A DNA stretch of 64,000 nucleotides, taken from assembly GCF_037042905.1 (NCBI RefSeq), contig NC_087251.1, positions 37,882,001-37,946,000 on the forward strand, given 5' to 3'. Source of the stretch: Lytechinus pictus. Its lineage: Eukaryota. The position numbers and the translations under genes are program-made. Positions 1 through 64,000 of the stretch are shown in pieces; positions within the stretch are counted from its first letter, which is position 1, and each line of letters begins with the position of its first letter. The notes beneath the pieces were generated by a model. The model was not told the DNA's origin and searched no databases. It was given only the letters and a program-made list of their open reading frames with translations.

Positions 1-363
1 GAAGCTACAAAATCTAAAATTACATTCCAGTAATAAGTCTGTATGGCATGTTTTGGCAGTTTCAGTAATCACTTCATGAATATTTAAATAGCCGTCTGGC
101 AACCGAGCATGCCGAATTCCATACACAGTATGCTACCAATTGCATTTCTGGATCAATATCTCATTATAATGAATAACTTCATCACTGGTTTCATGCATAT
201 TGTGTTATTCATTTATACACAGATCTTAAATGGTGCAAGGATGATGTCTCCCACCATGCAGGAGAAGTTAAACTGGAAATAATTGAAGTCAAAATGTGTT
301 TCGAATCTCTGCAATGGCGAGTTGAAAGTTCTTCATCCGCTGTTGAATTGATTTTCTATGAAT
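1..363 (-). other. Probable non-coding/5'UTR exon of the left-hand gene (continues beyond window)
   Basis: Polypyrimidine tract plus AG at 365-364. All three minus frames contain stops and there are several short ATG ORFs. Confidence 0.4.
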
Positions 364-3300
364 CTGAAAGTGAGAAAGAAAGAAAGAAAGTAGAATACTA
401 TTATTGTTGGGGGTACCACATTACGTACAATAAAAAAAACTGGTAAAATGTGAGTCAGCTGGTAGAAAACAGATAATACTAAAAAATGAAGATTTTTACT
501 CCATTTATTTAATGATTTATTTCACCATTCAACTAGACCCACTTTAGTGGTGGTCGCTGTTTCACGGCATTACAAAGTTTTAACAGGCAGATTTAGTGGT
601 CTTTAAGCCAAAAGTGAAGTCCATCAATGAATAACAATATGATATTAGCAAATCTTTGAAAACAAACTACATGTAAATTGTAATACATGTATTTAACAAA
701 AATAAGAATGATTAATGTAAATCATGCAAATAAAACAAGGTTAAAGATGGTATTGCAAATGCAATTCCTCTTTGCAAGGAGTTAGTTTTGACACACTTTT
801 CATTTGAAATTAATGGACGGAAGCAGTGTTTTTATGATGAGTGGTGGTCAGAAATCTTCTGTGCCAATTAGACCCATACCACTATAGCTATAACACCGGT
901 TCATTTGTCAAATTAAGATGATTTTCAGTGCCATTTTTACATGTTTGCATCGATACATAGGCCTGTACATGTAATAGATTACATAATTTATTTATGATGC
1001 AAGAATTTATTTGAAATTTTTTTTTGGGTACACTCATAAAGTCTGGTCACATACTTCTCATACAGATTCATTACAAATCAGTGTGTGAAACATTGATTTT
1101 AAAACCCTTTAATATACAAAATAAATGAATTATTTATACATGATGATTCTTACATGTAATTTGATGGTCTATTTATTGATAATATTGGGAATAGTAAAAA
1201 ACACTGCTCTTTACCAGTGCATTGATTCACTACAAGTCTACACGCAGACCACTGACAAAACCCTCCTACAAGTAGGCCTACATGTTTGGGATACAATATG
1301 TAACACTTGTTTACAATTTAAATGAAAATAACACCTTTGAAAATATGCTTTCCATCTTTACCAGAGCATGATCATTTTATCATTGTAACTATCAAATACC
1401 ACTTCCCAGATTTTACGAACCAATGGTGAAATCCCTATTCTATGGGGCATATGTCGCTCACATGGATTTAGATCCTAATCTAAAGAGATTTAGGAAGAGT
1501 TTTGAACAACTTTACAAGTAGATTTCCTGTTCTATTCTTCTGTTTACAATCAAAGGGAAAAGAGACTGCAATCTTTGATCAAACAATCCAACCTTTCCCC
1601 TTTATCCTCCACCCCCCCCCAAAAAAAATGACTGAAAATTGATAAAGATCCATCCTTTAGAGATTCTTTTGGGCTTTAAGTATTTCTAATACAAAATTAT
1701 TCAGATTAAATACAGGAAAGCACCCCTCCCCTCCCACCACCCAAATAATATGAATAATAATTGAAAAACTAGAACATCTAGTTAAAAAGAGATGAAATTA
1801 TGCAAACAGAATTGATTTTTAATGCAGACAATGATGAATTGCTATGGTTGTTCTCCCTCAATGGCTAATTTCTATTCATTGTTGTCCTTTACAAAGGAAC
1901 CCACGGGACCATTTCTCATGAATTGAAAATGGGCTTTTGATAGCAGCATAACAAAGAACAAGATGGATGTGGTTGTATCGTATTTAGTAGATAGGCCTAA
2001 ATGCACTCAATTGTATGGTGATAGTTATAAAAAGTTCTTAAAAGCCTGTACATTTATACTTAATTCCATTTTTTTCCAGTATAAAGTTGTGTATAAATAA
2101 AGTATATACATTTAGGTAGCCAATATACAAATGTAGCAACAGGATTTTTTTTATCGAATTCCGAACTATATTACACATTTGGCAGTCAAATATTGAAACT
2201 TTCTGGACATTATGAAATTAAATAGTTTTCTTCACCATTGAAACAGTTGGAATAAAGTTTCGTTCGTAATCATTAATGATGAGCACAGAAAAGTTTTGAA
2301 ATGTTTTGATTTCTTCAATTGGTTGGCCTATTTACATGTATAACCACAATCACATGCGTCTCAACGTGTACAAATTACATGTATGTACCTTTCCACAAAT
2401 TGTAAATGGTAAAAGAAGCTAAAACTGAAAGCAAAATGAAGTTATGATTCAACCATCCTTTGCAATAGGTAAAAATCTGGAATTAATCAACAGAAATAAG
2501 TTATTCTGAAAGTAATTACAAAAAAGAGGAAAAGAGCCATTCACATTGATCAATCTACATTTGCTGCTCCCCAACCAGGATGAAAAATGACAAACTTGGT
2601 TATTTGAATGCCCGCTTGTACCCCATCATTGTCCCTAATTAAAAGGGGCTACATGTAATGCTCTGTAGGCCTACTGAGCACAGATTACAGAGTACTGGTA
2701 TTTACTACCAATATGTGTACAAGCTGGACAACACTAAAAGTAAAACACTATTGGCTAATGATAGCACTAATAATAATCAGGCCTGCTAATAATAAAGACA
2801 ATCTGCAATAAATCATTGATTGCACAAGGAGCTCACCGCAAACAGCTGGAGAGATAGCACATGCAGTTGTCATGGTGATGATGACAGCGGAAGATAGAAA
2901 ATCTTTTAGGAAGAGAGTGGAATATTGAAAGTCTTGCAGGGGGCAACATATTATTCAAACTTCACCAATTTGAATGAAAATTGCAAAGGCTATTTAAATT
3001 GCTACAAGAACTGTAGATGTAGACCTAAAATACTTAGCAAACACTGTAGTCCTACGGTGATCAGGTAGTAATGTTACAATTATGTATTACAAACCAAAGC
3101 CTAGAACTGACAGGCCTGTCAAATACCAGCCATCAAAACCGGCAAATGAGGAAAGAAACTTGGCTTAAACATACTCTGTTTTCTTGGTACTTAACAATGA
3201 TCAGACCAAACTGATGTGCTCAAGTGAACTTAAAATTTGAAAGATACTCCAGACATCATTCTTAGCTTTCACTCTTCCCTATTATCTGAAGGACATTCCA

Positions 3301-3715
3301 CCTCCACCAACTGTATTGATCCTACCTGAAGGTCTAATCCTCAGACCAAACAGTTTTACTTCTTCGCCAAGAAGCCATGAACACAACACCCTAAGTAAAT
3401 ATACCCTTTCATTCATATTCTTCCCTGCATAAATTTGTTTTGGGAAGAAGACTGGCCTCTTCAGAAGCTACCCAACACTTGTGAAGAAGGTTACAATTAG
3501 TGCTATGAAAAGAAATGATGATAGATTTGCGTCTGGATTCTAAAGGATACATGGGTGTTTTTGCTCGAGAAATCCCCCCTTTTCTGCAATTTGACACTTA
3601 AAATTTCTTGGGAAGTGGGTGATAAATACCTGGCTTTACTTTTGAATAACAATACTCTTACATTTATCTCTCTATGGAGAAAATTGTGAACAAAAAAATC
3701 TTTAAGTTTTCCATA

Positions 3716-3891
3716 CTGGTGGGTGTCTCATAAAAGCTGTTTGTACGAATGACTGGTAACCCTCTCTTATGTACTTAATCAACACTTATTAAAATATATG
3801 GTGTACATCATTTACCACAAGAAAGGATCACCAGTTGTTTGTAAAGTTTTTTACAAGTAACTTATGAACAGCTTTATGGAACACCCATCAG
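3716..3891. mobile_element. Palindromic MITE (GGGTGTTTCATAAAGCTGTT family)
   Basis: Terminal inverted repeats ctggtgggtgtctcataaaagctgt / acagctttatggaacacccatcag. A related copy is at 41960-42133, with fragments near 4140 and 35250-35405. Confidence 0.7.
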
Positions 3892-4897
3892 GTATCATAC
3901 AGCCAGTAATTTGGGGACCAAACTACATGTAACTGTACAACATTTTGGGCATTTGTTTGAAGAAAAAAGATCAGTCAATTTTATGATGAGTATAATCATA
4001 ATTAATTTTTTTTATGGGGGGTGTAGTAGACCTGACACAGCCTGTATGGTATCAGGAAGCAAGTGGTAGGCACATAATTGAATTGTGTCAGTCTTGCAAA
4101 ATGAATTCTACAGATCCCAGGCAAGGGAAGAGACTGTTTCAAAAAGCTGTTTGTAAGCAAGTCATTATCTACTTAATACATAGCTGGTGACCAAATTCTT
4201 GTGCTTCTTGTACTTTACAAATTCTGTTTTAACACACGGTAAAAGTGAACATTCTACAATTCTGTTTGAATCTTGAAAATAACACCTTTTCTCAATTCAA
4301 ATGCTTGTTGACAAAAAGAATTATAATCTAACTTTATCTGATCTGATCCAAATGACTATGTCACAGAATTGTGATTTACCCTATTGGATGTGCAACAGAA
4401 TTGCATGTGTCAGTAATGGTAATTGAAATTAAATTGAGTGAGAACTACATGTACATGTGGTCTCAGCAGATTTTAGAAACCTAGCTTTTGTTTCAGTCTA
4501 GCATGAGAATGACTTTTTCTGAAATCATACAATCAAACATGTACATGTACATATGTAGGCCTAAACCAGTGGCGGAGAGGAGGAGTTTAACAAACAAACA
4601 GAAGAAAGGACATTTTTAAAATAAGTGTTGATCCCGGTGTCAAATGACAAACAAACTAAAAACAAAACAGACAACCCAACAAAAATTAACAGCCATTAAA
4701 ACAGACAAAAGGTTCTGGTATGAGTGAATCTATACTAGACCCCTCTATTTATTTTTAAAAACATATCTCAAATGATCACATCACATTTATTTACATGAAA
4801 CGTCAACGTAAGTGTACTGTACATAGGTTTTAATACAATACCAAGGTACGATAATACGCCAGTGGCGGACTGTACCAGACTGGAAGAAGTAACTAAC

Positions 4898-5830
4898 TAA
4901 GACACCGTTCTCACTACCTTCTTAAAACTAGTTTACTGGAAACTAGTCTAACGTGTAGTGAGAATGGTCGAAAGGATTTTGGAAGCGATCTTCCAAACCG
5001 GTTCAGAAAACCACCTCGCAATGTAGTTTTCAAGATCGCTTTGCCTCGTTTAACTGGTTTTAGCGTAAGTGAGCACACCACTGTTCTTCGGGAAGCAATC
5101 TTCGCACACCTTGAGCGCGCTACTCCACATGACGGGTGTAGAATGCCTACCCTGCGGTTTCGAATTTCACGTGAAATGTGTCGCCCCACTGAGAGCATTT
5201 CCATAGCAACAAGATCGCTTTACGTGAAGTGATTTTGAAAACTACTTTCGTGTGATCAAGTGGGAACGCTAGCAAAGCGATCTTCCAAACTGGTTTCCGG
5301 CAAGAGTTCCATATGCACCCCCACTAAAATTGAAAATAAAAACATAGAGAAGGTTTAGAATAATATATCTAGCCCTTATATAGAACATATATGATGGGGG
5401 AGTGGAAATACATACCAATTAAAATATGGCTTTATTCTGTCAAATTTTGAGCAGGATCTAGTGCGTGTAATTGTCCATAGACATCGGTTTATTTAGTCAG
5501 TAAAGGGTCTGTGAGTCTAGACTAGACAAACTATCGGCTGATAATCGTTAAAATACCCCTTCTAGTATCAGCGCTTCTCGCTAGCATAGCGGGAAGAGGT
5601 CTTGAGACTCGACTGTAGATAAAATGAGGTGAGTTCGAGTCCCAACTAAGGTAAGCAAGAGTGACAAAAGTCAGAAAAATCTTAAGTTAATGAACTGGAA
5701 AGTCTGGAAGTCTAAACAATCTTCTGTTATTTTTGGTGTGGGTGCATATGGAACTCTTTCCCTGGTCTCCTTTCCTGAATCGGTTTCCAGTAAACTAGTT
5801 TTTAGAAAGCATAATGAGATCGGCCTCTTA
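4898..5830. mobile_element. Degenerate non-autonomous TIR DNA transposon
   Basis: Imperfect ~45-bp inverted ends sharing aaaactagtttactggaaac (about 4925-4943, inverted at about 5783-5802), plus internal repeats gcgatcttccaaac. Confidence 0.5.
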
Positions 5831-5993
5831 GGATTACATTTAATAGGATTAGGATAGCACCAAAAATTTAACAGAAAATGTCTGTCTTTGTTTACTTCCA
5901 ATCTCTCCTCCATGAATTGTGATTGAAATGTACGGAACAGAGACCAAAGAATTCAGTCTAGATAAGACCCAAAACATCAAGAAAAGTTCAAAG

Positions 5994-6420
5994 ACTTACT
6001 CTCTATTTTGTTAAATCTAAACGGACTCTCCCCCTCCCCCCCAACAAATTTGTAAACCCTCTCTCTCTCCTCAGTCTGCGTGCAGTTGCTCAGGTCCGAC
6101 AACGGGGTTCTCCTCATTACCACACGGATCGTTGCGGCATGCGGCGTGCCCAAAGCTTAGCCCCCGTCGAGGCACGCGTCCAACATCAACTCTAATTAAA
6201 CTAGTTTTATAAATTCCAACTGGAATTTTAGAATATTCAAGAGAACAAAATACATAATAAATTGAGTAACAGATGTGTAAAAACTTAACTTACCAGACAA
6301 CAAGTATTTCATTTCGATCTTTAATAAAACAAATCACATTCCAACGGGGAGGACAGTTCACGATCGCGTCAGTCTTGACTTTAGCTCTGTCAGCTCCGTC
6401 GGCTTCGCTATGGGGGTAAA
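5994..6420 (-). promoter_or_regulatory. Putative TSS region with two alternative non-coding first exons of a minus-strand gene running off the left edge
   Basis: CpG-rich patch at about 6060-6640. Two strong minus-strand donors: CTG|GTAAGT (exon ends 6294) and AGA|GTAAGT (exon ends 6000). A matching strong acceptor ctttctttctcactttcag| opens an exon at 363. Confidence 0.5.
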
Positions 6421-8744
6421 GCAAAGGGGTAAACAATGCACACCACTAATCCGGCATACGGGTGCATTGAAACCAGGCAAGTGGCGTTCAAAGCAACGGC
6501 GATCAATTTTCAAAACATATTCAAGCGGGTATAAAACAGCGTGCTGGCGCTGTGTTAGAATGAATGTCCACTACCCATTGAATGGCGTCACAATTCCGAC
6601 GCCACTTTTGTCGGCGGAAGAGTGTGGATCGCAAAGTTCTCAAATCTCAACAAAAATTAAATAAACTGATAATCTGAAATCAACATTTTCAGATTAAGGG
6701 TGTGAACAATGCCCGGGAGTAAAGTGATGGTGCTGGGACTTTGGAATCTTAAATAAAAAAAATTTAAAATGGGAACAGCAAAAACCGAAAAGATCTCCTC
6801 TTATATAAAGAGGAGAAAAATGCTCGTTTTATTTTGACACAAAGCTACAAATTTTTTAAAATCTCATGCCATTTTCTGGCTTGGCATCAACACGCACTCA
6901 GTCTTTCTCTTTTATTTGCATACAATTTAGAACGATCTAATCCAAAGGTCATTTGATATAGCTAGCGCCTTATTCCTTTCGGTCACAAAGCGCTGCAAAC
7001 ACACTACTCCATGTTTGGGTCAGCGTATAGTCTATACAATATTATTCATTGTCCTTTAATAAGCAAATTTCAAACTTCTCTCTTTATCTTTCTCTCTCTA
7101 TGTGTATATATATAGAGAGAGAGAGAAAAAAAAATGACATAATTAAATTAATAAAATTTTCTTCCATTTTCTTTTTTTTCGATTAGTTTGTTAATTATTT
7201 TCTTTCCTTGATGGAGAACATATATGGAGAGAGAGAGTATAACAAAAAATATTATATAACAATTTTCTGGGGGCAAATCATTCGGGAAGAACATGTTAAA
7301 CTCATTGACGATCGTCTTTGTACAATCATGCTCATAAGTGAGCACGCCATAAAAAAAATCACTAAAAATTCACAAGGGGCCATGTATTTTTGGAAAATTT
7401 GTGATTCAGGATCTTGATAATTTGTTTTCTGGTTATAAGTGATATTCAGCAGTTAACCAATTACCCCTCTTTTAATAATATATGATTTAGTAAGCTCATA
7501 ATGATAACTAATAGTTACTGTTTCTTACGTTTTAAATTTCCAATCTGTTAAATTATTGAATAATTATTAATAAGTTTAATTTCAGAAACTTGTTCGTTTT
7601 CCGAATATAAGAGTTTGAAATCAATATGATGGTTGAGTTGTGAACAAAGAATATGTATAAAACGAAACAGCAAATATTGAGTGTTATTTGTAAATTTTGA
7701 AAAGCATTACAATACATTGATAATCGACATGCTTACTCACTTGACAAATGAATCGTATTTCTCATTAGTTGGTAAAAGAAACATAATAGAAAAGTTAACC
7801 CCCCCTTCTCCCCCACCCACCCCCTCTCTCTCTCATTCCCTCTTCCTTTTATTCACCTCTCTTCCTCACTCCCCCTCCTTTTCTTCACAAAGATAAATGA
7901 TTTCATTGTCTACTCTATCTACCCAAGGCCTTTCTCATCACTTTCAACTTTTATAATTATGTTAAAATATAATAGATATTTATTACGGATATTCATAATT
8001 GCTTCATCAAGAAGACCACTCAAGGACGAACTAGAATTATGGTACACATTTAGAGGTTGCCCCTCTCCCACCTCTCTCAGTTACTACAGATTTTTCACCG
8101 TAATCAGTTATTATTTTTATCTAGGAACCGTACTAAGCTGAAGTGCTACCATTCAGAACTTTGCTAAACCATTTTCGGACATTCTTTGGCTATATTATTT
8201 TGTCACCTATGTTTCTCACGATTTTTGTGAGCAGCAAGCCTACTATAGCCATGTTTGACTTGTATAGTGCAAATTAAGAGTGACACTGCACGGACTTTAG
8301 TGAGGATTAGTTCCAGTGATGAATAGACGGAGGTTCTATTCAGGATCTACTTATCTTTGACTTACCAACTTGAAACAATAACATTAAAGAAGATTACGCC
8401 TCATTCTTTGGTCATCCTTCCATTGTTCTCCCTGGACTGCGCCAAGGTTCTAAATACATACAATGCATTATGAAAACATGACGTCATTATTTACAATTTT
8501 TTTTGTCATTATCCCAGTATTTTATTTTTCGTGACCGTGTTTCGATTTTTCGTTCGCACGTGATGAAAAAACACAATATGACATGAGTTCAGTACATGGT
8601 GTTTTGAACCTGCTCATTACAAATAAATTTTGTAATGACATCCATGCACTTTGGTCCGTATGTTGGTTCATCACCTCTGGAAATATGGTCTTTAATTTAG
8701 CCACCTTTCAGTTCCAAGTGCAACATAACCTCTTTTAATAATTT

Positions 8745-8970
8745 ACTCTCCAAGGATTTAATATAAATCCAGATCGGCAGTGAATAGTGACCAACCAAAT
8801 ATTAGATTTAGATTTAAACTTGTGGATTTAAAATATAGAGCTAAAAATAGTTGAATTGAAATCTTTTGAGATTTAAAGTTCAACCCCTCAGATAAAAATA
8901 AATCTTATATTCGACTGGTCACTATTCACAGACAATCTGTATCTATTTTGAATCCCTGAAATTTAGAGTG
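8745..8970. mobile_element. Palindromic MITE
   Basis: Inverted arms gtgaatagtgaccaaccaaatat / atattcgactggtcactattcac. Confidence 0.55.
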
Positions 8971-11252
8971 CACTTTAACGAAATGAAAACTTATTCTTCC
9001 ATGTTTTTATCTTTCCAAAAGCTTTATATTTCGAGTGTATATGAATAGGGGACTATAACGTAACTAAATCGTTACAATACAAAAGATCAGATTGGATGTT
9101 CAGGAGACTGGTTTTAACTGGGGGGGGGGGGGGGTACGTGGATGAAAACATACTATGAGAACAACAAAAAAGTTTGATGATATCACACTCTTTTTATTTG
9201 ACACCAATTGGGATTTAAGTTAGAATTTATAGCGATTATATGCATCAACTCTGTGCCACCAAAGCACTTGTATTATTCTTCGGTGAGTGGTTGCAATAAA
9301 GCGGTGTTTTTTAAGAGAAAATCAACATGGTGACAACTCTCGATTGTTATTCAAACAGATAAACCCATTTACATCTTTATGGATGATCAATAAAATCCAC
9401 ATTCTCTAAAATATTTTTTTAGATATAACAATTTCCGTTCTACGACGCAATAGTTCAGTCACTAATTTGATCAGTTCAATGCATAAGCCTTTGGTAAACG
9501 ATATTAGAAAGGATCCAAATAAAGATGTCGAAATTTGTGATTAGTTTTAAACAACCCACAAGTATTTTAACATTTTAGACATCCTCCCATGCAGCGAAAG
9601 AACGAACAATTAACGAAGATGCATAATTATATATCCCTTCAGTTAATATACAAACATGATGAATTTAATTTCTTGATGTGATCTAAATAACATGCAGGCA
9701 GTGGCGACGACATGGTATTTTGATAGGGTGTGCATAACATTGACATAATTTTTATCTTAGTTGAAAAGTAGGGGATCATAGAATAATACACGGCCAGAAT
9801 CTCTCATTTTCTTATTTACTTCCTCCTTTTTTCTTATTTTTCTTCCTTTTCCGTCTTTTTTTCCTATTTTCTTCAACTACTTGAAAATCATAAGGATGGT
9901 CGCCCCTATGCCCCCTCCATCCGTGGCAATTCCCCAAATAAATTGCTATAAAGTACACCTCCACTCTACTGCATTGTGAGGGGGGCTATAAACATTTATA
10001 TGCATATATTTTTCAACAGCAAACATGGTCATTAAGACACTAAAATATATTTATTGTGATTGCTCCGCTGTATGCATTTATTTATCCTCAATTTTAGCTT
10101 GCATGCAATAGAATAGTATACCCCCCCCCCCATCCCTACATGCAAATTTCGCCACACAAGTCGGTGTCGTTATTCGATATCGAAACATCATATCAGAATA
10201 TTCATACGCCACAGTACAGTGAGTCACACACGATTTAATAATGCAACATCCAGATGCAATCTACTCAACGACATGATGACATGCATGCAAGCGAGTCAAG
10301 CATGAATTGAAATAACAAGATCAGTCACTCTTATTTTGACTGCCATAATTTCCAATATGAAAGAGCAGGCAATATGGCCGATCAGCTTCAACTTGCTATC
10401 ATAAAGCTCGAGTGTTAGCAGCGTATACACATCCAACATGATTGCTCCAACGTATATCCACATTGCTGAATTAGGCCTATATAAGAATTTAAAGCATTTC
10501 ACACCCTCAGAAAAGTTTTAAGCAACCTTTAAGTTGGTTCACGTAAGATAAACCAATTATTGGTTAAAACAAGAGTTCATGAAATTGAACAGGGCTTCTT
10601 TTAACCAGCAATTAGTCGGTTCACCTTTTAACCGCTTTTGGGGTAGTTTCAAAATTTTCTGAGATTTTAAATTAAGTGGCCGTCATAACATGGAGGCTTC
10701 CAGAGAACCTTCAATTAATATGTTATGAGCGTGGTGTGTAATGTAGCTGTGCCTAAATTTGAAACTGTTTTCTACAGATAGTGCCTACATTAAAAGGTAA
10801 TATACACGTAGCTTCATGATAATAGTCTGTGATAAATAAATCTTTCATATACATGTAAAATGTGGTTTTACTAAAATCTAACACAAGTATAGAAAGTAGA
10901 CATCGAAACCAGTATATTACTGTGTGCCTTTGAGGCTATAACAATAAGAGAATATTAATTGAAAATGATAAAATATTCTATAGGAAGCATTGCGATGTTA
11001 TTTTCACCTCCATCAATCATCGACATGTCTGTCGTTAAAGCTTGAATTGTATTATAAACCTATATATACGACAAGAAAGAAAGACATTACAGCTGATTTA
11101 AAAACACGATTAACACATAACCTCTGCATGAGCCCTCGTGTAAAGTAGATCTTATATACACGCAATATACTACGGATAATCATATAATTTTTGATGAAAT
11201 AAAGGGAATAGCATTGCACCAGGCGAATGTGGTAATACTGTATATAAGTCGT

Positions 11253-11468
11253 ACTCTAAAACCGAACTAATAAAAGTCATTTAAGTGATCAGCCAGATGT
11301 AACTATTATTTCAGCGATTAAAAAAAAACTATTTCCTAGTGGCATTTGACTTGAACAGTATTTTCTGAAGAGAATATAGATAAGCTTATGATTACATCAG
11401 TTGCTCACAGCTGGCTATTAATCTATAATCTAGTCATTTAACCATGTTTACTAGTTGGTTTTTAGAGT
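11253..11468. mobile_element. MITE with ACTCTAAAA-type termini
   Basis: actctaaaaccgaactaataaa ... tttactagttggtttttagagt inverted ends. A similar element is at about 10502-10663. Confidence 0.5.
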
Positions 11469-12303
11469 GTGAAAGGCCCTGAGAAACGAAAAGTATATTC
11501 TTTACAGCTTTATAGTCTAGTGCAAAAATGCCTTACATGTACATTGTGACAAATCTTTGAAACCCAAATATACAATCATGACAAAAGTTTGAATATATAC
11601 AATGCAAGTATAGATTCTACATCAATCATGCAAAGATTTTGAAAATTACCATGTACCATTTGCCAATAATTATGTTTGTCTTTGCAAATGAAATATTTAG
11701 ATTTAGATTTATCATGATAATACATCGTGTATAAAATAATTTTTTCTGATTTTTTTTTCTTCTTACCTCTGATTGAAATGAAAATCATATTACCAAATGT
11801 TATAACACACTTTCAAGATTAAGATAAAAAGTGTATTGAAAATATTCGAAAATTAATGGTCCGCATCAAAACGAATCTCAAATATTAATGCATAATTAAG
11901 CATGTTAATATTAGCAGGTGTGTTTCAAAAACAAGTTGGTGTTCCTAGAGAGCCATCCCCTGAAGTAGTAAAATCACAATATGTATCTGTTTCTGTTTAT
12001 GGTAACTCCCGTAGGAACTTGGCAGGACAGCATTTTGCTAAACGCCAAGCCAGTATATAACCAATTACCTAGGAAACATTTTACATCTAGGTTAATCAGT
12101 CACAGTGGCTGACCTTATCTCGAGATTGAACTTAACACCATCGAGTGTATTATAAGTAACAATTTTAATGGAGTTGTAATAATACCCACATATATTGACC
12201 TAAAAAGTGCAAACATTTGACACTGGAGTAAAATGACTGGTGTAGTCCAATCAACAACAATATTTGCCGAATGACACACACACTGTGTTAATCGTGCTAA
12301 TTT

Positions 12304-13437
12304 TCAAGACTTAATACTCCCAAGAAAGTCCCCTTGAAAACTGCTTTGATTATTCAATTCAAACTTAAGAGAGCTAAGATCAGCAGGGACACTGAGAATG
12401 GTGATGTTTTCGAGTTCATGCCGACGGGTTGTTAGTTGTGACTTAGCAGAGAACACTGTGGCTGTGCTGCTATCAGAAGATATAGCGCTTTCTGCCATAG
12501 AAATCATGTTACGTAATATATCCACAGTGCGCTGAAGACCATCAATGTGGGCAGCCATCTCACTTTCCTTATCCTCCTTGGTCTTGTGGAGGGTGTTGAT
12601 AAGACGGGCCTGTTCGTTCTGTATTATGGTGAGGAACTCTCGGGCCCGTCTCTGCACATCCTTCTGGGCTCGGTCGGATCTTCTCTGGAGGTCTTTGGCG
12701 ATCTGCACCGTACACTCAATGGCGGTTGAGAACACACCGAGCTTACGCTTGCAGTCGGCTAGGATTAGCCGGATTTGATCTCGTTCTCGATCCGCTGCGA
12801 CGGCAAGAGTCACAACCCTGTGTGGAGGTCGGGCATGGTCAGTCTGACCACACTCACCACATATCGCCAGCTCACAAGCTTCACAATACACTGCTACAGT
12901 GCGATCATCATGTTCTGGGCAATAGTAAACAAGATTTGTATTTTCCTCTCCATCTCCTGGACTGCGAATGCACTGTCCAGCTGCTAGCCATGCTTCAATG
13001 TCCCGCATCACATGGTGACGTAGAGCTCGGATCCTCCGATGGGCCCTCACACAATCCTCACAAAGAAACTCACAGCAGTTGAGACAACGAGAAGTTGCGG
13101 GAGAGTTATCCTCGCAGTTTGAACAGGTGTATGTGGTCCCATTGGGTGCTCCACATGGCAGATCTTCCAGTGGCTTCTGAATCGAAGTGACAAGGTCCAG
13201 GAGATTCGAAAGCACGAAGTTATTCTTCAAGTCTGCCACACCCTCTCCTTGCAACGGGGTCTGCTCTCGACATGTCGGACATATCACCGTGTCATGGACC
13301 GTGGGCGCCATACGAAGCAGACACTCCTGACAAAATGTGTGCAGACATTGCAACACCTTCGGTCGCCGGAAGCTGTCCAAACATATCTGACACTCTAAAA
13401 AATCCCCAATCTTCTCAAGCAATGATGATGCCGCCAT
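12304..13437 (-). CDS. Tripartite motif (TRIM/RBCC) E3 ubiquitin ligase, TRIM45/56/71-like N-terminus, intronless CDS, no C-terminal domain
   Basis: 377-aa ORF: C3HC4 RING (CQIC...CLHTFCQEC...CPTC), B-box1 (CSNC...CLNCCEFLCEDCVRAH...HH), B-box2 (CPEH...YCEACELAICGEC...H...H), then a coiled coil, then TGA. Confidence 0.93.
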   Translation of the reverse strand: MAASSLLEKIGDFLECQICLDSFRRPKVLQCLHTFCQECLLRMAPTVHDTVICPTCREQTPLQGEGVADLKNNFVLSNLLDLVTSIQKPLEDLPCGAPNGTTYTCSNCEDNSPATSRCLNCCEFLCEDCVRAHRRIRALRHHVMRDIEAWLAAGQCIRSPGDGEENTNLVYYCPEHDDRTVAVYCEACELAICGECGQTDHARPPHRVVTLAVAADRERDQIRLILADCKRKLGVFSTAIECTVQIAKDLQRRSDRAQKDVQRRAREFLTIIQNEQARLINTLHKTKEDKESEMAAHIDGLQRTVDILRNMISMAESAISSDSSTATVFSAKSQLTTRRHELENITILSVPADLSSLKFELNNQSSFQGDFLGSIKS

Positions 13438-14990
13438 ATTTTCGGTTTCATTTCAATGCCATGCATGCAATGCGTAACCGTATGCGAGTTCCCCTCCCAC
13501 TCCCAAGCACGTCTACGGAAGATAGCAAGTACATAAAACGAGTGGAGTGCTGAACGAATCGCCAGTGGTTGTGTGCCTGCATTACACATTACTCACTCAT
13601 CCTCGCGCTAACGTGTGCATTTTCATATTCCATTTCATGAAAGAAACGGTGTGTACCGAAGCTATCATCTTCACTCTCTTCTATATTCCAATGAGTATAA
13701 CTACATCCACTGTAGTCTTGCACGCTATACTCATGGATGCGTATTGAATGTTAGTGTTTTGTTATTATTTTTTTTAAGTGGGAGTATCTTGAATAGTCCT
13801 TTCCTTTCAAAATTATTTATTTGCTATAATATTGTAAAATGTTCATAATATGTTTACTACAATTTAGCGTCTATGTTAAAATGAAACTATATGTCACTAT
13901 ATGGGCCTAGAACATCACTGAAATTCAGTAAAATAAAAAAGATATACTATCCATATACTCTGTGTATATCTCTTCCTCCCCCTCTCTCTCTCCCTCTCAT
14001 GCCCCCTCTCGCTTTTGTTATCTTCTTTTCTCCGGCTAATCTCTGTATTTCTCATCCTCTCTCACTTTCATTTTCCCTTTCTGTTCATCTCTCCCATTCA
14101 CCCATTTCACTCTCCAGTTTTTCGAATCCTTTCCTATGACTCTGACTCTTCATCTCTCTCTCCCCCTCCACCCTCTCTCTCTCACTCTCTTTCTATTTAA
14201 TTATGACCAGAAAGAATAATTCACGCTTAAAATCTCCTAATTCCAGAACCTTGAAGTGTCCTCGGGATGGTATGATCAAATTCGTTGTATGTGAAAAACT
14301 GTCGAAATCAGAGAATAAGAAACAAAATGATGCACTTGTTAATAGTACAAAATAATATAAAGAACACACTTATAACATGAATGTAGTTAAAGGGATCGAT
14401 GTATGCATCCTGCTAACACTCATCGTTTCTCTCAGCTTTTACACGTCAAAATAATGATTTCGTCATTGGAATCGGGTCTGGATTACAAGGCTGGTGATGA
14501 GGTGTGTTGCACACGTGTATGGGACATAATCTCCGATTGTGTCAGCTACATTACATCCCATATTCACGCTCGACATCACTTTTAATTACCATTTTTTCAT
14601 CAATTTTCCCCACCCCTTGCCGTTACTCATAGTACAGCCCTTCCTTCTTTTCATCTTCATGAAAGGCATCATTATTTTCAGTCACAAAACCCGCGTATTC
14701 AGTATCTATACAGGGCTTACAGGCTGAATAATGCTACACACCTTCCTGGTTAAAGGAATAAAATTGCACTCAACATTCAATTTTAAAGGGAAAATGTTGT
14801 TCGCCTTTTAACCGTTATTTTGGGGATAACTTTGGCATTCGTTAAAAAAAAAAAGGTATATAGGATCATTCTTGAGAATTATTATTAAGAAGAAGGGGTT
14901 CTTTTACCCAAATTTTGTTCCACTCTACCCTTTATAATTATATTGCAGCGAGTTGTGGAAAGTAACCGAGATAACAATCTTCTAATCCTA

Positions 14991-17314
14991 CACATTAAGA
15001 AATAGGGTGAAAGAAAGGTGTAACTTTGCGGGAAAAGGTGCAGAGCGAGTATTCGAGCATCGTTGCACCTTTCACTCGCCGCCAAAATTATTGCATAATT
15101 CGCATATTTTATGAATTTGTTACGCTTGTCTGATTGTTTTGGGAAGAGTACTTTCAAGAAAAGTGGTTTAAGCATGTCTCTTAGTATTATTATTTTTAAT
15201 TTGGTGGGGGTACGTATAGAACTCTTTTCCTAATTTGCACCTATCACTATCAGAGAGGTGCAAAGTTGCACCTTTCCAAAAAGGTAGAAAGTTGCACCCT
15301 AAAAGTGCGCCCAGCGTGACATCTACATAGGAGGATCCAGGGTACGAGGGCCCGGTCCTCCCCCCCCCCCTTATTGACGGAGCAAAAAAAAGGGGGGAAG
15401 AAAGAAAAAAAAGAAAAAGAAGGGAAAGAGAGGAGGAAAAAAAAGAAGAGGAAAAATAAGAGGAGGAATTAAGACAAAAGAATAAATTAAGGCCAGGGGG
15501 GAGACTTGGAAAAAAAAGCTTTCATGTCTCTATATAAAATTTTCGCTCGCCCACCGTGCTCGCATTGCCTGTTCGATGAGATATACATATCTTGCTAATA
15601 GGCTGATACGGAGCTTTGAAATATCAAGTTTTGATGTCAAAATACAAACCATATTTCAGCTCGGACATCGAGCTATCATTATTAAGTTTGATTTGCAAAT
15701 TGATTTTTTAATCTGTAGAATGTCCGTTTTATGGTTTGAATATTAACGTTTTCAGCTTGTGTATGCGCTCGCATTATTTGATTTGCCAAGCTCCTATTAT
15801 CTTCGTGCACGCAATAAAGTGTTCAAAATATCCCTTTTCAGGTGTCTGATTGTCGAAACATAGGCCTATATGAGCTATAGTACTTTGCGCTCTCATTTGA
15901 TTGGTGAGTTATGTATAGGCCTACCTCTATATTAATAACAAACTACTTAAATTCCCATTTTTATGAGTTTATCAAAAATTTCGGCTCGCGATTTGCGTTC
16001 GCATCAATTGTTACAAATTTTATGTTAACCCATGCATCCTATTCATAATTACAAATGTGCTTAAAATGTCCAGTTTTCAGGCTTCAATATCAATAAATTT
16101 CACGCTCTTATTAGGCTCATTAGGTTAACAAATAAGATATTAGGCCTAACATTTTCATAAATTCCTAATAACTAAATTGTCCCTTTTCAGGATGGAATAT
16201 CGACAAGATTCATCTCGCATTTAGGAAGAGGAATAGGAAGATTATCGTTTTCAAATGATGACAAATGTCTTTAGAATGTCCCGGTTCTAGGTCAAAATAA
16301 TAATGAAATATATCAGCTCGCATCATTTATTAAGTGCGATCCAAATCCGCTTCACAATTTTCCTACACAGTGCTTGAAAAAGTGCTTAAATTGACATTTT
16401 TTCAGATTGGAATATCAAATATTTTCAGCTCACGCTTCGCGCTCGCATTTTTGATTTTCATGATAAAACATATATTATTCAGAATGCTCTGATTCTTTCT
16501 AACTCTAAAAAAAAGCGCACGCCTGTTTGTTGATATACGCAGCTTGATCTTATTCAAACGTGCTTAAATTATCCAGTTTCAGATCAGTATATATCAGCGC
16601 TTCGTGCTCGATAAATGTAGGAAGGTACCAAATTATCCATCCTTTTTCATGATTTAAAAAACATGAATAGAGTGTTCCGTTTTTAGGTTTGAAATCTCAT
16701 TTTTCCGGTTGCGCTTCGCGCTCGCATCAATCGTATATTTATATACCTATCCCGTTCAAGATTACAAAAAGTGCTTGGAATGTCAATTTTTTAGGTGGTA
16801 ATGTCAATTTTTTTTCAGCTCGCGTTTCGCGCTCGCATTATTTTCTCGTTTAAATACGTATCTTCTATATGGCTAACTGCAAAAATCTCTTAATAGGTCC
16901 CTTTTCGATCAGGCCAGAATGCATATTACAAAATTTCTGCTCGCGCTCGCAGTAATTATCTTGTTACATACGCCATGTACGCAGGATCACAAGCATTGCC
17001 CAGAATGTTCAATTTTCAGGACAAAATATATGAAATATCCAAAAAATTTAGCTCGTGCTTTGCGCCCGCACTATTTAAGGTGGGCTTAGTAGATTATTAC
17101 ATATTTAAATTATGTTGTGCTGTAAAAATAAAGCTAAGAAGTAACTGTTAGGACTACCTCTTCAAAGAAACAAACAAAACAACTTTGATTGGCCGATCGG
17201 GAAAATATGGGTGAACAAAAAATTCGCGCCCATCCCCTATTGGCGAAAGCTGGATCCGCCCCTAATCTTGTCTGCACCTTTAAAGGTTCAAAGTTGAACC
17301 TATTTTTCTTAGTG
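14991..17314. mobile_element. Host MITE (tgcacct-rich) interrupted by a larger element
   Basis: cacattaagaaataggg at 14991 and its inverted counterpart cctatttttcttagtg at about 17299-17314. The ttgcacct motif array resumes at 17272 after the insertion. Confidence 0.4.
15326..17264. mobile_element. hAT-like non-autonomous element with an internal tandem array of ~110-120-bp units (core gctcgcgcttcgcgctcgcat)
   Basis: Ends cataggaggatccagg / gctggatccgccccta. The core motif recurs at e.g. 15545, 15755, 15985, 16427, 16710, 16818, 16939 and 17051. Confidence 0.75.
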
Positions 17315-18294
17315 CGTATGGTGAAGAGGCTGCGGAGCAAATTTTGAAAGTGGGGACGTGGAAAAGGAACTTCTTCTTTTGAAAAGGGCTCTAGAAAAAT
17401 TACCAAAAGAGCATATCTGCCCCTCTCGAAATGACAAAATGCATGCATGGGTGTTCATATTTCAGGAAACGTTATTCACGTGGAATCAGGGGCGGCGTAA
17501 CATATATTCATTTGGGTGGGGCGATTAAAGGACACTAATATGTCAAGGGGGCATTTATGGTTCCCGGGGCACTGTAAGGTGGGAGAACAAATGCATTCAT
17601 GTTCGTTGAATAGAAATTACGCAATATGCCTTCTCTGTACTGTATACGTGCCATTTCAGGGACGAAAAAAGGAAATGAATACGAAAAAAGAGGGAAATAT
17701 TTCACAATATTACAAAAACTGAGAGAATCAACTTCAGAAATTAAAATGTGCAATTTAAAAAAGTGTTACCTCACTAATGGTAAATTTCATTAAAAAAATC
17801 CTATAGGAAATTATGGAGGCAAGTGCCCCCTGTCCCTTTCGGTTCTTCTACCCCAGCAGAAAGGAAACGGTGCTAATATAATATATAGACATAATATACT
17901 GATCTATTATTATGTAAAAAAGCAAACATTTAATCCGAGCTGGACATCTTTACATTACTAGAAGGCAAAACCCCGCGGCAAAATTGGGCCAATATTTACA
18001 CCACTTAAACAATAGATATCATTTCATTCTTGAAAATTGGGAGATGTTTGTCATATTGTACAGCCCCTTGCCCCCCCCCCTCGATTTACGCCTGTAACCA
18101 AATTTCATACTAGTAACAAAACTTCATCGAATATTTTTTTTTACTCTCTTGATTGCACAAACAGCAAAAAAAAAAACACTCCAACATAACTAAACGCCCC
18201 GACCCCATCTCGCTTCGAAATTGTCAACTATTTTTCAAGAGGGTTTACGTGCATTTATGCATATACACCAACTGATATACACGCTAGGTCTCAG

Positions 18295-18324
18295 CAAGGA
18301 GATATCAGAAGTGATATCTCCTTG
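18295..18324. mobile_element. 30-bp TIR remnant with 7-bp TSD (possible P-element-type excision footprint)
   Basis: gtctcag [CAAGGAGATATCA gaag TGATATCTCCTTG] gtctcag. Confidence 0.6.
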
Positions 18325-18724
18325 GTCTCAGTCAAGTATCTTTGCTTTTATCAGAGATGTATACATGGACACGATAATGATGTAATATAGTGATTTTACG
18401 ATTTACGCAATACCCGATGGACGAGTCTACTTAAATCATAGGGTCCACAAAATCAAACTATTAATTATTAAACGATATAATGCTCCCAATTTAAAAATGA
18501 TTGATTGTAAAATAATTAACAAATAGTGTTCTGAACACAATTATTTGAATTAGTGGCTGCCGAATTAATTCTATCATCATAAAAACATATATTTTAATAA
18601 ATGCATGAAATAAATATCCCTAATATTGTGCAGTAGAACGCGCTAAATAGCCTTGTTGCTATCGAATATCACTATCGTATCGAAGGTGTGGTTTTTTGCG
18701 AAGAAGACGTTGAGTTAGCTCAAA

Positions 18725-18806
18725 ATGGGGGGATCTGTGTCAAGATCAGATTTTGCATGGGTTTATACCGATGAACCACATCTCACAAGAAGGAAAGAAA
18801 TGCTGA
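18725..18806 (+). CDS. DEGS1: DEGS exon 1
   Basis: aaaATGG start; ends A|GTAAGT (phase 1). Confidence 0.92.
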
Positions 18807-21800
18807 GTAAGTATCGGAAATTATATTTTGATCCTTTAAATTGTCGGGATTGAGCTGAGGTTTGGAGCGGGACTTGAGATCCTGCTTTGATCAGGGAATA
18901 AAAATAAGTAACGGTCCCACGTATTGCTTTCTACGCAGGCTTGGCAACGTCGGACTCGGATGGTCTAAACTAAAGTCCACCGCACACATTACGACTGTTC
19001 GCAATCGCGCAATCCGATTTCAGAATAAAATGTAGTAGAATTAGTGGGACTATGCTATCATCCTTCTTAGAATAAAAGCGAATTTATCTACCGTAGACGT
19101 AGTCGTACGATTGGTTACGATTTTAAACTAATTTGGCCTGTACTCTTAAATAAATGCTTACAATCTTTCAAAATGGTTAAATTAGTTTTCATTCAATTAA
19201 TTTTAACCTCAAATAAAATGATAATATACTGGTATTCCATTCACATTTTCAGAAAATGAGCAAACTGTCATAAGGTGTGCGGTGGCCTTAACGTAACGAC
19301 TAACGTTTAACTCAGTAACTGATCGAAGTTGACTGTTACTTTTATTCTAAGTTAGCAACAACAAAAAAAGTTAGTCTGGCACCAAATTTACCCACAACTC
19401 AGACGAAAATAGTCATATTACTATTAGCAGGCCCCAGGATATTGCTTGTTCACCCAATCCAATTGAACAATTAATTGTGTAATTATGGTTAAATAAAGTT
19501 TGGTGAATTTCATGAGAATGATCACGTGTTTGATATGATTGAATTAATGAAGTGTTCGGTAATACGATCCACTATCATATAGTCAGTAAGATTCCCAACC
19601 AAGATTCCTTAAACATTGTAGGCCTATTTGTTTTTGATTTTGGACTCGGACTCATCTCGGAAGATTGATGGATTGAGCTGAAGAATGAATTAGATGATGA
19701 TTTCTAGGAATCTAGCTAGTATTAAGATGATGCTAGTATTAGTGATTCATTATAATTATTCCTTATAAAACTTCTCTTTCAGAAAAATATCCCGAGATCA
19801 AGAGGCTTATGGGTTATGACACTAACATTGCGAACATCATGCTTGCCATGGTCCTGGTCCAAGTAATCACATCGTACCTCCTCCGCAACGAATCGTGGAT
19901 GACCATTGTCATCGTAGGCTACTGCTTTGGAGGGGTGGTCAATCATTCCATGACCCTAGCTCTTCACGAGGTTGGTCATAACTTGGCCTATGGGCATGCA
20001 AGACCATTGTGGAACAGGATAATAGGATTCATTGGTAATCTGGTGATTGGAGTACCTGTTTCAATCTCTTTCAAAAGATACCACCAGGATCATCATAAGT
20101 ATCAGGTAAAGATTTGTTGAATTATTCATTTTTTTTAAATTCTTTTAGCAGGATGACTCTATCTGTACTTTATACACTTTACCCTTTGAGGCCCAGCAGC
20201 ATAAATACAAATTTAACATTCATGAAGAGTAATGATACAAGTTCTATAAAATGGGTTTTTACTTTTTTACTCTCTCTTGAACTGCTGAAAGTGGCAGATG
20301 ACCAATTCGGATCCCCCCCATGACAAAAAGAAATTTGGAATAAAATGTTCTTGTATAGATTGTTTGAATATTCTTCTGCAAGAATCTTTTACCCTGAAGG
20401 AGGCAGATGTAACCTGAAGAAGAATATTTCCAATACTTCAGATTCGAATCTGGTACATCCAACTATTGTATATTTTGTAGATATGTTGACAATCTGTTTC
20501 TGTTTATACATGTTTTTTTTCTCTCTCTCTCTCTTGGATTGGGATTAGGAGGTAATCAATTATTGTTCCATTTGTGGTGTGCATAGACAAACCCTATTGT
20601 TTTATTATTTTAGATATTATATTCACTATTCAATTGACAGTTTCATTATTGTTTTTGTATAGGGTGAAGACACTTTGGATCCTGATATTCCATCAGAATG
20701 GGAGGGTATTCTCTTCCGAAAGCCATTTACTAAAGCTATCTGGATGCTACTACAACCAGCTTTCTATGCCTTCAGACCATTTATCAAGAGACCGAAGGTA
20801 ATTATATACAATTAACACACAGAACATATGGCATTCACTGCTCCGAGTGCTACGCCATCAGAGCTCTGAAGACACTTATAGAAGAAACTAAAAGCAAAAT
20901 TCTATCCATATCATTTGAAAAAATGAATTTTATACATTTTTTATTGGTAATGTTGGATTGTTTTATCAAGTCTTTGAGCTTATTTGGAATATTATCTTGA
21001 TGTTATGTTCCAATAACCTAAAACCAGTTAAAGTGATGAGTTGCACAAATAGACCCAAATACATTCACTGGAAGACATATACACGTATCAAATAATTTTC
21101 ATTATTGTGGTTGTGGAGTAACTCTGGTAAAAACTGAAAACTAAGGTTAGTCTGATTTCTGCCATTGACTTTAACACGGCAAAAACTCAGGTAAAAACAA
21201 CCTGAGTTTTCTCAGGTAAAAAGTTTTATGCAACAGGCCCAAGTAATATTAATGACTGCATTTTACTATGTGCAGTTAAGTCATATTCTGCGTTTCATTC
21301 ATATATTGTGGTCTATCGAATATTTTGCCAGGTCCCCAGCAAGCTTGAGGTCATCAACCTGATAGTGCAGCTGGTCTTCAATGCAGCCATCATCTACTTC
21401 TTCAGCCTGAAGGCGTACATCTATCTCATCCTGGGGTCCATCTTGACCATGGGACTTCATCCTCTAGCCGGTCACTTCATCTCGGAGCATTACCTCTATG
21501 AGGAAGGACATGAGACCTACTCGTACTATGGGCCTTTCAATTACATTGCCTTCAATGTCGGATACCATATGGAGCACCACGACTTCCCCAACATTCCTGG
21601 TTACAAACTTCCTCTGGTGAGTTTACTTACAGTCGTTGAATTGCACTGTTGCTTCCATTTGACTGTACAGACAGATTTGCATTGATATCCTCAAATATAT
21701 CATATTCATAATGGGGTTGAAAAGTATTCCCTTTCCCCTGATTTTGGCAATGTATGATTGCGTCATTGTACATTTTTACATCTCCCGGCCATGAAAAACT

Positions 21801-22240
21801 ACCATTTCCATGTGCTTTTTTGTATGAGCATGTTGTCCACCTTGTAATGACTGTGCCAAAAAAAAGGGCAAGTTTGTGTTAATTAAAGTTAAAATAATGG
21901 AAGTTGTCTTTACACCCATGTCTTTACTATTTAATCTATTTCACTTGCCAAATGATATGGGATTAAGAGTGAATTTGGATTGTACGATTTGTTTGAGGAA
22001 ACATGTCCATGATTTGTTTAGATATTATCAATAAATGACATTTTAATTTCTTTTCTCTATATGTGTACACAGATCAGGAAGATCGCCCCAGAGTACTACG
22101 ATCCTCTTCCAACTCATGAATCCTTTGCAAAAGTCGTTTGGGACTTTGTCATGAGCCCCAAGATCGGACCTTATGCTCGCGTGAAGCGACCCAACTCTAT
22201 TGACCCCAGGTCCATTGACCCCTGGGATATGCCTCATTGA
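18725..22240 (+). CDS. DEGS1: Sphingolipid delta(4)-desaturase / dihydroceramide desaturase DES1, 5 exons, 330 aa
   Basis: join(18725-18806,19783-20105,20663-20797,21332-21616,22073-22240) = 993 nt, all introns GT-AG and in phase. N-terminus [34 protein letters not shown] (Lipid_DES domain, Gly2 myristoylation site). His boxes HEVGH, HQDHH, HMEHH. C-terminal IAPEYY...[13 protein letters not shown]1 vs DEGS2 orthology cannot be resolved in an invertebrate. Confidence 0.95.
18974..19288. mobile_element. PIF/Harbinger-type MITE in DEGS intron 1
   Basis: TIR agtccaccgcacacattacgac / gtcataaggtgtgcggtggcct, flanked by TAA on both sides. Confidence 0.75.
19783..20105 (+). CDS. DEGS1: DEGS exon 2
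   Basis: tttcag|AAAAATAT...CAG|GTAAAG; contains HEVGH and HQDHH. Confidence 0.93.
20663..20797 (+). CDS. DEGS1: DEGS exon 3
   Basis: tag|GGT...AAG|GTAATT; [15 protein letters not shown]...[10 protein letters not shown]. Confidence 0.92.
21332..21616 (+). CDS. DEGS1: DEGS exon 4
   Basis: cag|GTC...CTG|GTGAGT; [13 protein letters not shown]...ETYSYYGP...[12 protein letters not shown]. Confidence 0.93.
22073..22240 (+). CDS. DEGS1: DEGS exon 5 (terminal coding)
   Basis: cag|ATC AGG AAG ATC GCC...CAT TGA. Confidence 0.92.
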
Positions 22241-23704
22241 TGTTCCTGTTTGTGATCGTTTGTTGGGTGTGTCTTTCTGCAATTGTATCGCTAGATTTCT
22301 ACATAATTAATAGATAATTTTGTATATAGAATGATCAGGGTTGATCAAGTCAGGTGCTGAATCAAGTTTATGATTCATTTAAATCCAATCCGATGAACTC
22401 TTTGATAAGTGATTAAGCCTAAATTGGGTATTACAAGAGAGTTCCATCCCAAATCAAGCATAAGTCCCAAAATCTTGATTTAGTGCAAATTTGTTGATTT
22501 GTATACAGTTCGAACTACTCATTTTGCTTGATTCTGGAAATTATGCTCGACTTGTAATGTAACACAAGTTTCTTGCAGCGCCCCATAAGTTAGGAATATT
22601 TATTTGCAAAAACACTGATGTAAACATGGAAAAAACAAAGGGATAGTTCATGAAACCATACAACTCCCTTTGCACTCTCAATTATGTAAACAGTGAGTTC
22701 ATGAATAATAATGATAATAGTGATATCTTATTGAACGCGCACACCGTCCAGAGATGCTCATGGCGCTAGCGCAGCAACAGTTCCTTTAGATGCAAATATT
22801 TTATACACATACATTACAAACAGCTACTTAGATATAAATAGAAATCTTAAATCACTGAAACTGGGTATTGGATATTATTTACATTTACTACATGTAAATA
22901 GAATGTGAAGAAAGGTGACTCTACATGTAAATTCTCTTGGAAAACAGGAATTTGTTCAACTTTGGCAAAAATGTGTCTAAGAACATGTAAATAAGACATG
23001 TTTTGCATAATCTGGTCTGAAGTAATGTTTAGAATTAAGTGATATGTAAATTTATGGAAGGTCAGCTTTTGCAGAATCTGCTGTGTGTCTGATGTCAAAT
23101 TTTGTATAAAACTTGAATTGTCTGAATGGTTTGTATTCTTTAAAGATTAAGCTTTAAAATGCATTGTGAAAAGCAGTGTGAATACTAGTCCTTGGGTAGG
23201 ATCTCATTTCATTTGGTAATTTCCTTGTTTTAAAAATTAATTCAGGGCAACTATCTCTTCTTTTTTATCAGAGAAGTAAAAACCAACTACTTGTAGATCA
23301 AGTGAATACAAACCTCATTTCATTGTCCTTCTTTTCACTGTGTGGTCATCATTGTATGTGGAGTGTTTTGTTAAAACAGTACTATGTTGCAGACACCTCC
23401 CCAAAACAAAAGGCACCTCACATTTCAGTGAGGTAAAGTATGATTAATTAACATGAAAAATCTATGTGTAATTAAGATCAAATCAAGATGTTGGGAGTTC
23501 TCATATCCATTTAGATAAGTATATATTTTTTTCAATGAGGTGATGGAATTTTCCCCATAGAGTGGGGGTATTGTGCTCTCTGTGTGGAATACTAGATAGC
23601 TCTAATTGCTCAGGTAATGAACTGTGCTCACGAATAGTATTGTTATTGCATAATTCAATGTCTGGTGCATTTTCATAATAGGTTTAAACTAGAGGCTAGA
23701 GACC

Positions 23705-23846
23705 CTGGGAGCATTTTATGAAAAGTTATTGTCAATGATTTTTCACCGATGTTATACAAGCTACCAACAAAATCCTTGCATGTGATTGGCTGAAGGTGAA
23801 TTAGGCTGTGAAAATCACTGGCAAATCTTTAAATGAGATGCTCCCT
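23705..23846. mobile_element. Short palindromic MITE (ggggagcgtttcatga family)
   Basis: Inverted ends ctgggagcatttt / atgctccctag. Related copies at 41709-41847 and about 44715-44845. Confidence 0.55.
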
Positions 23847-25510
23847 AGAAAGGTAAACAAGCAGGAATTGTTAGGTGTCATGAAACTTCTCAAATTATTA
23901 ATTAGCTGTTTAGTTTCGTTTTCCTTTTGTATGTACTTTCTTTGTCTTTCAGATTGTGCCTATTGACATCTTCTGCAGGGGGAGGGGGCAAATTGGATTT
24001 TCATTAAATCAAAAAGCATTCATAATCATTTATGATTGATTGATGATCTTGTGTTTGGTGTTTATAGGTGGGAATTAAGGAAAATTCTTGATAAAGCCCA
24101 ATGGAAATACTTGTAGTCTTTAAATTTTAATTTTAGTAGGTTGCTACATTTTATTAAGGAATTGTAATTTGTCATGTTTCAGTATGCATATTTATTTGAC
24201 TACTTGATTTACTTTTTTTCTTTCCATAAATTCATCATATTGTGAAGATAAATCATGCTACAGCCAGACATGAATGTTATTCAGTTCTGAGAGAATATTA
24301 GCAGGAGAGCTGGCACAATTAAACATGAATAAATATGAATCATCAAGTCTTCTTTATAAATCAAGGCTTCTGTAAAATGTTTTTATTTTTAATGTCCAGG
24401 GATAACAAAGCTTAGCAGTGATCGTGGAACATTTTTCCACGATTGATTGCATTTACTACAATGTACAATAAATCGTGAAAAATCAAGCATACGATTAGTC
24501 GATAACCTTTGTGTTATGGGACCTAGGTTGGTTTCTCGTCCTTCGGATGTAGATTCTGTCAAACATGTAATTTCCCACTCATCCATATAAAAAAAATTTG
24601 TGGGGGGGGGGATGGGGATCCTCTTCTATAAAAGAATCCTTCACACTTTTTACCAAAAGGGTTGGAAAATCTGCAGCGTTTAATATAAATTTGCTTTTGA
24701 ATGGAAAGGAGAAATTCACCCTGACTTTAAGTTGGTTTGATAAAAGGAGAAAAAAATATTGAAGGTTTGATGAATATCCGTCAAAGAATAACAAAGTTAT
24801 AAAGTATTTAACTTGATTTTGTGACTTCAGACAAGCTCCTCCATCTTTAACCATAATTTTCAATAAAAAAATTGAATTGATCTGGAATTGCTCACATATT
24901 TGAGATCACAAATTTAAACATCTCGTACTGTTTGATAAATTTTCGTCAAATCTTCACCAATATTTTTCTAAAAAATGTTATGCTTTTGTTAAAAACAAAT
25001 TATTTCAGTACTTCTCCTTGAAGATGCCAGTTTAACATTTTTTTTTCAAATTTGAAAAATTGTGAGGCAAATAATCAGAGATTATGTCAATTTCTACAGT
25101 TTTGGCATGACAAAAAAAAACCCGACGAATTCATGAAAAATACTTATGTTCAATAATTATATTACTGTGTATCAACTTGAGCTTCAATATACTTGGTATA
25201 TCAATTTGTATCACAACATGGTACATTGAAAAAAGATTTCTGTATTTCAGAAAAATGGGGAACAGTGCTTTCTAAATTCTGAACACCCCATCACAGAAAA
25301 TCAATGGTGTTTCCCGACAATAAATCTACCGTTCAGAAAATTCAAATATATGTGCAGTATGAAAAGCAAAGAATTTGTAATATCCCCCCCCCCCCCAAAA
25401 TAAGAAAAAGTGGCTGTATGCTGTAGGTTAGTGGGTACTTTTATAAATAACAAGAAACCATTTTGCAGATTTTTTGCAGTGTAAAAATATTAAAAGGATG
25501 GTGGATAAAC

Positions 25511-25651
25511 AATAATACTCCACTTTTATATAGCACTTAATACATTGGAACGACGTCTGTAAGCGCTTTCGGATATATCATTACCCCAGTCTTCGGATCC
25601 TTGCATGCCCACACACAAATGTATGCACCTCCACTCCCTGGGGAGCATTCC
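25511..25651 (-). mobile_element. 3' fragment of a Deu/Nin-domain SINE
   Basis: Minus strand reads GGAATGCTCCCCAGGGAGTGGAG ... aagcgctta...gtgctatataaaagt...tattatt tail. Confidence 0.55.
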
Positions 25652-25942
25652 CCATAAATGGAATCCTTTGTAGGGGAATGCTAAAATCTGGCTGCTTACT
25701 CAAAACTGAAATTCAATTCTGGTTCAGATGGGTGTTCATGCACCAACTATCACATATTTCGAAGTTCTTATTTTGGAGCTGCCAAATTTATTTGTTAAAA
25801 AACCCTATTCTTTCTCTTTTTTATCCTTTTTTCATGGCTAAAATAAAAAAATTATTTGAAATTTTGAAAAACATACCAAAATCATCCTTACCAGTTTCAA
25901 AATCCCATTTCTTGGGGGAAATCCTATTGTCACTTTCCCCTT

Positions 25943-26701
25943 AACAAGTGGAACGCCTCTTGCAGTCTTGCCTGCATTACGCGATTCGATATAGCAGCAG
26001 TGCTGATTTTGAAAACAGCTATTAAATAATTATTCACAAAAGAAAACACATAATAAAACACCATGTCCATTGACCCAACGTGACCTTTGACCATGTGACC
26101 TAAGACATGTGCAAAACAATCATTCATACTTGATTACCCTTATGTCTATGTTTCATGAACTACATGTGTAGATCAATAAACTTAAAAAGTTATGACAATT
26201 CCACAAATACCCCCAACATTATCAAAGTTAGTTGACCATAAATGACCTTTGACCTAGGTCATGTGACCTGAAACTCGCACAGGATCTTCAGGGATACTTA
26301 ATTGCTCTTATGTCTTAAGTTTCATGAGCTAGATCCATAAAATTTTAGTTATGACAATTCCACAAATACCCCAAACATGGTCAAAGTTTGTTGACCCTAA
26401 GCTATGACGACGTTTCAAAAACTTAACCTTGGTTAAGATTTCAATATTGATTCCCCCAATATGGTCCAAGTTCATTGACCCTAAATGACCTTTGACCTTG
26501 GTCATGTCACCTGAAACTCAGGCAGGATGTTTAGTAATACTTTATTACCCTTATGTCCAAGTTTCATGAACCAGGTCCATATACTTTTTAAGTTATGACA
26601 TTTCAAAAACATAACCTTGGTTAAGATTTCAATGTTTGACGACGCCGCCGTCGGAAAAGTGGCGCCTATAGTCTCGCTCTGCTATACAGGCGAGACAACA
26701 A
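25943..26701. mobile_element. Helentron-associated (HINE/DINE-like) element with internal tandem repeats, nested in a CAGAGCTGCCAA-type MITE (about 25774-26742)
   Basis: aacaag start; subterminal inverted repeat gtcttgcctgcat / atacaggcgagac; terminal hairpin gtctcgc...gcgagac (26671-26696); gacgacgccgccg microsatellite; tandem units containing gaccctaaatgacctttgacc. Confidence 0.7.
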
Positions 26702-26801
26702 TCCTACTAAATAGGATAAAATCCTACTCATTGGCAGCTCTGTAGTATATAGGTATTTTGTGATAGAGTGGGTATAAATGCACCTAAAATGCAAGGATTA
26801 A

Positions 26802-28430
26802 AGGGATGGTCCAGGCTGAAAATATTTATATCTTAATACATAGACTTCACTGAGCAAAATGCCGAAAATTTCATCAAAATCGGATAACAAATAATAAAGT
26901 AATTGAAGTTTAAAGTTAAGCAATATTTCGTGAAAACAGTCGTCATGAATATTCATTAGATGGGCCGATGATGTCACATCCCCACTTTCCGTTTTCTTAT
27001 GTTATTACATAAAATCATATTTTTTTCATTATTTCATACTGTGAATAATGTCTCCCTTATAATGAAATAAGTTACGGCAATACATATCTAATGCACTAAA
27101 TAAGTTGTCAATCCAATTTTTCTAGTTCTTGGAGGAAAAAAATTAAATAAACCTAATTTCATATAATAAAATACAAAAGAACAAGTCAGTCAGACGGCAG
27201 GTCTCAAGAAAGTGGCTTCTTTCATGACTTGAGATGTTTTGCATATTTAATGAGCTTGATGCGGACCAAAACACCTCTTTTCATTCGGTCATTGCTGCTC
27301 TACTTGTGCATCGAATTTCATGAATTTGGTATCATTGTAAAGAAGAATTGTTCTTTCAGGTCATGTGTTTTAATTTATTCAAAGATTTTGTAATATAGGT
27401 TAAAATTTTGATCTAAAATATGCTACAAAATAATTATTTTCACCTGAAAAAAGCTGCTATTTTCACACTTTATTTTTGTTTGAGCCCAAATGATTTTTAG
27501 ATCATGATAAAGCTGAATATGTATGCTTTAAAATGATATAGGTTTCAAAATAAGAATTGGTTTAATCGGGTCAAGATCACACTTTTCATTTGCCAAGTAC
27601 ATAAAGCAGCTTGAAAACAAGAATACTGCACTTTGATTGGTCAAAGAGACCACACACTGGCAAATTCCAACGGTTCCAGTGCCTGGGTTCATGGGAAGGT
27701 TACACTTCCCATGTGGTAATCTCCTCAAATACCCCGCGCCTGTTGTTCTGTGAACCTTATCCAGCCAATCAGAACTCTGGATTTCATGCAAGTACAAAAT
27801 TTCAGAAATCTCGTCTTGTACCTTGGTGGGAAAAGTGTGATCTTGACCCGATTATAAGGTGCCGCATATCAAGAGTGGCATTGTGAGAAAGTACAGAAGT
27901 TCAGCTTTATGGTGATATAGATATCATTGAGGCTCAAAATAAAAAGGTTTGCACAATTTGCAAAAGAAAATAGAGGAAGAAAATTCAGTTTTGAGGCACA
28001 TTTTCAGGGCAGAAATTTACTTATTTAACAAAATATTGTATACAAAATAAATAACCAATATGAAAGAGTAACATTTACTCTATCTGATGGTGCAATAATA
28101 TTTCATTTAACTTGAGGTTAAAACAGGTAAATTCTTAAAGAAAATCTCACGAATCACGGCATTTTGCAAGGATTCAGCCACAAGATGATTTGGATGAATC
28201 TGGCCTTTTTGCTCATTAGCATAGGGACCTGTGGTCTGTCTGAAGTGGGGATGTGACATCAGCCCACCTAATGAATATTGACGACGACTGTTTTCACGCA
28301 ATATTGCTCAACTTTAAAATTCAATAACTTTATTATTTGTTATCCAATTTTGATGAAATTTTCTGCATTTTGCTCAGTGAATTCTACTCTATTTACTAAG
28401 CTATAAATACTTTCAGCCAGGACCATCCCT
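26802..28430. mobile_element. Kolobok-type MITE (AGG...CCT termini, TTAA TSD) carrying a nested insertion
   Basis: TTAA|agggatggtccaggctgaaa ... tttcagccaggaccatccct|TTAA, with long imperfect inverted arms. Confidence 0.85.
27187..28242. mobile_element. Non-autonomous TIR element, CAGTCAG termini, 4-bp TSD (AAGT)
   Basis: aagt|cagtcagacggcaggtc ... gacctgtggtctgtctg|aagt. Removing it restores the host arm aacaagt|ggggatgtgacatc. Confidence 0.8.
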
Positions 28431-28490
28431 TTAAAAAGCTATTGACGAACTGAATTTGCTTCTCAACTTTTGAATTGCTTTAATAATTGT

Positions 28491-28750
28491 GGAGCGTTGT
28501 GGCCCAGTGGATTAGTTGCCGGACTTTGAAACAGAGGGTCATGGGTTCGAATCCCAGCCATGGCGTAATTTCCTCCAGCAAGAAACTGATCCACAATGTG
28601 CTGCACTCAACCCAGGTGAGGTAAATGGGTACCGGTAGGAATTCCTTAAAAAGCTGTGTGCGCTATGAACGCCTAGCTTAGCCGGGTAATATAGGAGTGC
28701 CTTGAGCACCTAACAAGGTGGATATGTGCGCAATATAAATACCCTATATT
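28491..28750 (+). mobile_element. tRNA-derived SINE (full length)
   Basis: A box TGGCCCAGTGG, B box GGTTCGAATCC, central cactcaacccaggtg...taaatgggtacc, LINE-like tail gccttgagcacc...gcgcaatataaat. Confidence 0.85.
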
Positions 28751-29270
28751 AATATGACATAAAAAGAAACAATCCCAAGAAAAAGACAATTTAACATGAA
28801 AATAAGGCTGGTTTATGCAATAGTTATTTGTTTATATCTGTTGCCAACTTACAGACTTGGAAGGATAGTGCATCCCAATATAAAGTTGACTTCAATAAAT
28901 GACATCCAATTAAACAAGCACCCCCTAATTAAATGGAATAAACAAAGGAATTAAATATATTCTGCAAAAAGAAATACAGGTAAGCAAAATGATCAGCTGA
29001 TGTAATAAACACACTCAGTTTTGTACTTTTTGTGGAATCTGTGATAATGGATTTTCTTCATAGGTATGCATGAACCGTAATCTTTCCCTTCTTCCATTCA
29101 AGTGACAGAAAAGATTGTTGTAGGTATTCCGCAGGGAGCCAAACCAAGATTTACATTCTTGGTGCAAAAAAATATTTGTGATATTTCAAAGTTCAAAATT
29201 CATATTTTTTTCCTCTCTCACTTGCTCTGCCCTTTTTTCTTTCCTGCAAGTTTTTCAAGTTAGTCTTTTC

Positions 29271-29476
29271 CAGAGCTGCCAACCTGAACAAGTACATTTC
29301 AGTATTTTAAAAGCTGAAAATAAGTATTTTGGTGAGGAAATCAGTATTTTCAAAGAAATATAATAGGACAACACATAAACTGAAACTTTAGAAATCAGTA
29401 TTTTGTATGAAAACATCAGTATTTTTCACATTTTTCAGTACTAAATACGGAAAATAAGTACTACTTGGCAGCTCTG
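29271..29476. mobile_element. hAT-like MITE with 6-bp TSD
   Basis: cttttc|CAGAGCTGCCAA ... TTGGCAGCTCTG|cttttc; internal tcagtatttt repeats. Confidence 0.75.
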
Positions 29477-29607
29477 CTTTTCCCATCCTCAACTCACCCA
29501 ACAATTGAACAATCAATACAAGTTTTAGCTGACTCTTAAAAAAAAATAAAAAAGCCATGTTTTTATCTGTGTATTCTTAACAATACCCTAGCTTATTCAA
29601 TGTTTTA

Positions 29608-29882
29608 AGGCCTGGTCCAACTGCCTACGGACACATAACGTACTCATAACGGATACAGCGGACAAGTAAAATTTCGGGGTGGCTCCATCCTTTTTCATCC
29701 GCTCCGGAAAATGGACAAAATTGGCGAACAATGAAATCAGTGGACGGATGCTCGATGGATATAGTGTATGAAACACATATGCAAGGAGCACACAACAGAT
29801 ACATAACGTTTTCCAACGGATGGCAGGATTCTTTTCCGTTTAACATCCTCTCTGCATCCGTAAGTGCAGTGGGACCAAGCCT
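29608..29882. mobile_element. PIF/Harbinger-type MITE
   Basis: TTA|aggcctggtccaactgc ... gcagtgggaccaagcct|TTA; internal acgga/tccgt repeats. Confidence 0.75.
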
Positions 29883-31053
29883 TTAGCCAGACTTCTTTTT
29901 CAAAAGAAGGATTGTTAGATACAGTAGTACACGGATCTACTGTCATAATCTGACCCCTTTGAATGAACTCCTGGGGGAACTGTCATTTCGTGATGGACAC
30001 CAAGCTTGTTCACAAAAACTAGTTTAGGATCCATTTTAAAAATCCAGGTACGATTATAGTTTCAACATTGTAATGACAGTATTCTCTGGCATTCAAATTA
30101 CGATCACTCATTTATGATAGTTTGCACACAATTTACAAAAATAAGTTCTATACTTGAGGATATTTTGAATAAAAACACATTAAGTATTTAATGTTCATGT
30201 AAGAAAAACAAAATTCTTGCAAAAAAAAAATAGTACATTAAAGAGTTCATAATACTGAACAGTCTGCATACAAAAAATACTGGCCAGTACCATAATTTTT
30301 GGCAAGATATTATAGACTTACAGCACAAAAACAGGTGCAAAACCTGGGGGGTGGGCGCACTCGGTAATGTTTGGTTGTTAATAAACTCAGAATACAAATG
30401 TATATGATACAGCTGATCCCAATTTTCAGCCCTAAATTTCAGTTCCTAACATTGCGATTTCTGAAGCCACACATAACTTTCCACACTTCAATTTGCTTTA
30501 TTTTCCTTCCTTTCAGCCATGAATTTAACTAGAGTAGTACATTTCCAGTGCTGTTACCGAGAGCCCCATTTTAAGACCCAAGTTTAGTTCCACAGCCCCC
30601 AATTTGCAACTTCGCCACAGCATATAGGTATCATTTTATACGTTGAGAGCCTCCCGCCCTCAGGGAGGCTCAACATTATATATTAAACATATTACTCTGA
30701 GACAAATCTTATGAGATCAAACTCAATTTTGAAAAATTATCCAAAAAACATATTAGCTCTATAATCGCAAAGGAGGCGAGATATGAACATTTTAACCAAC
30801 GTATTACACTACATATATATTTAAAAGGATGTAAATATAAGGGATATGTTGAGATAAAATGAAGACAGTTCAGAAAGATACTACTATGGTAACTTTGCCA
30901 TCCAATGGTATCACTGATCAGCAGCCAATCAAAATCAAGGATCCCATGCAAGTTACATTTGCTTGAAAGGTTATCACAATGGTAACTTTTATGCTATGGG
31001 GCCGTGGTGCACTGAAGGATAGTTCAAGGAAACAGTGGTAACATACATGTACA

Positions 31054-32836
31054 CAGTCAGTCGGCAAGCCCTCAAAAAGTAGCTTCTTTTATCCAAGTGA
31101 TGATCATGACTGGAGTGTTTTGCAGTGTTAAAGAGCTTGGTACAGACCAAAACACTTCTTTTTGTTCGGCCATTGCTGCTCTAAATATTGACCAAATTTC
31201 ATGTTTTTGGTATCTTTATAAAGAACAAGTGGAATGCCTCTGGCCGTCTCACCTGCATCACGCGATTCAATATAGCAGCAGTGCTGATTTTGAAAACTAC
31301 TATAACTCGCACAAGACGTTCAGTGATACTTGGTTACTCTTATTTCCACGTTTTATGAACTAGACCAATACACTTATAGAGATATGATGGCAATTCAACA
31401 AATACCCCCAACGTGGCCAAAGTTCTTTGACCTTGATCATGTGACCTGAAAGTCGCACAGGATGTTCAGTGATACTTGATTACTATTATGTCCAAGTTTT
31501 ATGAACTAGACCAACACAATTTCAAATTTATGGCTGTAATTCAACAAATACCCCAATTTGGCCAAAGTTCATTGACCCTAAATGACCTTTGACCTTGATC
31601 ATGTGACCTGAAACTTGCACAGGATGTTCAGTAATACTTGATTACTATTATGTCCAAGTTTCATGAATCAGATCCATAAACTTTCAAAGTTATGATGGTA
31701 ATTCAACAGATACCCCCAATTCGGCCAAAGTTCATTGACCCTAAATGACCTTTGACCTTGGTCATGTGATGTGAAACTCAAGCAGGATGTTCAGTGATAC
31801 TTGATTAACCTTATGTATAAGTTTCATGAACTAGGTCCATATATTTTCTAAGTTATGATGACATTTCAAAAACTTAACCTTAGGTTAAGATTTTGATGTT
31901 GATTCCCCCAACATGGTCTAAGTTCATTGACCCTAAATGACCTTTGACCTTGGTCATGTGACATGAAACTCAGGCAGGATGTTCAGTAATACTTGATTAA
32001 CCTTATTGTAATATAGGGGAAACTTTTGATCTAAAACATGAAACAAAATTATTTTCATGCAACAAAAGTTGTTTTTACACTTTAATTTCTATTTGAGCCC
32101 AAATGATTGTATTAGATTATGATAAAGCTGAAGATCTAAGCTTTAATATGATATAATTTTTATAAGAGGTATTTCAGATGGGTCAGCAGCCAGCTTTTCA
32201 TAGGCCAAGTACATTTAGCAGCTCAAAAACAAGAATACTGCGCTCTGATTGGTCATAGAGACCACACACCCACGCAAATTCCAATGTTCCCACACTCGAC
32301 CTCGGCAAGGTCAAACTCACCATGTGGTAATCTCTTCAAATTACCCTCGCCTGTTGTTTTGAAAACATTATTCAGCCAATCAGAACTTTATGTTACTCAA
32401 AATTTCAGAAATCTCGTCTTGCATCTTGATGGAAAAAGCTGGCTGCTGACCCATCTAAAAGGTTCACATATCAAGAGTGACATTGTAAGAAAGTAGAGTT
32501 TCGAGCATTTTGATGATATAAATAATGTTTGTTCCCAAAACACAAAATTTTACACAATTTGCAAGAGAAAACAGAGGAAGAAAACTCTGTTTGAGGCATC
32601 TTTTCAGACCTGAAATTCACTTATGTATCAAAATATTTTATTCAAAAGAAATAACCAAGAGTAACGTTTACTCTTTCCTATGGTACAAAAATAATCAATT
32701 TTACTCAAGGAGAAAATGGTTAAATTCTTTGAGAGAAAAGTCTCACAATTCACGAGATTTTGCAGGGATATAAATTCAGCCACGAGAGGACTTGGATAAA
32801 TCTTGCTCATTAACACAGGGGCTTGCAGACTGACTG
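31054..32836. mobile_element. Second, diverged copy of the CAGTCAG element (4-bp TSD TACA), interrupted by a HINE-like element
   Basis: taca|cagtcagtcggcaagccc ... gggcttgcagactgactg|taca; collinear with 27187-28242. Confidence 0.8.
31223..32007. repeat. End-truncated HINE-like element with ~175-bp tandem units
   Basis: Same head as 25943 (aacaagtggaatgcctct...atatagcagcagtgctgattttgaaaac). Repeated gttcattgaccctaaatgacctttgaccttg at about 31567, 31730 and 31922. Confidence 0.75.
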
Positions 32837-32890
32837 TACAATGCCTATCAAGTGACATTCAGGAATCAACAGCCCAATCACAAACCTGCA

Positions 32891-33254
32891 TGGTGCCAAT
32901 TCGTCCACTCACCACATGGTCTACCTTCATTTAGTCTAATGCCATTCTGTCCAACATTTCGTCTAACGACCATTTGGTCCAATCATCACTTCGTCTATAA
33001 CCATTTCGTCTCATAAACAATTGGTCTAATATTCATTTTATTTTCATTCATTTTGCCCAATAAACACTTCGTCTATTTAGACCAAATTGTATATGGACTA
33101 CATGGCAATTGGACCAACTGGTAATTAGACGAAATGGTGAGTGGACGAAAAGGCAATTAGACCATGTGGATATTGGATGAACTGATGGTAGACTAATGAT
33201 AGTAGACAAGTTGGCAATTGGACGAATTGGCATTGGACCAAATGAAAATAAACC
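32891..33254. mobile_element. MITE built of ttcgtcta/ttggtcta repeats in inverted halves
   Basis: tgccaattcgtcca / tggacgaattggca inverted arms; the short-motif array flips orientation at about 33090. Confidence 0.6.
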
Positions 33255-34120
33255 AAATCAATACATGACACTTTAATACAATACAGCATATTTACAACAT
33301 TTATACTAACTTTTTAAGAATTTGAAAATTTCCAAAGATTTTTGCAAAGAATGTTCTCCCAGATTTTTTTTGTATGTAGCCTTATATCATATGGGCTTGA
33401 CATACATAATTACCAAGCCTTGTAGCGCTATGTCTTCAAAAGCCATGACATTGTCAGGAAGTTTCCTCCCATTGTTCTTCTTACAAATTACACATATCTG
33501 AATAGAATAAGGTGAAGAGTTGTTTTGTGATTCATACATGCACCTAATCTTTATCAGGATATACACATTGGAACATATGTATTGAGTTAAGAAAATAACA
33601 GCATTGCCAAATATGAATTTTTACCAAGTTATGAACATACCTACCTGAAGTTTTACACCATTCTGTGTTTAATAATGTATTATTACCCCCCCTCTCCCCC
33701 GGTGAACAAAAATGAAAGCAATTAATTCTCCATCAAAACTACCATCTATCGGCTAATGCATATACAATGTTGGCAAGGCTGGCACCCCTCTCCCACCCCC
33801 CCTGTTTGAAAATACATCAGTAAAATGGAACGTGGCTAACAATAAAAATAGATAATGAAAAAAAAAATACATACAAAATTGCGAATGCTTATTGTGAATC
33901 AAGGCATTTTTTTCCTTTTCAACGGTTTGATAATTGACTAATGGCACATGTTGATTATGATTTCAGCTGCTCTTTTATTATTTTTATCAATAAAACCGAC
34001 ACGCTCAAGGTAAAAGATACATCCATTAATCTGCATAAGATACTGTAAGACTTCAACTATTCCAAATCACTTTGGTTTTAATCCTATTTATACTCATAAA
34101 ACTTTCCACAACACACTTTA

Positions 34121-34650
34121 AGGACAAGTCCACCCCAACAAAAAGTTGATTTGAATAAAAAGAGAAAATTCCAACAAGCATAGCACTGAAAATTTCATCA
34201 AAATCGGATGTAAAATAAGAAAGTTATGACATTTTAAAGTTTTGCTTTACTTAACAAAACAGTTATATGCACATCCTGGCTGGTATGCAAATGAGGAGAC
34301 TATGACGTCATCCACTCACTATTTCTTTTGTATTTTATTATATGAAATTTTCTTATTTTCTCCTCATTGTCAAGTGATGGTTCAGTCAAGTTTGTCCTTA
34401 TTGTCAAATCTATGAAAGATGAAATATTGTATAATTCAAACAATCAAAAACAAAAGAAATAGTGAGTGATGGACATCATCGACTGACTCACCTAGTTGTG
34501 CATATCACTGTTTTGTAAAAAATAAGCGAAACTTTAAAATGTCATAACTTTCTTATTTTACATCCGATTTTGATGAAATTTTCAGCACTATGCTAGTTTG
34601 ATTTTTCTCTATTTATTCAAGTTAGCATTTTCCGGGGGTGGACTTGACCT
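34121..34650. mobile_element. Kolobok-type MITE (AGGACAAGTCCACCCC family)
   Basis: aggacaagtccacccc ... ggggtggacttgacct; degenerate TTAA flanks; same family as 49032-49623. Confidence 0.85.
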
Positions 34651-34981
34651 TTGATGGTTTTGTTTTACACCCAAGGCTGAACAGGAAAAGGGTATACAAA
34701 TCTATCATACACATTTTTGACACAAGGGCTTAAAGTCAGATAGATGCTGGTGCATAGCAGTGCATGCTAACAACAAATACTTCCATTTCACTTCCCGCCT
34801 ATTCACACAAAAATTGATCTCCCATGCTTAATCATGCACATACAGGTGTATTGAGAAAACAATGATATTTTCATTTACAAGGAAACAAGGATTCATGGAA
34901 GAGAAAACTGTACTTAACATGAAATCAATTTCACTTCAACTTTTCAGATTGTGCATACTTTGCACTCCAGTTAGTTGCATC

Positions 34982-35139
34982 GGGGCCCATTGCATCGAAG
35001 TTACCATAATGGTAACTTTGCCATCCAATGGTAACTTGCAAAAAATCTTTGATGTTGATTGGCTATTGATATCATTACCATGCTAGTTGCAATTGGATAT
35101 CAAAGTTACCATAATAGTAACTATTATGCAACAGGACCC
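34982..35139. mobile_element. Palindromic MITE (ggggcccattgcat...gttacc family)
   Basis: Inverted ends. Related copies at about 30870-31003 and 44240-44347. Confidence 0.6.
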
Positions 35140-35996
35140 TAGAACAGTGTTGGACTTCTTGGTTTGTCATAGGATGAAAACAAACTTTTATCAATGGTTT
35201 GCCACAAACATCGATGCTAACAGAATGATGTCCTTCGCTTTTCAACCAGGTGGGTGCTCCTAAAGCTGCATGTAACATATGATTTTACGCACGACTGGTG
35301 ATCCTTTTGTGTGCTAAATTAAACCTCTGACTTTGCACCTACGAACATGTTCCAGTCATGTGTAAAGTTGTGCATAACTTTACAAACAGCTGTTATGAAC
35401 GCCCATGGAATGCCTTGCCTCCTTCTAGTGTGATTCCTGTGAAACAGAGAAATGAAAAGCGAAAGAAATTTTTTAAAATATAAGAGTTATTTCAAAATTA
35501 CTGCTTCACCTGTTCAGTATAATCACAGTCAAATATCTATTTTTTCCCCCTTTAAATTTGAGAAAACATCCCTCAGTTGTATAATTATTGATCATCTTGT
35601 TTGTTATATTAGTCTGCTTTTTTTCAAATAAATGTCAGGCAGTTTTTTTTTTTTTTGGGGGGGGGGCAAATTGATATTATAGCAGAAAGAATTTAAAATT
35701 GAACTGAAGATCTTTGTCTGGCATGGATAAAATAATACTGATAAAGTTTGCTTTTAAAGCACATATAACAATGATAATATACAGTTTATTTGGACATATT
35801 TTCATATAGAATAGTTAACTTTTTAACTACTAATGACTTCATCATTCCCCAAATATAGAGAAATTGTTTTACATACCTAATCAAATGATCAGGCCCTCCT
35901 TGATGACAACCATTTGCAAGGAGGGATGATGATCACTAGGTTGCCTGATAAACTATCAAAGGATTAGGTTGCCTTACATATCATCTAACGATGAGT

Positions 35997-36207
35997 TTAC
36001 ATCTCTGGCCTGTGAGACATGTGGTTTCCAAGGTCTTCATGGAATCCTTTGGCGGAGTAAGATTGCCGTGGACTACCCCGAACGCGAGGACTGTCCCTGT
36101 GAGCAAAGCGCCCTCGTTGAGGACTCCTGCCAGGAGGATGTCCTATCATCTGAACGGCTTCGGCTGCAAGATCTTCTGCTCTTTGAAACCCATTGGGAGT
36201 GGACAGT
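35997..36207 (-). CDS. lark: lark/RBM4 distal alternative terminal coding exon
   Basis: ttcccccatcacag|A LSTPNG...GRSPQRGRFAHRDSPRVRGSPRQSY...RPEM*. Phase 2 and open for 69 codons. An in-frame alternative acceptor is at 36246. Confidence 0.6.
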
Positions 36208-39200
36208 CTGTGATGGGGGAATAGAAGTGATATGGTAATTAGACGACTGTAAATTATCTACCATAATTCCATTCATTAATATCTTATTGGGCATTGCAAG
36301 AAACTTACTTTCAATTGCAAATTAAGCGCTCTTCACAAAAGAGTATTGGGGAGATGCAAGACGGTCGAGTCACTTGCAACTGAACGCAAAATAACTAAAA
36401 AAAATTGAGTTCAATGGACTGATCCTCAACTTTGGTACAAATGCCTAATTTTGAATTGAATTGCTTACAATGCCCAACAAAATACACAAATAAGTAGTAT
36501 CCTATTAAAAAAAAGTTAAAACCATTCTTAATATGTAAAAAAAAAAATTACTTTGAACTACGGATGCATTCTATAAATTTCTATTCATCATACATTAAGT
36601 CAATTAATACTTCTTTTATATTTAAGAACCAACTTTATGATGCTGATTTATTACTAATTTCTCATCCTGTGCTGGCAATTAAGAAAAAAAACACACCTAT
36701 AATATGTAAAAGCATAATGAAGAAAGCTCCTTTGTATAAACTGATGATCCGGAACATTACAAAAGCATATCTTTCGCTTTCAGCAGCTATCTTATCCGGT
36801 CACGCAATGAGAGATACTTACAGGTTCTCGGAAGAATAATCACGACAAGGAGATTAATTCTTTGATCGCAAAGCGAACACATTTGCCATCGGTGCATGAA
36901 TATCTTGAAGTTATCCGGAAACGCGTCATCACGCTCTTGTTCATCGTATAGTTCACGAACATCGCACTTGCGGGATACCTTAGTTCCTCGGTAAAAAGGA
37001 CACACATTCCTTCCGACTCCTCTTCTGGTCAATTGGCCACAAACTCTAAACTCTGATAAAACATTCGTTTTTTCATATCAGCGAATAAGGAATCAACATC
37101 TACACAGTTCCGCTTCTCGACTAACAATAAACATTGGTCAATCCTAGCAACAAAGCTTGAGTAAGGCATTCTGGAAGGCATGTCTGTGATCGAATTCTGA
37201 AACGTTTTTACTGAAATGGTATTTTGACGATACAGGCAACAGGCCTATAATTCTATCTGACAACGAAACATTAAATATCGTTTTCATATTTCCTTCTCAC
37301 TATATTCAAATTCATATCAATGAAATCAGAAGTGGGATTAACATATGAAATTATTATATTTCTTGTCCAAATTTCTCAGTGTCTTGATAATCAATTGTGA
37401 CAATTTTTTTTGCATGATTGGGATTACAAAGCACCCTTTGCAGTGACAAATGTGTATTATGGAAGCATCTTAAACGAAAGACATTGTAGAAATGACTTTG
37501 GACAAGAAAGTAAAGAAGCGCTACAAGCTAATCCCAAAGAAATTTTCAATTTCATTGATAAGGTTCAAAGGAAAATCCTTATAGCGTAGATAAAGATTTT
37601 GAATTGTTGGAGACAGGAAATCCAAGACTTTTGAATGTTTCTTTTTAAACATTCAAGTTCTTATTATTGATCTATTGGAATATGAGATTCCTTCCCGGAA
37701 GACGTACATGTAATCTGTATCCGGAAAGCAAAATTATTGGCATGACTCTACCCTACATACATAAAGAAATTTTTCTTGTCAGATTTTCAAATAGCAATTT
37801 TATCATTAAGGAGACATCCTGAAAAAGATGGTTTTAACAAAAAAGGTGAAATTCAAAGGTTGGTGAAAATTTTGTTGATTTTGATATTACAAAGCATGGA
37901 AACTTCGGAAATTTAGATTTATCAAATGCAATAATTCATTATCATACCTGTCTTTTTTGTAAAACTCATCAGAAAATAGGAGAGAATCCCCACGATAATT
38001 ATAATAGTAAAATTTGTAAAGCGTTATAAGTTTGAAGCAGTAAATTCTAAGTCAAGGTGTTTGAACTCTGAATTTTGACAATGAATTCACCAGAATTTGT
38101 TGAAATTTTCACCAAATTAACTTCCTTATTTTTTTCTATTAACTAAACAAAAGTCATACAGGACCTATTGATCAACTGACTACTATGAAGAACACTGTGT
38201 TCAAGATGTAAACATGCTCATAAACAGAATAGAAATTGCTTTCATTAGTAATGCTGCTTTGACTCAAGAAGATAAAACCGCTGAATGACTTTTTTTTTTA
38301 CAGAATTTTATTGACAGAAATACAACAATTGCTAAAACAGCTAAAAGCGTCCACTTTGTTGGTACAGTATAAAAAGAATTATCACCGAAGTCGTACATAA
38401 AATTTGACATTTTCTTGTGAACGGACAACGCGGTATCCGACAATAGCAAATAATCGCCAGTGAACACTTAGCGGTCAAGAGTAACAAATTATTTTTCAAC
38501 GCTGGGTTATGTCCAAAGTGATCGATTCACTGGCTCAATAATACAAACAGTGGTCAGAGATTTAACGCATATCAAGATACTTGGAAGTTGCAATCAAAAG
38601 TTCAGTTTCGTAAATTCTCTTTAAACGTTAATTCTACGATCAGGAAACATTTCGGTTATAAAAAGGAATACAGCTATTTACATGATCTACGGGTCAACAT
38701 CTGTACGCACACACAAACAACTAATACATCCGAAGAGCTTATCAATTCTCAGTATCGTAATTCTGTCCATGATACTATTTACATTTCTAGATGTTCTGAT
38801 CTTTGATACGGAGAACGGATCGAATCTCTGAAACCGCGAGTCTCGTTAGCATAACTGCGGAACGGTGCTTGGTAAGGTCCGGATACTGTGATATGGGATC
38901 AGCGTGGTGCGACTAGATGGGGATATATCCGGTAACTCGGTCGCGATTTTCTTGCTTTTTAGAATGCCGACGTCTGACGCGGAGGACTGTAACGGGCCCT
39001 CGGTGGTGGGTAGCTGTAGGGGAGGGTTTCACGCAACGGAAAAAAAAAAGAATGATCAATGGTAAAGATAGCACAAAAGGCGCATCATCTCGCTCTGCGT
39101 AGCAAATCAGCACGGAGGTTTACGTGCTAAAAAAAAAAATGCAGATGATTCAGATATGAAAAGGTAATTGTATACAATATGAACACAAACACACAAAATT

Positions 39201-42200
39201 GCCTTATTAACACAATCTTCTATTGACAATAAGATATCGATATTATCTCTAGAATTGTCATCTCAAAATATAGAAATATGGTGTAAATGGAGATAAATAT
39301 ACCAAGCAAGCCAACATTTTGATTTGAAGCATGATTTCATTCGATAATCAAATGGAGTGATGAAATGATAGCCACAATTACCCAAAGTTTGTTTCATTGT
39401 TTTATAGTCTATATGAAAATGAAGTTCATTGGCCTTCAAATACTCTTGTACAATCATGACCCACTTTGATATTTTTTTCTTTAAGACTTTATCTCATTTC
39501 ATACATGTACAGAGCAGCATGAGTGCTCGATGGAAACCATTCAGAGTGGGTACATCCTAGCATATGGCCAAATATATAGCTGTGCCAATTTCACAGTATT
39601 TACACTAAAATTCACCTGAAATCATAATACATCCATCTACATATAGCACACCTAGTTCATGTTCAACTTCACTTAATTCTCAATATATCCTATTTTTACC
39701 TAGGCTAAAGCTAAGCTGCAACATAGGTACTAAGCGGGGGGGGGGGGGGGATTACATGGGGGTTTTGGGGGGGATTTTGACCCCGAAATACTCAAAAGAG
39801 CCCTGGAAAATCCCCATTCACTGCAATGTTAAAGTTTATCCAATATTGCAGATTGAGGCAGTAGATCATGAAAAGCAGCCCCCCAAAATAAATAAAAAAT
39901 ATATATAAATATTTTTTGCTTGTACTAGAGCACTCAAGGAATTAATCCTCCCGGAATCATAAAAGGAATAGCCCAACACACAAGTCAGAAGCTGGGAATG
40001 CTCTATTTCGGAAGTTTAAATCAAGTGTTTGGGGTTCTTTCTTTCAAATTTGCAGTATACCTTCAAAATAAAAGGATGTTTGTTTGTTTTTTATTTCAGA
40101 AAGAGTAAGGTGTACATAATGATCCAAATACAAGAGAAAGTGGATGAAAAAAAAAATAATAATAAATCCTAAATAAATAAAGATATGAATAAATAATAAA
40201 CAAATAAAATAAATAAATAAACAAGTAAGTTAAGGTTGAGAGTTGTACTCACTGACTCCTGGACTCCGCATATCTATCAGCTGGAGGGTAGTCATAGTAG
40301 TCCCTGTTATATGACAGAACAAACCAACATTTGAATATTATTATATAGATGATAAATGTGTTATGAGTGCAATGAATCATTTCATATTTCACTGAATGAA
40401 CAATTCTGTCCATTGCACAAATGTTAAGTCTGATAATGGTGAAGTCTGAAACATCGACTAGGAATAAAAAACTAAATGGCCATTTAAATATGGCATTGCT
40501 ATATTAAATTTTGTATTGGCAACTTGATTAGATTTCGAAAAGTGGCAAGGACAACTCCCCCATTGGTCATGTACATTTATGTATTAGGACTCTCTCTCCT
40601 GTACTGGTAGTGTTTCCCTTTATATGCTTTGAGTAGTAATAAAAATAGAAAGCATATTATCATGAGTCTTAAAGGAGAATGAAACCCTTGAAACCAGCTT
40701 AATTCATATCAAAGAGAAAAATCAAAGAAACATGTTGTTGAAAGTTTGAGGAAGATTGAATGAATAATAAGAAAGTTATGAGCATTTGAATATTGAGATC
40801 ACTAATGCCATGTAGATCCTCCCATTGGCAATGCGACCAAGATCTATGATGACACACACGTACAACTCCCTCATTACTTTAGTACTTATTTCACTTATAT
40901 TCTCACTTTTATAGTCTATCACAAGGTAAGGTGTTCTCTTTATGAGAGGACAAGTACAGAGGTTTCACATTATATCATTGATGAATTGTTTGTCATATGA
41001 TTAGAATGAGCAAAAAGAGATGTTTTGGGGTATATTTTCAGTGTCCAAAAGGGGAGAGTTGTTCATCTGTGACATCATAGATCTTGGTCGCATTGCCAAT
41101 GGGAGGATCTCCATAGCATTAGTGATCTCGACATTCAAATGCTCATAACTCTTCTATTTCTAGTCCTATTTTACTCAAACTTTTGTTGATCTTATTCTTT
41201 GATTTTTCTGCTTTCACAAAAGCCAACTTACTCCAAGAGTTTCATTCTCCTTTAATAAAAGATAATAATTGCAATTTCCAAAAGATACAAAGCGATTTGA
41301 GAAAAACTTCTTGTTTTTTTTAAGATAATTTTCTAGTCATTTTGTGTATGGGAACAAAAATCAAATGGTCTTTACCCTAAACACTACGACATCACATATG
41401 TGGCCAATATGACATCCCCATACATATAGAAATTGCAACTTAATACAAGTTTTCAAGATTGTTTCTCTGGTTTTTCTTTTTTTTTTTCCTTGACAAAACA
41501 ACTTTTCATTTGGGTTGGAATCTGGTTTAAATTGTTAATGTCTGTTCACGGTTTTCTGTTGACAATTCCAGCAAGTCAGTCCTCATGAACATTGCTACTT
41601 CAATAGTTTGTCTATTTTGAGTGATGAAAGGTGCACAGATTATAGTAAAGTAAACCCTCAATGTGAATTAAGAACTTCACAAACACAGTGCAAACTCAGG
41701 GGAATATCTGGGGGAGTGTTTATGAAGCAAATAATGCTTTTCCGCTGACAAATTTGCTCTCAACCAATCAGATGCAAGGATTTCAGTTGCTTATAACAGT
41801 GGTCAGTGAAAATCAATGACCATTTGCTTCATAAAAATGCTCCCCAGTGATAAACAAACGTGCATAACTCGACAATCTGGGGCTGTTTCACTGCAACACT
41901 TTGCCATGCATTATAACCAACATGCAACACATAACTACATTGATGACTGAGCAATAGCGCAGGGGGAGCGTTTCATAAAGCTGTTCGTAAGTTAAGAGCG
42001 ACTTTAAGAACTGGTGATCCTTTCTTAACATGCAAAACCATCGCTTATGAATATACTATTTGCCATAAGAAAGGATCTCCAGCCTTAACTTGTTGCTCTT
42101 AACTTACGAACAGCTTTATGAAACACCCACCAGGTCCCACAAGCAAATAAACTAATTGAATGCAATTATTTTGAATAAGTGCAGATTTATATCACACTAA

Positions 42201-45200
42201 ACTCTTTGTACATGCAACAACCCCATGGAGTTGTAATGCACAAGTACAGTCAAATCTGTCTTAGCAGCCATCTGTTGTCACCTTCACTGTCTCCCATTGG
42301 ATAGGAATATGTATGATTGAAACTGTCTCAAAAGGCCCCTAATTTTACAAAAAGGTAGTACATGTACATTAAAGTTTAAATAAGTCAACCTTCCATCCAT
42401 AAATAGAATAATTACCTAAGGCACCTTACCAAAATTACCTTACCAGTGCTGTGTCTTTCATGCAGGAATCATGCAAACATAAAATTAAATTTCATTGCTA
42501 TTCCCAACATGAAATCAAGGTACCTTTCATGGCAACTTTTCTATATGATTCCATATTGCTATGTCTATAAAAAACATGAGCAATGATGGATGATTCAAGA
42601 CACTTGTATGATTCCTGTGAGAAAAACCTTGCTCTGTCTTGTGGGTAAGGTGCTGAAGAAATTTCATCCAAGATTATAAATGCAAAGATTGTATTTGCCT
42701 CTTCTTACCAAATTTGCCTTTGAGCCAAAGACAATGGAGTTAAAAATGAATTTCTTGAATATACATAACAATTTACAGTGTTAATAAATATAAATTAGTT
42801 CACAAAAACATGCTTCACACTGAAGTTAAATCAATTATTGAAGGTCAAATTCATTTTGACATGCACACATTAAAATGGGTTCAAAATTCAAACAATTCTC
42901 GTTGCAGCCATTACAGAGTTGCAACTTTCACAGATTTTTTCAAGGCCTTGTGACTTGCAATAAATTTATATGAAATAAAGCTAAGGCAAAAAACATAGAA
43001 GTTAATTCGAAATTTAAGGCCACTGTTATGTGGGCAAAATAATTTGATGGCGCAAGCATACAAATAATTTTACACGAATAGACAGACTGCGTTCATAAAA
43101 GTTGAGCAACATTTATAGAAAACCAGGGGATTTTATTATCAAATCACTGTCCTTTTTCTATGCAAGCAAGGGAAAACTTTGGGATGATTTGCTAACTGCT
43201 ACAATCAAACTCGATAAGATAAAATCAATTCCATGGGATTTAATTGGTTTGACAGTTGCCTTCTTCTGCCTGATTGTACAGTCACACCAATGAGACCGAC
43301 TCCAGACCGATCAAAGCTATTACATTATTTCCAATGGCACATCATTGGTCCGTTTGGAGACTGTTTCGTTAGTGTGTAATGGCTACAACGTTGATTACAA
43401 CAACAACAAATGCTAGTTTTTTTTTTGGGGGGGGGGTGATGCAAGAAAATATTGCATTCAATTGCAAATTTCCGTTGTAGTTTGACAACTGATTAATCAC
43501 TTTTAATTATTGGTATTGATTTATTTACTTGTTGCAAGAAGCAAAGTGCAAATTTGCAATTAATTGCAAGACATATGATGATTTTTTTTTTACCTATAAA
43601 AGACAAACAATTGATTGCAAGTTTCTTGCAACACCCCATTAGTATTAAAACAAACATGTTATTAAAATCAATGCAATGAAAATATTAGTCTTGTTAGAAC
43701 CCACCTAGGAGGTGGAGGTGGAGAATCACGTCTCCTGTACCTTGGTGGGGTCAAGGGTCGCCTTCCTGGTGGCGGGCTTCGGCTCCTTGTTCTGTAAGGG
43801 TCGCGGGGGTACGGGTCACGGGAGTATTCATGGTACGGATATGGAGGCGGTCGCCTGTTAACATACAGGGATGATACAAAGTTGTTGAGTTATGCATAAA
43901 GATCCAGGACTCCATAATTAATACAAAGGTTAGCGAATCATCATGGGCTGATCTTTACAACTGATTGCATTGATTATTGTGTATGATCAATTATAAATAT
44001 CTGCTCCACAATCAATCAATACATTGTATGTTACAGGGTATCAATATCGAGTGTCTACTTGTATGCATAGACTTTATGTGCTTAATAAATCCTGAAAGAA
44101 AATGTGTAATTAATGACAAACTGGCATGGGATATTAAAACATTATTTATTTTTTCTTTAAGTATAATCTATGCAACTACATTTGTGATCAAATTAGCTTT
44201 AATACAATTTTCGTTCACTACGATAAATCCAATGACTTACTAAAAGTTGGATAAAACCTTGATTTTCATTGGCTGCTGAGCTCCGTTACCATGGTAGTTA
44301 CCACACTGGCGAATTGGTTATAATTGTGTTTATGAAATAGGGGCCCTATTACAGATCAATACTATCCATAAAAATATGATTATCAAAATGGTGTACCTGT
44401 AGTAGTCCTCATAGTAGCGATCGTAGTACGGGTCAGGTGGTGGCGGTCTGCGAGACCCATAATCTCCGTATTCCCTGTCTTTGTATTCTCCAGGGTGATC
44501 TCGACTTCCTCCTCGACCACCTCTGAAACCTCCTCCCCCTCCTCCTCGACCGCCTCCATCACGGCCACCACCTCGACCACCACCTCCGCGTCCGCCTCGG
44601 CCTCCCCTTCCGCCGCCGCCTCCACGGCCGCCACCTCCTCGGCCGCCACCTCTGCTTCCCCTTTATAAAAAACATTAATAGAAAGAGATAAATGTTGGTG
44701 AAACAAAGGCTTGGGGTAGTGTTACTTTCATGAAGCACTTTGTCAAGAATTAGTTTGTCCTGACGTCTGAGCCAATCAGAAGCAAGGTTTTCAGTAGCCT
44801 ACAGCTGTCAGTGAAAACCGTTACTTGTGTCATGGAATGCTCAATAAGTATCATATAAATACTCTGTGATGAAATGGCTTAAAATATGGACAACAGGGTT
44901 AACCCAAATACATCTTACAAATTACAAGACACTGATCAAGTTACAACAGAATTTTACAGCTTATTCTATGATACATGTACATGTACGTAAAATTAACATT
45001 GATTAAATAAGCACTCTGATAGCCTGATTTATTTCAACTTATTTGGATACAGATTTGCCCATCTTATGGGGCATCGCAAGAAAACCACAATCAATTTCAA
45101 GCCCATTAGAAATCACAGAATCAATGCCTTTGAAATCATTGGTAATTTTGTACTTGACAAAAAAGGATGTGCAAACTGATTTACTACAGCTAAAATTGAT

Positions 45201-47815
45201 CTTGCAAATTTAAATTGCAGCAAAACTTTGTAATTGATTGCATATAATTTCTTGCAACACCCTCTACGAGCTTAATTATCCTGTCCATTTATAATATCAA
45301 CACTGGAAAGCCTCATCACATTAACATACAAATAATCATCATCATAATAATAACGATATGAATAATGCTAATGATTTATTGGACTTAAATCCACTCTGTA
45401 GAGTGCTCAAGGCACTTTCCTAGAAATCAAGAAGGATGTTAAGAATTGAACAGAAATGTTTTACTTGTATCTTGAAAGTCTTAGTTTTTCAATGTCTTCA
45501 AAAAGGCTTATCCATAACTTAAATGATGAGTGGACAAACGACCCCCCCCCCCAGATTTTGGCGATGACTTAAGTATACAAGAAAAATAGTTTTGTTTGTC
45601 CAAGGAGATATTAAAAATTGCATGCTGTTTATCCAGTATTGTTCTGTATATATTAGATTGACTTTGGCAGCATGGTAGCCTGCCCTATTTCCGAAAAAAT
45701 CACCAAACCGATATATTGACCGGGATAGAGGCAAGCGTTAATCTCGAGGTGCAGCACTGGACGCGCGGCGCGCCAAGTCTGCTTACCTCCCGTTATCACG
45801 GCAGTCGCGAGAGAAGTGCCCCATTTTACCGCACGAGAAGCATTCTCCACTGTTGCCCACACCAGTCGTTTTGTGCACGGTGGATGTGGACATTTGAACC
45901 TGGATAACGTTCCCCAGGAAATCAGTCTTGTCTAGCTGAGTGACCGCCTCTTGGCATTCTGTTTCTGTTGCCATGTGCTTTAATAAGAGAAGGGGCCAAT
46001 GATTGGGAATAAGAAGGTAAATGATCAGAATCCGAGGGATAAGACCAAGATAAGAGAACAGCAAAGCTTCTGGTCCACACAATCACCGACTACTTTGGCT
46101 ATGCTATAGCCAAAGCAAATGTGTTTTAATTCCGAAACCGAACATGCATCTTTCGACAGGATAGCACCTACAACACGTCCAATGGATGACAGAAGCTTTG
46201 CTGCTCTCGAATATGATTTAAAAAAGAATTTACTATGAGACTTACGGCTCTTTTCGTTCAGTTGAGGTAGAGTGTTGTACCCTGATTGTATTACCATACA
46301 ATCTATGACCACCAAGTTTGTTAACTGCTTCCAAAGCCTCCTCTATAGTTGACATGTGCTAAAACAAACAATTTAAAACCATCGAAGCAATATCAAGAAC
46401 AAGATTCTTAAAACTGAATTTCCCTTTTACCTGCCTCACAAAATAACATGAGATGAATCCAAATTCAAATAAAATGCCATCTAGACAAAGGTGGAAAATG
46501 CAATTTAGTGCATTTTTTACCCATAAATTTTGTTCAAATTAAGCAACAAATATATTCAGATCACAAAATAATAGAGCTTCGAACTGTAATGCTGGAAATT
46601 CACCAATAAGACATATCTGGATATTAATTTGTGAACATATCTTGGAACATTTTAATGAGGAAGAAATTGAGTCGAGGCATTGCATTAAAGAGTCTAACAT
46701 TCATACTTTTATATGCTTTTCAGTTCACACTCCATTTCCTTAACCCCATACTATCCTTAACCCCGCAATATCTTTTTTGGTTTCACACTGTCTTTCTTAA
46801 CCACATACAATTTGCTTAGCCAGGGTTAAAGCCGTAACCGCGGACTATCGCACAGCTCATGAATATTGATGATTTTGCCACAGAGAGCGTGATTATTGTC
46901 CAATTTTGACTTCTGTAATTGGCTAATGCTTAGCCCCACTCTTCCTTAGCCCGGTTTCATTTCACACTGCATCTCTTGGCACCGCAATTGTGGTGCTAAC
47001 ACCCAATTAGCTTGCTATCCCTGCTTTTTTGCAGGGCCAGATAGTACCATACTAATTACTGTGCTAGCCCACTAGTTTGCTAACACATGAAGAAAAACGA
47101 AGTGGGCTAAGCTTAACCCCGGGATATTGGTGGGGCTAAGCCCCCCCCCCCCAAGCCCCACCAATTTCCCAGGGTTAAAGAAAATGTGTGCAGGGTGAAA
47201 AGCATATTATATTCATTAAACATTATTTTATTTCAAAGGTTGTACATGAATGTTTTAATTACAGACCTGCCCTCCCATTAATGGCACTAGCTTTGCATGA
47301 AAAAAAGAACATTTCATTTAATCGAGTATGAACATTTTTCCCCCCTATTTCGTAAAAAAAAAACACAATTTGCTCTACTTCATTAATGGTTAATACCCTA
47401 CTATATTTCTTCAATGATTATTAAAGATTACTCCAATTTACATCTAAAAGGTGCTTATCAATACAAACTTTGCATATTAATAAGTCACAAATTTTCATTT
47501 TCATATGCTTGTTGTACTCTGTAATTTGTAAAATTATCTATATTTGCAACATTTGTACCTAAATTTCCAATAGCATTTACAATTTATTTCTCATGACATT
47601 TATGGTATTATATAGATTTATACATATATACCAATGCTTGTCATCAAGTTATTTGAAAATGAAAAGAAATAAACTGAAACTATAAAACTCACCACAAATC
47701 CATAATTCTTGAGAACATCACATTCTACTACTTTTCCTACTGTTTGGAAAAGCTCCTTCAGGTCATCGTTTGTAACTCCTTGTGGCACATTACCCACGAA
47801 CAGCTTTTTCGCCAT
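35997..47815 (-). CDS. lark: RBM4/lark-family RNA-binding protein (RRM + optional CCHC zinc knuckle + RGG + RS/PY-rich tail), alternatively spliced
   Basis: Exons 47815-47693, then 46358-46246 OR 45977-45787, then 44660-44397, 43854-43705, 40303-40253, then 39013-38959(stop) OR 36207-35997(stop). All introns GT-AG and phase-compatible. KLFVGN...ECDVLKNYGFVH and VQMSTS...GVGNSGECFSCGKMGHFSRDC match RBM4/lark. Confidence 0.85.
38959..39013 (-). CDS. lark: lark/RBM4 proximal terminal coding segment
   Basis: cccctacag|C YPPPRARYSPPRQTSAF*, resembling the vertebrate RBM4 end RARYSAF. Confidence 0.72.
40253..40303 (-). CDS. lark: lark/RBM4 51-nt exon
   Basis: ataacag|G DYYDYPPADRYAESRS CA|GTGAGT. 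Confidence 0.8.
40673..41251. mobile_element. Kolobok-type MITE in a lark intron
   Basis: TTAA|aggagaatgaaacccttg ... caagagtttcattctcct|TTAA; near-perfect inner arms gatcctcccattggcaatgcgaccaagatctatgatg. Confidence 0.85.
41960..42133. mobile_element. Palindromic MITE, same family as 3716-3891
   Basis: gtttcataaagctgttcgtaagttaagagc / gctcttaacttacgaacagctttatgaaac. Confidence 0.75.
43705..43854 (-). CDS. lark: lark/RBM4 R/P/Y/S-rich exon
   Basis: 150 nt, phase 2 to 2; RPPPYPYHEYSRDPYPRDPYRTRSRSPPP. Confidence 0.87.
44397..44660 (-). CDS. lark: lark/RBM4 RGG-box exon
   Basis: 264 nt, phase 2 to 2; GSRGGGRGGGGRGG...RRPPPPDPYYDRYYEDYY. Confidence 0.88.
45787..45977 (-). CDS. lark: lark/RBM4 alternative exon 2b (RRM2-type C-half + CCHC zinc knuckle)
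   Basis: cttctcttattaaag|CAC ATG...HMATETECQEAVTQLDKTDFLGNVIQVQMSTS...CFSCGKMGHFSRDC, ends AG|GTAAGC; phase 0 to 2. Confidence 0.92.
46054..46208 (-). other. Structured intronic RNA element between exons 2a and 2b
   Basis: 19-bp stem 46208-46190 / 46072-46054 and 12-bp inner hairpin 46117-46091. The only non-Watson-Crick pairs are G-U on the minus strand. Confidence 0.7.
46246..46358 (-). CDS. lark: lark/RBM4 alternative exon 2a (RRM1-type C-half)
   Basis: tgtttgttttag|CAC ATG...HMSTIEEALEAVNKLGGHRLYGNTIRVQHSTSTERKE, ends CC|GTAAGT; phase 0 to 2. Confidence 0.85.
46714..47204. mobile_element. MITE in the lark intron between the first coding exon and exon 2a
   Basis: ta|tgcttttca ... tgaaaagca|ta; internal ttcacact and ttaacccc/ttagcccc repeats. 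Confidence 0.6.
47693..47815 (-). CDS. lark: lark/RBM4 first coding exon (RRM N-half, RNP2 and RNP1)
   Basis: gccATGG; MAKKLFVGNV...KNYGFV|GTGAGT (phase 0). The exon starts at 47850 after tattttattag, so an upstream non-coding exon exists. Confidence 0.92.
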
Positions 47816-48800
47816 GGCTGAAATATCTATCCCTCACAATCTTCTTTCTCCTAATAAAATATAGAGAGGTTGGATTCATGAGAATAGTAACAAAGCTAAG
47901 TCAATATAACAAAGTATGCAGCCCAGACGTATCACATCATGGCGCACACAAGTTGTATACCACGAATGAGCACACAACAATCATGCAATAAAACACAAAA
48001 TTTTTATATGAAGCTCCAAAATGTGTTTAAAGAGCTGGGGCAGACCCAGGGGTGAAAACAAAACGACCGATCGAGTATCCATCCCACAAGTGAAGTTCAT
48101 TTTCTCGTTGGTGCATATCGTCTGCTGCTACTCATCATGAGTTGATTTGGATACATACAATATTTGATTCGGACATATTTTACTTGTTTGTAAGTACGGT
48201 ACAGTACATGCAATTACTATTTTTAATTATTGTATTTTGAAGTTGATGAGTGAAGAGACTCTGCCGTGGACTCTTTTTCATTGTTTGGCCTTTGGGTGGT
48301 GCACCGTGCAGGTGCAAATGAATGTGAGTTGACTAACAGTTACGACAGGGATTCACGTTTGTTCCACTCTCCATCACCGGCGCAATTCCCCTAATTTTCC
48401 TTCTCCCATGTCGCTTTGTTGTTCACTAGACCTAGAATCTTCCTTATCAATATCTTCTTCAACAACATTTGTTTTCGAAATCCAAATCTAGATAAAACTT
48501 CTGGGTTTTCTTCCATTTCATGATCGAACAACTCAGTGACAGTGTGGACTTTCGCACGTTTACTAGCATTCGCAATAGGTTTTGAACGCAAGTGGAGCTT
48601 GAAGTGGGAGAGCTATTCACGTCTCTGGTACCATCATACACGTCATCAAATTTGAGTCAATTCAGAGGCCGATGCGAGGCATATTTCAGAGGGGAATTTT
48701 AGCGCTTTTTAATTGGCGATTTCCACCTTACGTATTATTTTCGTTATTTTCAAATGACCTAATGATAATCCCCACACCATTACCTTTCCATTGATATAAG

Positions 48801-50153
48801 TAGGGACAGTGATTTTCCGTTTCAGAAAATCTTAAATTTCGTTTCAGCATGTCAGAAAACGGAAATTCCGTTTCCCCTAGACTTTGTGTACAGGTAAAAG
48901 TGACAATTACGTTTACCCATTGAATAGCAATATAACATCACTCGCGCTGGTCAAAATTTGTATCTGCCACTGTACCAACAACGCAATCGAATCTATGCGG
49001 GTAAACAAAATATTTTGACAAACACATTTAAAGGACAAGTCCACCCCAACAAAAAGTTGATTTGAATAAAAAGAGAAAAATCCAAAAAGCATAACACTGA
49101 AAATTTCATCAAAATCGGATGTAAATAAAGAAAGTTATGACATTTTAAAGTTTTGCTTAATTTCACAAAACAGTTATATGCACATCCTGGTCGGTATGCA
49201 AATGAGGAGACTGATGAAATCATCCACTCACTATTTATTTTGTATTTTATTATATGAAATATTCGAATTTTCTCCTCATTGTCAAGTGAAACAACGATTA
49301 ATTCCTCCCTGAACATGTGTAGCTAGCACTGTTTAATACTATATGGTTCAGCCAAGTTGGTCCTTATTGTCAAATCTGTAAAAAATGAAAAAATGTATAA
49401 TTCAAACAATAAAAAACAAAAGTAGTGAGTGATGTACATCATCGACTGGCTCATTTGCATGTCACTGAGTTGTGCACATCACTATTTTGTGAAAAATAAT
49501 CGAAACTTTAAAATATCATAACTTTCTTATTTTACATCCGATTTTGATGAAATTTTCAGCATTATGCTAGTTTGGTTTTTCTCTATTTATTCAAATCAAC
49601 ATTTTCTGGGGTGGACTTGACCTTTAACATGAATACATCCTCACCTTTCACATTATTAGTATTATTTTACGGTTAAATGAAATTTCATAGATAATTTTAG
49701 GGGTTTTTGGACATCGTTTTGAGCCATCAACGATTTTCGCCTATCCGCCATTTTGGATTTCTCATGTTACATCTTCGAACGCAGAGGGCAGCAACACACG
49801 ATCGTGTTGTTCAAAAGATGTGTGCATGTGAATGTTGTTTTCGATAAGCCCAATCCGGCGCCCGGCCGTGTACGGTACGGGCGAGGGGTACGATCGAGTG
49901 ATGAAGTCGAGTGCAGTCACGATGTGTGATTGTCATGATTGTAGCGAAGTGAGATCGTGTTATCTGGGGTTTTGTGGCCATTTAATATTCATATTTTGTT
50001 GAGATTTTGGAGAAATTTCTGTTGCTGTTCTGTGTATTTTGAGTAAGAATATGTTTTCCGTGATTTTCCGTTTGAAATGCCACTTTCTGTTTCAAAAGGC
50101 CCTTTCCCTGAATTCCGTCCATTTTCCGCGATCGCGGAAAATCACTGTCCCTA
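48801..50153. mobile_element. hAT-like element with perfect 19-bp TIR and 6-bp TSD
   Basis: tataag|TAGGGACAGTGATTTTCCG ... CGGAAAATCACTGTCCCTA|tataag; subterminal ttccgt repeats. Confidence 0.8.
49032..49623. mobile_element. Kolobok-type MITE nested in the hAT-like element
   Basis: TTAA|aggacaagtccacccc ... ggggtggacttgacct|TTAA. Confidence 0.88.
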
Positions 50154-50705
50154 TATAAGGCCATATGTTCATAATCAATATATTTCTCCTTTAACCACTT
50201 ATAGGCTACATATATGTACATCTTTGGTTCTGAAAGATAAAATTGATTTTATTGACTTAATTTCAACTGCTTTGAGTAGATATGAAGGCTTTGTTCATGT
50301 TTAGACAATAAATAAAACTGCCTCAACAAAAAAAAATTGTCAATCATTTGTACACATTTTCAATGGAAGTGATTTAAATTAAAAAAATCATAGTGATTTA
50401 AATCGCGATTTAAATCAATGTGATTTAAATCAGCCAACCCTGTAATTTATTTTGAGAATATAAAGACTTTGAAAACATGTTTTTGACCATTTTCCATCAT
50501 CTTTCTATCAAGTTCCCTTGAAATATGTTACAAAGTTTTGAGTGTATGATCATTTCTGACGCGTATGATGCATGCGTTAGGTAATTAAAGGCCGGTAGGT
50601 ACAATCAATCACTAAGATATCATAAACTGATGTAAACATTGATGCAAATTTAATTTTGTGAAAATAAATTTTTAAATTTTAAACGATGTAAACATTGGTT
50701 AGGCG

Positions 50706-52870
50706 TAGCCAGGAGGCTTCAGCCTTCTAGAGAGTAAAAATCATTTACTAACATATGCTTACTCTCAATGAAGCCAGGGATTCTATTGCATTCATCTACA
50801 CATACCGCCAAAAAACCTCAAACTTTCGCCCCCAAAATTTCTACTTTCCTTCTAAAAGATCTAGCCCTAAATCATGTACATGGGATACAACTTCATTTCC
50901 GACATTGATTTCATTTTTAAACAAGAATTCATTCAAAAAACGAGAAAAATGTCATGAAGACGGGGGAAACTTGCCGTGTTTACATCGCCATCTTGATTTC
51001 ATTGTCTTTCGCTTGGCGACAGCACGCAAATCGCACGATTTATTTTAAATGTAGATGGATTCTCATATTACTGATTTGGTGAATTAATGTGAGGAGCTAG
51101 TTTTTTAGTTTTTATTACCGTACTAGATCGGTCTAGTTCTTTCAACTTTTGAGTCTTCTTTTTATCGGTGCAATGGGAAGAGATGCCTGTATATGTGTTA
51201 TGCCGCGATGTTTAACCTAATTTTTAAGTCTGATGTTTTAACATTGAACATTTTAGTTTTCTAACAATTTAAAAAATATATTTAAAAAACCCCAAATATC
51301 AGTGAGATTGTTAGATGATTACATTTTTCTTTGTTTGCTTGAAGTTTGAACTTTTTTCCCCCCTTTCTTCCTTTCATTTTTATTTATTTTCTGTCATCCT
51401 TTCTTCTATCATTCCTTCTTGCCTTTTTTGTTCCATCTATCTTTATTTCCAGTCTTTCCTAGTGTAGCTTTCTTTCCTGATCCTCTCTCTGTTAATTTTT
51501 CTTTCTTTCCTTCCTTCCTTTTCTTACTTTCCTTCTTTTTTCTGTTTCCGTTCTTTCTTTCCTTAAAATTTTCTTTGCTCCCTTCCTCTCCTTTTTCTTT
51601 TCATTCTTTCTGTCATCCCTTCTTCCATTCCTTTCTTGCTTTCATTCTCTCTTCGCTTCATTCTTTCTTTCCTTTTTCCTCTTTGTTCTATCTTTCCTTC
51701 CTGCTTCCTGATTTTTCTTTTTTTTCATTCCTTCTTTCTTCATCCTATCCTTCCTGAATTCCTTTTTCCATTCCATCTATCTTTATTTCTTATAATTTCC
51801 TAGCATTCCTTCCTTTCGATGTTCATTTGTTTTCTTCATTCTTTCCTTCTTTAATCCCTCATTGTATTTTTCTTTACTTCCTTCTTTTTTTTCTAATTTA
51901 ATGGATCCTCCCTCTGTTTCACCATGTCTTTCATTCTTTTTTTGCTATTCCTTCCTCCCTGAATCCTGGCTATTTTTTTCTCTTTCAAAGAATGAAGGAA
52001 ATCGCAAGATTTGTGTGCTGTCGCAAAGCAAGACAATGAAATCAAGATGGCGACGTAAACACGGTAGCAAGTTTTCCCTGTCTTTTCATAACAATTAACA
52101 TTTTTGTTTCTTGAATGAATTCTTGTTTAAAATGAAATCAATATCGTAGAAATGTCGGGAATGAAAATTGAAGTTGTAATCATGATTGTTCGGGCTAGGC
52201 CTAACTTTTTAGATCTTTTAGCAGTAGAGGGGCTGGTCCAAAAATTGGGATTGTCCCAGAAAACAAGGATGTCCTCATAAACCAGGACAAATCATGTCTT
52301 GAGAAACTGAGATTGTCCTTGTTTATGGGGACAATTATTTTTCATTTACCCCTGCGGGACATGGTTGGCAATTTACCGGATTGAGAGTGCTAAAAATAGA
52401 TTCAGTGACCTCAATTCTCCCCAGTTCACCGTCTATTTTTCACAACTTGCCGTCTTCCAATAATCTTGTTAATGAAACCAGATAATAATATGAGATATGT
52501 TTACACTGACTGCACACTCAATTGATGTCAGCACTTAATTGACAGGTGAATGAACTCTCATAGATTTCTTATTATGTGGAGAAATCTTTGAAAACTGAGT
52601 CTGAGTCTGAGACAGTCCTGTAAACTGGGAGTGGGACAATCCCATTCCCAATTTTCTGACCAGCGCCTCTGGCTCTGAAGAGTGAAGGACATGAAAATTG
52701 AAGGAAAGTAGAAATCTTGAGGTTTTTGGGCGGTATGTCACTATGTGTAGATGAATGCAATACTAATAGAATCCCTGCCCTGGCTTCGTTGAGAGTAAGC
52801 ATATCCGGTACGTTAGTAAATGATTTTTACTATCTATTCTAACGTTTCGCGTTAGAAGCGGACCTGGCTA
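50706..52870. mobile_element. Degenerate fold-back element with ~330-bp inverted arms (TAGCCAGG termini) around a polypyrimidine tract
   Basis: Left arm about 50706-51045 is the reverse complement of about 52000-52220 plus 52700-52870. No TSD was recognisable. Confidence 0.6.
51350..51985 (+). repeat. Low-complexity CT-rich tract
   Basis: About 630 nt of ttcc/tttc-type sequence. Confidence 0.9.
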
Positions 52871-53095
52871 GTTGGACGAGGCGTCTTCTTCGGCTTTTCG
52901 CTGCGCTGGGATTGGGAACGCCTGGTCCTGCCGCTGGCGCTGCAACTTGGCAGAGTTTGAGTTAGATCTAACTTAATGTTACTCACACAAATTCAACAGA
53001 CTCCAAAGCTGACCTAGTCTAAAAACGATTCCAAACATATGTAATACATATGACACTGTACTGAATATATTATAGATTTTGACTTTAATTCAATA

Positions 53096-53215
53096 ACTCA
53101 CCGAAATTCATAAGAACAACGTCTTGACAGTGACACACGCACACGCTTTCGGCACCTTCAACAAACGCGGTAATCACGTGTCCGGATATGACACACGCGT
53201 TGCATTGTGGGAGAA
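53096..53215 (-). promoter_or_regulatory. Candidate promoter and non-coding first exon of the lark gene
   Basis: ZNF143/SBS-like TCCCACAATGCAACGCG (53212-53196), E-box CACGTG (53175-53180), CpG-rich, and donor TCG|GTGAGT (exon ends 53102) that could splice to the acceptor at 47850. Confidence 0.5.
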
Positions 53216-53836
53216 GTGTGGTTCCAACACAGATTTTCTTTGTCTTTTGTCTCATATGGTTCCAGCTTTACAGGCCAGGGACTAGTTCAAGTGTGGTAGA
53301 TGGATAGATAGATAGATTTTTTTTATTTATTGAATTCAATGCAATATCACATTTTCTTCCTTAAATAAAAACAAAATATACATAGCTTTTTTATCACTCA
53401 TTTGACTTGAAAAAAGTAGTACATAAGTAAATATCGTCATCCATAGTATTTCCATCGAACCGATTTGTATATGAAACTCATATCGTACCTTGTACAGAAT
53501 GAATTGAATTAAGTAAAATATATAAACTGAAGGATAATTTTTTGTATTGAAAATTTATTATTTGTCAACAACTTCAAATCATATACAAAATGAAAATATC
53601 ATCTCTTTACAAAGTAATATACATTGAGAACAAAATATATTGAACACTATATTTTCTCGTTTTTTTTTTCTTGAGTGATACAATCAAAACCTGATAAACT
53701 CAACGTACTCAAATATTTTTTCTAGTGTCAAATATTCACAACATAAAAATATTTTTCAACTGACACATAAAATAAAAACATTAATAAAACCTAGTCGAAT
53801 TGAAGCCATTAACAATTCCATAGATAGATAGATTCC

Positions 53837-54010
53837 NNNNNNNNNNNNNNNNNNNNNNNNNNNNNNNNNNNNNNNNNNNNNNNNNNNNNNNNNNNNNNNN
53901 NNNNNNNNNNNNNNNNNNNNNNNNNNNNNNNNNNNNNNNNNNNNNNNNNNNNNNNNNNNNNNNNNNNNNNNNNNNNNNNNNNNNNNNNNNNNNNNNNNNN
54001 NNNNNNNNNN
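53837..54010. other. Assembly gap (174 N)
   Basis: Run of n. Confidence 1.
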
Positions 54011-54338
54011 AAAATTAGAACACTTTTGAAACGTTTTGACAAGCGTCCAAAAATAAAGAACTTCGAATGTTTCTAGAACGTTCGGAATCATCGAAGCGCC
54101 CCTCCCCACCCCCCCCCCTCCATCTCGGTCGCGCGATGGCGACGACAATCGGCATGTACTTTATTTATTTATTTATTTTATTTCTTGCAAAGGAATACAA
54201 GGAAATAAAAGTCCCCACGTCATCCAAAAACAGACAGTTAACCTTAAACAAATTGATCATAGGTTAAGTATTCAAAATTGATATGATAAATTCAGGCCCG
54301 CGTCGCCACGCCTGGTATAAAGTAGTCTGCTGGGCAAA

Positions 54339-54793
54339 CCCTTCACTCGAGTTAAGGGTCTGAATGTGCAGCCTACTCATGCCTTGTGTACTGAAGGCTC
54401 TCTCGCTCAAGTTTTGTATGTGCTAGTCTTTGCGTGGAGGCACACTTATTGATCAAAGTTCCAATCAGGGTCTGTGCCTGCAGACTAGGTATAAAGCTAG
54501 GCTATTCTGGATCTGAGGATTATCCCGGGATTGTCCAGTCTAATATGGGGGCGGGGGGGGGGGTCATATACTCATACAAACGTGTTTACCTTTATGTTAT
54601 GAATACATTGTACTAAAGAGCGATGTAAAGAACATGGCCCTGAGAAGTTCTGCTAATCCTTCACTCGAGTTAAAGACTGTGCAGCCTATACTCATGCCTT
54701 GTGTACTGAATTTTTGTATGTGCTAGTCTTTGCGAGGAAACACATGCACTTGTTGACCAAAGTTTCAATCAGGGACTGTGCCTGCGGACTAGG
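54339..54793 (+). repeat. Diverged direct duplication of about 140-150 bp
   Basis: ccttcactcgagttaa...ctgtgcctgc(a/g)gactagg at about 54340-54490 and 54658-54793. Confidence 0.8.
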
Positions 54794-55791
54794 GACACCT
54801 GGAATTCTGGTATGTATGACAAAATGGAGAAATGTAACCGAATTGACCTACATCTTGTATATAGTCTTTTTTTTTTTTTTTTATAGAAACCTGTTTTTTC
54901 TTTTGCTTTTCAAAGTTCTCGGGACCAAAATGACCTTCATTTTGTAGTGAAACCCTTTTTTGTCAATTTTACATCAGCACCTCCTGTAATAAAAAAAATC
55001 GTTCCCAAGGCCCTGGAAAAGAAGTTGTCTTGACTGCAGCTTTGCATGAATAACTCATGTAAAAGGAGACAGGTTTAGACGTGGCATGACACAAAGGCCA
55101 GGAATTCGTTTGTTTTCAAAAGTGATTGTGAACGCACAAAAAAGGGATAAAATGGAGGAAGTTAAAGCGTTTTATAATTTTTTTGGAAAGAAAAGGGTCC
55201 CGAGAAAATGGTATCCTCTAAGTTACATTGAATACTTCCCTTGGAAATATCAGATTTGATTACAAACAATTTAGCGACCGTGCATATCTTAACTCGCAAA
55301 ACAGAGGAGAAGAAGGATATATATGCCGGGAGGAAGATATTCCTCCCCGTGCAGAGCAATGAAACTCTGAAATTTCAAAGGGCGGATCGAAGTTTCATTA
55401 AATGCAGATACTATAGTATCTCTAATACCACAATCGGCTCTAATTCAATTGATTTTCTTCTAAGATTATTGAACTTCATTACAAGGAAAATAGTGCGCAA
55501 AAAGTTGAAACTTCTGTGATTTATTGAAATTATATAAAACAGGATGATATATAATTTCTTTGACTTATCCTGATGCACTTCATTTTGAATGATAAAGATA
55601 CTTAAGTGTCAAAATTTCAAACTGAGGGCGCAAAACAGGACAGGAGATGAATGTGCAGGGAAATGACATGAAGTTTAGTAGAATTTGATAAAAAATATTG
55701 TACTTTTTTTTATTTAATACGACACAAATTTTATACCTTCCTCTTTTTAAATTAGGCACCTGTTTGCCCCCAAATTATGGTTGTTTAGTAA

Positions 55792-56310
55792 TGAAAGGGT
55801 TCGCGCCGACGACCACACAACACGGACACGACTCACAAGGGCTGAGGTTTCATTGGGTTCTTTTATTTACCAAGGGAAAACAGCCTTTCTATACTTCAAA
55901 GTTAAACTTTCTTCTGTAGGGACAAGTCTCCTCCTCAACAACAAACAGTGGGAATGCCCTTGCTACTGCCAGTGTGTCATGAGTCACTGGACTCTCTCCC
56001 TATCTAACAATAAAAGTGCAATGGTGCACATCAAAGTACAAAAGCATCCCTAAAGGGGGTACATGAATTGGCATTACTGCTACTCCTAAAAAGGCGGGAA
56101 AGAATTAGCCAATGAGCAGAGAGGGAAAGAGTAAGTCAAAGTTGGTAGAAGTACAGAGAGGGAGAAAGAGTACTAAAGATAAAGTTGGCAGATATAATGT
56201 GAAATATAGATTCATTTTATACATTATATACTGAAATGAAATAATAAAACAAAGTATCCTTTTGACTAGATTTTTTAAAGAAATATTATACAAGAAAAAT
56301 CCAATTTACA
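55792..56310 (-). repeat. 3' LTR (519 bp, TG...CA)
   Basis: Matches 62295-62811 by eye. PPT gtggggaagatgt is adjacent at 56323-56311; minus-strand AATAAA at about 55867-55862. Confidence 0.95.
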
Positions 56311-56572
56311 ACATCTTCCCCACGATTAATGTCATAATGTTTGAAACAAAGATACATGTAAAACACAAAAAATACAATATCTTCCCCACATTCCATGCAA
56401 TAACAGTTGCTATCTGCGGTAATTGCATGTAATTCAAAATGAAATTAAGTGCTTACTACAGTAAGCTAAACATGCAAAAAAATTTATGTCGAACATTATA
56501 GAATATTAATCACACTCTATATCAAATTCATACAAGACAAAAAGTCTCTCTAAAAGAAATAATCTTTTCTCT

Positions 56573-59500
56573 TCACTTTGGTAATACCGACACTGGGAGA
56601 TGTAGTCGATTTCTGTGTTGTCCTTTGTTCACCCGACGGGACCTCCGACGCTCGACCTCATGATTCAAATTATCATGTCGAGATCTGTCTTCTCCAAGAG
56701 GTTCATTCTGTAGTATGGCATCTTCAGCCGCATTGGTTTCTTCACTGGGAACATTTCTACCAGTGGAATCATTCTCTCCGCAAGAGCCATTTTGATTAAG
56801 GGTGACTGGTCTCTCTTCACCAGATGTAAGCCTATCAGGCTCTGAGGGTTCCCACAAGAAGGTGAAGTAGGGGGTAGTGTTCTCTGAAGTGGGCAACGGT
56901 TGTGACTTCACTTGGTCCTCTAGCTTATCCTGTGGAGTAGGAATTGCTATTTCCTTCCGTGGGTCAGGAATCAACAATCTCCTGTTGACTACCTTTGTTG
57001 GTCCTCCAAACATGGGTCGGATTTTATACACGTCACCCATCTCGTTCACTGCTGTCACGATGAAGGGGTCCCTTAAGACCTTGTCTTCAAGTTTATGACG
57101 TCCTTCAAATGCACATTTCTTCAGTAGTACCCTTGCGCCGATGCTGAGAGGTGAACTCATAGGGAGGGCGTCATGCCTCGTCTTCTCACTATTCTGTATC
57201 ATCTCCATATTCTGCTGCGCTAACATGTGGGCCTGTTGGAGTGACTTAGAGTGTTCTGACACAAAGTCTTCATCCCAATCTGCATGTCCATTCCCTATGA
57301 GTTGGTCCAGTGGGGTGTTGGGCTCTCGTCCATACAGAAGTCGGTACGGTGACAATCCAGTTGTCCCATGTGGAGTACAATTGTACAAGAATACCAACTG
57401 GCCAATAAGCCCAGGCCACTTCTTTCGACGGTCAGGATCAAGGGAGCGAATTATACCACACAAGGTTCGGTTAAATCTCTCTGTCTGCCCGTTTCCTTGG
57501 GGATAGTAAGGAGTGGTATGTGTCTTTTCAATGCCATATAGCTTGCATAACTCTCGTACCAACGAACTTTCGAAATTTCGCCCCTGATCTGAATGAATTC
57601 GAAGTGGAGCACCGTAGTGAACGATCCAACCATCAATCAAAGCACGTGCTACTACTGCGGCGGTTTGGTTCTTGCAAGGAATGGCTTGAGCAAATTTGGT
57701 GAAGGCGTCTGTGATAACTAAGACATCCTCATATCCACCTTGGCCCTTGTCGAGCTTGAGGAAGTCTATCGCGATTAACTCAAGGGGTCTGAATGCCAAC
57801 AGATGCCGTCTTGGGGTCCGAATAGCTGGCGTTGGAGTCTTGGATGTAACACAGACAAAACACTTCCTGATGTGTCCTCTCACATCATTGCACATACCTG
57901 GCCAAAAGCACCTTTCCCGTAGGATTGCTAAGGTTCTATTGATGCCTTGGTGGCCCCATTGGTCGTGGGCCATTTCCATCATCTTTTCTTGGAGACTCTT
58001 TGGTACAAGAAGCTGTCTTCTTTGAGGATGTTTTGATTTTGTTGGTTGCCTATACAGGACTCCCTTGTATTCTATAATGCTAGCTCGCTCCTTCAACCAG
58101 GACTTTATTTCTGCATTCTCTTGTTTGATTTCATCCTCAGACTTCCATTCACACCTGAGATAACGTCTGCACACAGAGAGTGCATTGTCACTCTGTTGAA
58201 GAGTTTCAAGTTCTTCTACTGAGTATGATGGGTACACGCCAGGAACTCTCGGCGGCTCCTCATCTGCCAACTGGTCCCCGGAAACTACAACTTCTGCCGG
58301 GAGGACAGTAGTCACCGTCAGTGCTCCGATCATCTCTTTCACCTCGCCCTCATCGTTTCCAGGGCACCTGCTGAGTGCATCGGCACATCTGTTGAGTTTT
58401 CCAGGACGGTATCTGATATCAAGCTGAAAGGCTGCCAGCTGTGCTACCCACCTCTGTTCAGTGGCCCCCAACTGTGCAGTTTGAAGGTGGGCTAGAGGGT
58501 TGTTATCCGTGTATACAATACACTTAGCACCCAACAAATACCCTTTGAACTTCTCGACTACTGCCCATTTAAGGGCAAGAAGTTCTATCTTGAAGCTTGA
58601 GAAATCTGGATAATTCTTCTCGGCTCCACGTAGGCTACGGCTTGCAAACGAGATAGGGTGTAAATGTCCATTGTCATCTTTCTGTGACAAGCAGGCACCA
58701 AGTCCCTTTAGAGATGCATCAACCTCGAGTATGAATTCTTCTCCAAACTTGGGATAGGCAAGAACTGGTGTTGAAGACAGTCTCTCCTTAAGCTCATGAA
58801 ATGACTCGTCTGCCTCTTTGGTCCACACAAAGCTTGTGTCTGGAGCGATATCCCCTGTCTTCCTTCTCCTTTTCTTACACTTCTGTCCAGTTAGTGCATG
58901 GAGTGGTGCTGTTATTCTGGTAAAGTCAGGCACAAACCTTCTGTAATATGAAGCAAGACCGAGGAAGGAGCATAATTCTGATCCGTTTTGAGGTACAGGC
59001 CACGACTTGATCCTTGATACCTTGCTTGGGTCTACCATGACACCCTTCTCAGTGACAATGTGCCCGAGGTGAGCTACTTCTTTCTTGAAGAACTGGCACT
59101 TTCCTCCTTTCAACTTCAGGCCATGTGTTGTTAGGCGGTCAAAGACTTCTCCGAGTGTTTCGAGGTGCTCCTCAAACGTTCTGGAAAAGACCAAAACATC
59201 ATCAAGGTAGAGTATGACTTTTGTAAAGTTCATGTCACAGAAAATTGCCTCCATCACTCTCTGAAATGTGCTTGGGCTGTTGCATAGACCCTGAGGCATT
59301 CTTTCAAATTCATAGAGTCCCCAGGGTACACGGAAAGCAGTTAGGGGCACTGATTCTGTGTGCATAGTGATCTGGAAATATCCATGAGACAAGTCAAGGG
59401 AAGAGAAGTATTTGGCTCCATTCATTACTTCTAATGATTCGTCTATTCTGGGTAGCGGAAAGGAGTCTTTGACTGTTAATTTGTTCAATTGTCTATAATC

Positions 59501-60928
59501 AATACATAAGCGTAGTGCCCCTGATTTCTTCCTTACAAGAACGATCGGACTGGCATAGGGGCTAGTTGACCTCTTTATAATCTTACGTTCCAGCATGTCT
59601 TGTAATAGATCACGAACCTCTGAAGTCACGTGAGGAGCTATCCTTCGATAGGGCAGACACACTGGCTTGTCAGAGGTCACTCTGATTTCATGTGGTACCA
59701 TATCACAACATCCCAGGTCGAATTCATCTTTAGAGAATGCTGCTTCATGATCATGTAGGAGTTTAGCAATCCTAGATGCATCTTCATAAGCCATCCCATC
59801 TAGGCTGATGCCCTGAGGAAGCAGTATTTCCGTACCATCAGTGAAAGTGAATCTCTCCTGTGATGCTGATGCTGTCCTACTGGGAGGCTTGGTATCCATT
59901 GCTTGCTCTGGCTCATGTCCGTCGTCCTCCACTCCCGGCTCTGTCTTGGCAATCAATATATCACAGATATTAACCTCTAGCTGGTCATCTTTAGTTTGTA
60001 GACAAATTTCACAACGTTCTTCCACTTGTTTGGCAGATGCAATAGTTGAATGAGGTGGTACTATGAATTCTCTGTCTCCAGAATTCATCAGTAGAACATG
60101 CATGTCCCCATTTTCAGCACAACAGCCTTCAATGACTTCAACCTGGGAATCTCCAAACTGGCTGTTACCCTGGATAAGCCAGACACTTGACTCAGCATCT
60201 TCCCCACCTTGGAAAGGCCTAATTGCGCACTGTATTTGTTGTATCGTCCTGGCAGGCAAAACTACTCTTGTTGCCCCAGTAACAACCTCTCGTACATGTG
60301 CACTACCTGCAGTCTCGATGTCCAAGCAATCCTTCACCATCTGGAATTCCCCTTTCGCTCTCTCCAAAGGAAATAGTGCTCGAAGGGCATTGCATCCCAG
60401 CAGAATAGGGAAGTCTCTTTGTCTTTCCCCGCATGACTCTCGTTGTACGATTAGAAATCCTATTGTAGCTTTTTGACCGTTTACAGAAACATGGGTTCGG
60501 ATGAAGCCTTCCACTGGTACTTTAGTTGGCCCCACACCAACAATTTTCACAGGTTTATTAAATGGGCTCACTTCTCCTACCGCTGCTTCCAACTGTCGAT
60601 GAAACACGTCTGATGGTATAATGGATGCCTCTGCCCCAGTGTCGAGGATGCAGCCAATGGGTACACCAGCAACTTCTGCTATGACAGCTGGGCTTTCAGA
60701 AATCAAATCAGCTGTGTCAACTATCTCATCCATTGCTGGCACAACCTCTGCCACTGAAGTCTGTCTGCCTTGTGCCACACTGGATTCATTGACATCCTCT
60801 GAATTACCACCAAATGACACATCAGTTTGTGGATAGGTTGCAGTTCCTTCTATGGGCTCTTCTGTATAATATTGCTTTCTATTGTCCTCTGCCGTTTGGC
60901 CCTCAACAACAGAGGGGTCTAGTTTTCC
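56573..60928 (-). CDS. pol: Pol (protease, RT, RNase H, integrase), expressed by -1 frameshift from gag
   Basis: LDTGA protease, YLDD RT, EVDAS...ELLALKWAV...YTDNNPL RNase H, HHCC zinc finger and D-D-E integrase (IAIDF, HSDQGRNFES, TERFNRT). The frame stays open upstream of the 60820 GTG to the slippery site. Confidence 0.95.
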   Translation of the reverse strand, partial: GKLDPSVVEGQTAEDNRKQYYTEEPIEGTATYPQTDVSFGGNSEDVNESSVAQGRQTSVAEVVPAMDEIVDTADLISESPAVIAEVAGVPIGCILDTGAEASIIPSDVFHRQLEAAVGEVSPFNKPVKIVGVGPTKVPVEGFIRTHVSVNGQKATIGFLIVQRESCGERQRDFPILLGCNALRALFPLERAKGEFQMVKDCLDIETAGSAHVREVVTGATRVVLPARTIQQIQCAIRPFQGGEDAESSVWLIQGNSQFGDSQVEVIEGCCAENGDMHVLLMNSGDREFIVPPHSTIASAKQVEERCEICLQTKDDQLEVNICDILIAKTEPGVEDDGHEPEQAMDTKPPSRTASASQERFTFTDGTEILLPQGISLDGMAYEDASRIAKLLHDHEAAFSKDEFDLGCCDMVPHEIRVTSDKPVCLPYRRIAPHVTSEVRDLLQDMLERKIIKRSTSPYASPIVLVRKKSGALRLCIDYRQLNKLTVKDSFPLPRIDESLEVMNGAKYFSSLDLSHGYFQITMHTESVPLTAFRVPWGLYEFERMPQGLCNSPSTFQRVMEAIFCDMNFTKVILYLDDVLVFSRTFEEHLETLGEVFDRLTTHGLKLKGGKCQFFKKEVAHLGHIVTEKGVMVDPSKVSRIKSWPVPQNGSELCSFLGLASYYRRFVPDFTRITAPLHALTGQKCKKRRRKTGDIAPDTSFVWTKEADESFHELKERLSSTPVLAYPKFGEEFILEVDASLKGLGACLSQKDDNGHLHPISFASRSLRGAEKNYPDFSSFKIELLALKWAVVEKFKGYLLGAKCIVYTDNNPLAHLQTAQLGATEQRWVAQLAAFQLDIRYRPGKLNRCADALSRCPGNDEGEVKEMIGALTVTTVLPAEVVVSGDQLADEEPPRVPGVYPSYSVEELETLQQSDNALSVCRRYLRCEWKSEDEIKQENAEIKSWLKERASIIEYKGVLYRQPTKSKHPQRRQLLVPKSLQEKMMEMAHDQWGHQGINRTLAILRERCFWPGMCNDVRGHIRKCFVCVTSKTPTPAIRTPRRHLLAFRPLELIAIDFLKLDKGQGGYEDVLVITDAFTKFAQAIPCKNQTAAVVARALIDGWIVHYGAPLRIHSDQGRNFESSLVRELCKLYGIEKTHTTPYYPQGNGQTERFNRTLCGIIRSLDPDRRKKWPGLIGQLVFLYNCTPHGTTGLSPYRLLYGREPNTPLDQLIGNGHADWDEDFVSEHSKSLQQAHMLAQQNMEMIQNSEKTRHDALPMSSPLSIGARVLLKKCAFEGRHKLEDKVLRDPFIVTAVNEMGDVYKIRPMFGGPTKVVNRRLLIPDPRKEIAIPTPQDKLEDQVKSQPLPTSENTTPYFTFLWEPSEPDRLTSGEERPVTLNQNGSCGENDSTGRNVPSEETNAAEDAILQNEPLGEDRSRHDNLNHEVERRRSRRVNKGQHRNRLHLPVSVLPK
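60886..60928 (-). promoter_or_regulatory. Programmed -1 ribosomal frameshift signal
   Basis: G_GAA_AAC (60928-60922), 6-nt spacer UAGACC, 11-bp stem CCUCUGUUGUU/AACGGCAGAGG. Pol is in the -1 frame. Confidence 0.8.
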
Positions 60929-61995
60929 TGCTGGGATGCGATATGTTGGTGAGGAATACTGGCAGCTCCTTGTGATGAGGACTGGTAGACTGTTGGCCTA
61001 TTGAAACTGTCATGATTCTGCATGGTACCTGATTCCGTGCTCCAAGTGGGGAAGCTTTGATTCTCCTGATGCCAGTTGCCAGCAGAGTAATTATAATCAT
61101 GTGCAGGGGAACCGTTAGGTATGTTGGGGCAGTCACGTCGTAGATGTCCCTTATGACCACAGCTGAAGCATCGTCCATCAGTCCTCTTTCTCTGAGGCTT
61201 TCCTCCTTTCAGTCTGGCTACTTCTCCCCTAAGTTGCTCCAACTCCGTCATTATAGCTTTCTGTTGTTCTACTACCTGTTGCACAAGCATGGAATCTTTC
61301 ATGACTGCCCTTCCAACTTCGATATCTGCTTCTCTGACTCTGGGCCTCTGAGTGGTGGCAGTCTCCTGAAAGAGTTTGAGGGCTTCCTCACGAATCTTGG
61401 CGAATCCATTGGTTTCATGCATCATCTGTATTCGCCTCAACTCTCTCCTCACCCAAGCCTCCCGGGCACCATTGACAAATTGATCACTTAAGGTCTTGTT
61501 TTTCAACTGGCTTAAAGCTTCTCCTTGAGCTTGTGTAGTGGCAGCTTTTTCCATCTTGTTGTAGGTGCGAATCAGGGCACGGCTGAAGTCACAAAGTGAT
61601 TCTCCATCTCTCTGTATGCGATTATGAAACTGACTACTGAGGGTCTGTGTGGTTTCCTGATAGCCAAAGCACAATTTCAGACGACTTACTATTTCATCAA
61701 AATCCTGTCTCTTTGATTCACTGAGACACATTATTTCCTCTCGTGCTGGTCCTGAAAGGTGATCTAGCAACAGTCGAGCTTTGCTACTCATTTCCATATT
61801 TTGGTTAGCAGTTACTCCATTAAATTCTTCAAGCCATTCTGACAAGGACATATCATCCGCATGATGTGGCATCCCTCGGAATTTTGGTAAGTTGCTCTGT
61901 AATATACTCTGTAATCCAATTGAACGGCGGAAGAATTGGGACAAAACATCCATATTCTCAGTCGTAGCTGATGATAAACTCGATCTGGTTTCCAT
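60919..61995 (-). CDS. gag: Gag (PNMA-like capsid, single CCHC knuckle), 358 aa
   Basis: First ATG at 61995 (METRSS); LPKFRG...WLEE...LSGPA; CFSCGHKGHLRRDC. Confidence 0.92.
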   Translation of the reverse strand: METRSSLSSATTENMDVLSQFFRRSIGLQSILQSNLPKFRGMPHHADDMSLSEWLEEFNGVTANQNMEMSSKARLLLDHLSGPAREEIMCLSESKRQDFDEIVSRLKLCFGYQETTQTLSSQFHNRIQRDGESLCDFSRALIRTYNKMEKAATTQAQGEALSQLKNKTLSDQFVNGAREAWVRRELRRIQMMHETNGFAKIREEALKLFQETATTQRPRVREADIEVGRAVMKDSMLVQQVVEQQKAIMTELEQLRGEVARLKGGKPQRKRTDGRCFSCGHKGHLRRDCPNIPNGSPAHDYNYSAGNWHQENQSFPTWSTESGTMQNHDSFNRPTVYQSSSQGAASIPHQHIASQQEN

Positions 61996-62275
61996 GATCC
62001 TAGATTTGAATTTGGCACATAAAAAGAACTTTGCATACAGAATAGCGAAACCACAATACAATCACTGCACAAATCAGAGAAAAAAGAGCATACAAATGTT
62101 GTCCATTATTTTACATACAGTCTGACCGAGGCTGTTTAGAACCAGTCTAAAGTCATTCCAATTTTATGTTGTGCACGATGACACCAGGATAAGACCACAT
62201 ACACGTAAGTTCTCAAGATTTCTTCTAAGTCTGATATCTGCAGAGCCCGTACCAGATGGTCCCTTGTTGCTGATG

Positions 62276-62293
62276 ATCCCACTTCTGACACCA
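62276..62293 (-). other. Primer binding site complementary to tRNA-Leu(CAA) 3' end
   Basis: TGGTGTCAGAAGTGGGAT, 1 nt inside the 5' LTR. Confidence 0.85.
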
Positions 62294-62294
62294 T

Positions 62295-62822
62295 TGAAAG
62301 GGTTCGCGCCGACGACCACACAACACGGACACGACTCACAAGGGCTGAGGTTTCATTGGGTTCTTTTATTTACCAAGGGAAAACAGCCTTTCTATACTTC
62401 AAAGTTAAACTTTCTTCTGTAGGGACAAGTCTCCTCCTCAACAACAAACAGTGGGAATGCCCTTGCTACTGCCAGTGTGTCATGAGTCACTGGACTCTCT
62501 CCCTATCTAACAATAAAAGTGCAATGGTGCACATCAAAGTACAAAAGCATCCCTAAAGGGGGTACATGAATTGGCATTACTGCTACTCCTAAAAAGGCGG
62601 GAAAGAATTAGCCAATGAGCAGAGAGGGAAAGAGTAAGTCAAAGTTGGTAGAAGTACAGAGAGGGAGAAAGAGTACTAAAGATAAAGTTGGCAGATATAA
62701 TGTGAAATATAGATTCATTTTATACATTATATACTGAAATGAAATAATAAAACAAAGTATCCTTTTGACTAGATTTTTTAAAGAAATATTATACAAGAAA
62801 AATCCAATTTAGAGATGCATCA
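62295..62822 (-). repeat. 5' LTR with an aberrant outer end
   Basis: Identical by eye to the other LTR up to 62811, then gagatgcat precedes ca|gtaa. Confidence 0.9.
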
Positions 62823-63494
62823 GTAATGAGCTGAAAAGCGGGAGAAGTTGCCTATATGGAGGTGACGGCAGAAATTGATATAAAGATTTTACCCGCCCGG
62901 AGCCGACCCGACCAGAAGTTGCGCGATCAATTAAAAAAAGATAACATCATATACTTCGGCCTATCCTTACTCTAATTTCATGCCCTAATGTATATATTTG
63001 AACTTTGACGGGCAAGAAACACACATAGCTAAGGTGGAAAAACAGGGTTAGAGAAAGGGTGAGGGAAACAAAGGAGAACTGCAATATTGTCATTTGGAAG
63101 CAAAATTCATATATATAAATTTAGAGCAAGAGTGAAGGAGTTTCTTTTTTTAGAAAAAATTTAAGAATAAAAAGAAAAACCCTCAAAGCTACCTTTCTTC
63201 CCTTTCCTTTCTTCGCTATTCCTTTTCTCCTCTCTTTCCCCCCCCTTTTTTTTTTTGGGGGGGGGGGGGGCGACCGCCCCCATCGCCCCCCCCCCTTGCT
63301 ACACCCCTGGCATGACAACATCATAAAGCTTTGATTTTTGAGACGGTAGACACATAAAACAATACGATACAAACATATGAATGAACTGCATAAACAACAA
63401 TAAGGACGAAAATAATGTTCACATCAATTAATTCCAAATAAAAAAATGTATATACAGTATATAACGCCACTTTAACGCTGCTTGCTATTATTAT

Positions 63495-64000
63495 CAGAGC
63501 CCTGGGAACGATTTTTTGTTCAGTGGGGGTGCTGACATGGGCTAAAATATCTCCTCAAAGGTGGGGGGAGGGGCACAAAAGAGTTTTCCATTGTTCTTTT
63601 ATATAAACACACATGCAAGGACACCCCACACACACATATATATGAGAGTCACTTCTTACCTTTATTCTTATAAAAGATATAGATTTATGATTGAATCGTA
63701 CGAGCTAAAACATTTTGGAAATTAAATGTATTTTGTCCTGAAAATTGAACATTTTGAGCAATGTTTGTGAATTGTGATCCTGAACAAGATGCATATGATA
63801 ATTACGTACTGCGAGTGCGATTAGCGCGAGCAGTTATTTTTAAGAGATACGTTCTAGCTAGCCTGATCACTCGAAAAGGGACCTGTTATAAGGACTGTTT
63901 GCAGTTACCCATGAAGACGATACATATTTCAACAATCAAATAATGCGAGCGCCAAGCGCGAGGTGAAATAGTTGACATTCTGACCTAAAAACTGGACTTT
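63495..64000 (-). mobile_element. Start of another gctcgcgc-array element, opposite orientation to 15326-17264, running off the window
   Basis: tgcgagtgcgattagcgcgagc (about 63810) and tgcgagcgccaagcgcgagg (about 63944) are reverse complements of the array core. Confidence 0.6.

Follow-up and report, generated by a model that had tools for sequence, protein, structure and literature searches.

A single-RRM lark/RBM4 gene in the sea urchin Lytechinus pictus, its RRM finished by one of two mutually exclusive exons of which only one carries a zinc knuckle

On the minus strand of a 64-kb stretch of Lytechinus pictus DNA (64,000 nucleotides, hereafter the window)—the orientation that fits the signal of the stranded RNA-seq libraries—lies the sea urchin ortholog of lark/RBM4, called ‘RNA-binding protein 4.1’ in S. 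purpuratus (Table 1). The best named relatives of the gene are described as ‘RNA-binding protein lark-like / 4.1’, with lark/RBM4 proteins the closest, and one such gene per species was seen in our searches. The textbook layout of these proteins is RRM-RRM-knuckle, followed by a low-complexity tail. With RBM4 and Drosophila LARK the urchin gene shares the RNP motifs and an Arg/Gly plus Pro/Tyr/Arg-rich tail and, in one of its two forms (2b), the LARK-type linker and knuckle that follow the RRM (...STS.VHK.PG.G..GEC..CG..GH.SR.C); it departs from them in having one RRM N-half and never two RRMs, and in making the knuckle optional by choice of exon.

Table 1. Parts of the lark/RBM4 gene in transcript order, with positions counted from the first letter of the window
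Feature	Position	Strand	Description
5' UTR exon	53102..53190	-	3' end 53102, donor gtgagt; 5' end not mapped
First coding exon, e1	47693..47850	-	ATG 47815; RRM N-half; ends ...NYGFV, phase 0
Exon 2a	46246..46358	-	113 nt, phase 0 to 2; C-half of the RRM (helix 2, strand 4); no knuckle
2a–2b intron	45978..46245	-	268 nt; conserved between urchins; 19-bp stem
Exon 2b	45787..45977	-	191 nt, phase 0 to 2; RRM C-half plus CCHC zinc knuckle
RGG-rich exon	44397..44660	-	phase 2 entry from 2a or 2b
Exon 5, Pro/Arg/Tyr-rich	43705..43854	-	second in-frame donor at 43741; read-through leads to proximal stop
Exon 6, distal-end isoforms	40252..40305	-	tblastn with S. purpuratus protein; X1 loose ends match; boundaries approximate
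Last coding exon, distal-end isoforms	36000..36203	-	tblastn with S. purpuratus protein; boundaries approximate

Transcript structure was read from RNA-seq of two organisms, with junction counts taken from runs X21, X23 and X24 and contigs from X1. The 5' UTR exon was placed from 99 reads of X23 that continue past the exon-2 acceptor into the letters at 53103–53121; the 30-nt loose-end consensus for this exon matched the window only once it had been shortened, owing to an indel difference. Coding begins in e1, whose 123 nt of coding sequence (47815–47693, donor gtgagt) specify strand 1, helix 1 and strands 2 and 3 of the RRM, including RNP2 and most of RNP1; the exon carries a Pfam RRM_1 match (E 2.3e-10) with RNP2/RNP1 motifs present. 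The tandem pair of RRMs of the RBM4/lark family is absent: there is this single N-half exon, joined directly to either of two exons. Exon 2a is bounded by ttttag/CACATG and GAGCC/gtaagt, exon 2b by ttaaag/CACATG and GGGAG/gtaagc, the 3' splice site of the latter (aaag) being weak; 2b contains a zf-CCHC match (E 6e-07), and the knuckle falls directly after the RRM, in the 2b isoform only. An earlier note on this DNA, made from its letters, had described the arrangement of one N-half exon followed by two exons that both open with CAC ATG and have the lengths and phases of Table 1, and its coordinates, splice sites and frames are borne out here. Further downstream, the RGG-rich exon is joined to exon 5 (44397 to 43854; 101, 161 and 123 reads in X21, X23 and X24, respectively), and X1 contigs leave exon 5 at both 43704 and 43740, with identical continuation.

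At the alternative pair, e1 is spliced to 2a (47693 to 46358) in 90, 127 and 261 reads of X21, X23 and X24, and to 2b (47693 to 45977) in 29, 39 and 28; the onward joint to the RGG-rich exon is made from 2a in 102, 82 and 62 reads and from 2b in 35, 30 and 1, with one X1 contig spanning e1, 2a and the RGG-rich exon. The four junctions that the earlier note had proposed for counting between these exons and their neighbours are therefore read-supported, and the one directly linking 2a to 2b (46246 to 45977) is not seen among the joints listed; nor, among these, is any joint from e1 to the RGG-rich exon, though weaker joints of either kind may lie beyond them. Counts into and out of the pair balance, again among the joints listed. 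Exon 2a is the major form, at about 76–90% of junctions in the runs read, and 2b the minor one, its usage being about 10% in one run set. The two exons are used mutually exclusively, either yielding a single-RRM protein and only one of them a knuckle, just as had been claimed; this rests on the junction reads, on the RefSeq isoforms X1 and X3 of S. purpuratus and on the structure models, both of which are described below.

Exclusive use would also be backed by the reading frame. Joined to 2a or to 2b, e1 stays open into the RGG-rich exon, giving predicted proteins of 228/254 aa with exon 5 read through or 234/260 aa with exon 6 read through; the two forms differ by 26 aa (191 − 113 = 78 nt = 26 codons). 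The earlier note was right about the open frames and the size of this difference, but not about the lengths themselves, which it put at 251 and 277 aa. Because neither 113 nor 191 nt is a multiple of three, inclusion of both exons or of neither breaks the frame: as it had also stated, when 2a is joined to 2b, translation ends 14 codons into 2b (a 93-aa product), and skipping both puts the RGG-rich exon out of frame (a 74-aa product). The predicted stops of both aberrant combinations sit >100 nt upstream of later junctions, and with a stop so far ahead of the last junctions such transcripts would be expected to undergo NMD.

Structure prediction, a check suggested alongside the original claim, was run on both single-RRM forms. 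In the resulting AlphaFold models either exon is predicted to complete the RRM, the order being strand-helix-strand-strand-helix-strand in both isoforms with block-mean pLDDT of 80–91 over residues 1–70. The 2a isoform consists of RRM and RGG tail without a zinc knuckle, the 2b isoform of RRM, CCHC knuckle and RGG tail; both share the RNP2/RNP1 face (strands 1 to 3), and what the choice of exon exchanges is helix 2, strand 4, linker and knuckle. Sequence searches of the PDB with 2a and 2b returned generic knuckle and RRM matches only; the entry for RBM4B RRM2 (2dgt) matched both exons weakly and did not discriminate between them.

An identical layout of e1, 2a, intron (here 246 nt) and 2b is found in an N-free stretch of S. 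purpuratus, and both forms of that species are already annotated in RefSeq: X1, with 2b (329 aa), and X3, with 2a (303 aa). Between the two urchins, exon 2a is identical at 33 of 37 residues and at 89% of nucleotides, and exon 2b at 54 of 63 residues; among conserved residues, 82% of codons in 2a and 89% in 2b are identical, as against 46% in e1. A block of 723 nt can be aligned at 76%, running from 2a through the intron and 2b to ~85 nt past the latter; the intron on its own is 73% identical, the gene's other introns giving no alignment. Within it a 19-bp stem (arms 46190–46208 and 46054–46072) is present in both species, with one compensatory change between them, C-G to U-A. Given the conserved weak 3' splice site of 2b, the strong synonymous-site conservation of both exons and the conserved intron with its stem, the choice between 2a and 2b would appear to be actively regulated. 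In a test for a docking site and selector, this stem was the conserved element found in the 2a–2b intron, and no second partner competing with it was found. Steric hindrance was also weighed as a mechanism of exclusivity and rejected: the intron measures 268 nt, and ~80 nt separate the donor from the likely branch point even with the stem formed.

Sequence resembling an RRM N-half was found neither in the 268-nt intron nor in the other introns of the gene, so that the absence of an RRM2 N-half reported from the letters stands. The idea that such an exon is missing through assembly collapse or a gap, the real protein having two RRMs, is scarcely credible and already contradicted: reads from three raw-read runs join e1 directly to 2b and 2a directly to the RGG-rich exon; among the loose ends listed, none falls at the donor of 2a or at the acceptor of 2b; RNA depth in the 2a–2b intron is ~0 (46060–46243) and the intron contains no N, the only run of N in the window (53837–54010) lying outside the stretch from e1 to 2b; and the independent, N-free stretch of S. 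purpuratus has the same layout. One might also suppose that a single exon is functional, the other serving regulation, acting as a poison exon or reflecting splicing noise; double inclusion does give a premature stop, conserved regulatory exons are frequent in genes for RNA-binding proteins, and the low usage of 2b in one run set would fit. Yet the frame is open with either exon alone, both exons are conserved as protein between the urchins (see above), either gives a confident RRM model, and 2b is the ancestral-type form whilst 2a is the majority form; we regard such a division of roles as very improbable.

Most ambulacrarian lark/RBM4 relatives resemble the urchin gene in having a single RRM. 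Among the echinoderm and hemichordate relatives compared, two RRMs occur only in starfish (Acanthaster, Patiria, Asterias), whose gene reads RRM1-N, RRM1-C (exon B), RRM2-N, RRM2-C plus knuckle; the introns of Acanthaster sit at the same ...FV/HM... positions, and its exon order is that of the urchin plus one 122-nt exon (RRM2-N). Starfish exon B ends in phase 1, and 2a, as 2b, in phase 2. In crinoid, brittle star, sea cucumber and hemichordate the gene comprises an N-half exon and a C-half-plus-knuckle exon only, the 2b form matching the sole form seen in each, and a search of their introns for relics of exons of type 2a, B or C found none. Orthology of the urchin and sea cucumber genes is backed by a shared desaturase neighbour; for the starfish and brittle star genes, UTP25 and desaturase synteny gave no placement within the flanks at hand. 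In molluscs second RRMs arose independently, RRM duplication recurring within lineages of the lark/RBM4 family, and the linker intron, in phase 0 in Patella versus phase 1 in starfish, differs in position too.

On sequence grounds, 2a and 2b are homologous well above chance, with 50% identity over 36 aa and a tblastn E of about 1e-5 to 4e-6 against the window. Exon 2a is 42–44% identical to the starfish D exons and 36–39% to the starfish B exons; in ungapped BLOSUM sums it is roughly equidistant from every C-half type (about 60–72), and the RRM1 C-halves of starfish or fish lie no nearer to it than those of RRM2 type do. Starfish RRM1-C for its part scores 73–87 against urchin 2b versus 62–70 against 2a. 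Exon 2a, said in the earlier note to resemble the RRM1 C-half, shows no special affinity to the RRM1 C-halves of starfish or vertebrates in this comparison. A 33-column tree of C-halves is largely unresolved, and three AU tests on these short sequences rejected nothing (p 0.36 with 2a beside starfish RRM1-C, 0.27 with 2a beside 2b). The distance between 2a and 2b is that of orthologs across echinoderm classes.

Taken whole, origin included, the locus is in our view likely best explained as a single-RRM lark/RBM4 gene whose RRM is finished by either of two neighbouring, homologous exons that exclude each other. As far as sequence comparison goes, the pair probably arose by ordinary exon duplication, not exon loss. 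On balance, a tandem duplication of the C-half-plus-knuckle exon may have occurred within the urchin lineage or a little before it, after which the upstream copy shed 26 codons; by using or gaining a donor further upstream, in unchanged phase, it would have lost exactly these and, with them, the knuckle. Duplication followed by knuckle loss is the more parsimonious course because the relatives have N-half and knuckle exons only, RRM duplication is recurrent, 2a shows no special affinity to RRM1-C and the difference is exactly 26 codons. Three observations run against duplication. Exon 2a stands about equally far from all C-half types. Under equal rates, the 2a/2b split would look as old as that of urchin and starfish and older than that of urchin and sea cucumber, so that either sea cucumbers would have to have lost 2a or 2a would have to have changed in a burst. 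Finally, inserting one RRM2-N exon into the urchin layout gives exactly the starfish gene.

The earlier note had drawn the opposite conclusion, that the gene was rebuilt from a two-RRM one by loss of the RRM2 N-half exon. A starfish-type urchin ancestor would then have left RRM1-C (2a) and RRM2-C (2b) to compete for one N-half, a history we hold to be rather unlikely; we are similarly doubtful of its fuller version, in which an eleutherozoan two-RRM gene lost the RRM2 N-half and the orphan RRM1 C-half was rescued by a donor shift to phase 2. Its best point is the two-RRM gene of the three starfish, to which may be added the shared intron positions and single extra exon of Acanthaster, the one gene seen per species, the lack of a knuckle in 2a as in RRM1-C, the cross-class distance of 2a from 2b, the failure of an AU test to reject a grouping of 2a with starfish RRM1-C, and the in-frame skip of B+C (255 nt), which would make repeated B+C loss in other classes mechanistically easy. 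Against it, the gene would have had to lose its second RRM about four separate times (in hemichordate, crinoid, brittle star and sea cucumber), versus two gains under duplication; an RRM2-N relic is absent from both urchins; starfish RRM1-C is nearer to 2b than to 2a; and starfish exon B, ending in phase 1, could not, once C was gone, be joined in frame to D or to E, so that 2a would have needed a new donor. Nor is a two-RRM ancestor established, because the mollusc two-RRM forms are lineage-specific and the linker introns of Patella and starfish differ. With single-RRM relatives, no relic and mismatched phases, the rebuilding is not supported. Were exon loss true, two non-sister half-domains would share one N-half, a route to mutually exclusive exons by loss; such a new evolutionary route is not established on present evidence.

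Measured against mutually exclusive exons from tandem exon duplication, as treated in two reviews (PMC9013439, PMC9741552), the urchin exons are alike in being adjacent, homologous and of equal phases with exactly one included, in having lengths that are not multiples of three, so that double inclusion breaks the frame, and in the conservation and good expression of the isoforms; they are unlike those described there in that the copies differ by 26 codons, by which a whole zinc-knuckle domain is added or removed, and in that the unit swapped is a half-domain. Within the family, exon 3 skipping distinguishes human RBM4-FL and RBM4-S, for which different localisation and opposite effects are reported (PMC8971511); RBM4-S, like the urchin 2a form, keeps the RNA-binding RRM part and loses a downstream part, but in the human gene a cassette exon is skipped and the remainder of the protein is lost with it, whereas the urchin swap keeps the RGG/Pro-rich tail in both forms. 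The Mytilus RBM4-like gene, comprising RRM and RGG, has the architecture of the urchin 2a isoform and adjoins UTP25, as do the knuckle-bearing genes of crinoid and hemichordate; a knuckle was not found at the Mytilus locus, whereas the urchin has both options in one gene. A survey of RBM4 homologs that did not include echinoderms noted single-RRM, knuckle-less forms only in nematodes (PMC3602429), and in the literature searched we found background papers and no description of this exon switch.

Sea urchin RBM4 mRNA is reported to be among those most strongly recruited to polysomes at fertilisation (PMC5961321). Here, as RNA data verify, a splicing/translation regulator exchanges half of its RRM through mutually exclusive exons and gains or loses a zinc knuckle in the same step—a natural experiment from which the part of helix 2, strand 4 and the knuckle in choosing targets could be read—and the conserved intronic stem is a tractable candidate for a splicing-control element. 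For the family as a whole, domain number in lark/RBM4 is far more changeable than the textbook layout suggests, with a single RRM in most ambulacrarians and repeated, lineage-specific duplications of the RRM.

From its first coding exon (e1), which encodes the N-terminal half of an RRM (Pfam RRM_1, E 2.3e-10), the urchin lark/RBM4 gene leads into two exons, 2a and 2b, that each open with CAC ATG after an AG and end in phase 2; inspection of exons and splice sites bears out this arrangement of one N-half with two C-halves, as described in the earlier note. Over 36 residues the two are 50% identical, a match significant against the whole window, and 2b carries a CCHC knuckle (E 6e-07). The frame claims also reproduce on the window sequence: either exon alone keeps the reading frame open, joining the two brings a stop after 14 codons of 2b, and skipping both shifts the frame to a stop in the RGG exon that follows. 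The protein lengths put forward previously (251/277) need correcting to 228/254 or 234/260, according to the proximal end read; the 26-residue difference between the forms stands. The introns of the lark gene hold no second sequence resembling an RRM N-half, and the single run of N in the window falls elsewhere. Further downstream, exon 5 apparently has two in-frame donors 36 nt apart (43705 and 43741), and contigs of the set X1 exit at both with the same continuation, one that matches exon 6 at about 40305. A short indel separates read consensus and assembly in the 5' UTR exon.

Features of the lark gene and its downstream neighbour in the window
Feature	Position	Strand	Remarks
5' UTR exon	53102-53190	-	5.25 kb upstream of first coding exon
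e1, first coding exon	47850-47693	-	ATG at 47815; 41 residues, ends NYGFV, phase 0
Exon 2a	46358-46246	-	113 nt; donor GAGCC/gtaagt; ends phase 2
19-bp stem, 2a-2b intron	46190-46208 with 46054-46072	-	in minus-strand RNA; conserved in S. purpuratus
Exon 2b	45977-45787	-	191 nt; donor GGGAG/gtaagc; ends phase 2
RGG exon	44660-44397	-	phase-compatible with both 2a and 2b
Sphingolipid-desaturase-like gene	19773-22243	+	Lipid_DES / FA_desaturase; tail-to-tail with lark gene

The mutually exclusive switch between 2a and 2b is confirmed by RNA data. Organism A is represented by two rRNA-depleted, stranded runs (X21 and X23) and organism B by a single cDNA run (X24); the contig set X1 was also used. 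Both exons are joined directly to e1 (2a by 90, 127 and 261 reads in X21, X23 and X24; 2b by 29, 39 and 28), so that the 2a share of junctions leaving e1 is 76-77% for organism A and about 90% for organism B. Onward splicing to the RGG exon is supported by 102, 82 and 62 reads for 2a, and by 35, 30 and 1 for 2b, X24 mapping poorly on that exon; one X1 contig joins e1, 2a and the RGG exon. Neither a 2a-to-2b nor an e1-to-RGG joint is among the joints listed, the best 15 of 44, though low levels are possible. None of the three refuting conditions set in the earlier note holds: 2a is used, e1 is joined directly to 2b, and there is no in-frame RRM2 N-half. RNA depth between 2a and 2b is essentially zero (46060-46243), so no hidden exon lies there. 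Elsewhere in the introns (43608, 44254-44303, 44766-44798 and 46730-47200), hundreds of reads map to both strands, have loose ends and differ from the assembly in many places; these stretches probably represent dispersed repeats or fragments of transposons, not lark mRNA.

AlphaFold models of the N-terminal parts of both S. purpuratus forms, built with family alignments, predict an RRM completed by either exon—a strand at residues 3-8 and a helix at 16-24, then two strands (29-35, 38-43), a second helix (46-56) and a final strand that reaches residue 70—with block-mean pLDDT of 80-91 up to residue 70. In these models strand 3 is split by the exon boundary; what either alternative exon adds is the end of RNP1 (its final two residues, His-Met in 2a and 2b alike), followed by helix 2 and strand 4. 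Confidence is lower for the knuckle than for the RRM.

S. purpuratus keeps the exon order e1, 2a, 2b, RGG in a stretch free of N, with 246 nt of intron between 2a and 2b, and RefSeq already annotates both forms in this sister species as isoforms of 'RNA-binding protein 4.1' (isoform X1, the 2b form, 329 aa; isoform X3, the 2a form, 303 aa); a literature search found no paper describing these isoforms. The downstream desaturase neighbour is common to the window, S. purpuratus and the sea cucumber locus, which supports orthology of the three genes, while a UTP25 neighbour is common to the crinoid, hemichordate and mussel genes. Where a residue is conserved between the two urchins, its codon is identical in 46% of cases in e1, 82% in 2a and 89% in 2b; at synonymous sites, 2a and 2b are far more conserved than constitutive e1. 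A single 723-nt block at 76% identity (window 45702-46402) runs from ~45 nt upstream of 2a, through 2a, intron and 2b, to ~85 nt downstream, whereas the remaining lark introns do not align at all. Within it, the 19-bp stem shows one compensatory change (C-G to U-A) and is extended by five further pairs; the z score for folding of the whole intron is -4.3 in the window, against only -1.4 for the S. purpuratus intron. The 2b acceptor is weak (aaag), and its weakness is conserved. From these sequence comparisons we infer that the 2a/2b choice is actively regulated; the stem may be a splicing-control element, and frame incompatibility together with NMD would provide a safety net for exclusive choice.

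As to how the pair arose, the earlier note proposed that a two-RRM gene lost its RRM2 N-half exon, leaving 2a and 2b. The best support for this is the starfish gene, laid out in Acanthaster as exons A (RRM1-N, ending phase 0), B (RRM1-C, 133 nt, ending phase 1), C (RRM2-N, 122 nt, phase 1 to 0), D (RRM2-C plus knuckle, 188 nt, phase 0 to 2) and E (RG-rich, starting phase 2). Moreover, 2a lies at about the same distance from every C-half type, neither grouping of it is rejected by AU tests, the C-half tree settles no placement, and equal rates would make the 2a/2b split older than that between urchin and sea cucumber. Against this, A and D are the only exon types of the RRM region in sea cucumber, brittle star, crinoid and hemichordate, and the introns there are either short or free of relics of extra exons; on the accepted echinoderm tree, a two-RRM ancestor demands four or five losses and a single-RRM ancestor two gains. 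RRM gains are demonstrably common in the family. In the tree the two C-halves of Argonauta form a pair (100/98) and both of those of Patella nest among the molluscs; three RRMs occur in one planthopper protein, and three RRM-knuckle units in one metagenomic protein. The linker introns of Patella (phase 0, eight codons before K of KVYVGN) and starfish (phase 1, three codons before K of KLYVGN) are not the same, since phase and position differ.

Nor does 2a resemble the RRM1 C-halves of starfish or fish in particular: it matches 2b at 44-50% identity, starfish D at 42-44% and starfish B at 36-39%. Urchin 2b is nearer to starfish B than 2a is, and 2a has the phases of 2b at exactly 26 codons less. 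The proposed rebuilding is not borne out, and we regard it as the less likely route. We lean, with caution, towards tandem duplication of the C-half exon, in which subsequent loss of the knuckle part from one copy would have produced 2a. Separately, skipping of B and C in Acanthaster (locus L003, 14414-14931; 133+122 = 255 nt) would stay in frame, with a single chimeric RRM plus knuckle as predicted product.

A Mytilus coruscus relative adjoining UTP25 (locus L007, 14864-17152) encodes an RRM and RGG, paralleling the urchin 2a isoform; no knuckle was found at this locus, and tick isoforms are likewise without one. Far from the lark gene, a separate knuckle-like CCHC match, GRCFSCGHKGHLRRDC (window 61129-61176, minus strand), may be a retroelement gag remnant. 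The urchin lark switch represents a type of splicing already known, of which it is a good new case; its regulatory block is conserved to an unusual degree.

What the first reader, a model, noticed from the sequence alone, without database searches (positions are those of the whole stretch)
46054..46208. Multi-branched RNA structure filling the intron between the two alternative exons
Seen, on the pre-mRNA strand: GAGAGCAGCAAAGCUUCUG pairs with CAGAAGCUUUGCUGUUCUC (19 bp, one G-U), extended by UCCAU/GUGGA. It encloses a GUGUU/AACAC arm and a 12-bp hairpin UGCUUUGGCUAU-AGC-AUAGCCAAAGUA. The wobbles would be A-C mismatches on the other strand, and no TSD or repeat-family match is evident. Folding removes 155 of 268 nt, leaving about 66 nt between the 2a donor and a candidate branch point (UUCUGAU, A at 46025). 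Inference: a cis-element enforcing mutual exclusivity or binding a regulator (possibly the protein itself); alternatively an ADAR substrate or an intronic ncRNA.
Basis: partly seen in the sequence, partly recalled or inferred. Interest (0 to 1): 0.8.

Follow-up and report, generated by a model that had tools for sequence, protein, structure and literature searches.

The report
Conserved RNA stem between two alternative exons
In a sea-urchin gene for an RBM4/lark-type RNA-binding protein, the short intron between two mutually exclusive exons carries a long RNA stem that is preserved, with compensating base changes, in a distantly related sea urchin, so it most likely helps control which exon is used.

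Summary
On the pre-mRNA (minus) strand, 46208-46190 pairs with 46072-46054 (19 bp, one G-U), extended by 5 bp. The 155-nt domain folds at -66.5 kcal/mol (z -7.5). It is single-copy in the 812-Mb genome and has no Rfam match.

RNA-seq confirms the setting:
- Exon 1 joins either exon 2a (613 reads) or exon 2b (130 reads).
- Each of these joins exon 3.
- No 2a-2b junction is listed.
- The intron has no stable RNA and no antisense reads.

Against Strongylocentrotus purpuratus, every other intron is unalignable. Exon 2a, this whole intron and exon 2b form one 723-nt conserved block. The closing stem keeps 23 of 24 pairs, with one C-G to U-A double change and three one-sided compatible changes. It shows 0/48 polymorphic arm sites against 11/68 inside the domain.

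The inner branches are not conserved.

Best reading: a selected cis-acting pre-mRNA helix that shapes mutually exclusive splicing, closest to the ATE1 and srp systems. How it acts is unresolved. Reading-frame surveillance alone could enforce exclusivity. The transposon, editing and ncRNA readings find no support.

The parts
46190..46208 (-). P1a, 5' arm of the closing stem (GAGAGCAGCAAAGCUUCUG)
   Evidence: Inverted repeat I1; folds; conserved in S. purpuratus with a C to U change at position 14 that is compensated in the 3' arm.
46054..46072 (-). P1a, 3' arm of the closing stem (CAGAAGCUUUGCUGUUCUC)
   Evidence: A G to A change compensates the 5' arm change. No arm position is polymorphic in the nine S. 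purpuratus-clade haplotypes.
46182..46186 (-). P1b, 5' strand of the 5-bp extension (UCCAU)
   Evidence: C-G becomes U-G and U-G becomes U-A in S. purpuratus, so both stay paired. It is in the RNAalifold consensus.
46074..46078 (-). P1b, 3' strand of the extension (GUGGA)
46090..46118 (-). 12-bp inner hairpin, lineage-specific (part of a 31-nt insertion absent from S. purpuratus)
   Evidence: There is no near copy elsewhere in the genome.
45978..46245 (-). Intron between exon 2a and exon 2b (268 nt)
   Evidence: Splice junctions; sequence.
46246..46358 (-). Exon 2a (113 nt): RRM C-terminal half without the zinc knuckle; the major form
   Evidence: Junctions 47693/46358 and 46246/44660. It corresponds to S. 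purpuratus isoform X3.
45787..45977 (-). Exon 2b (191 nt): RRM C-terminal half plus the CCHC zinc knuckle; the minor form
   Evidence: Junctions 47693/45977 and 45787/44660. It corresponds to S. purpuratus isoform X1.
45702..46402 (-). Continuous block conserved with S. purpuratus: exon 2a, the whole intron, exon 2b and about 85 nt downstream
   Evidence: blastn gives 723 nt at 75.5% identity, while all other introns of the gene give no alignment.
46332..46341 (-). H1 candidate: exon 2a segment complementary to the P1 5' arm (46191-46200). 10 bp, -12.0 kcal/mol, mutually exclusive with P1.
   Evidence: Present at the homologous place in both species with two compatible changes. Tentative.
46283..46291 (-). 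H2 candidate: exon 2a segment complementary to 46077-46085, just 5' of the P1 3' strand. 9 bp, -8.1 kcal/mol.
   Evidence: Conserved, with an A-U to G-C double change. Tentative.
46143..46148 (-). UGCAUG (Rbfox-type motif) inside the P1-closed domain
   Evidence: It contains one of only two GCAUG in 4.3 kb of the gene. S. purpuratus has two UGCAUG inside its domain, at non-homologous places.
45980..46066 (-). AG-free stretch (87 nt) from the P1 3' arm to the exon 2b 3' splice site. It holds the candidate branch points: conserved UUUAC at A46018 and CUYAU at A46010.

Best explanation
P1 is a cis-acting pre-mRNA helix of about 24 bp (19 + 5). It closes a 117-155-nt domain in the intron between the two mutually exclusive exons of a sea-urchin lark/RBM4-like gene. 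It is kept by selection because it helps set the exon 2a / exon 2b splicing outcome.

Shown:
- The exons are used in a mutually exclusive way, with 2a at about 76-90% of exon 1 junction reads.
- The helix is the dominant predicted fold.
- It is single-copy, and no stable RNA accumulates from it.
- It is conserved, with compensatory and wobble-compatible changes on the sense strand, across a divergence at which the gene's other introns no longer align.

Inferred mechanism:
1. P1 forms as soon as its 3' arm is transcribed and compacts the intron.
2. The exon 2a 5' splice site (37 nt upstream of the helix) and the exon 2b branch and polypyrimidine region (starting directly below the helix) are then held together at the helix foot.
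3. Once exon 2a is defined, its bound U1 complex interferes with U2 assembly on exon 2b, so the 2a donor goes on to exon 3.
4. The P1 5' arm and the segment next to the 3' arm can instead pair with exon 2a itself (H1, H2). This weaker, earlier-forming state would mask exon 2a and let exon 1 join exon 2b. This resembles the competing R1-R3 and R3-R4 pairings of ATE1.
5. Any double inclusion or double skipping shifts the reading frame and would be removed by nonsense-mediated decay.
For: - Fold and statistics.
- Single copy, no terminal-repeat family.
- No Rfam family.
- Junction reads: e1-2a 90/135/127/261; e1-2b 29/34/39/28; 2a-e3 102/133/82/62; 2b-e3 35/27/30/1. No 2a-2b joint appears among those listed. 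Depth over the stem is 0, and there are no antisense reads.
- Orthologous loci from the S. purpuratus genome and eight Logan contigs.
- Only this intron aligns between the two urchins.
- Four-fold sites differ at 10/17 in exon 1, whereas the P1 arms differ at 6/48.
- 23 of 24 pairs are kept, with one double and three single compatible changes; the G5-U151 wobble is kept in both.
- Simulation: P = 0.014 that six random substitutions keep at least 23 pairs.
- 0/48 arm sites against 11/68 inner sites are polymorphic in the S. purpuratus clade, Fisher p = 0.0025.
- The S. purpuratus domain folds with the same stem, z -5.2.
- H1 and H2 are conserved at homologous places, H2 with an A-U to G-C double change.
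- Frame analysis: stops at codon 93 (both exons) and codon 74 (neither).
- ATE1 precedent of a hairpin inside the intervening intron competing with an exon-looping pairing: PMC7797038.
Against: - Only two independent lineages could be compared, so the covariation rests on one double change in P1.
- The nine S. purpuratus-clade sequences come from one genome and one study.
- P1 overlaps no splice site, branch point or polypyrimidine tract, so it masks nothing directly.
- With the conserved branch-point candidates, the folded donor-to-branch distance is about 72-80 nt (about 93 nt in S. purpuratus). That is above the roughly 40-50 nt at which steric block is established (my recollection of the alpha-tropomyosin case).
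- By the usual rule, looping out intron sequence should help, not hinder, 2a-2b splicing.
- H1 and H2 have about zero equilibrium probability against P1, and helices of 9-10 bp are common by chance.
- The flanks of 2a and 2b show no duplicated selector-like elements.
- Both exons are 2 mod 3, so decay of frame-shifted products could give exclusivity without any structure.
- The whole block, exon silent sites included, is constrained. The arms could therefore be conserved for reasons other than pairing.
Confidence: 0.6

Rival explanations
1. The intron is conserved because it is packed with linear splicing-regulatory motifs: Rbfox-type UGCAUG, CU-rich PTB/RBM4-type tracts, and the branch and polypyrimidine signals of a weak exon. 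The stem is then incidental, or only a scaffold that presents those motifs near both exons (an 'RNA bridge').
For: The whole 723-nt block is constrained, including silent sites of both exons and the domain interior, not just the arms. UGCAUG occurs once inside the window's domain and twice inside the S. purpuratus domain at non-homologous places, while GCAUG is otherwise rare in the gene. An 87-nt AG-free pyrimidine-rich tract follows the stem.
Against: The arms are the least variable part: 12.5% different against 21% for the interior and 55% for the flanks, with 0/48 polymorphic. Their changes keep pairing, including one double change and wobbles that only work on the sense RNA. The window's UGCAUG is mostly paired in the predicted ensemble, with unpaired probability 0.18.
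Confidence: 0.2
2. It is a decayed miniature inverted-repeat transposon or a neutral palindrome with no function.
For: The window is rich in transposon-derived inverted repeats: 22 pairs within 400 nt in 64 kb. The other folds of equal stability in the window are such repeats. The window-specific 12-bp hairpin shows that palindromic insertions do arise here.
Against: BLAST finds only the element itself in the 812-Mb genome. The arm sequence occurs at the chance rate: 11 other hits with 2 mismatches against about 9 expected from my own estimate, and never as a pair. No target-site duplication is visible. It sits at the orthologous place in a species whose neutral sites are near saturation, with pairing kept.
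Confidence: 0.04
3. It is a double-stranded RNA substrate (A-to-I editing, or binding of a dsRNA-binding protein), or the precursor of a small intronic RNA.
For: It has a 19-bp perfect duplex extended to about 24 bp, which is at the lower end of known editing substrates.
Against: Depth over 46080-46201 is zero in three rRNA-depleted total-RNA runs, and there are no preferred ends. No Rfam family matches at E up to 10. The shape, a long closing stem around a 60-117-nt variable interior, is not that of a microRNA or snoRNA precursor. Editing could not be assessed for lack of intronic reads. In ATE1 the equivalent helices were tested and were not ADAR substrates (PMC7797038).
Confidence: 0.06
4. 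It is a DNA-level element, such as a transcriptional enhancer or another protein-binding palindrome, that happens to lie in this intron.
For: From my own knowledge, conserved non-coding patches between distant sea urchins are often transcriptional cis-regulatory modules. The centre of the window's stem is a DNA palindrome (AAAGCTTT).
Against: Four pairs in the two species are G-U wobbles, which would be A-C mismatches on the other strand or in a cruciform. The central palindrome is lost in S. purpuratus while the pairing is kept by a double change. The conserved block coincides exactly with the alternative exons and their flanks.
Confidence: 0.05

Closest known systems
Human ATE1 exons 7a/7b: competing R1-R3 and R3-R4 pairings (Kalinina et al. 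2021, PMC7797038)
   Same: There are two homologous mutually exclusive exons. A conserved element in the intervening intron forms a hairpin with a second element in the same intron, upstream of the downstream exon. It can alternatively pair with a site at the upstream exon. In ATE1 the stronger helix predicts the preferred exon. Here P1 is by far the stronger helix and exon 2a is the major form.
   Different: In ATE1, R1 and R4 overlap the 3' splice-site regions and are duplicated copies of one sequence. Here the P1 3' arm ends 76 nt upstream of the exon 2b acceptor and masks no signal. The candidate competitor lies inside exon 2a, and no duplicated flank is detectable. Nothing here has been tested by mutation.
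Drosophila srp exon 4.1/4.2 dual pairings, and the Dscam1 / 14-3-3-xi docking-selector systems (Yue et al. 2016, PMC4691838)
   Same: Conserved intronic elements lie in the intron between duplicated mutually exclusive exons, and base pairing with covariation decides exon choice.
   Different: Those pairings run between different introns and loop out an exon. P1 lies wholly within one intron and loops out only intron sequence.
Steric-hindrance mutually exclusive exons: alpha-tropomyosin exons 2/3 (recalled from memory) and OGDH exons 4a/4b with distant branch points (PMC7969005, seen as an abstract only)
   Same: A short intervening intron and a long AG-free pyrimidine tract (87 nt) precede the downstream exon. 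If the branch point lies at the foot of P1 (CUUAU, A46051), folding would place it about 40 nt from the exon 2a donor.
   Different: The linear intron (268 nt) is long enough to splice. Hindrance would exist only in the folded state. The branch point is unmapped, and the conserved candidates give 72-93 nt.
Dscam1 iStem and Rbfox 'RNA bridges' (recalled from memory)
   Same: An intra-intronic or long-range helix changes exon inclusion by changing pre-mRNA architecture or by bringing a bound regulator close. UGCAUG motifs lie inside the closed domain in both species.
   Different: No evidence here that any protein binds. The motif positions are not homologous between the species.

Membership tests
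RNA-structure-controlled mutually exclusive splicing (docking/selector, ATE1 type) | A cluster of homologous exons used one at a time | tested here: met
   Exons 2a and 2b are homologous RRM C-halves. Junction reads show e1-2a, e1-2b, 2a-e3 and 2b-e3, and no listed 2a-2b joint. S. purpuratus RefSeq isoforms X1 and X3 match.
RNA-structure-controlled mutually exclusive splicing (docking/selector, ATE1 type) | Conserved complementary intronic elements with covariation | tested here: met
   P1 keeps 23/24 pairs, with 1 double and 3 single compatible changes; simulation P = 0.014. Only two lineages were available.
RNA-structure-controlled mutually exclusive splicing (docking/selector, ATE1 type) | One element has two or more alternative partners, each tied to one exon (competition) | tested here: inconclusive
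   H1 (exon 2a x P1 5' arm) and H2 (exon 2a x 46077-46085) are conserved and exclude P1. They are only 9-10 bp and have about zero equilibrium probability. No duplicated selector was found in the flanks.
RNA-structure-controlled mutually exclusive splicing (docking/selector, ATE1 type) | Disruptive and compensatory mutations change and restore exon choice | not testable with these tools
   Needs a minigene or embryo experiment.
Steric-hindrance mutually exclusive exons | The branch point of the downstream exon lies too close (under about 50 nt) to the upstream exon's 5' splice site | tested here: inconclusive
   The linear distance is over 190 nt. Folded distance is 40 nt (A46051), 66 nt (A46025, not conserved) or 72-80 nt (conserved candidates A46018 and A46010). 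The branch point is unmapped.
Frame-enforced (nonsense-mediated decay) mutually exclusive exons | Inclusion of both exons or of neither shifts the frame and creates an early stop | tested here: met
   The exons are 113 and 191 nt, both 2 mod 3. Stops arise at codon 93 (both exons) and codon 74 (neither), each upstream of further junctions. Actual decay was not tested.
Miniature inverted-repeat transposon | Many related copies in the genome | tested here: not met
   Only the element itself is found at E up to 10. Arm-pattern hits are at the chance level and unpaired.
Miniature inverted-repeat transposon | Target-site duplication flanking the terminal repeats | tested here: not met
   The flanks read ...GATAA / GAATA..., with no direct repeat.
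Intronic small RNA (snoRNA, microRNA) or other Rfam family | Covariance-model match, or a stable processed RNA | tested here: not met
   No relevant Rfam hit at E up to 10. Depth is zero in three rRNA-depleted runs. Small-RNA libraries were not examined.
ADAR editing substrate | A-to-G differences in RNA reads over the duplex | not testable with these tools

The most novel reading that the evidence does not exclude
The helix converts a splice-competent 268-nt intron into a sterically incompetent one only when it is folded. This would be 'fold-induced steric hindrance'. The 2a donor and the 2b branch site are clamped at the foot of a rigid 24-bp stem, so both cannot be occupied at once. Weaker pairings of the same intron segments with exon 2a (H1, H2) act as the switch that frees exon 2b. 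That would be a structural mechanism for mutual exclusivity distinct from docking/selector competition and from fixed short-intron hindrance. It would operate in a splicing regulator that swaps half of its own RRM and gains or loses its zinc knuckle.
Probability: 0.15. Interest if true: 0.75.

Novelty: new member of a known kind. Interest (0 to 1): 0.55.

Why it matters
RNA structures that govern mutually exclusive splicing have been proven mainly in insects and in a few mammalian genes. My searches of the held paper library turned up no report of one in echinoderms.

This stem is compact and single-copy, and it has already passed a first covariation test. It sits in an organism where antisense morpholinos and mRNA or minigene injection into embryos are routine. 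Whether an intra-intronic helix that masks no splice signal can enforce or bias exon choice is therefore directly testable here.

The gene is also of interest in itself. It is a homologue of RBM4/lark, which I recall regulates alternative splicing, and the switch replaces half of its RRM and adds or removes its zinc knuckle. The stem may thus control the RNA-binding specificity of a regulator.

If the stem proves irrelevant, the locus would still be a clean example of reading-frame-enforced exclusivity.

Tried and rejected
- **Transposon reading:** rejected by the genome BLAST, the arm pattern scan and the hairpin-core scan.
- **Rfam:** only a chance bxd_1 hit at E 5.8 on the other strand.
- **Stable intronic RNA or antisense transcript:** rejected by zero depth.
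- **Duplicated selector elements:** local alignments of the upstream and downstream flanks of exon 2a against exon 2b are not better than shuffles in either species.
- **Second copy of either arm:** none found elsewhere in the gene.
- **RNAduplex on whole blocks:** gave uninformative full-length duplexes, so I replaced it with an exact-helix scan.
- **More orthologues:**
  - The word-indexed protein search with the exon 2b region found only the query.
  - The profile search and the S. purpuratus protein search gave no other echinoid.
  - Exact look-ups of window ORFs were not in the collection.
  - The metagenome scan gave only a spliced transcript from a third echinoid, with no intron.
  - One ENA contig had no DNA available.
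- **Holothurian locus:** it has exon 1 and a single 2b-like exon but no exon 2a, so it offers no comparable intron.
- **Second run search with the intron alone:** the related organism B holds only 2-3 of 24 sampled words, which is uninformative.
- **Paralogues in the own genome:** none; the other hits are retroelement zinc knuckles.
- **The count of structure pairs:** not used. The pair table was computed in a script instead, to avoid typing a long bracket string.
Full report
**The sequence.**
The gene runs on the minus strand. Its exons are as follows:
- Exon 1 (47815-47693) encodes the N-terminal half of an RRM and ends ...KNYGFV.
- Exon 2a (46358-46246, 113 nt) encodes one version of the C-terminal half.
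- Exon 2b (45977-45787, 191 nt) encodes another version, and also carries a CCHC zinc knuckle.
- Exon 3 starts at 44660 and encodes an RGG-rich tail.

The intron between 2a and 2b is 46245-45978 (268 nt). On the pre-mRNA strand, 46208-46190 pairs with 46072-46054. This gives 19 bp with one G-U, which would be an A-C mismatch on the other strand. The UCCAU/GUGGA extension and the 12-bp hairpin are also present.

**Is the fold more than chance?**
- The 155-nt element folds at -66.5 kcal/mol, z = -7.48. The opposite strand gives -52.9.
- In a 901-nt context the stem's pairs have probability about 1.0.
- The window holds 22 inverted repeats within 400 nt, and the other two loci of equal stability are transposon-like. 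A stable inverted repeat alone therefore proves little in this genome.
- This element, however, is single-copy in 812 Mb.
- The arm sequence occurs at about the chance rate and never as a pair.
- The hairpin core has no close copy.
- There is no target-site duplication and no Rfam match.

**Transcripts.**
I used four RNA runs: three rRNA-depleted runs from the window's species, and one from a relative with fixed differences in about 1-3% of exon positions. The junction reads are:

| Junction | Reads in the four runs |
|---|---|
| exon 1 - 2a | 90 / 135 / 127 / 261 |
| exon 1 - 2b | 29 / 34 / 39 / 28 |
| 2a - exon 3 | 102 / 133 / 82 / 62 |
| 2b - exon 3 | 35 / 27 / 30 / 1 |

- No 2a-2b joint is among those listed, and the weakest listed joint has 4 reads.
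- Exon 2a therefore accounts for about 76-80% of exon 1 junctions in the window's species, and about 90% in the relative.
- Depth over 46080-46201 is 0 in the three total-RNA runs, and there are no antisense reads. No stable RNA comes from the element.
- Editing cannot be judged, because no reads cover the stem.
- Both exons are 2 mod 3. Including both gives a stop at codon 93, and skipping both gives a stop at codon 74. Nonsense-mediated decay could therefore remove mistakes.

**Who has it.**
An exhaustive protein search with exon 2b returned an ORF-type prediction, P0001. It reads through the orthologous intron of another sea urchin, which gave the DNA. The nearest named proteins are S. purpuratus 'RNA-binding protein 4.1':
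- Isoform X1 carries exon 2b.
- Isoform X3 carries exon 2a and lacks the knuckle.

The exon switch is thus already annotated there. I fetched the S. purpuratus genome locus and eight further contigs from one resequencing study. A holothurian locus has exon 1 and a single 2b-like exon but no exon 2a. The duplication is therefore younger than the split between echinoids and holothuroids. A metatranscriptome contig shows the exon 1-2b form in a third echinoid, but it carries no intron.

**Conservation.**
- Between the window and S. purpuratus only exons align, with one exception. A continuous 723-nt block (46402-45702) covers exon 2a, the entire intron, exon 2b and about 85 nt beyond.
- Neutral divergence is high. 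Four-fold sites differ at 10/17 in exon 1, but only at 3/14 in exon 2a and 5/25 in exon 2b.
- Within the element, differences are 6/48 in the arms, 14/68 in the interior (plus two indels), and 15/27 in the immediate flanks.
- Among the nine S. purpuratus-clade sequences, 0/48 arm columns vary against 11/68 interior columns (Fisher p = 0.0025).

**Covariation.**
Of 24 pairs, 23 are kept:
- C14-G142 becomes U-A, a change on both sides.
- A2-U becomes G-U.
- C24-G becomes U-G.
- U27-G becomes U-A.
- Only the terminal G1-C is lost.
- The G5-U151 wobble is kept in both species.

Six random substitutions keep at least 23 pairs in 1.4% of simulations. The S. purpuratus domain (117 nt) folds with the same closing stem, z -5.2.

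The interior, by contrast, is not conserved as structure:
- The 12-bp hairpin lies in a 31-nt insertion that S. purpuratus lacks.
- The GUGUU strand falls in a 7-nt indel.

The conserved yUnAy candidates are UUUAC (A46018) and CUYAU (A46010). An 87-nt AG-free tract runs from the 3' arm to the acceptor.

**Mechanism.**
The evidence shows a selected sense-strand RNA helix in the one conserved intron of the gene, between two exons that are never joined to each other. How it acts is inference. It masks no splice signal.

- *Compaction model.* Folding brings the 2a donor (37 nt above the helix) next to the 2b branch region. The folded distance is 40-80 nt, depending on which branch point is used. 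A steric block is therefore possible but not indicated by the conserved candidates.
- *Competition model.* A scan for helices present at homologous places in both species found, besides P1, two pairings of exon 2a with the P1 5' arm and with the segment next to the 3' arm. These are H1 (10 bp, -12.0 kcal/mol) and H2 (9 bp, -8.1 kcal/mol). H2 shows an A-U to G-C double change. Both exclude P1. This recalls ATE1, where a hairpin inside the intervening intron (R3-R4) competes with a pairing at the upstream exon (R1-R3), and relative stability sets the exon ratio (PMC7797038). It also recalls srp (PMC4691838).
- *Caveats on competition.* H1 and H2 are short and have negligible equilibrium probability. 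No duplicated selector is detectable.
- *Motif model.* UGCAUG motifs inside the closed domain of both species, at different places, suggest a possible Rbfox-type input.

**Verdict.**
The closing stem is real, non-repetitive, conserved and covarying. I read it as a new echinoderm example of RNA-structure-linked mutually exclusive splicing. The multi-branched interior, the 12-bp hairpin and the 66-nt calculation are lineage-specific details. The ncRNA and transposon readings are rejected, and editing is untested. Confidence that the stem is a functional splicing element is about 0.6. Confidence in any one mode of action is well below that.

Noticed in passing
window 46246-46358 and 45787-45977 versus 47693-47815: Silent sites of both alternative exons are about three times more conserved with S. 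purpuratus than those of constitutive exon 1 (3/14 and 5/25 against 10/17 four-fold sites different). This points to RNA-level constraint inside the exons themselves.
   Followed up: partly
window 46012-46021 with 45782-45791: The exon 2b branch/pyrimidine region (UUUACCUUCU, resembling the 5' end of U1 snRNA) is complementary to exon 2b's own 5' splice site (GGGAG|GUAAG). The helix is 10 bp, -10.6 kcal/mol, and would loop out the whole exon. S. purpuratus keeps only about 6 bp because of a 3-nt insertion.
   Followed up: partly
window 46079-46087 with 45939-45947: The intron segment just 5' of the P1 3' strand is complementary to exon 2b (H3, 9 bp, four wobbles; stronger in S. purpuratus). 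It overlaps the segment that pairs with exon 2a (H2). One intronic site with a partner in each alternative exon is an unusual arrangement, if it is real.
   Followed up: partly
window 46143-46148; L025 3875-3880 and 3936-3941: UGCAUG motifs lie inside the stem-closed domain in both urchins, but at non-homologous positions. This may be motif turnover.
   Followed up: partly
window 46690-47299 (intron 1), including the inverted repeat 47113-47137 / 47154-47178: Reads from both strands, with many mismatches, odd joints and loose ends. This is a repeated element inside intron 1, with a 25-nt-arm hairpin as stable as the finding. It is not conserved with S. purpuratus.
   Followed up: no
window 44738-44859 (intron 3), loose ends at 44766 and 44798: A short stretch covered on both strands by reads that run on into unrelated sequence. 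It is probably a fragment of a dispersed repeat expressed elsewhere.
   Followed up: no
L024 449-577 and 1466-1642; proteins P0013, P0151, P0155: The sea cucumber has a single exon 2 (2b-like) and no exon 2a. Starfish orthologues carry two full RRMs plus the knuckle, whereas urchin, sea cucumber and brittle-star proteins have one RRM.
   Followed up: partly
It did not appear among the helices conserved in S. purpuratus.
   Followed up: partly
window 43648-43859 and 40241-40321: Further downstream coding exons of the same gene align with S. purpuratus. RNA reads leave exon 3 at 44397 towards the 43853 region.
   Followed up: no
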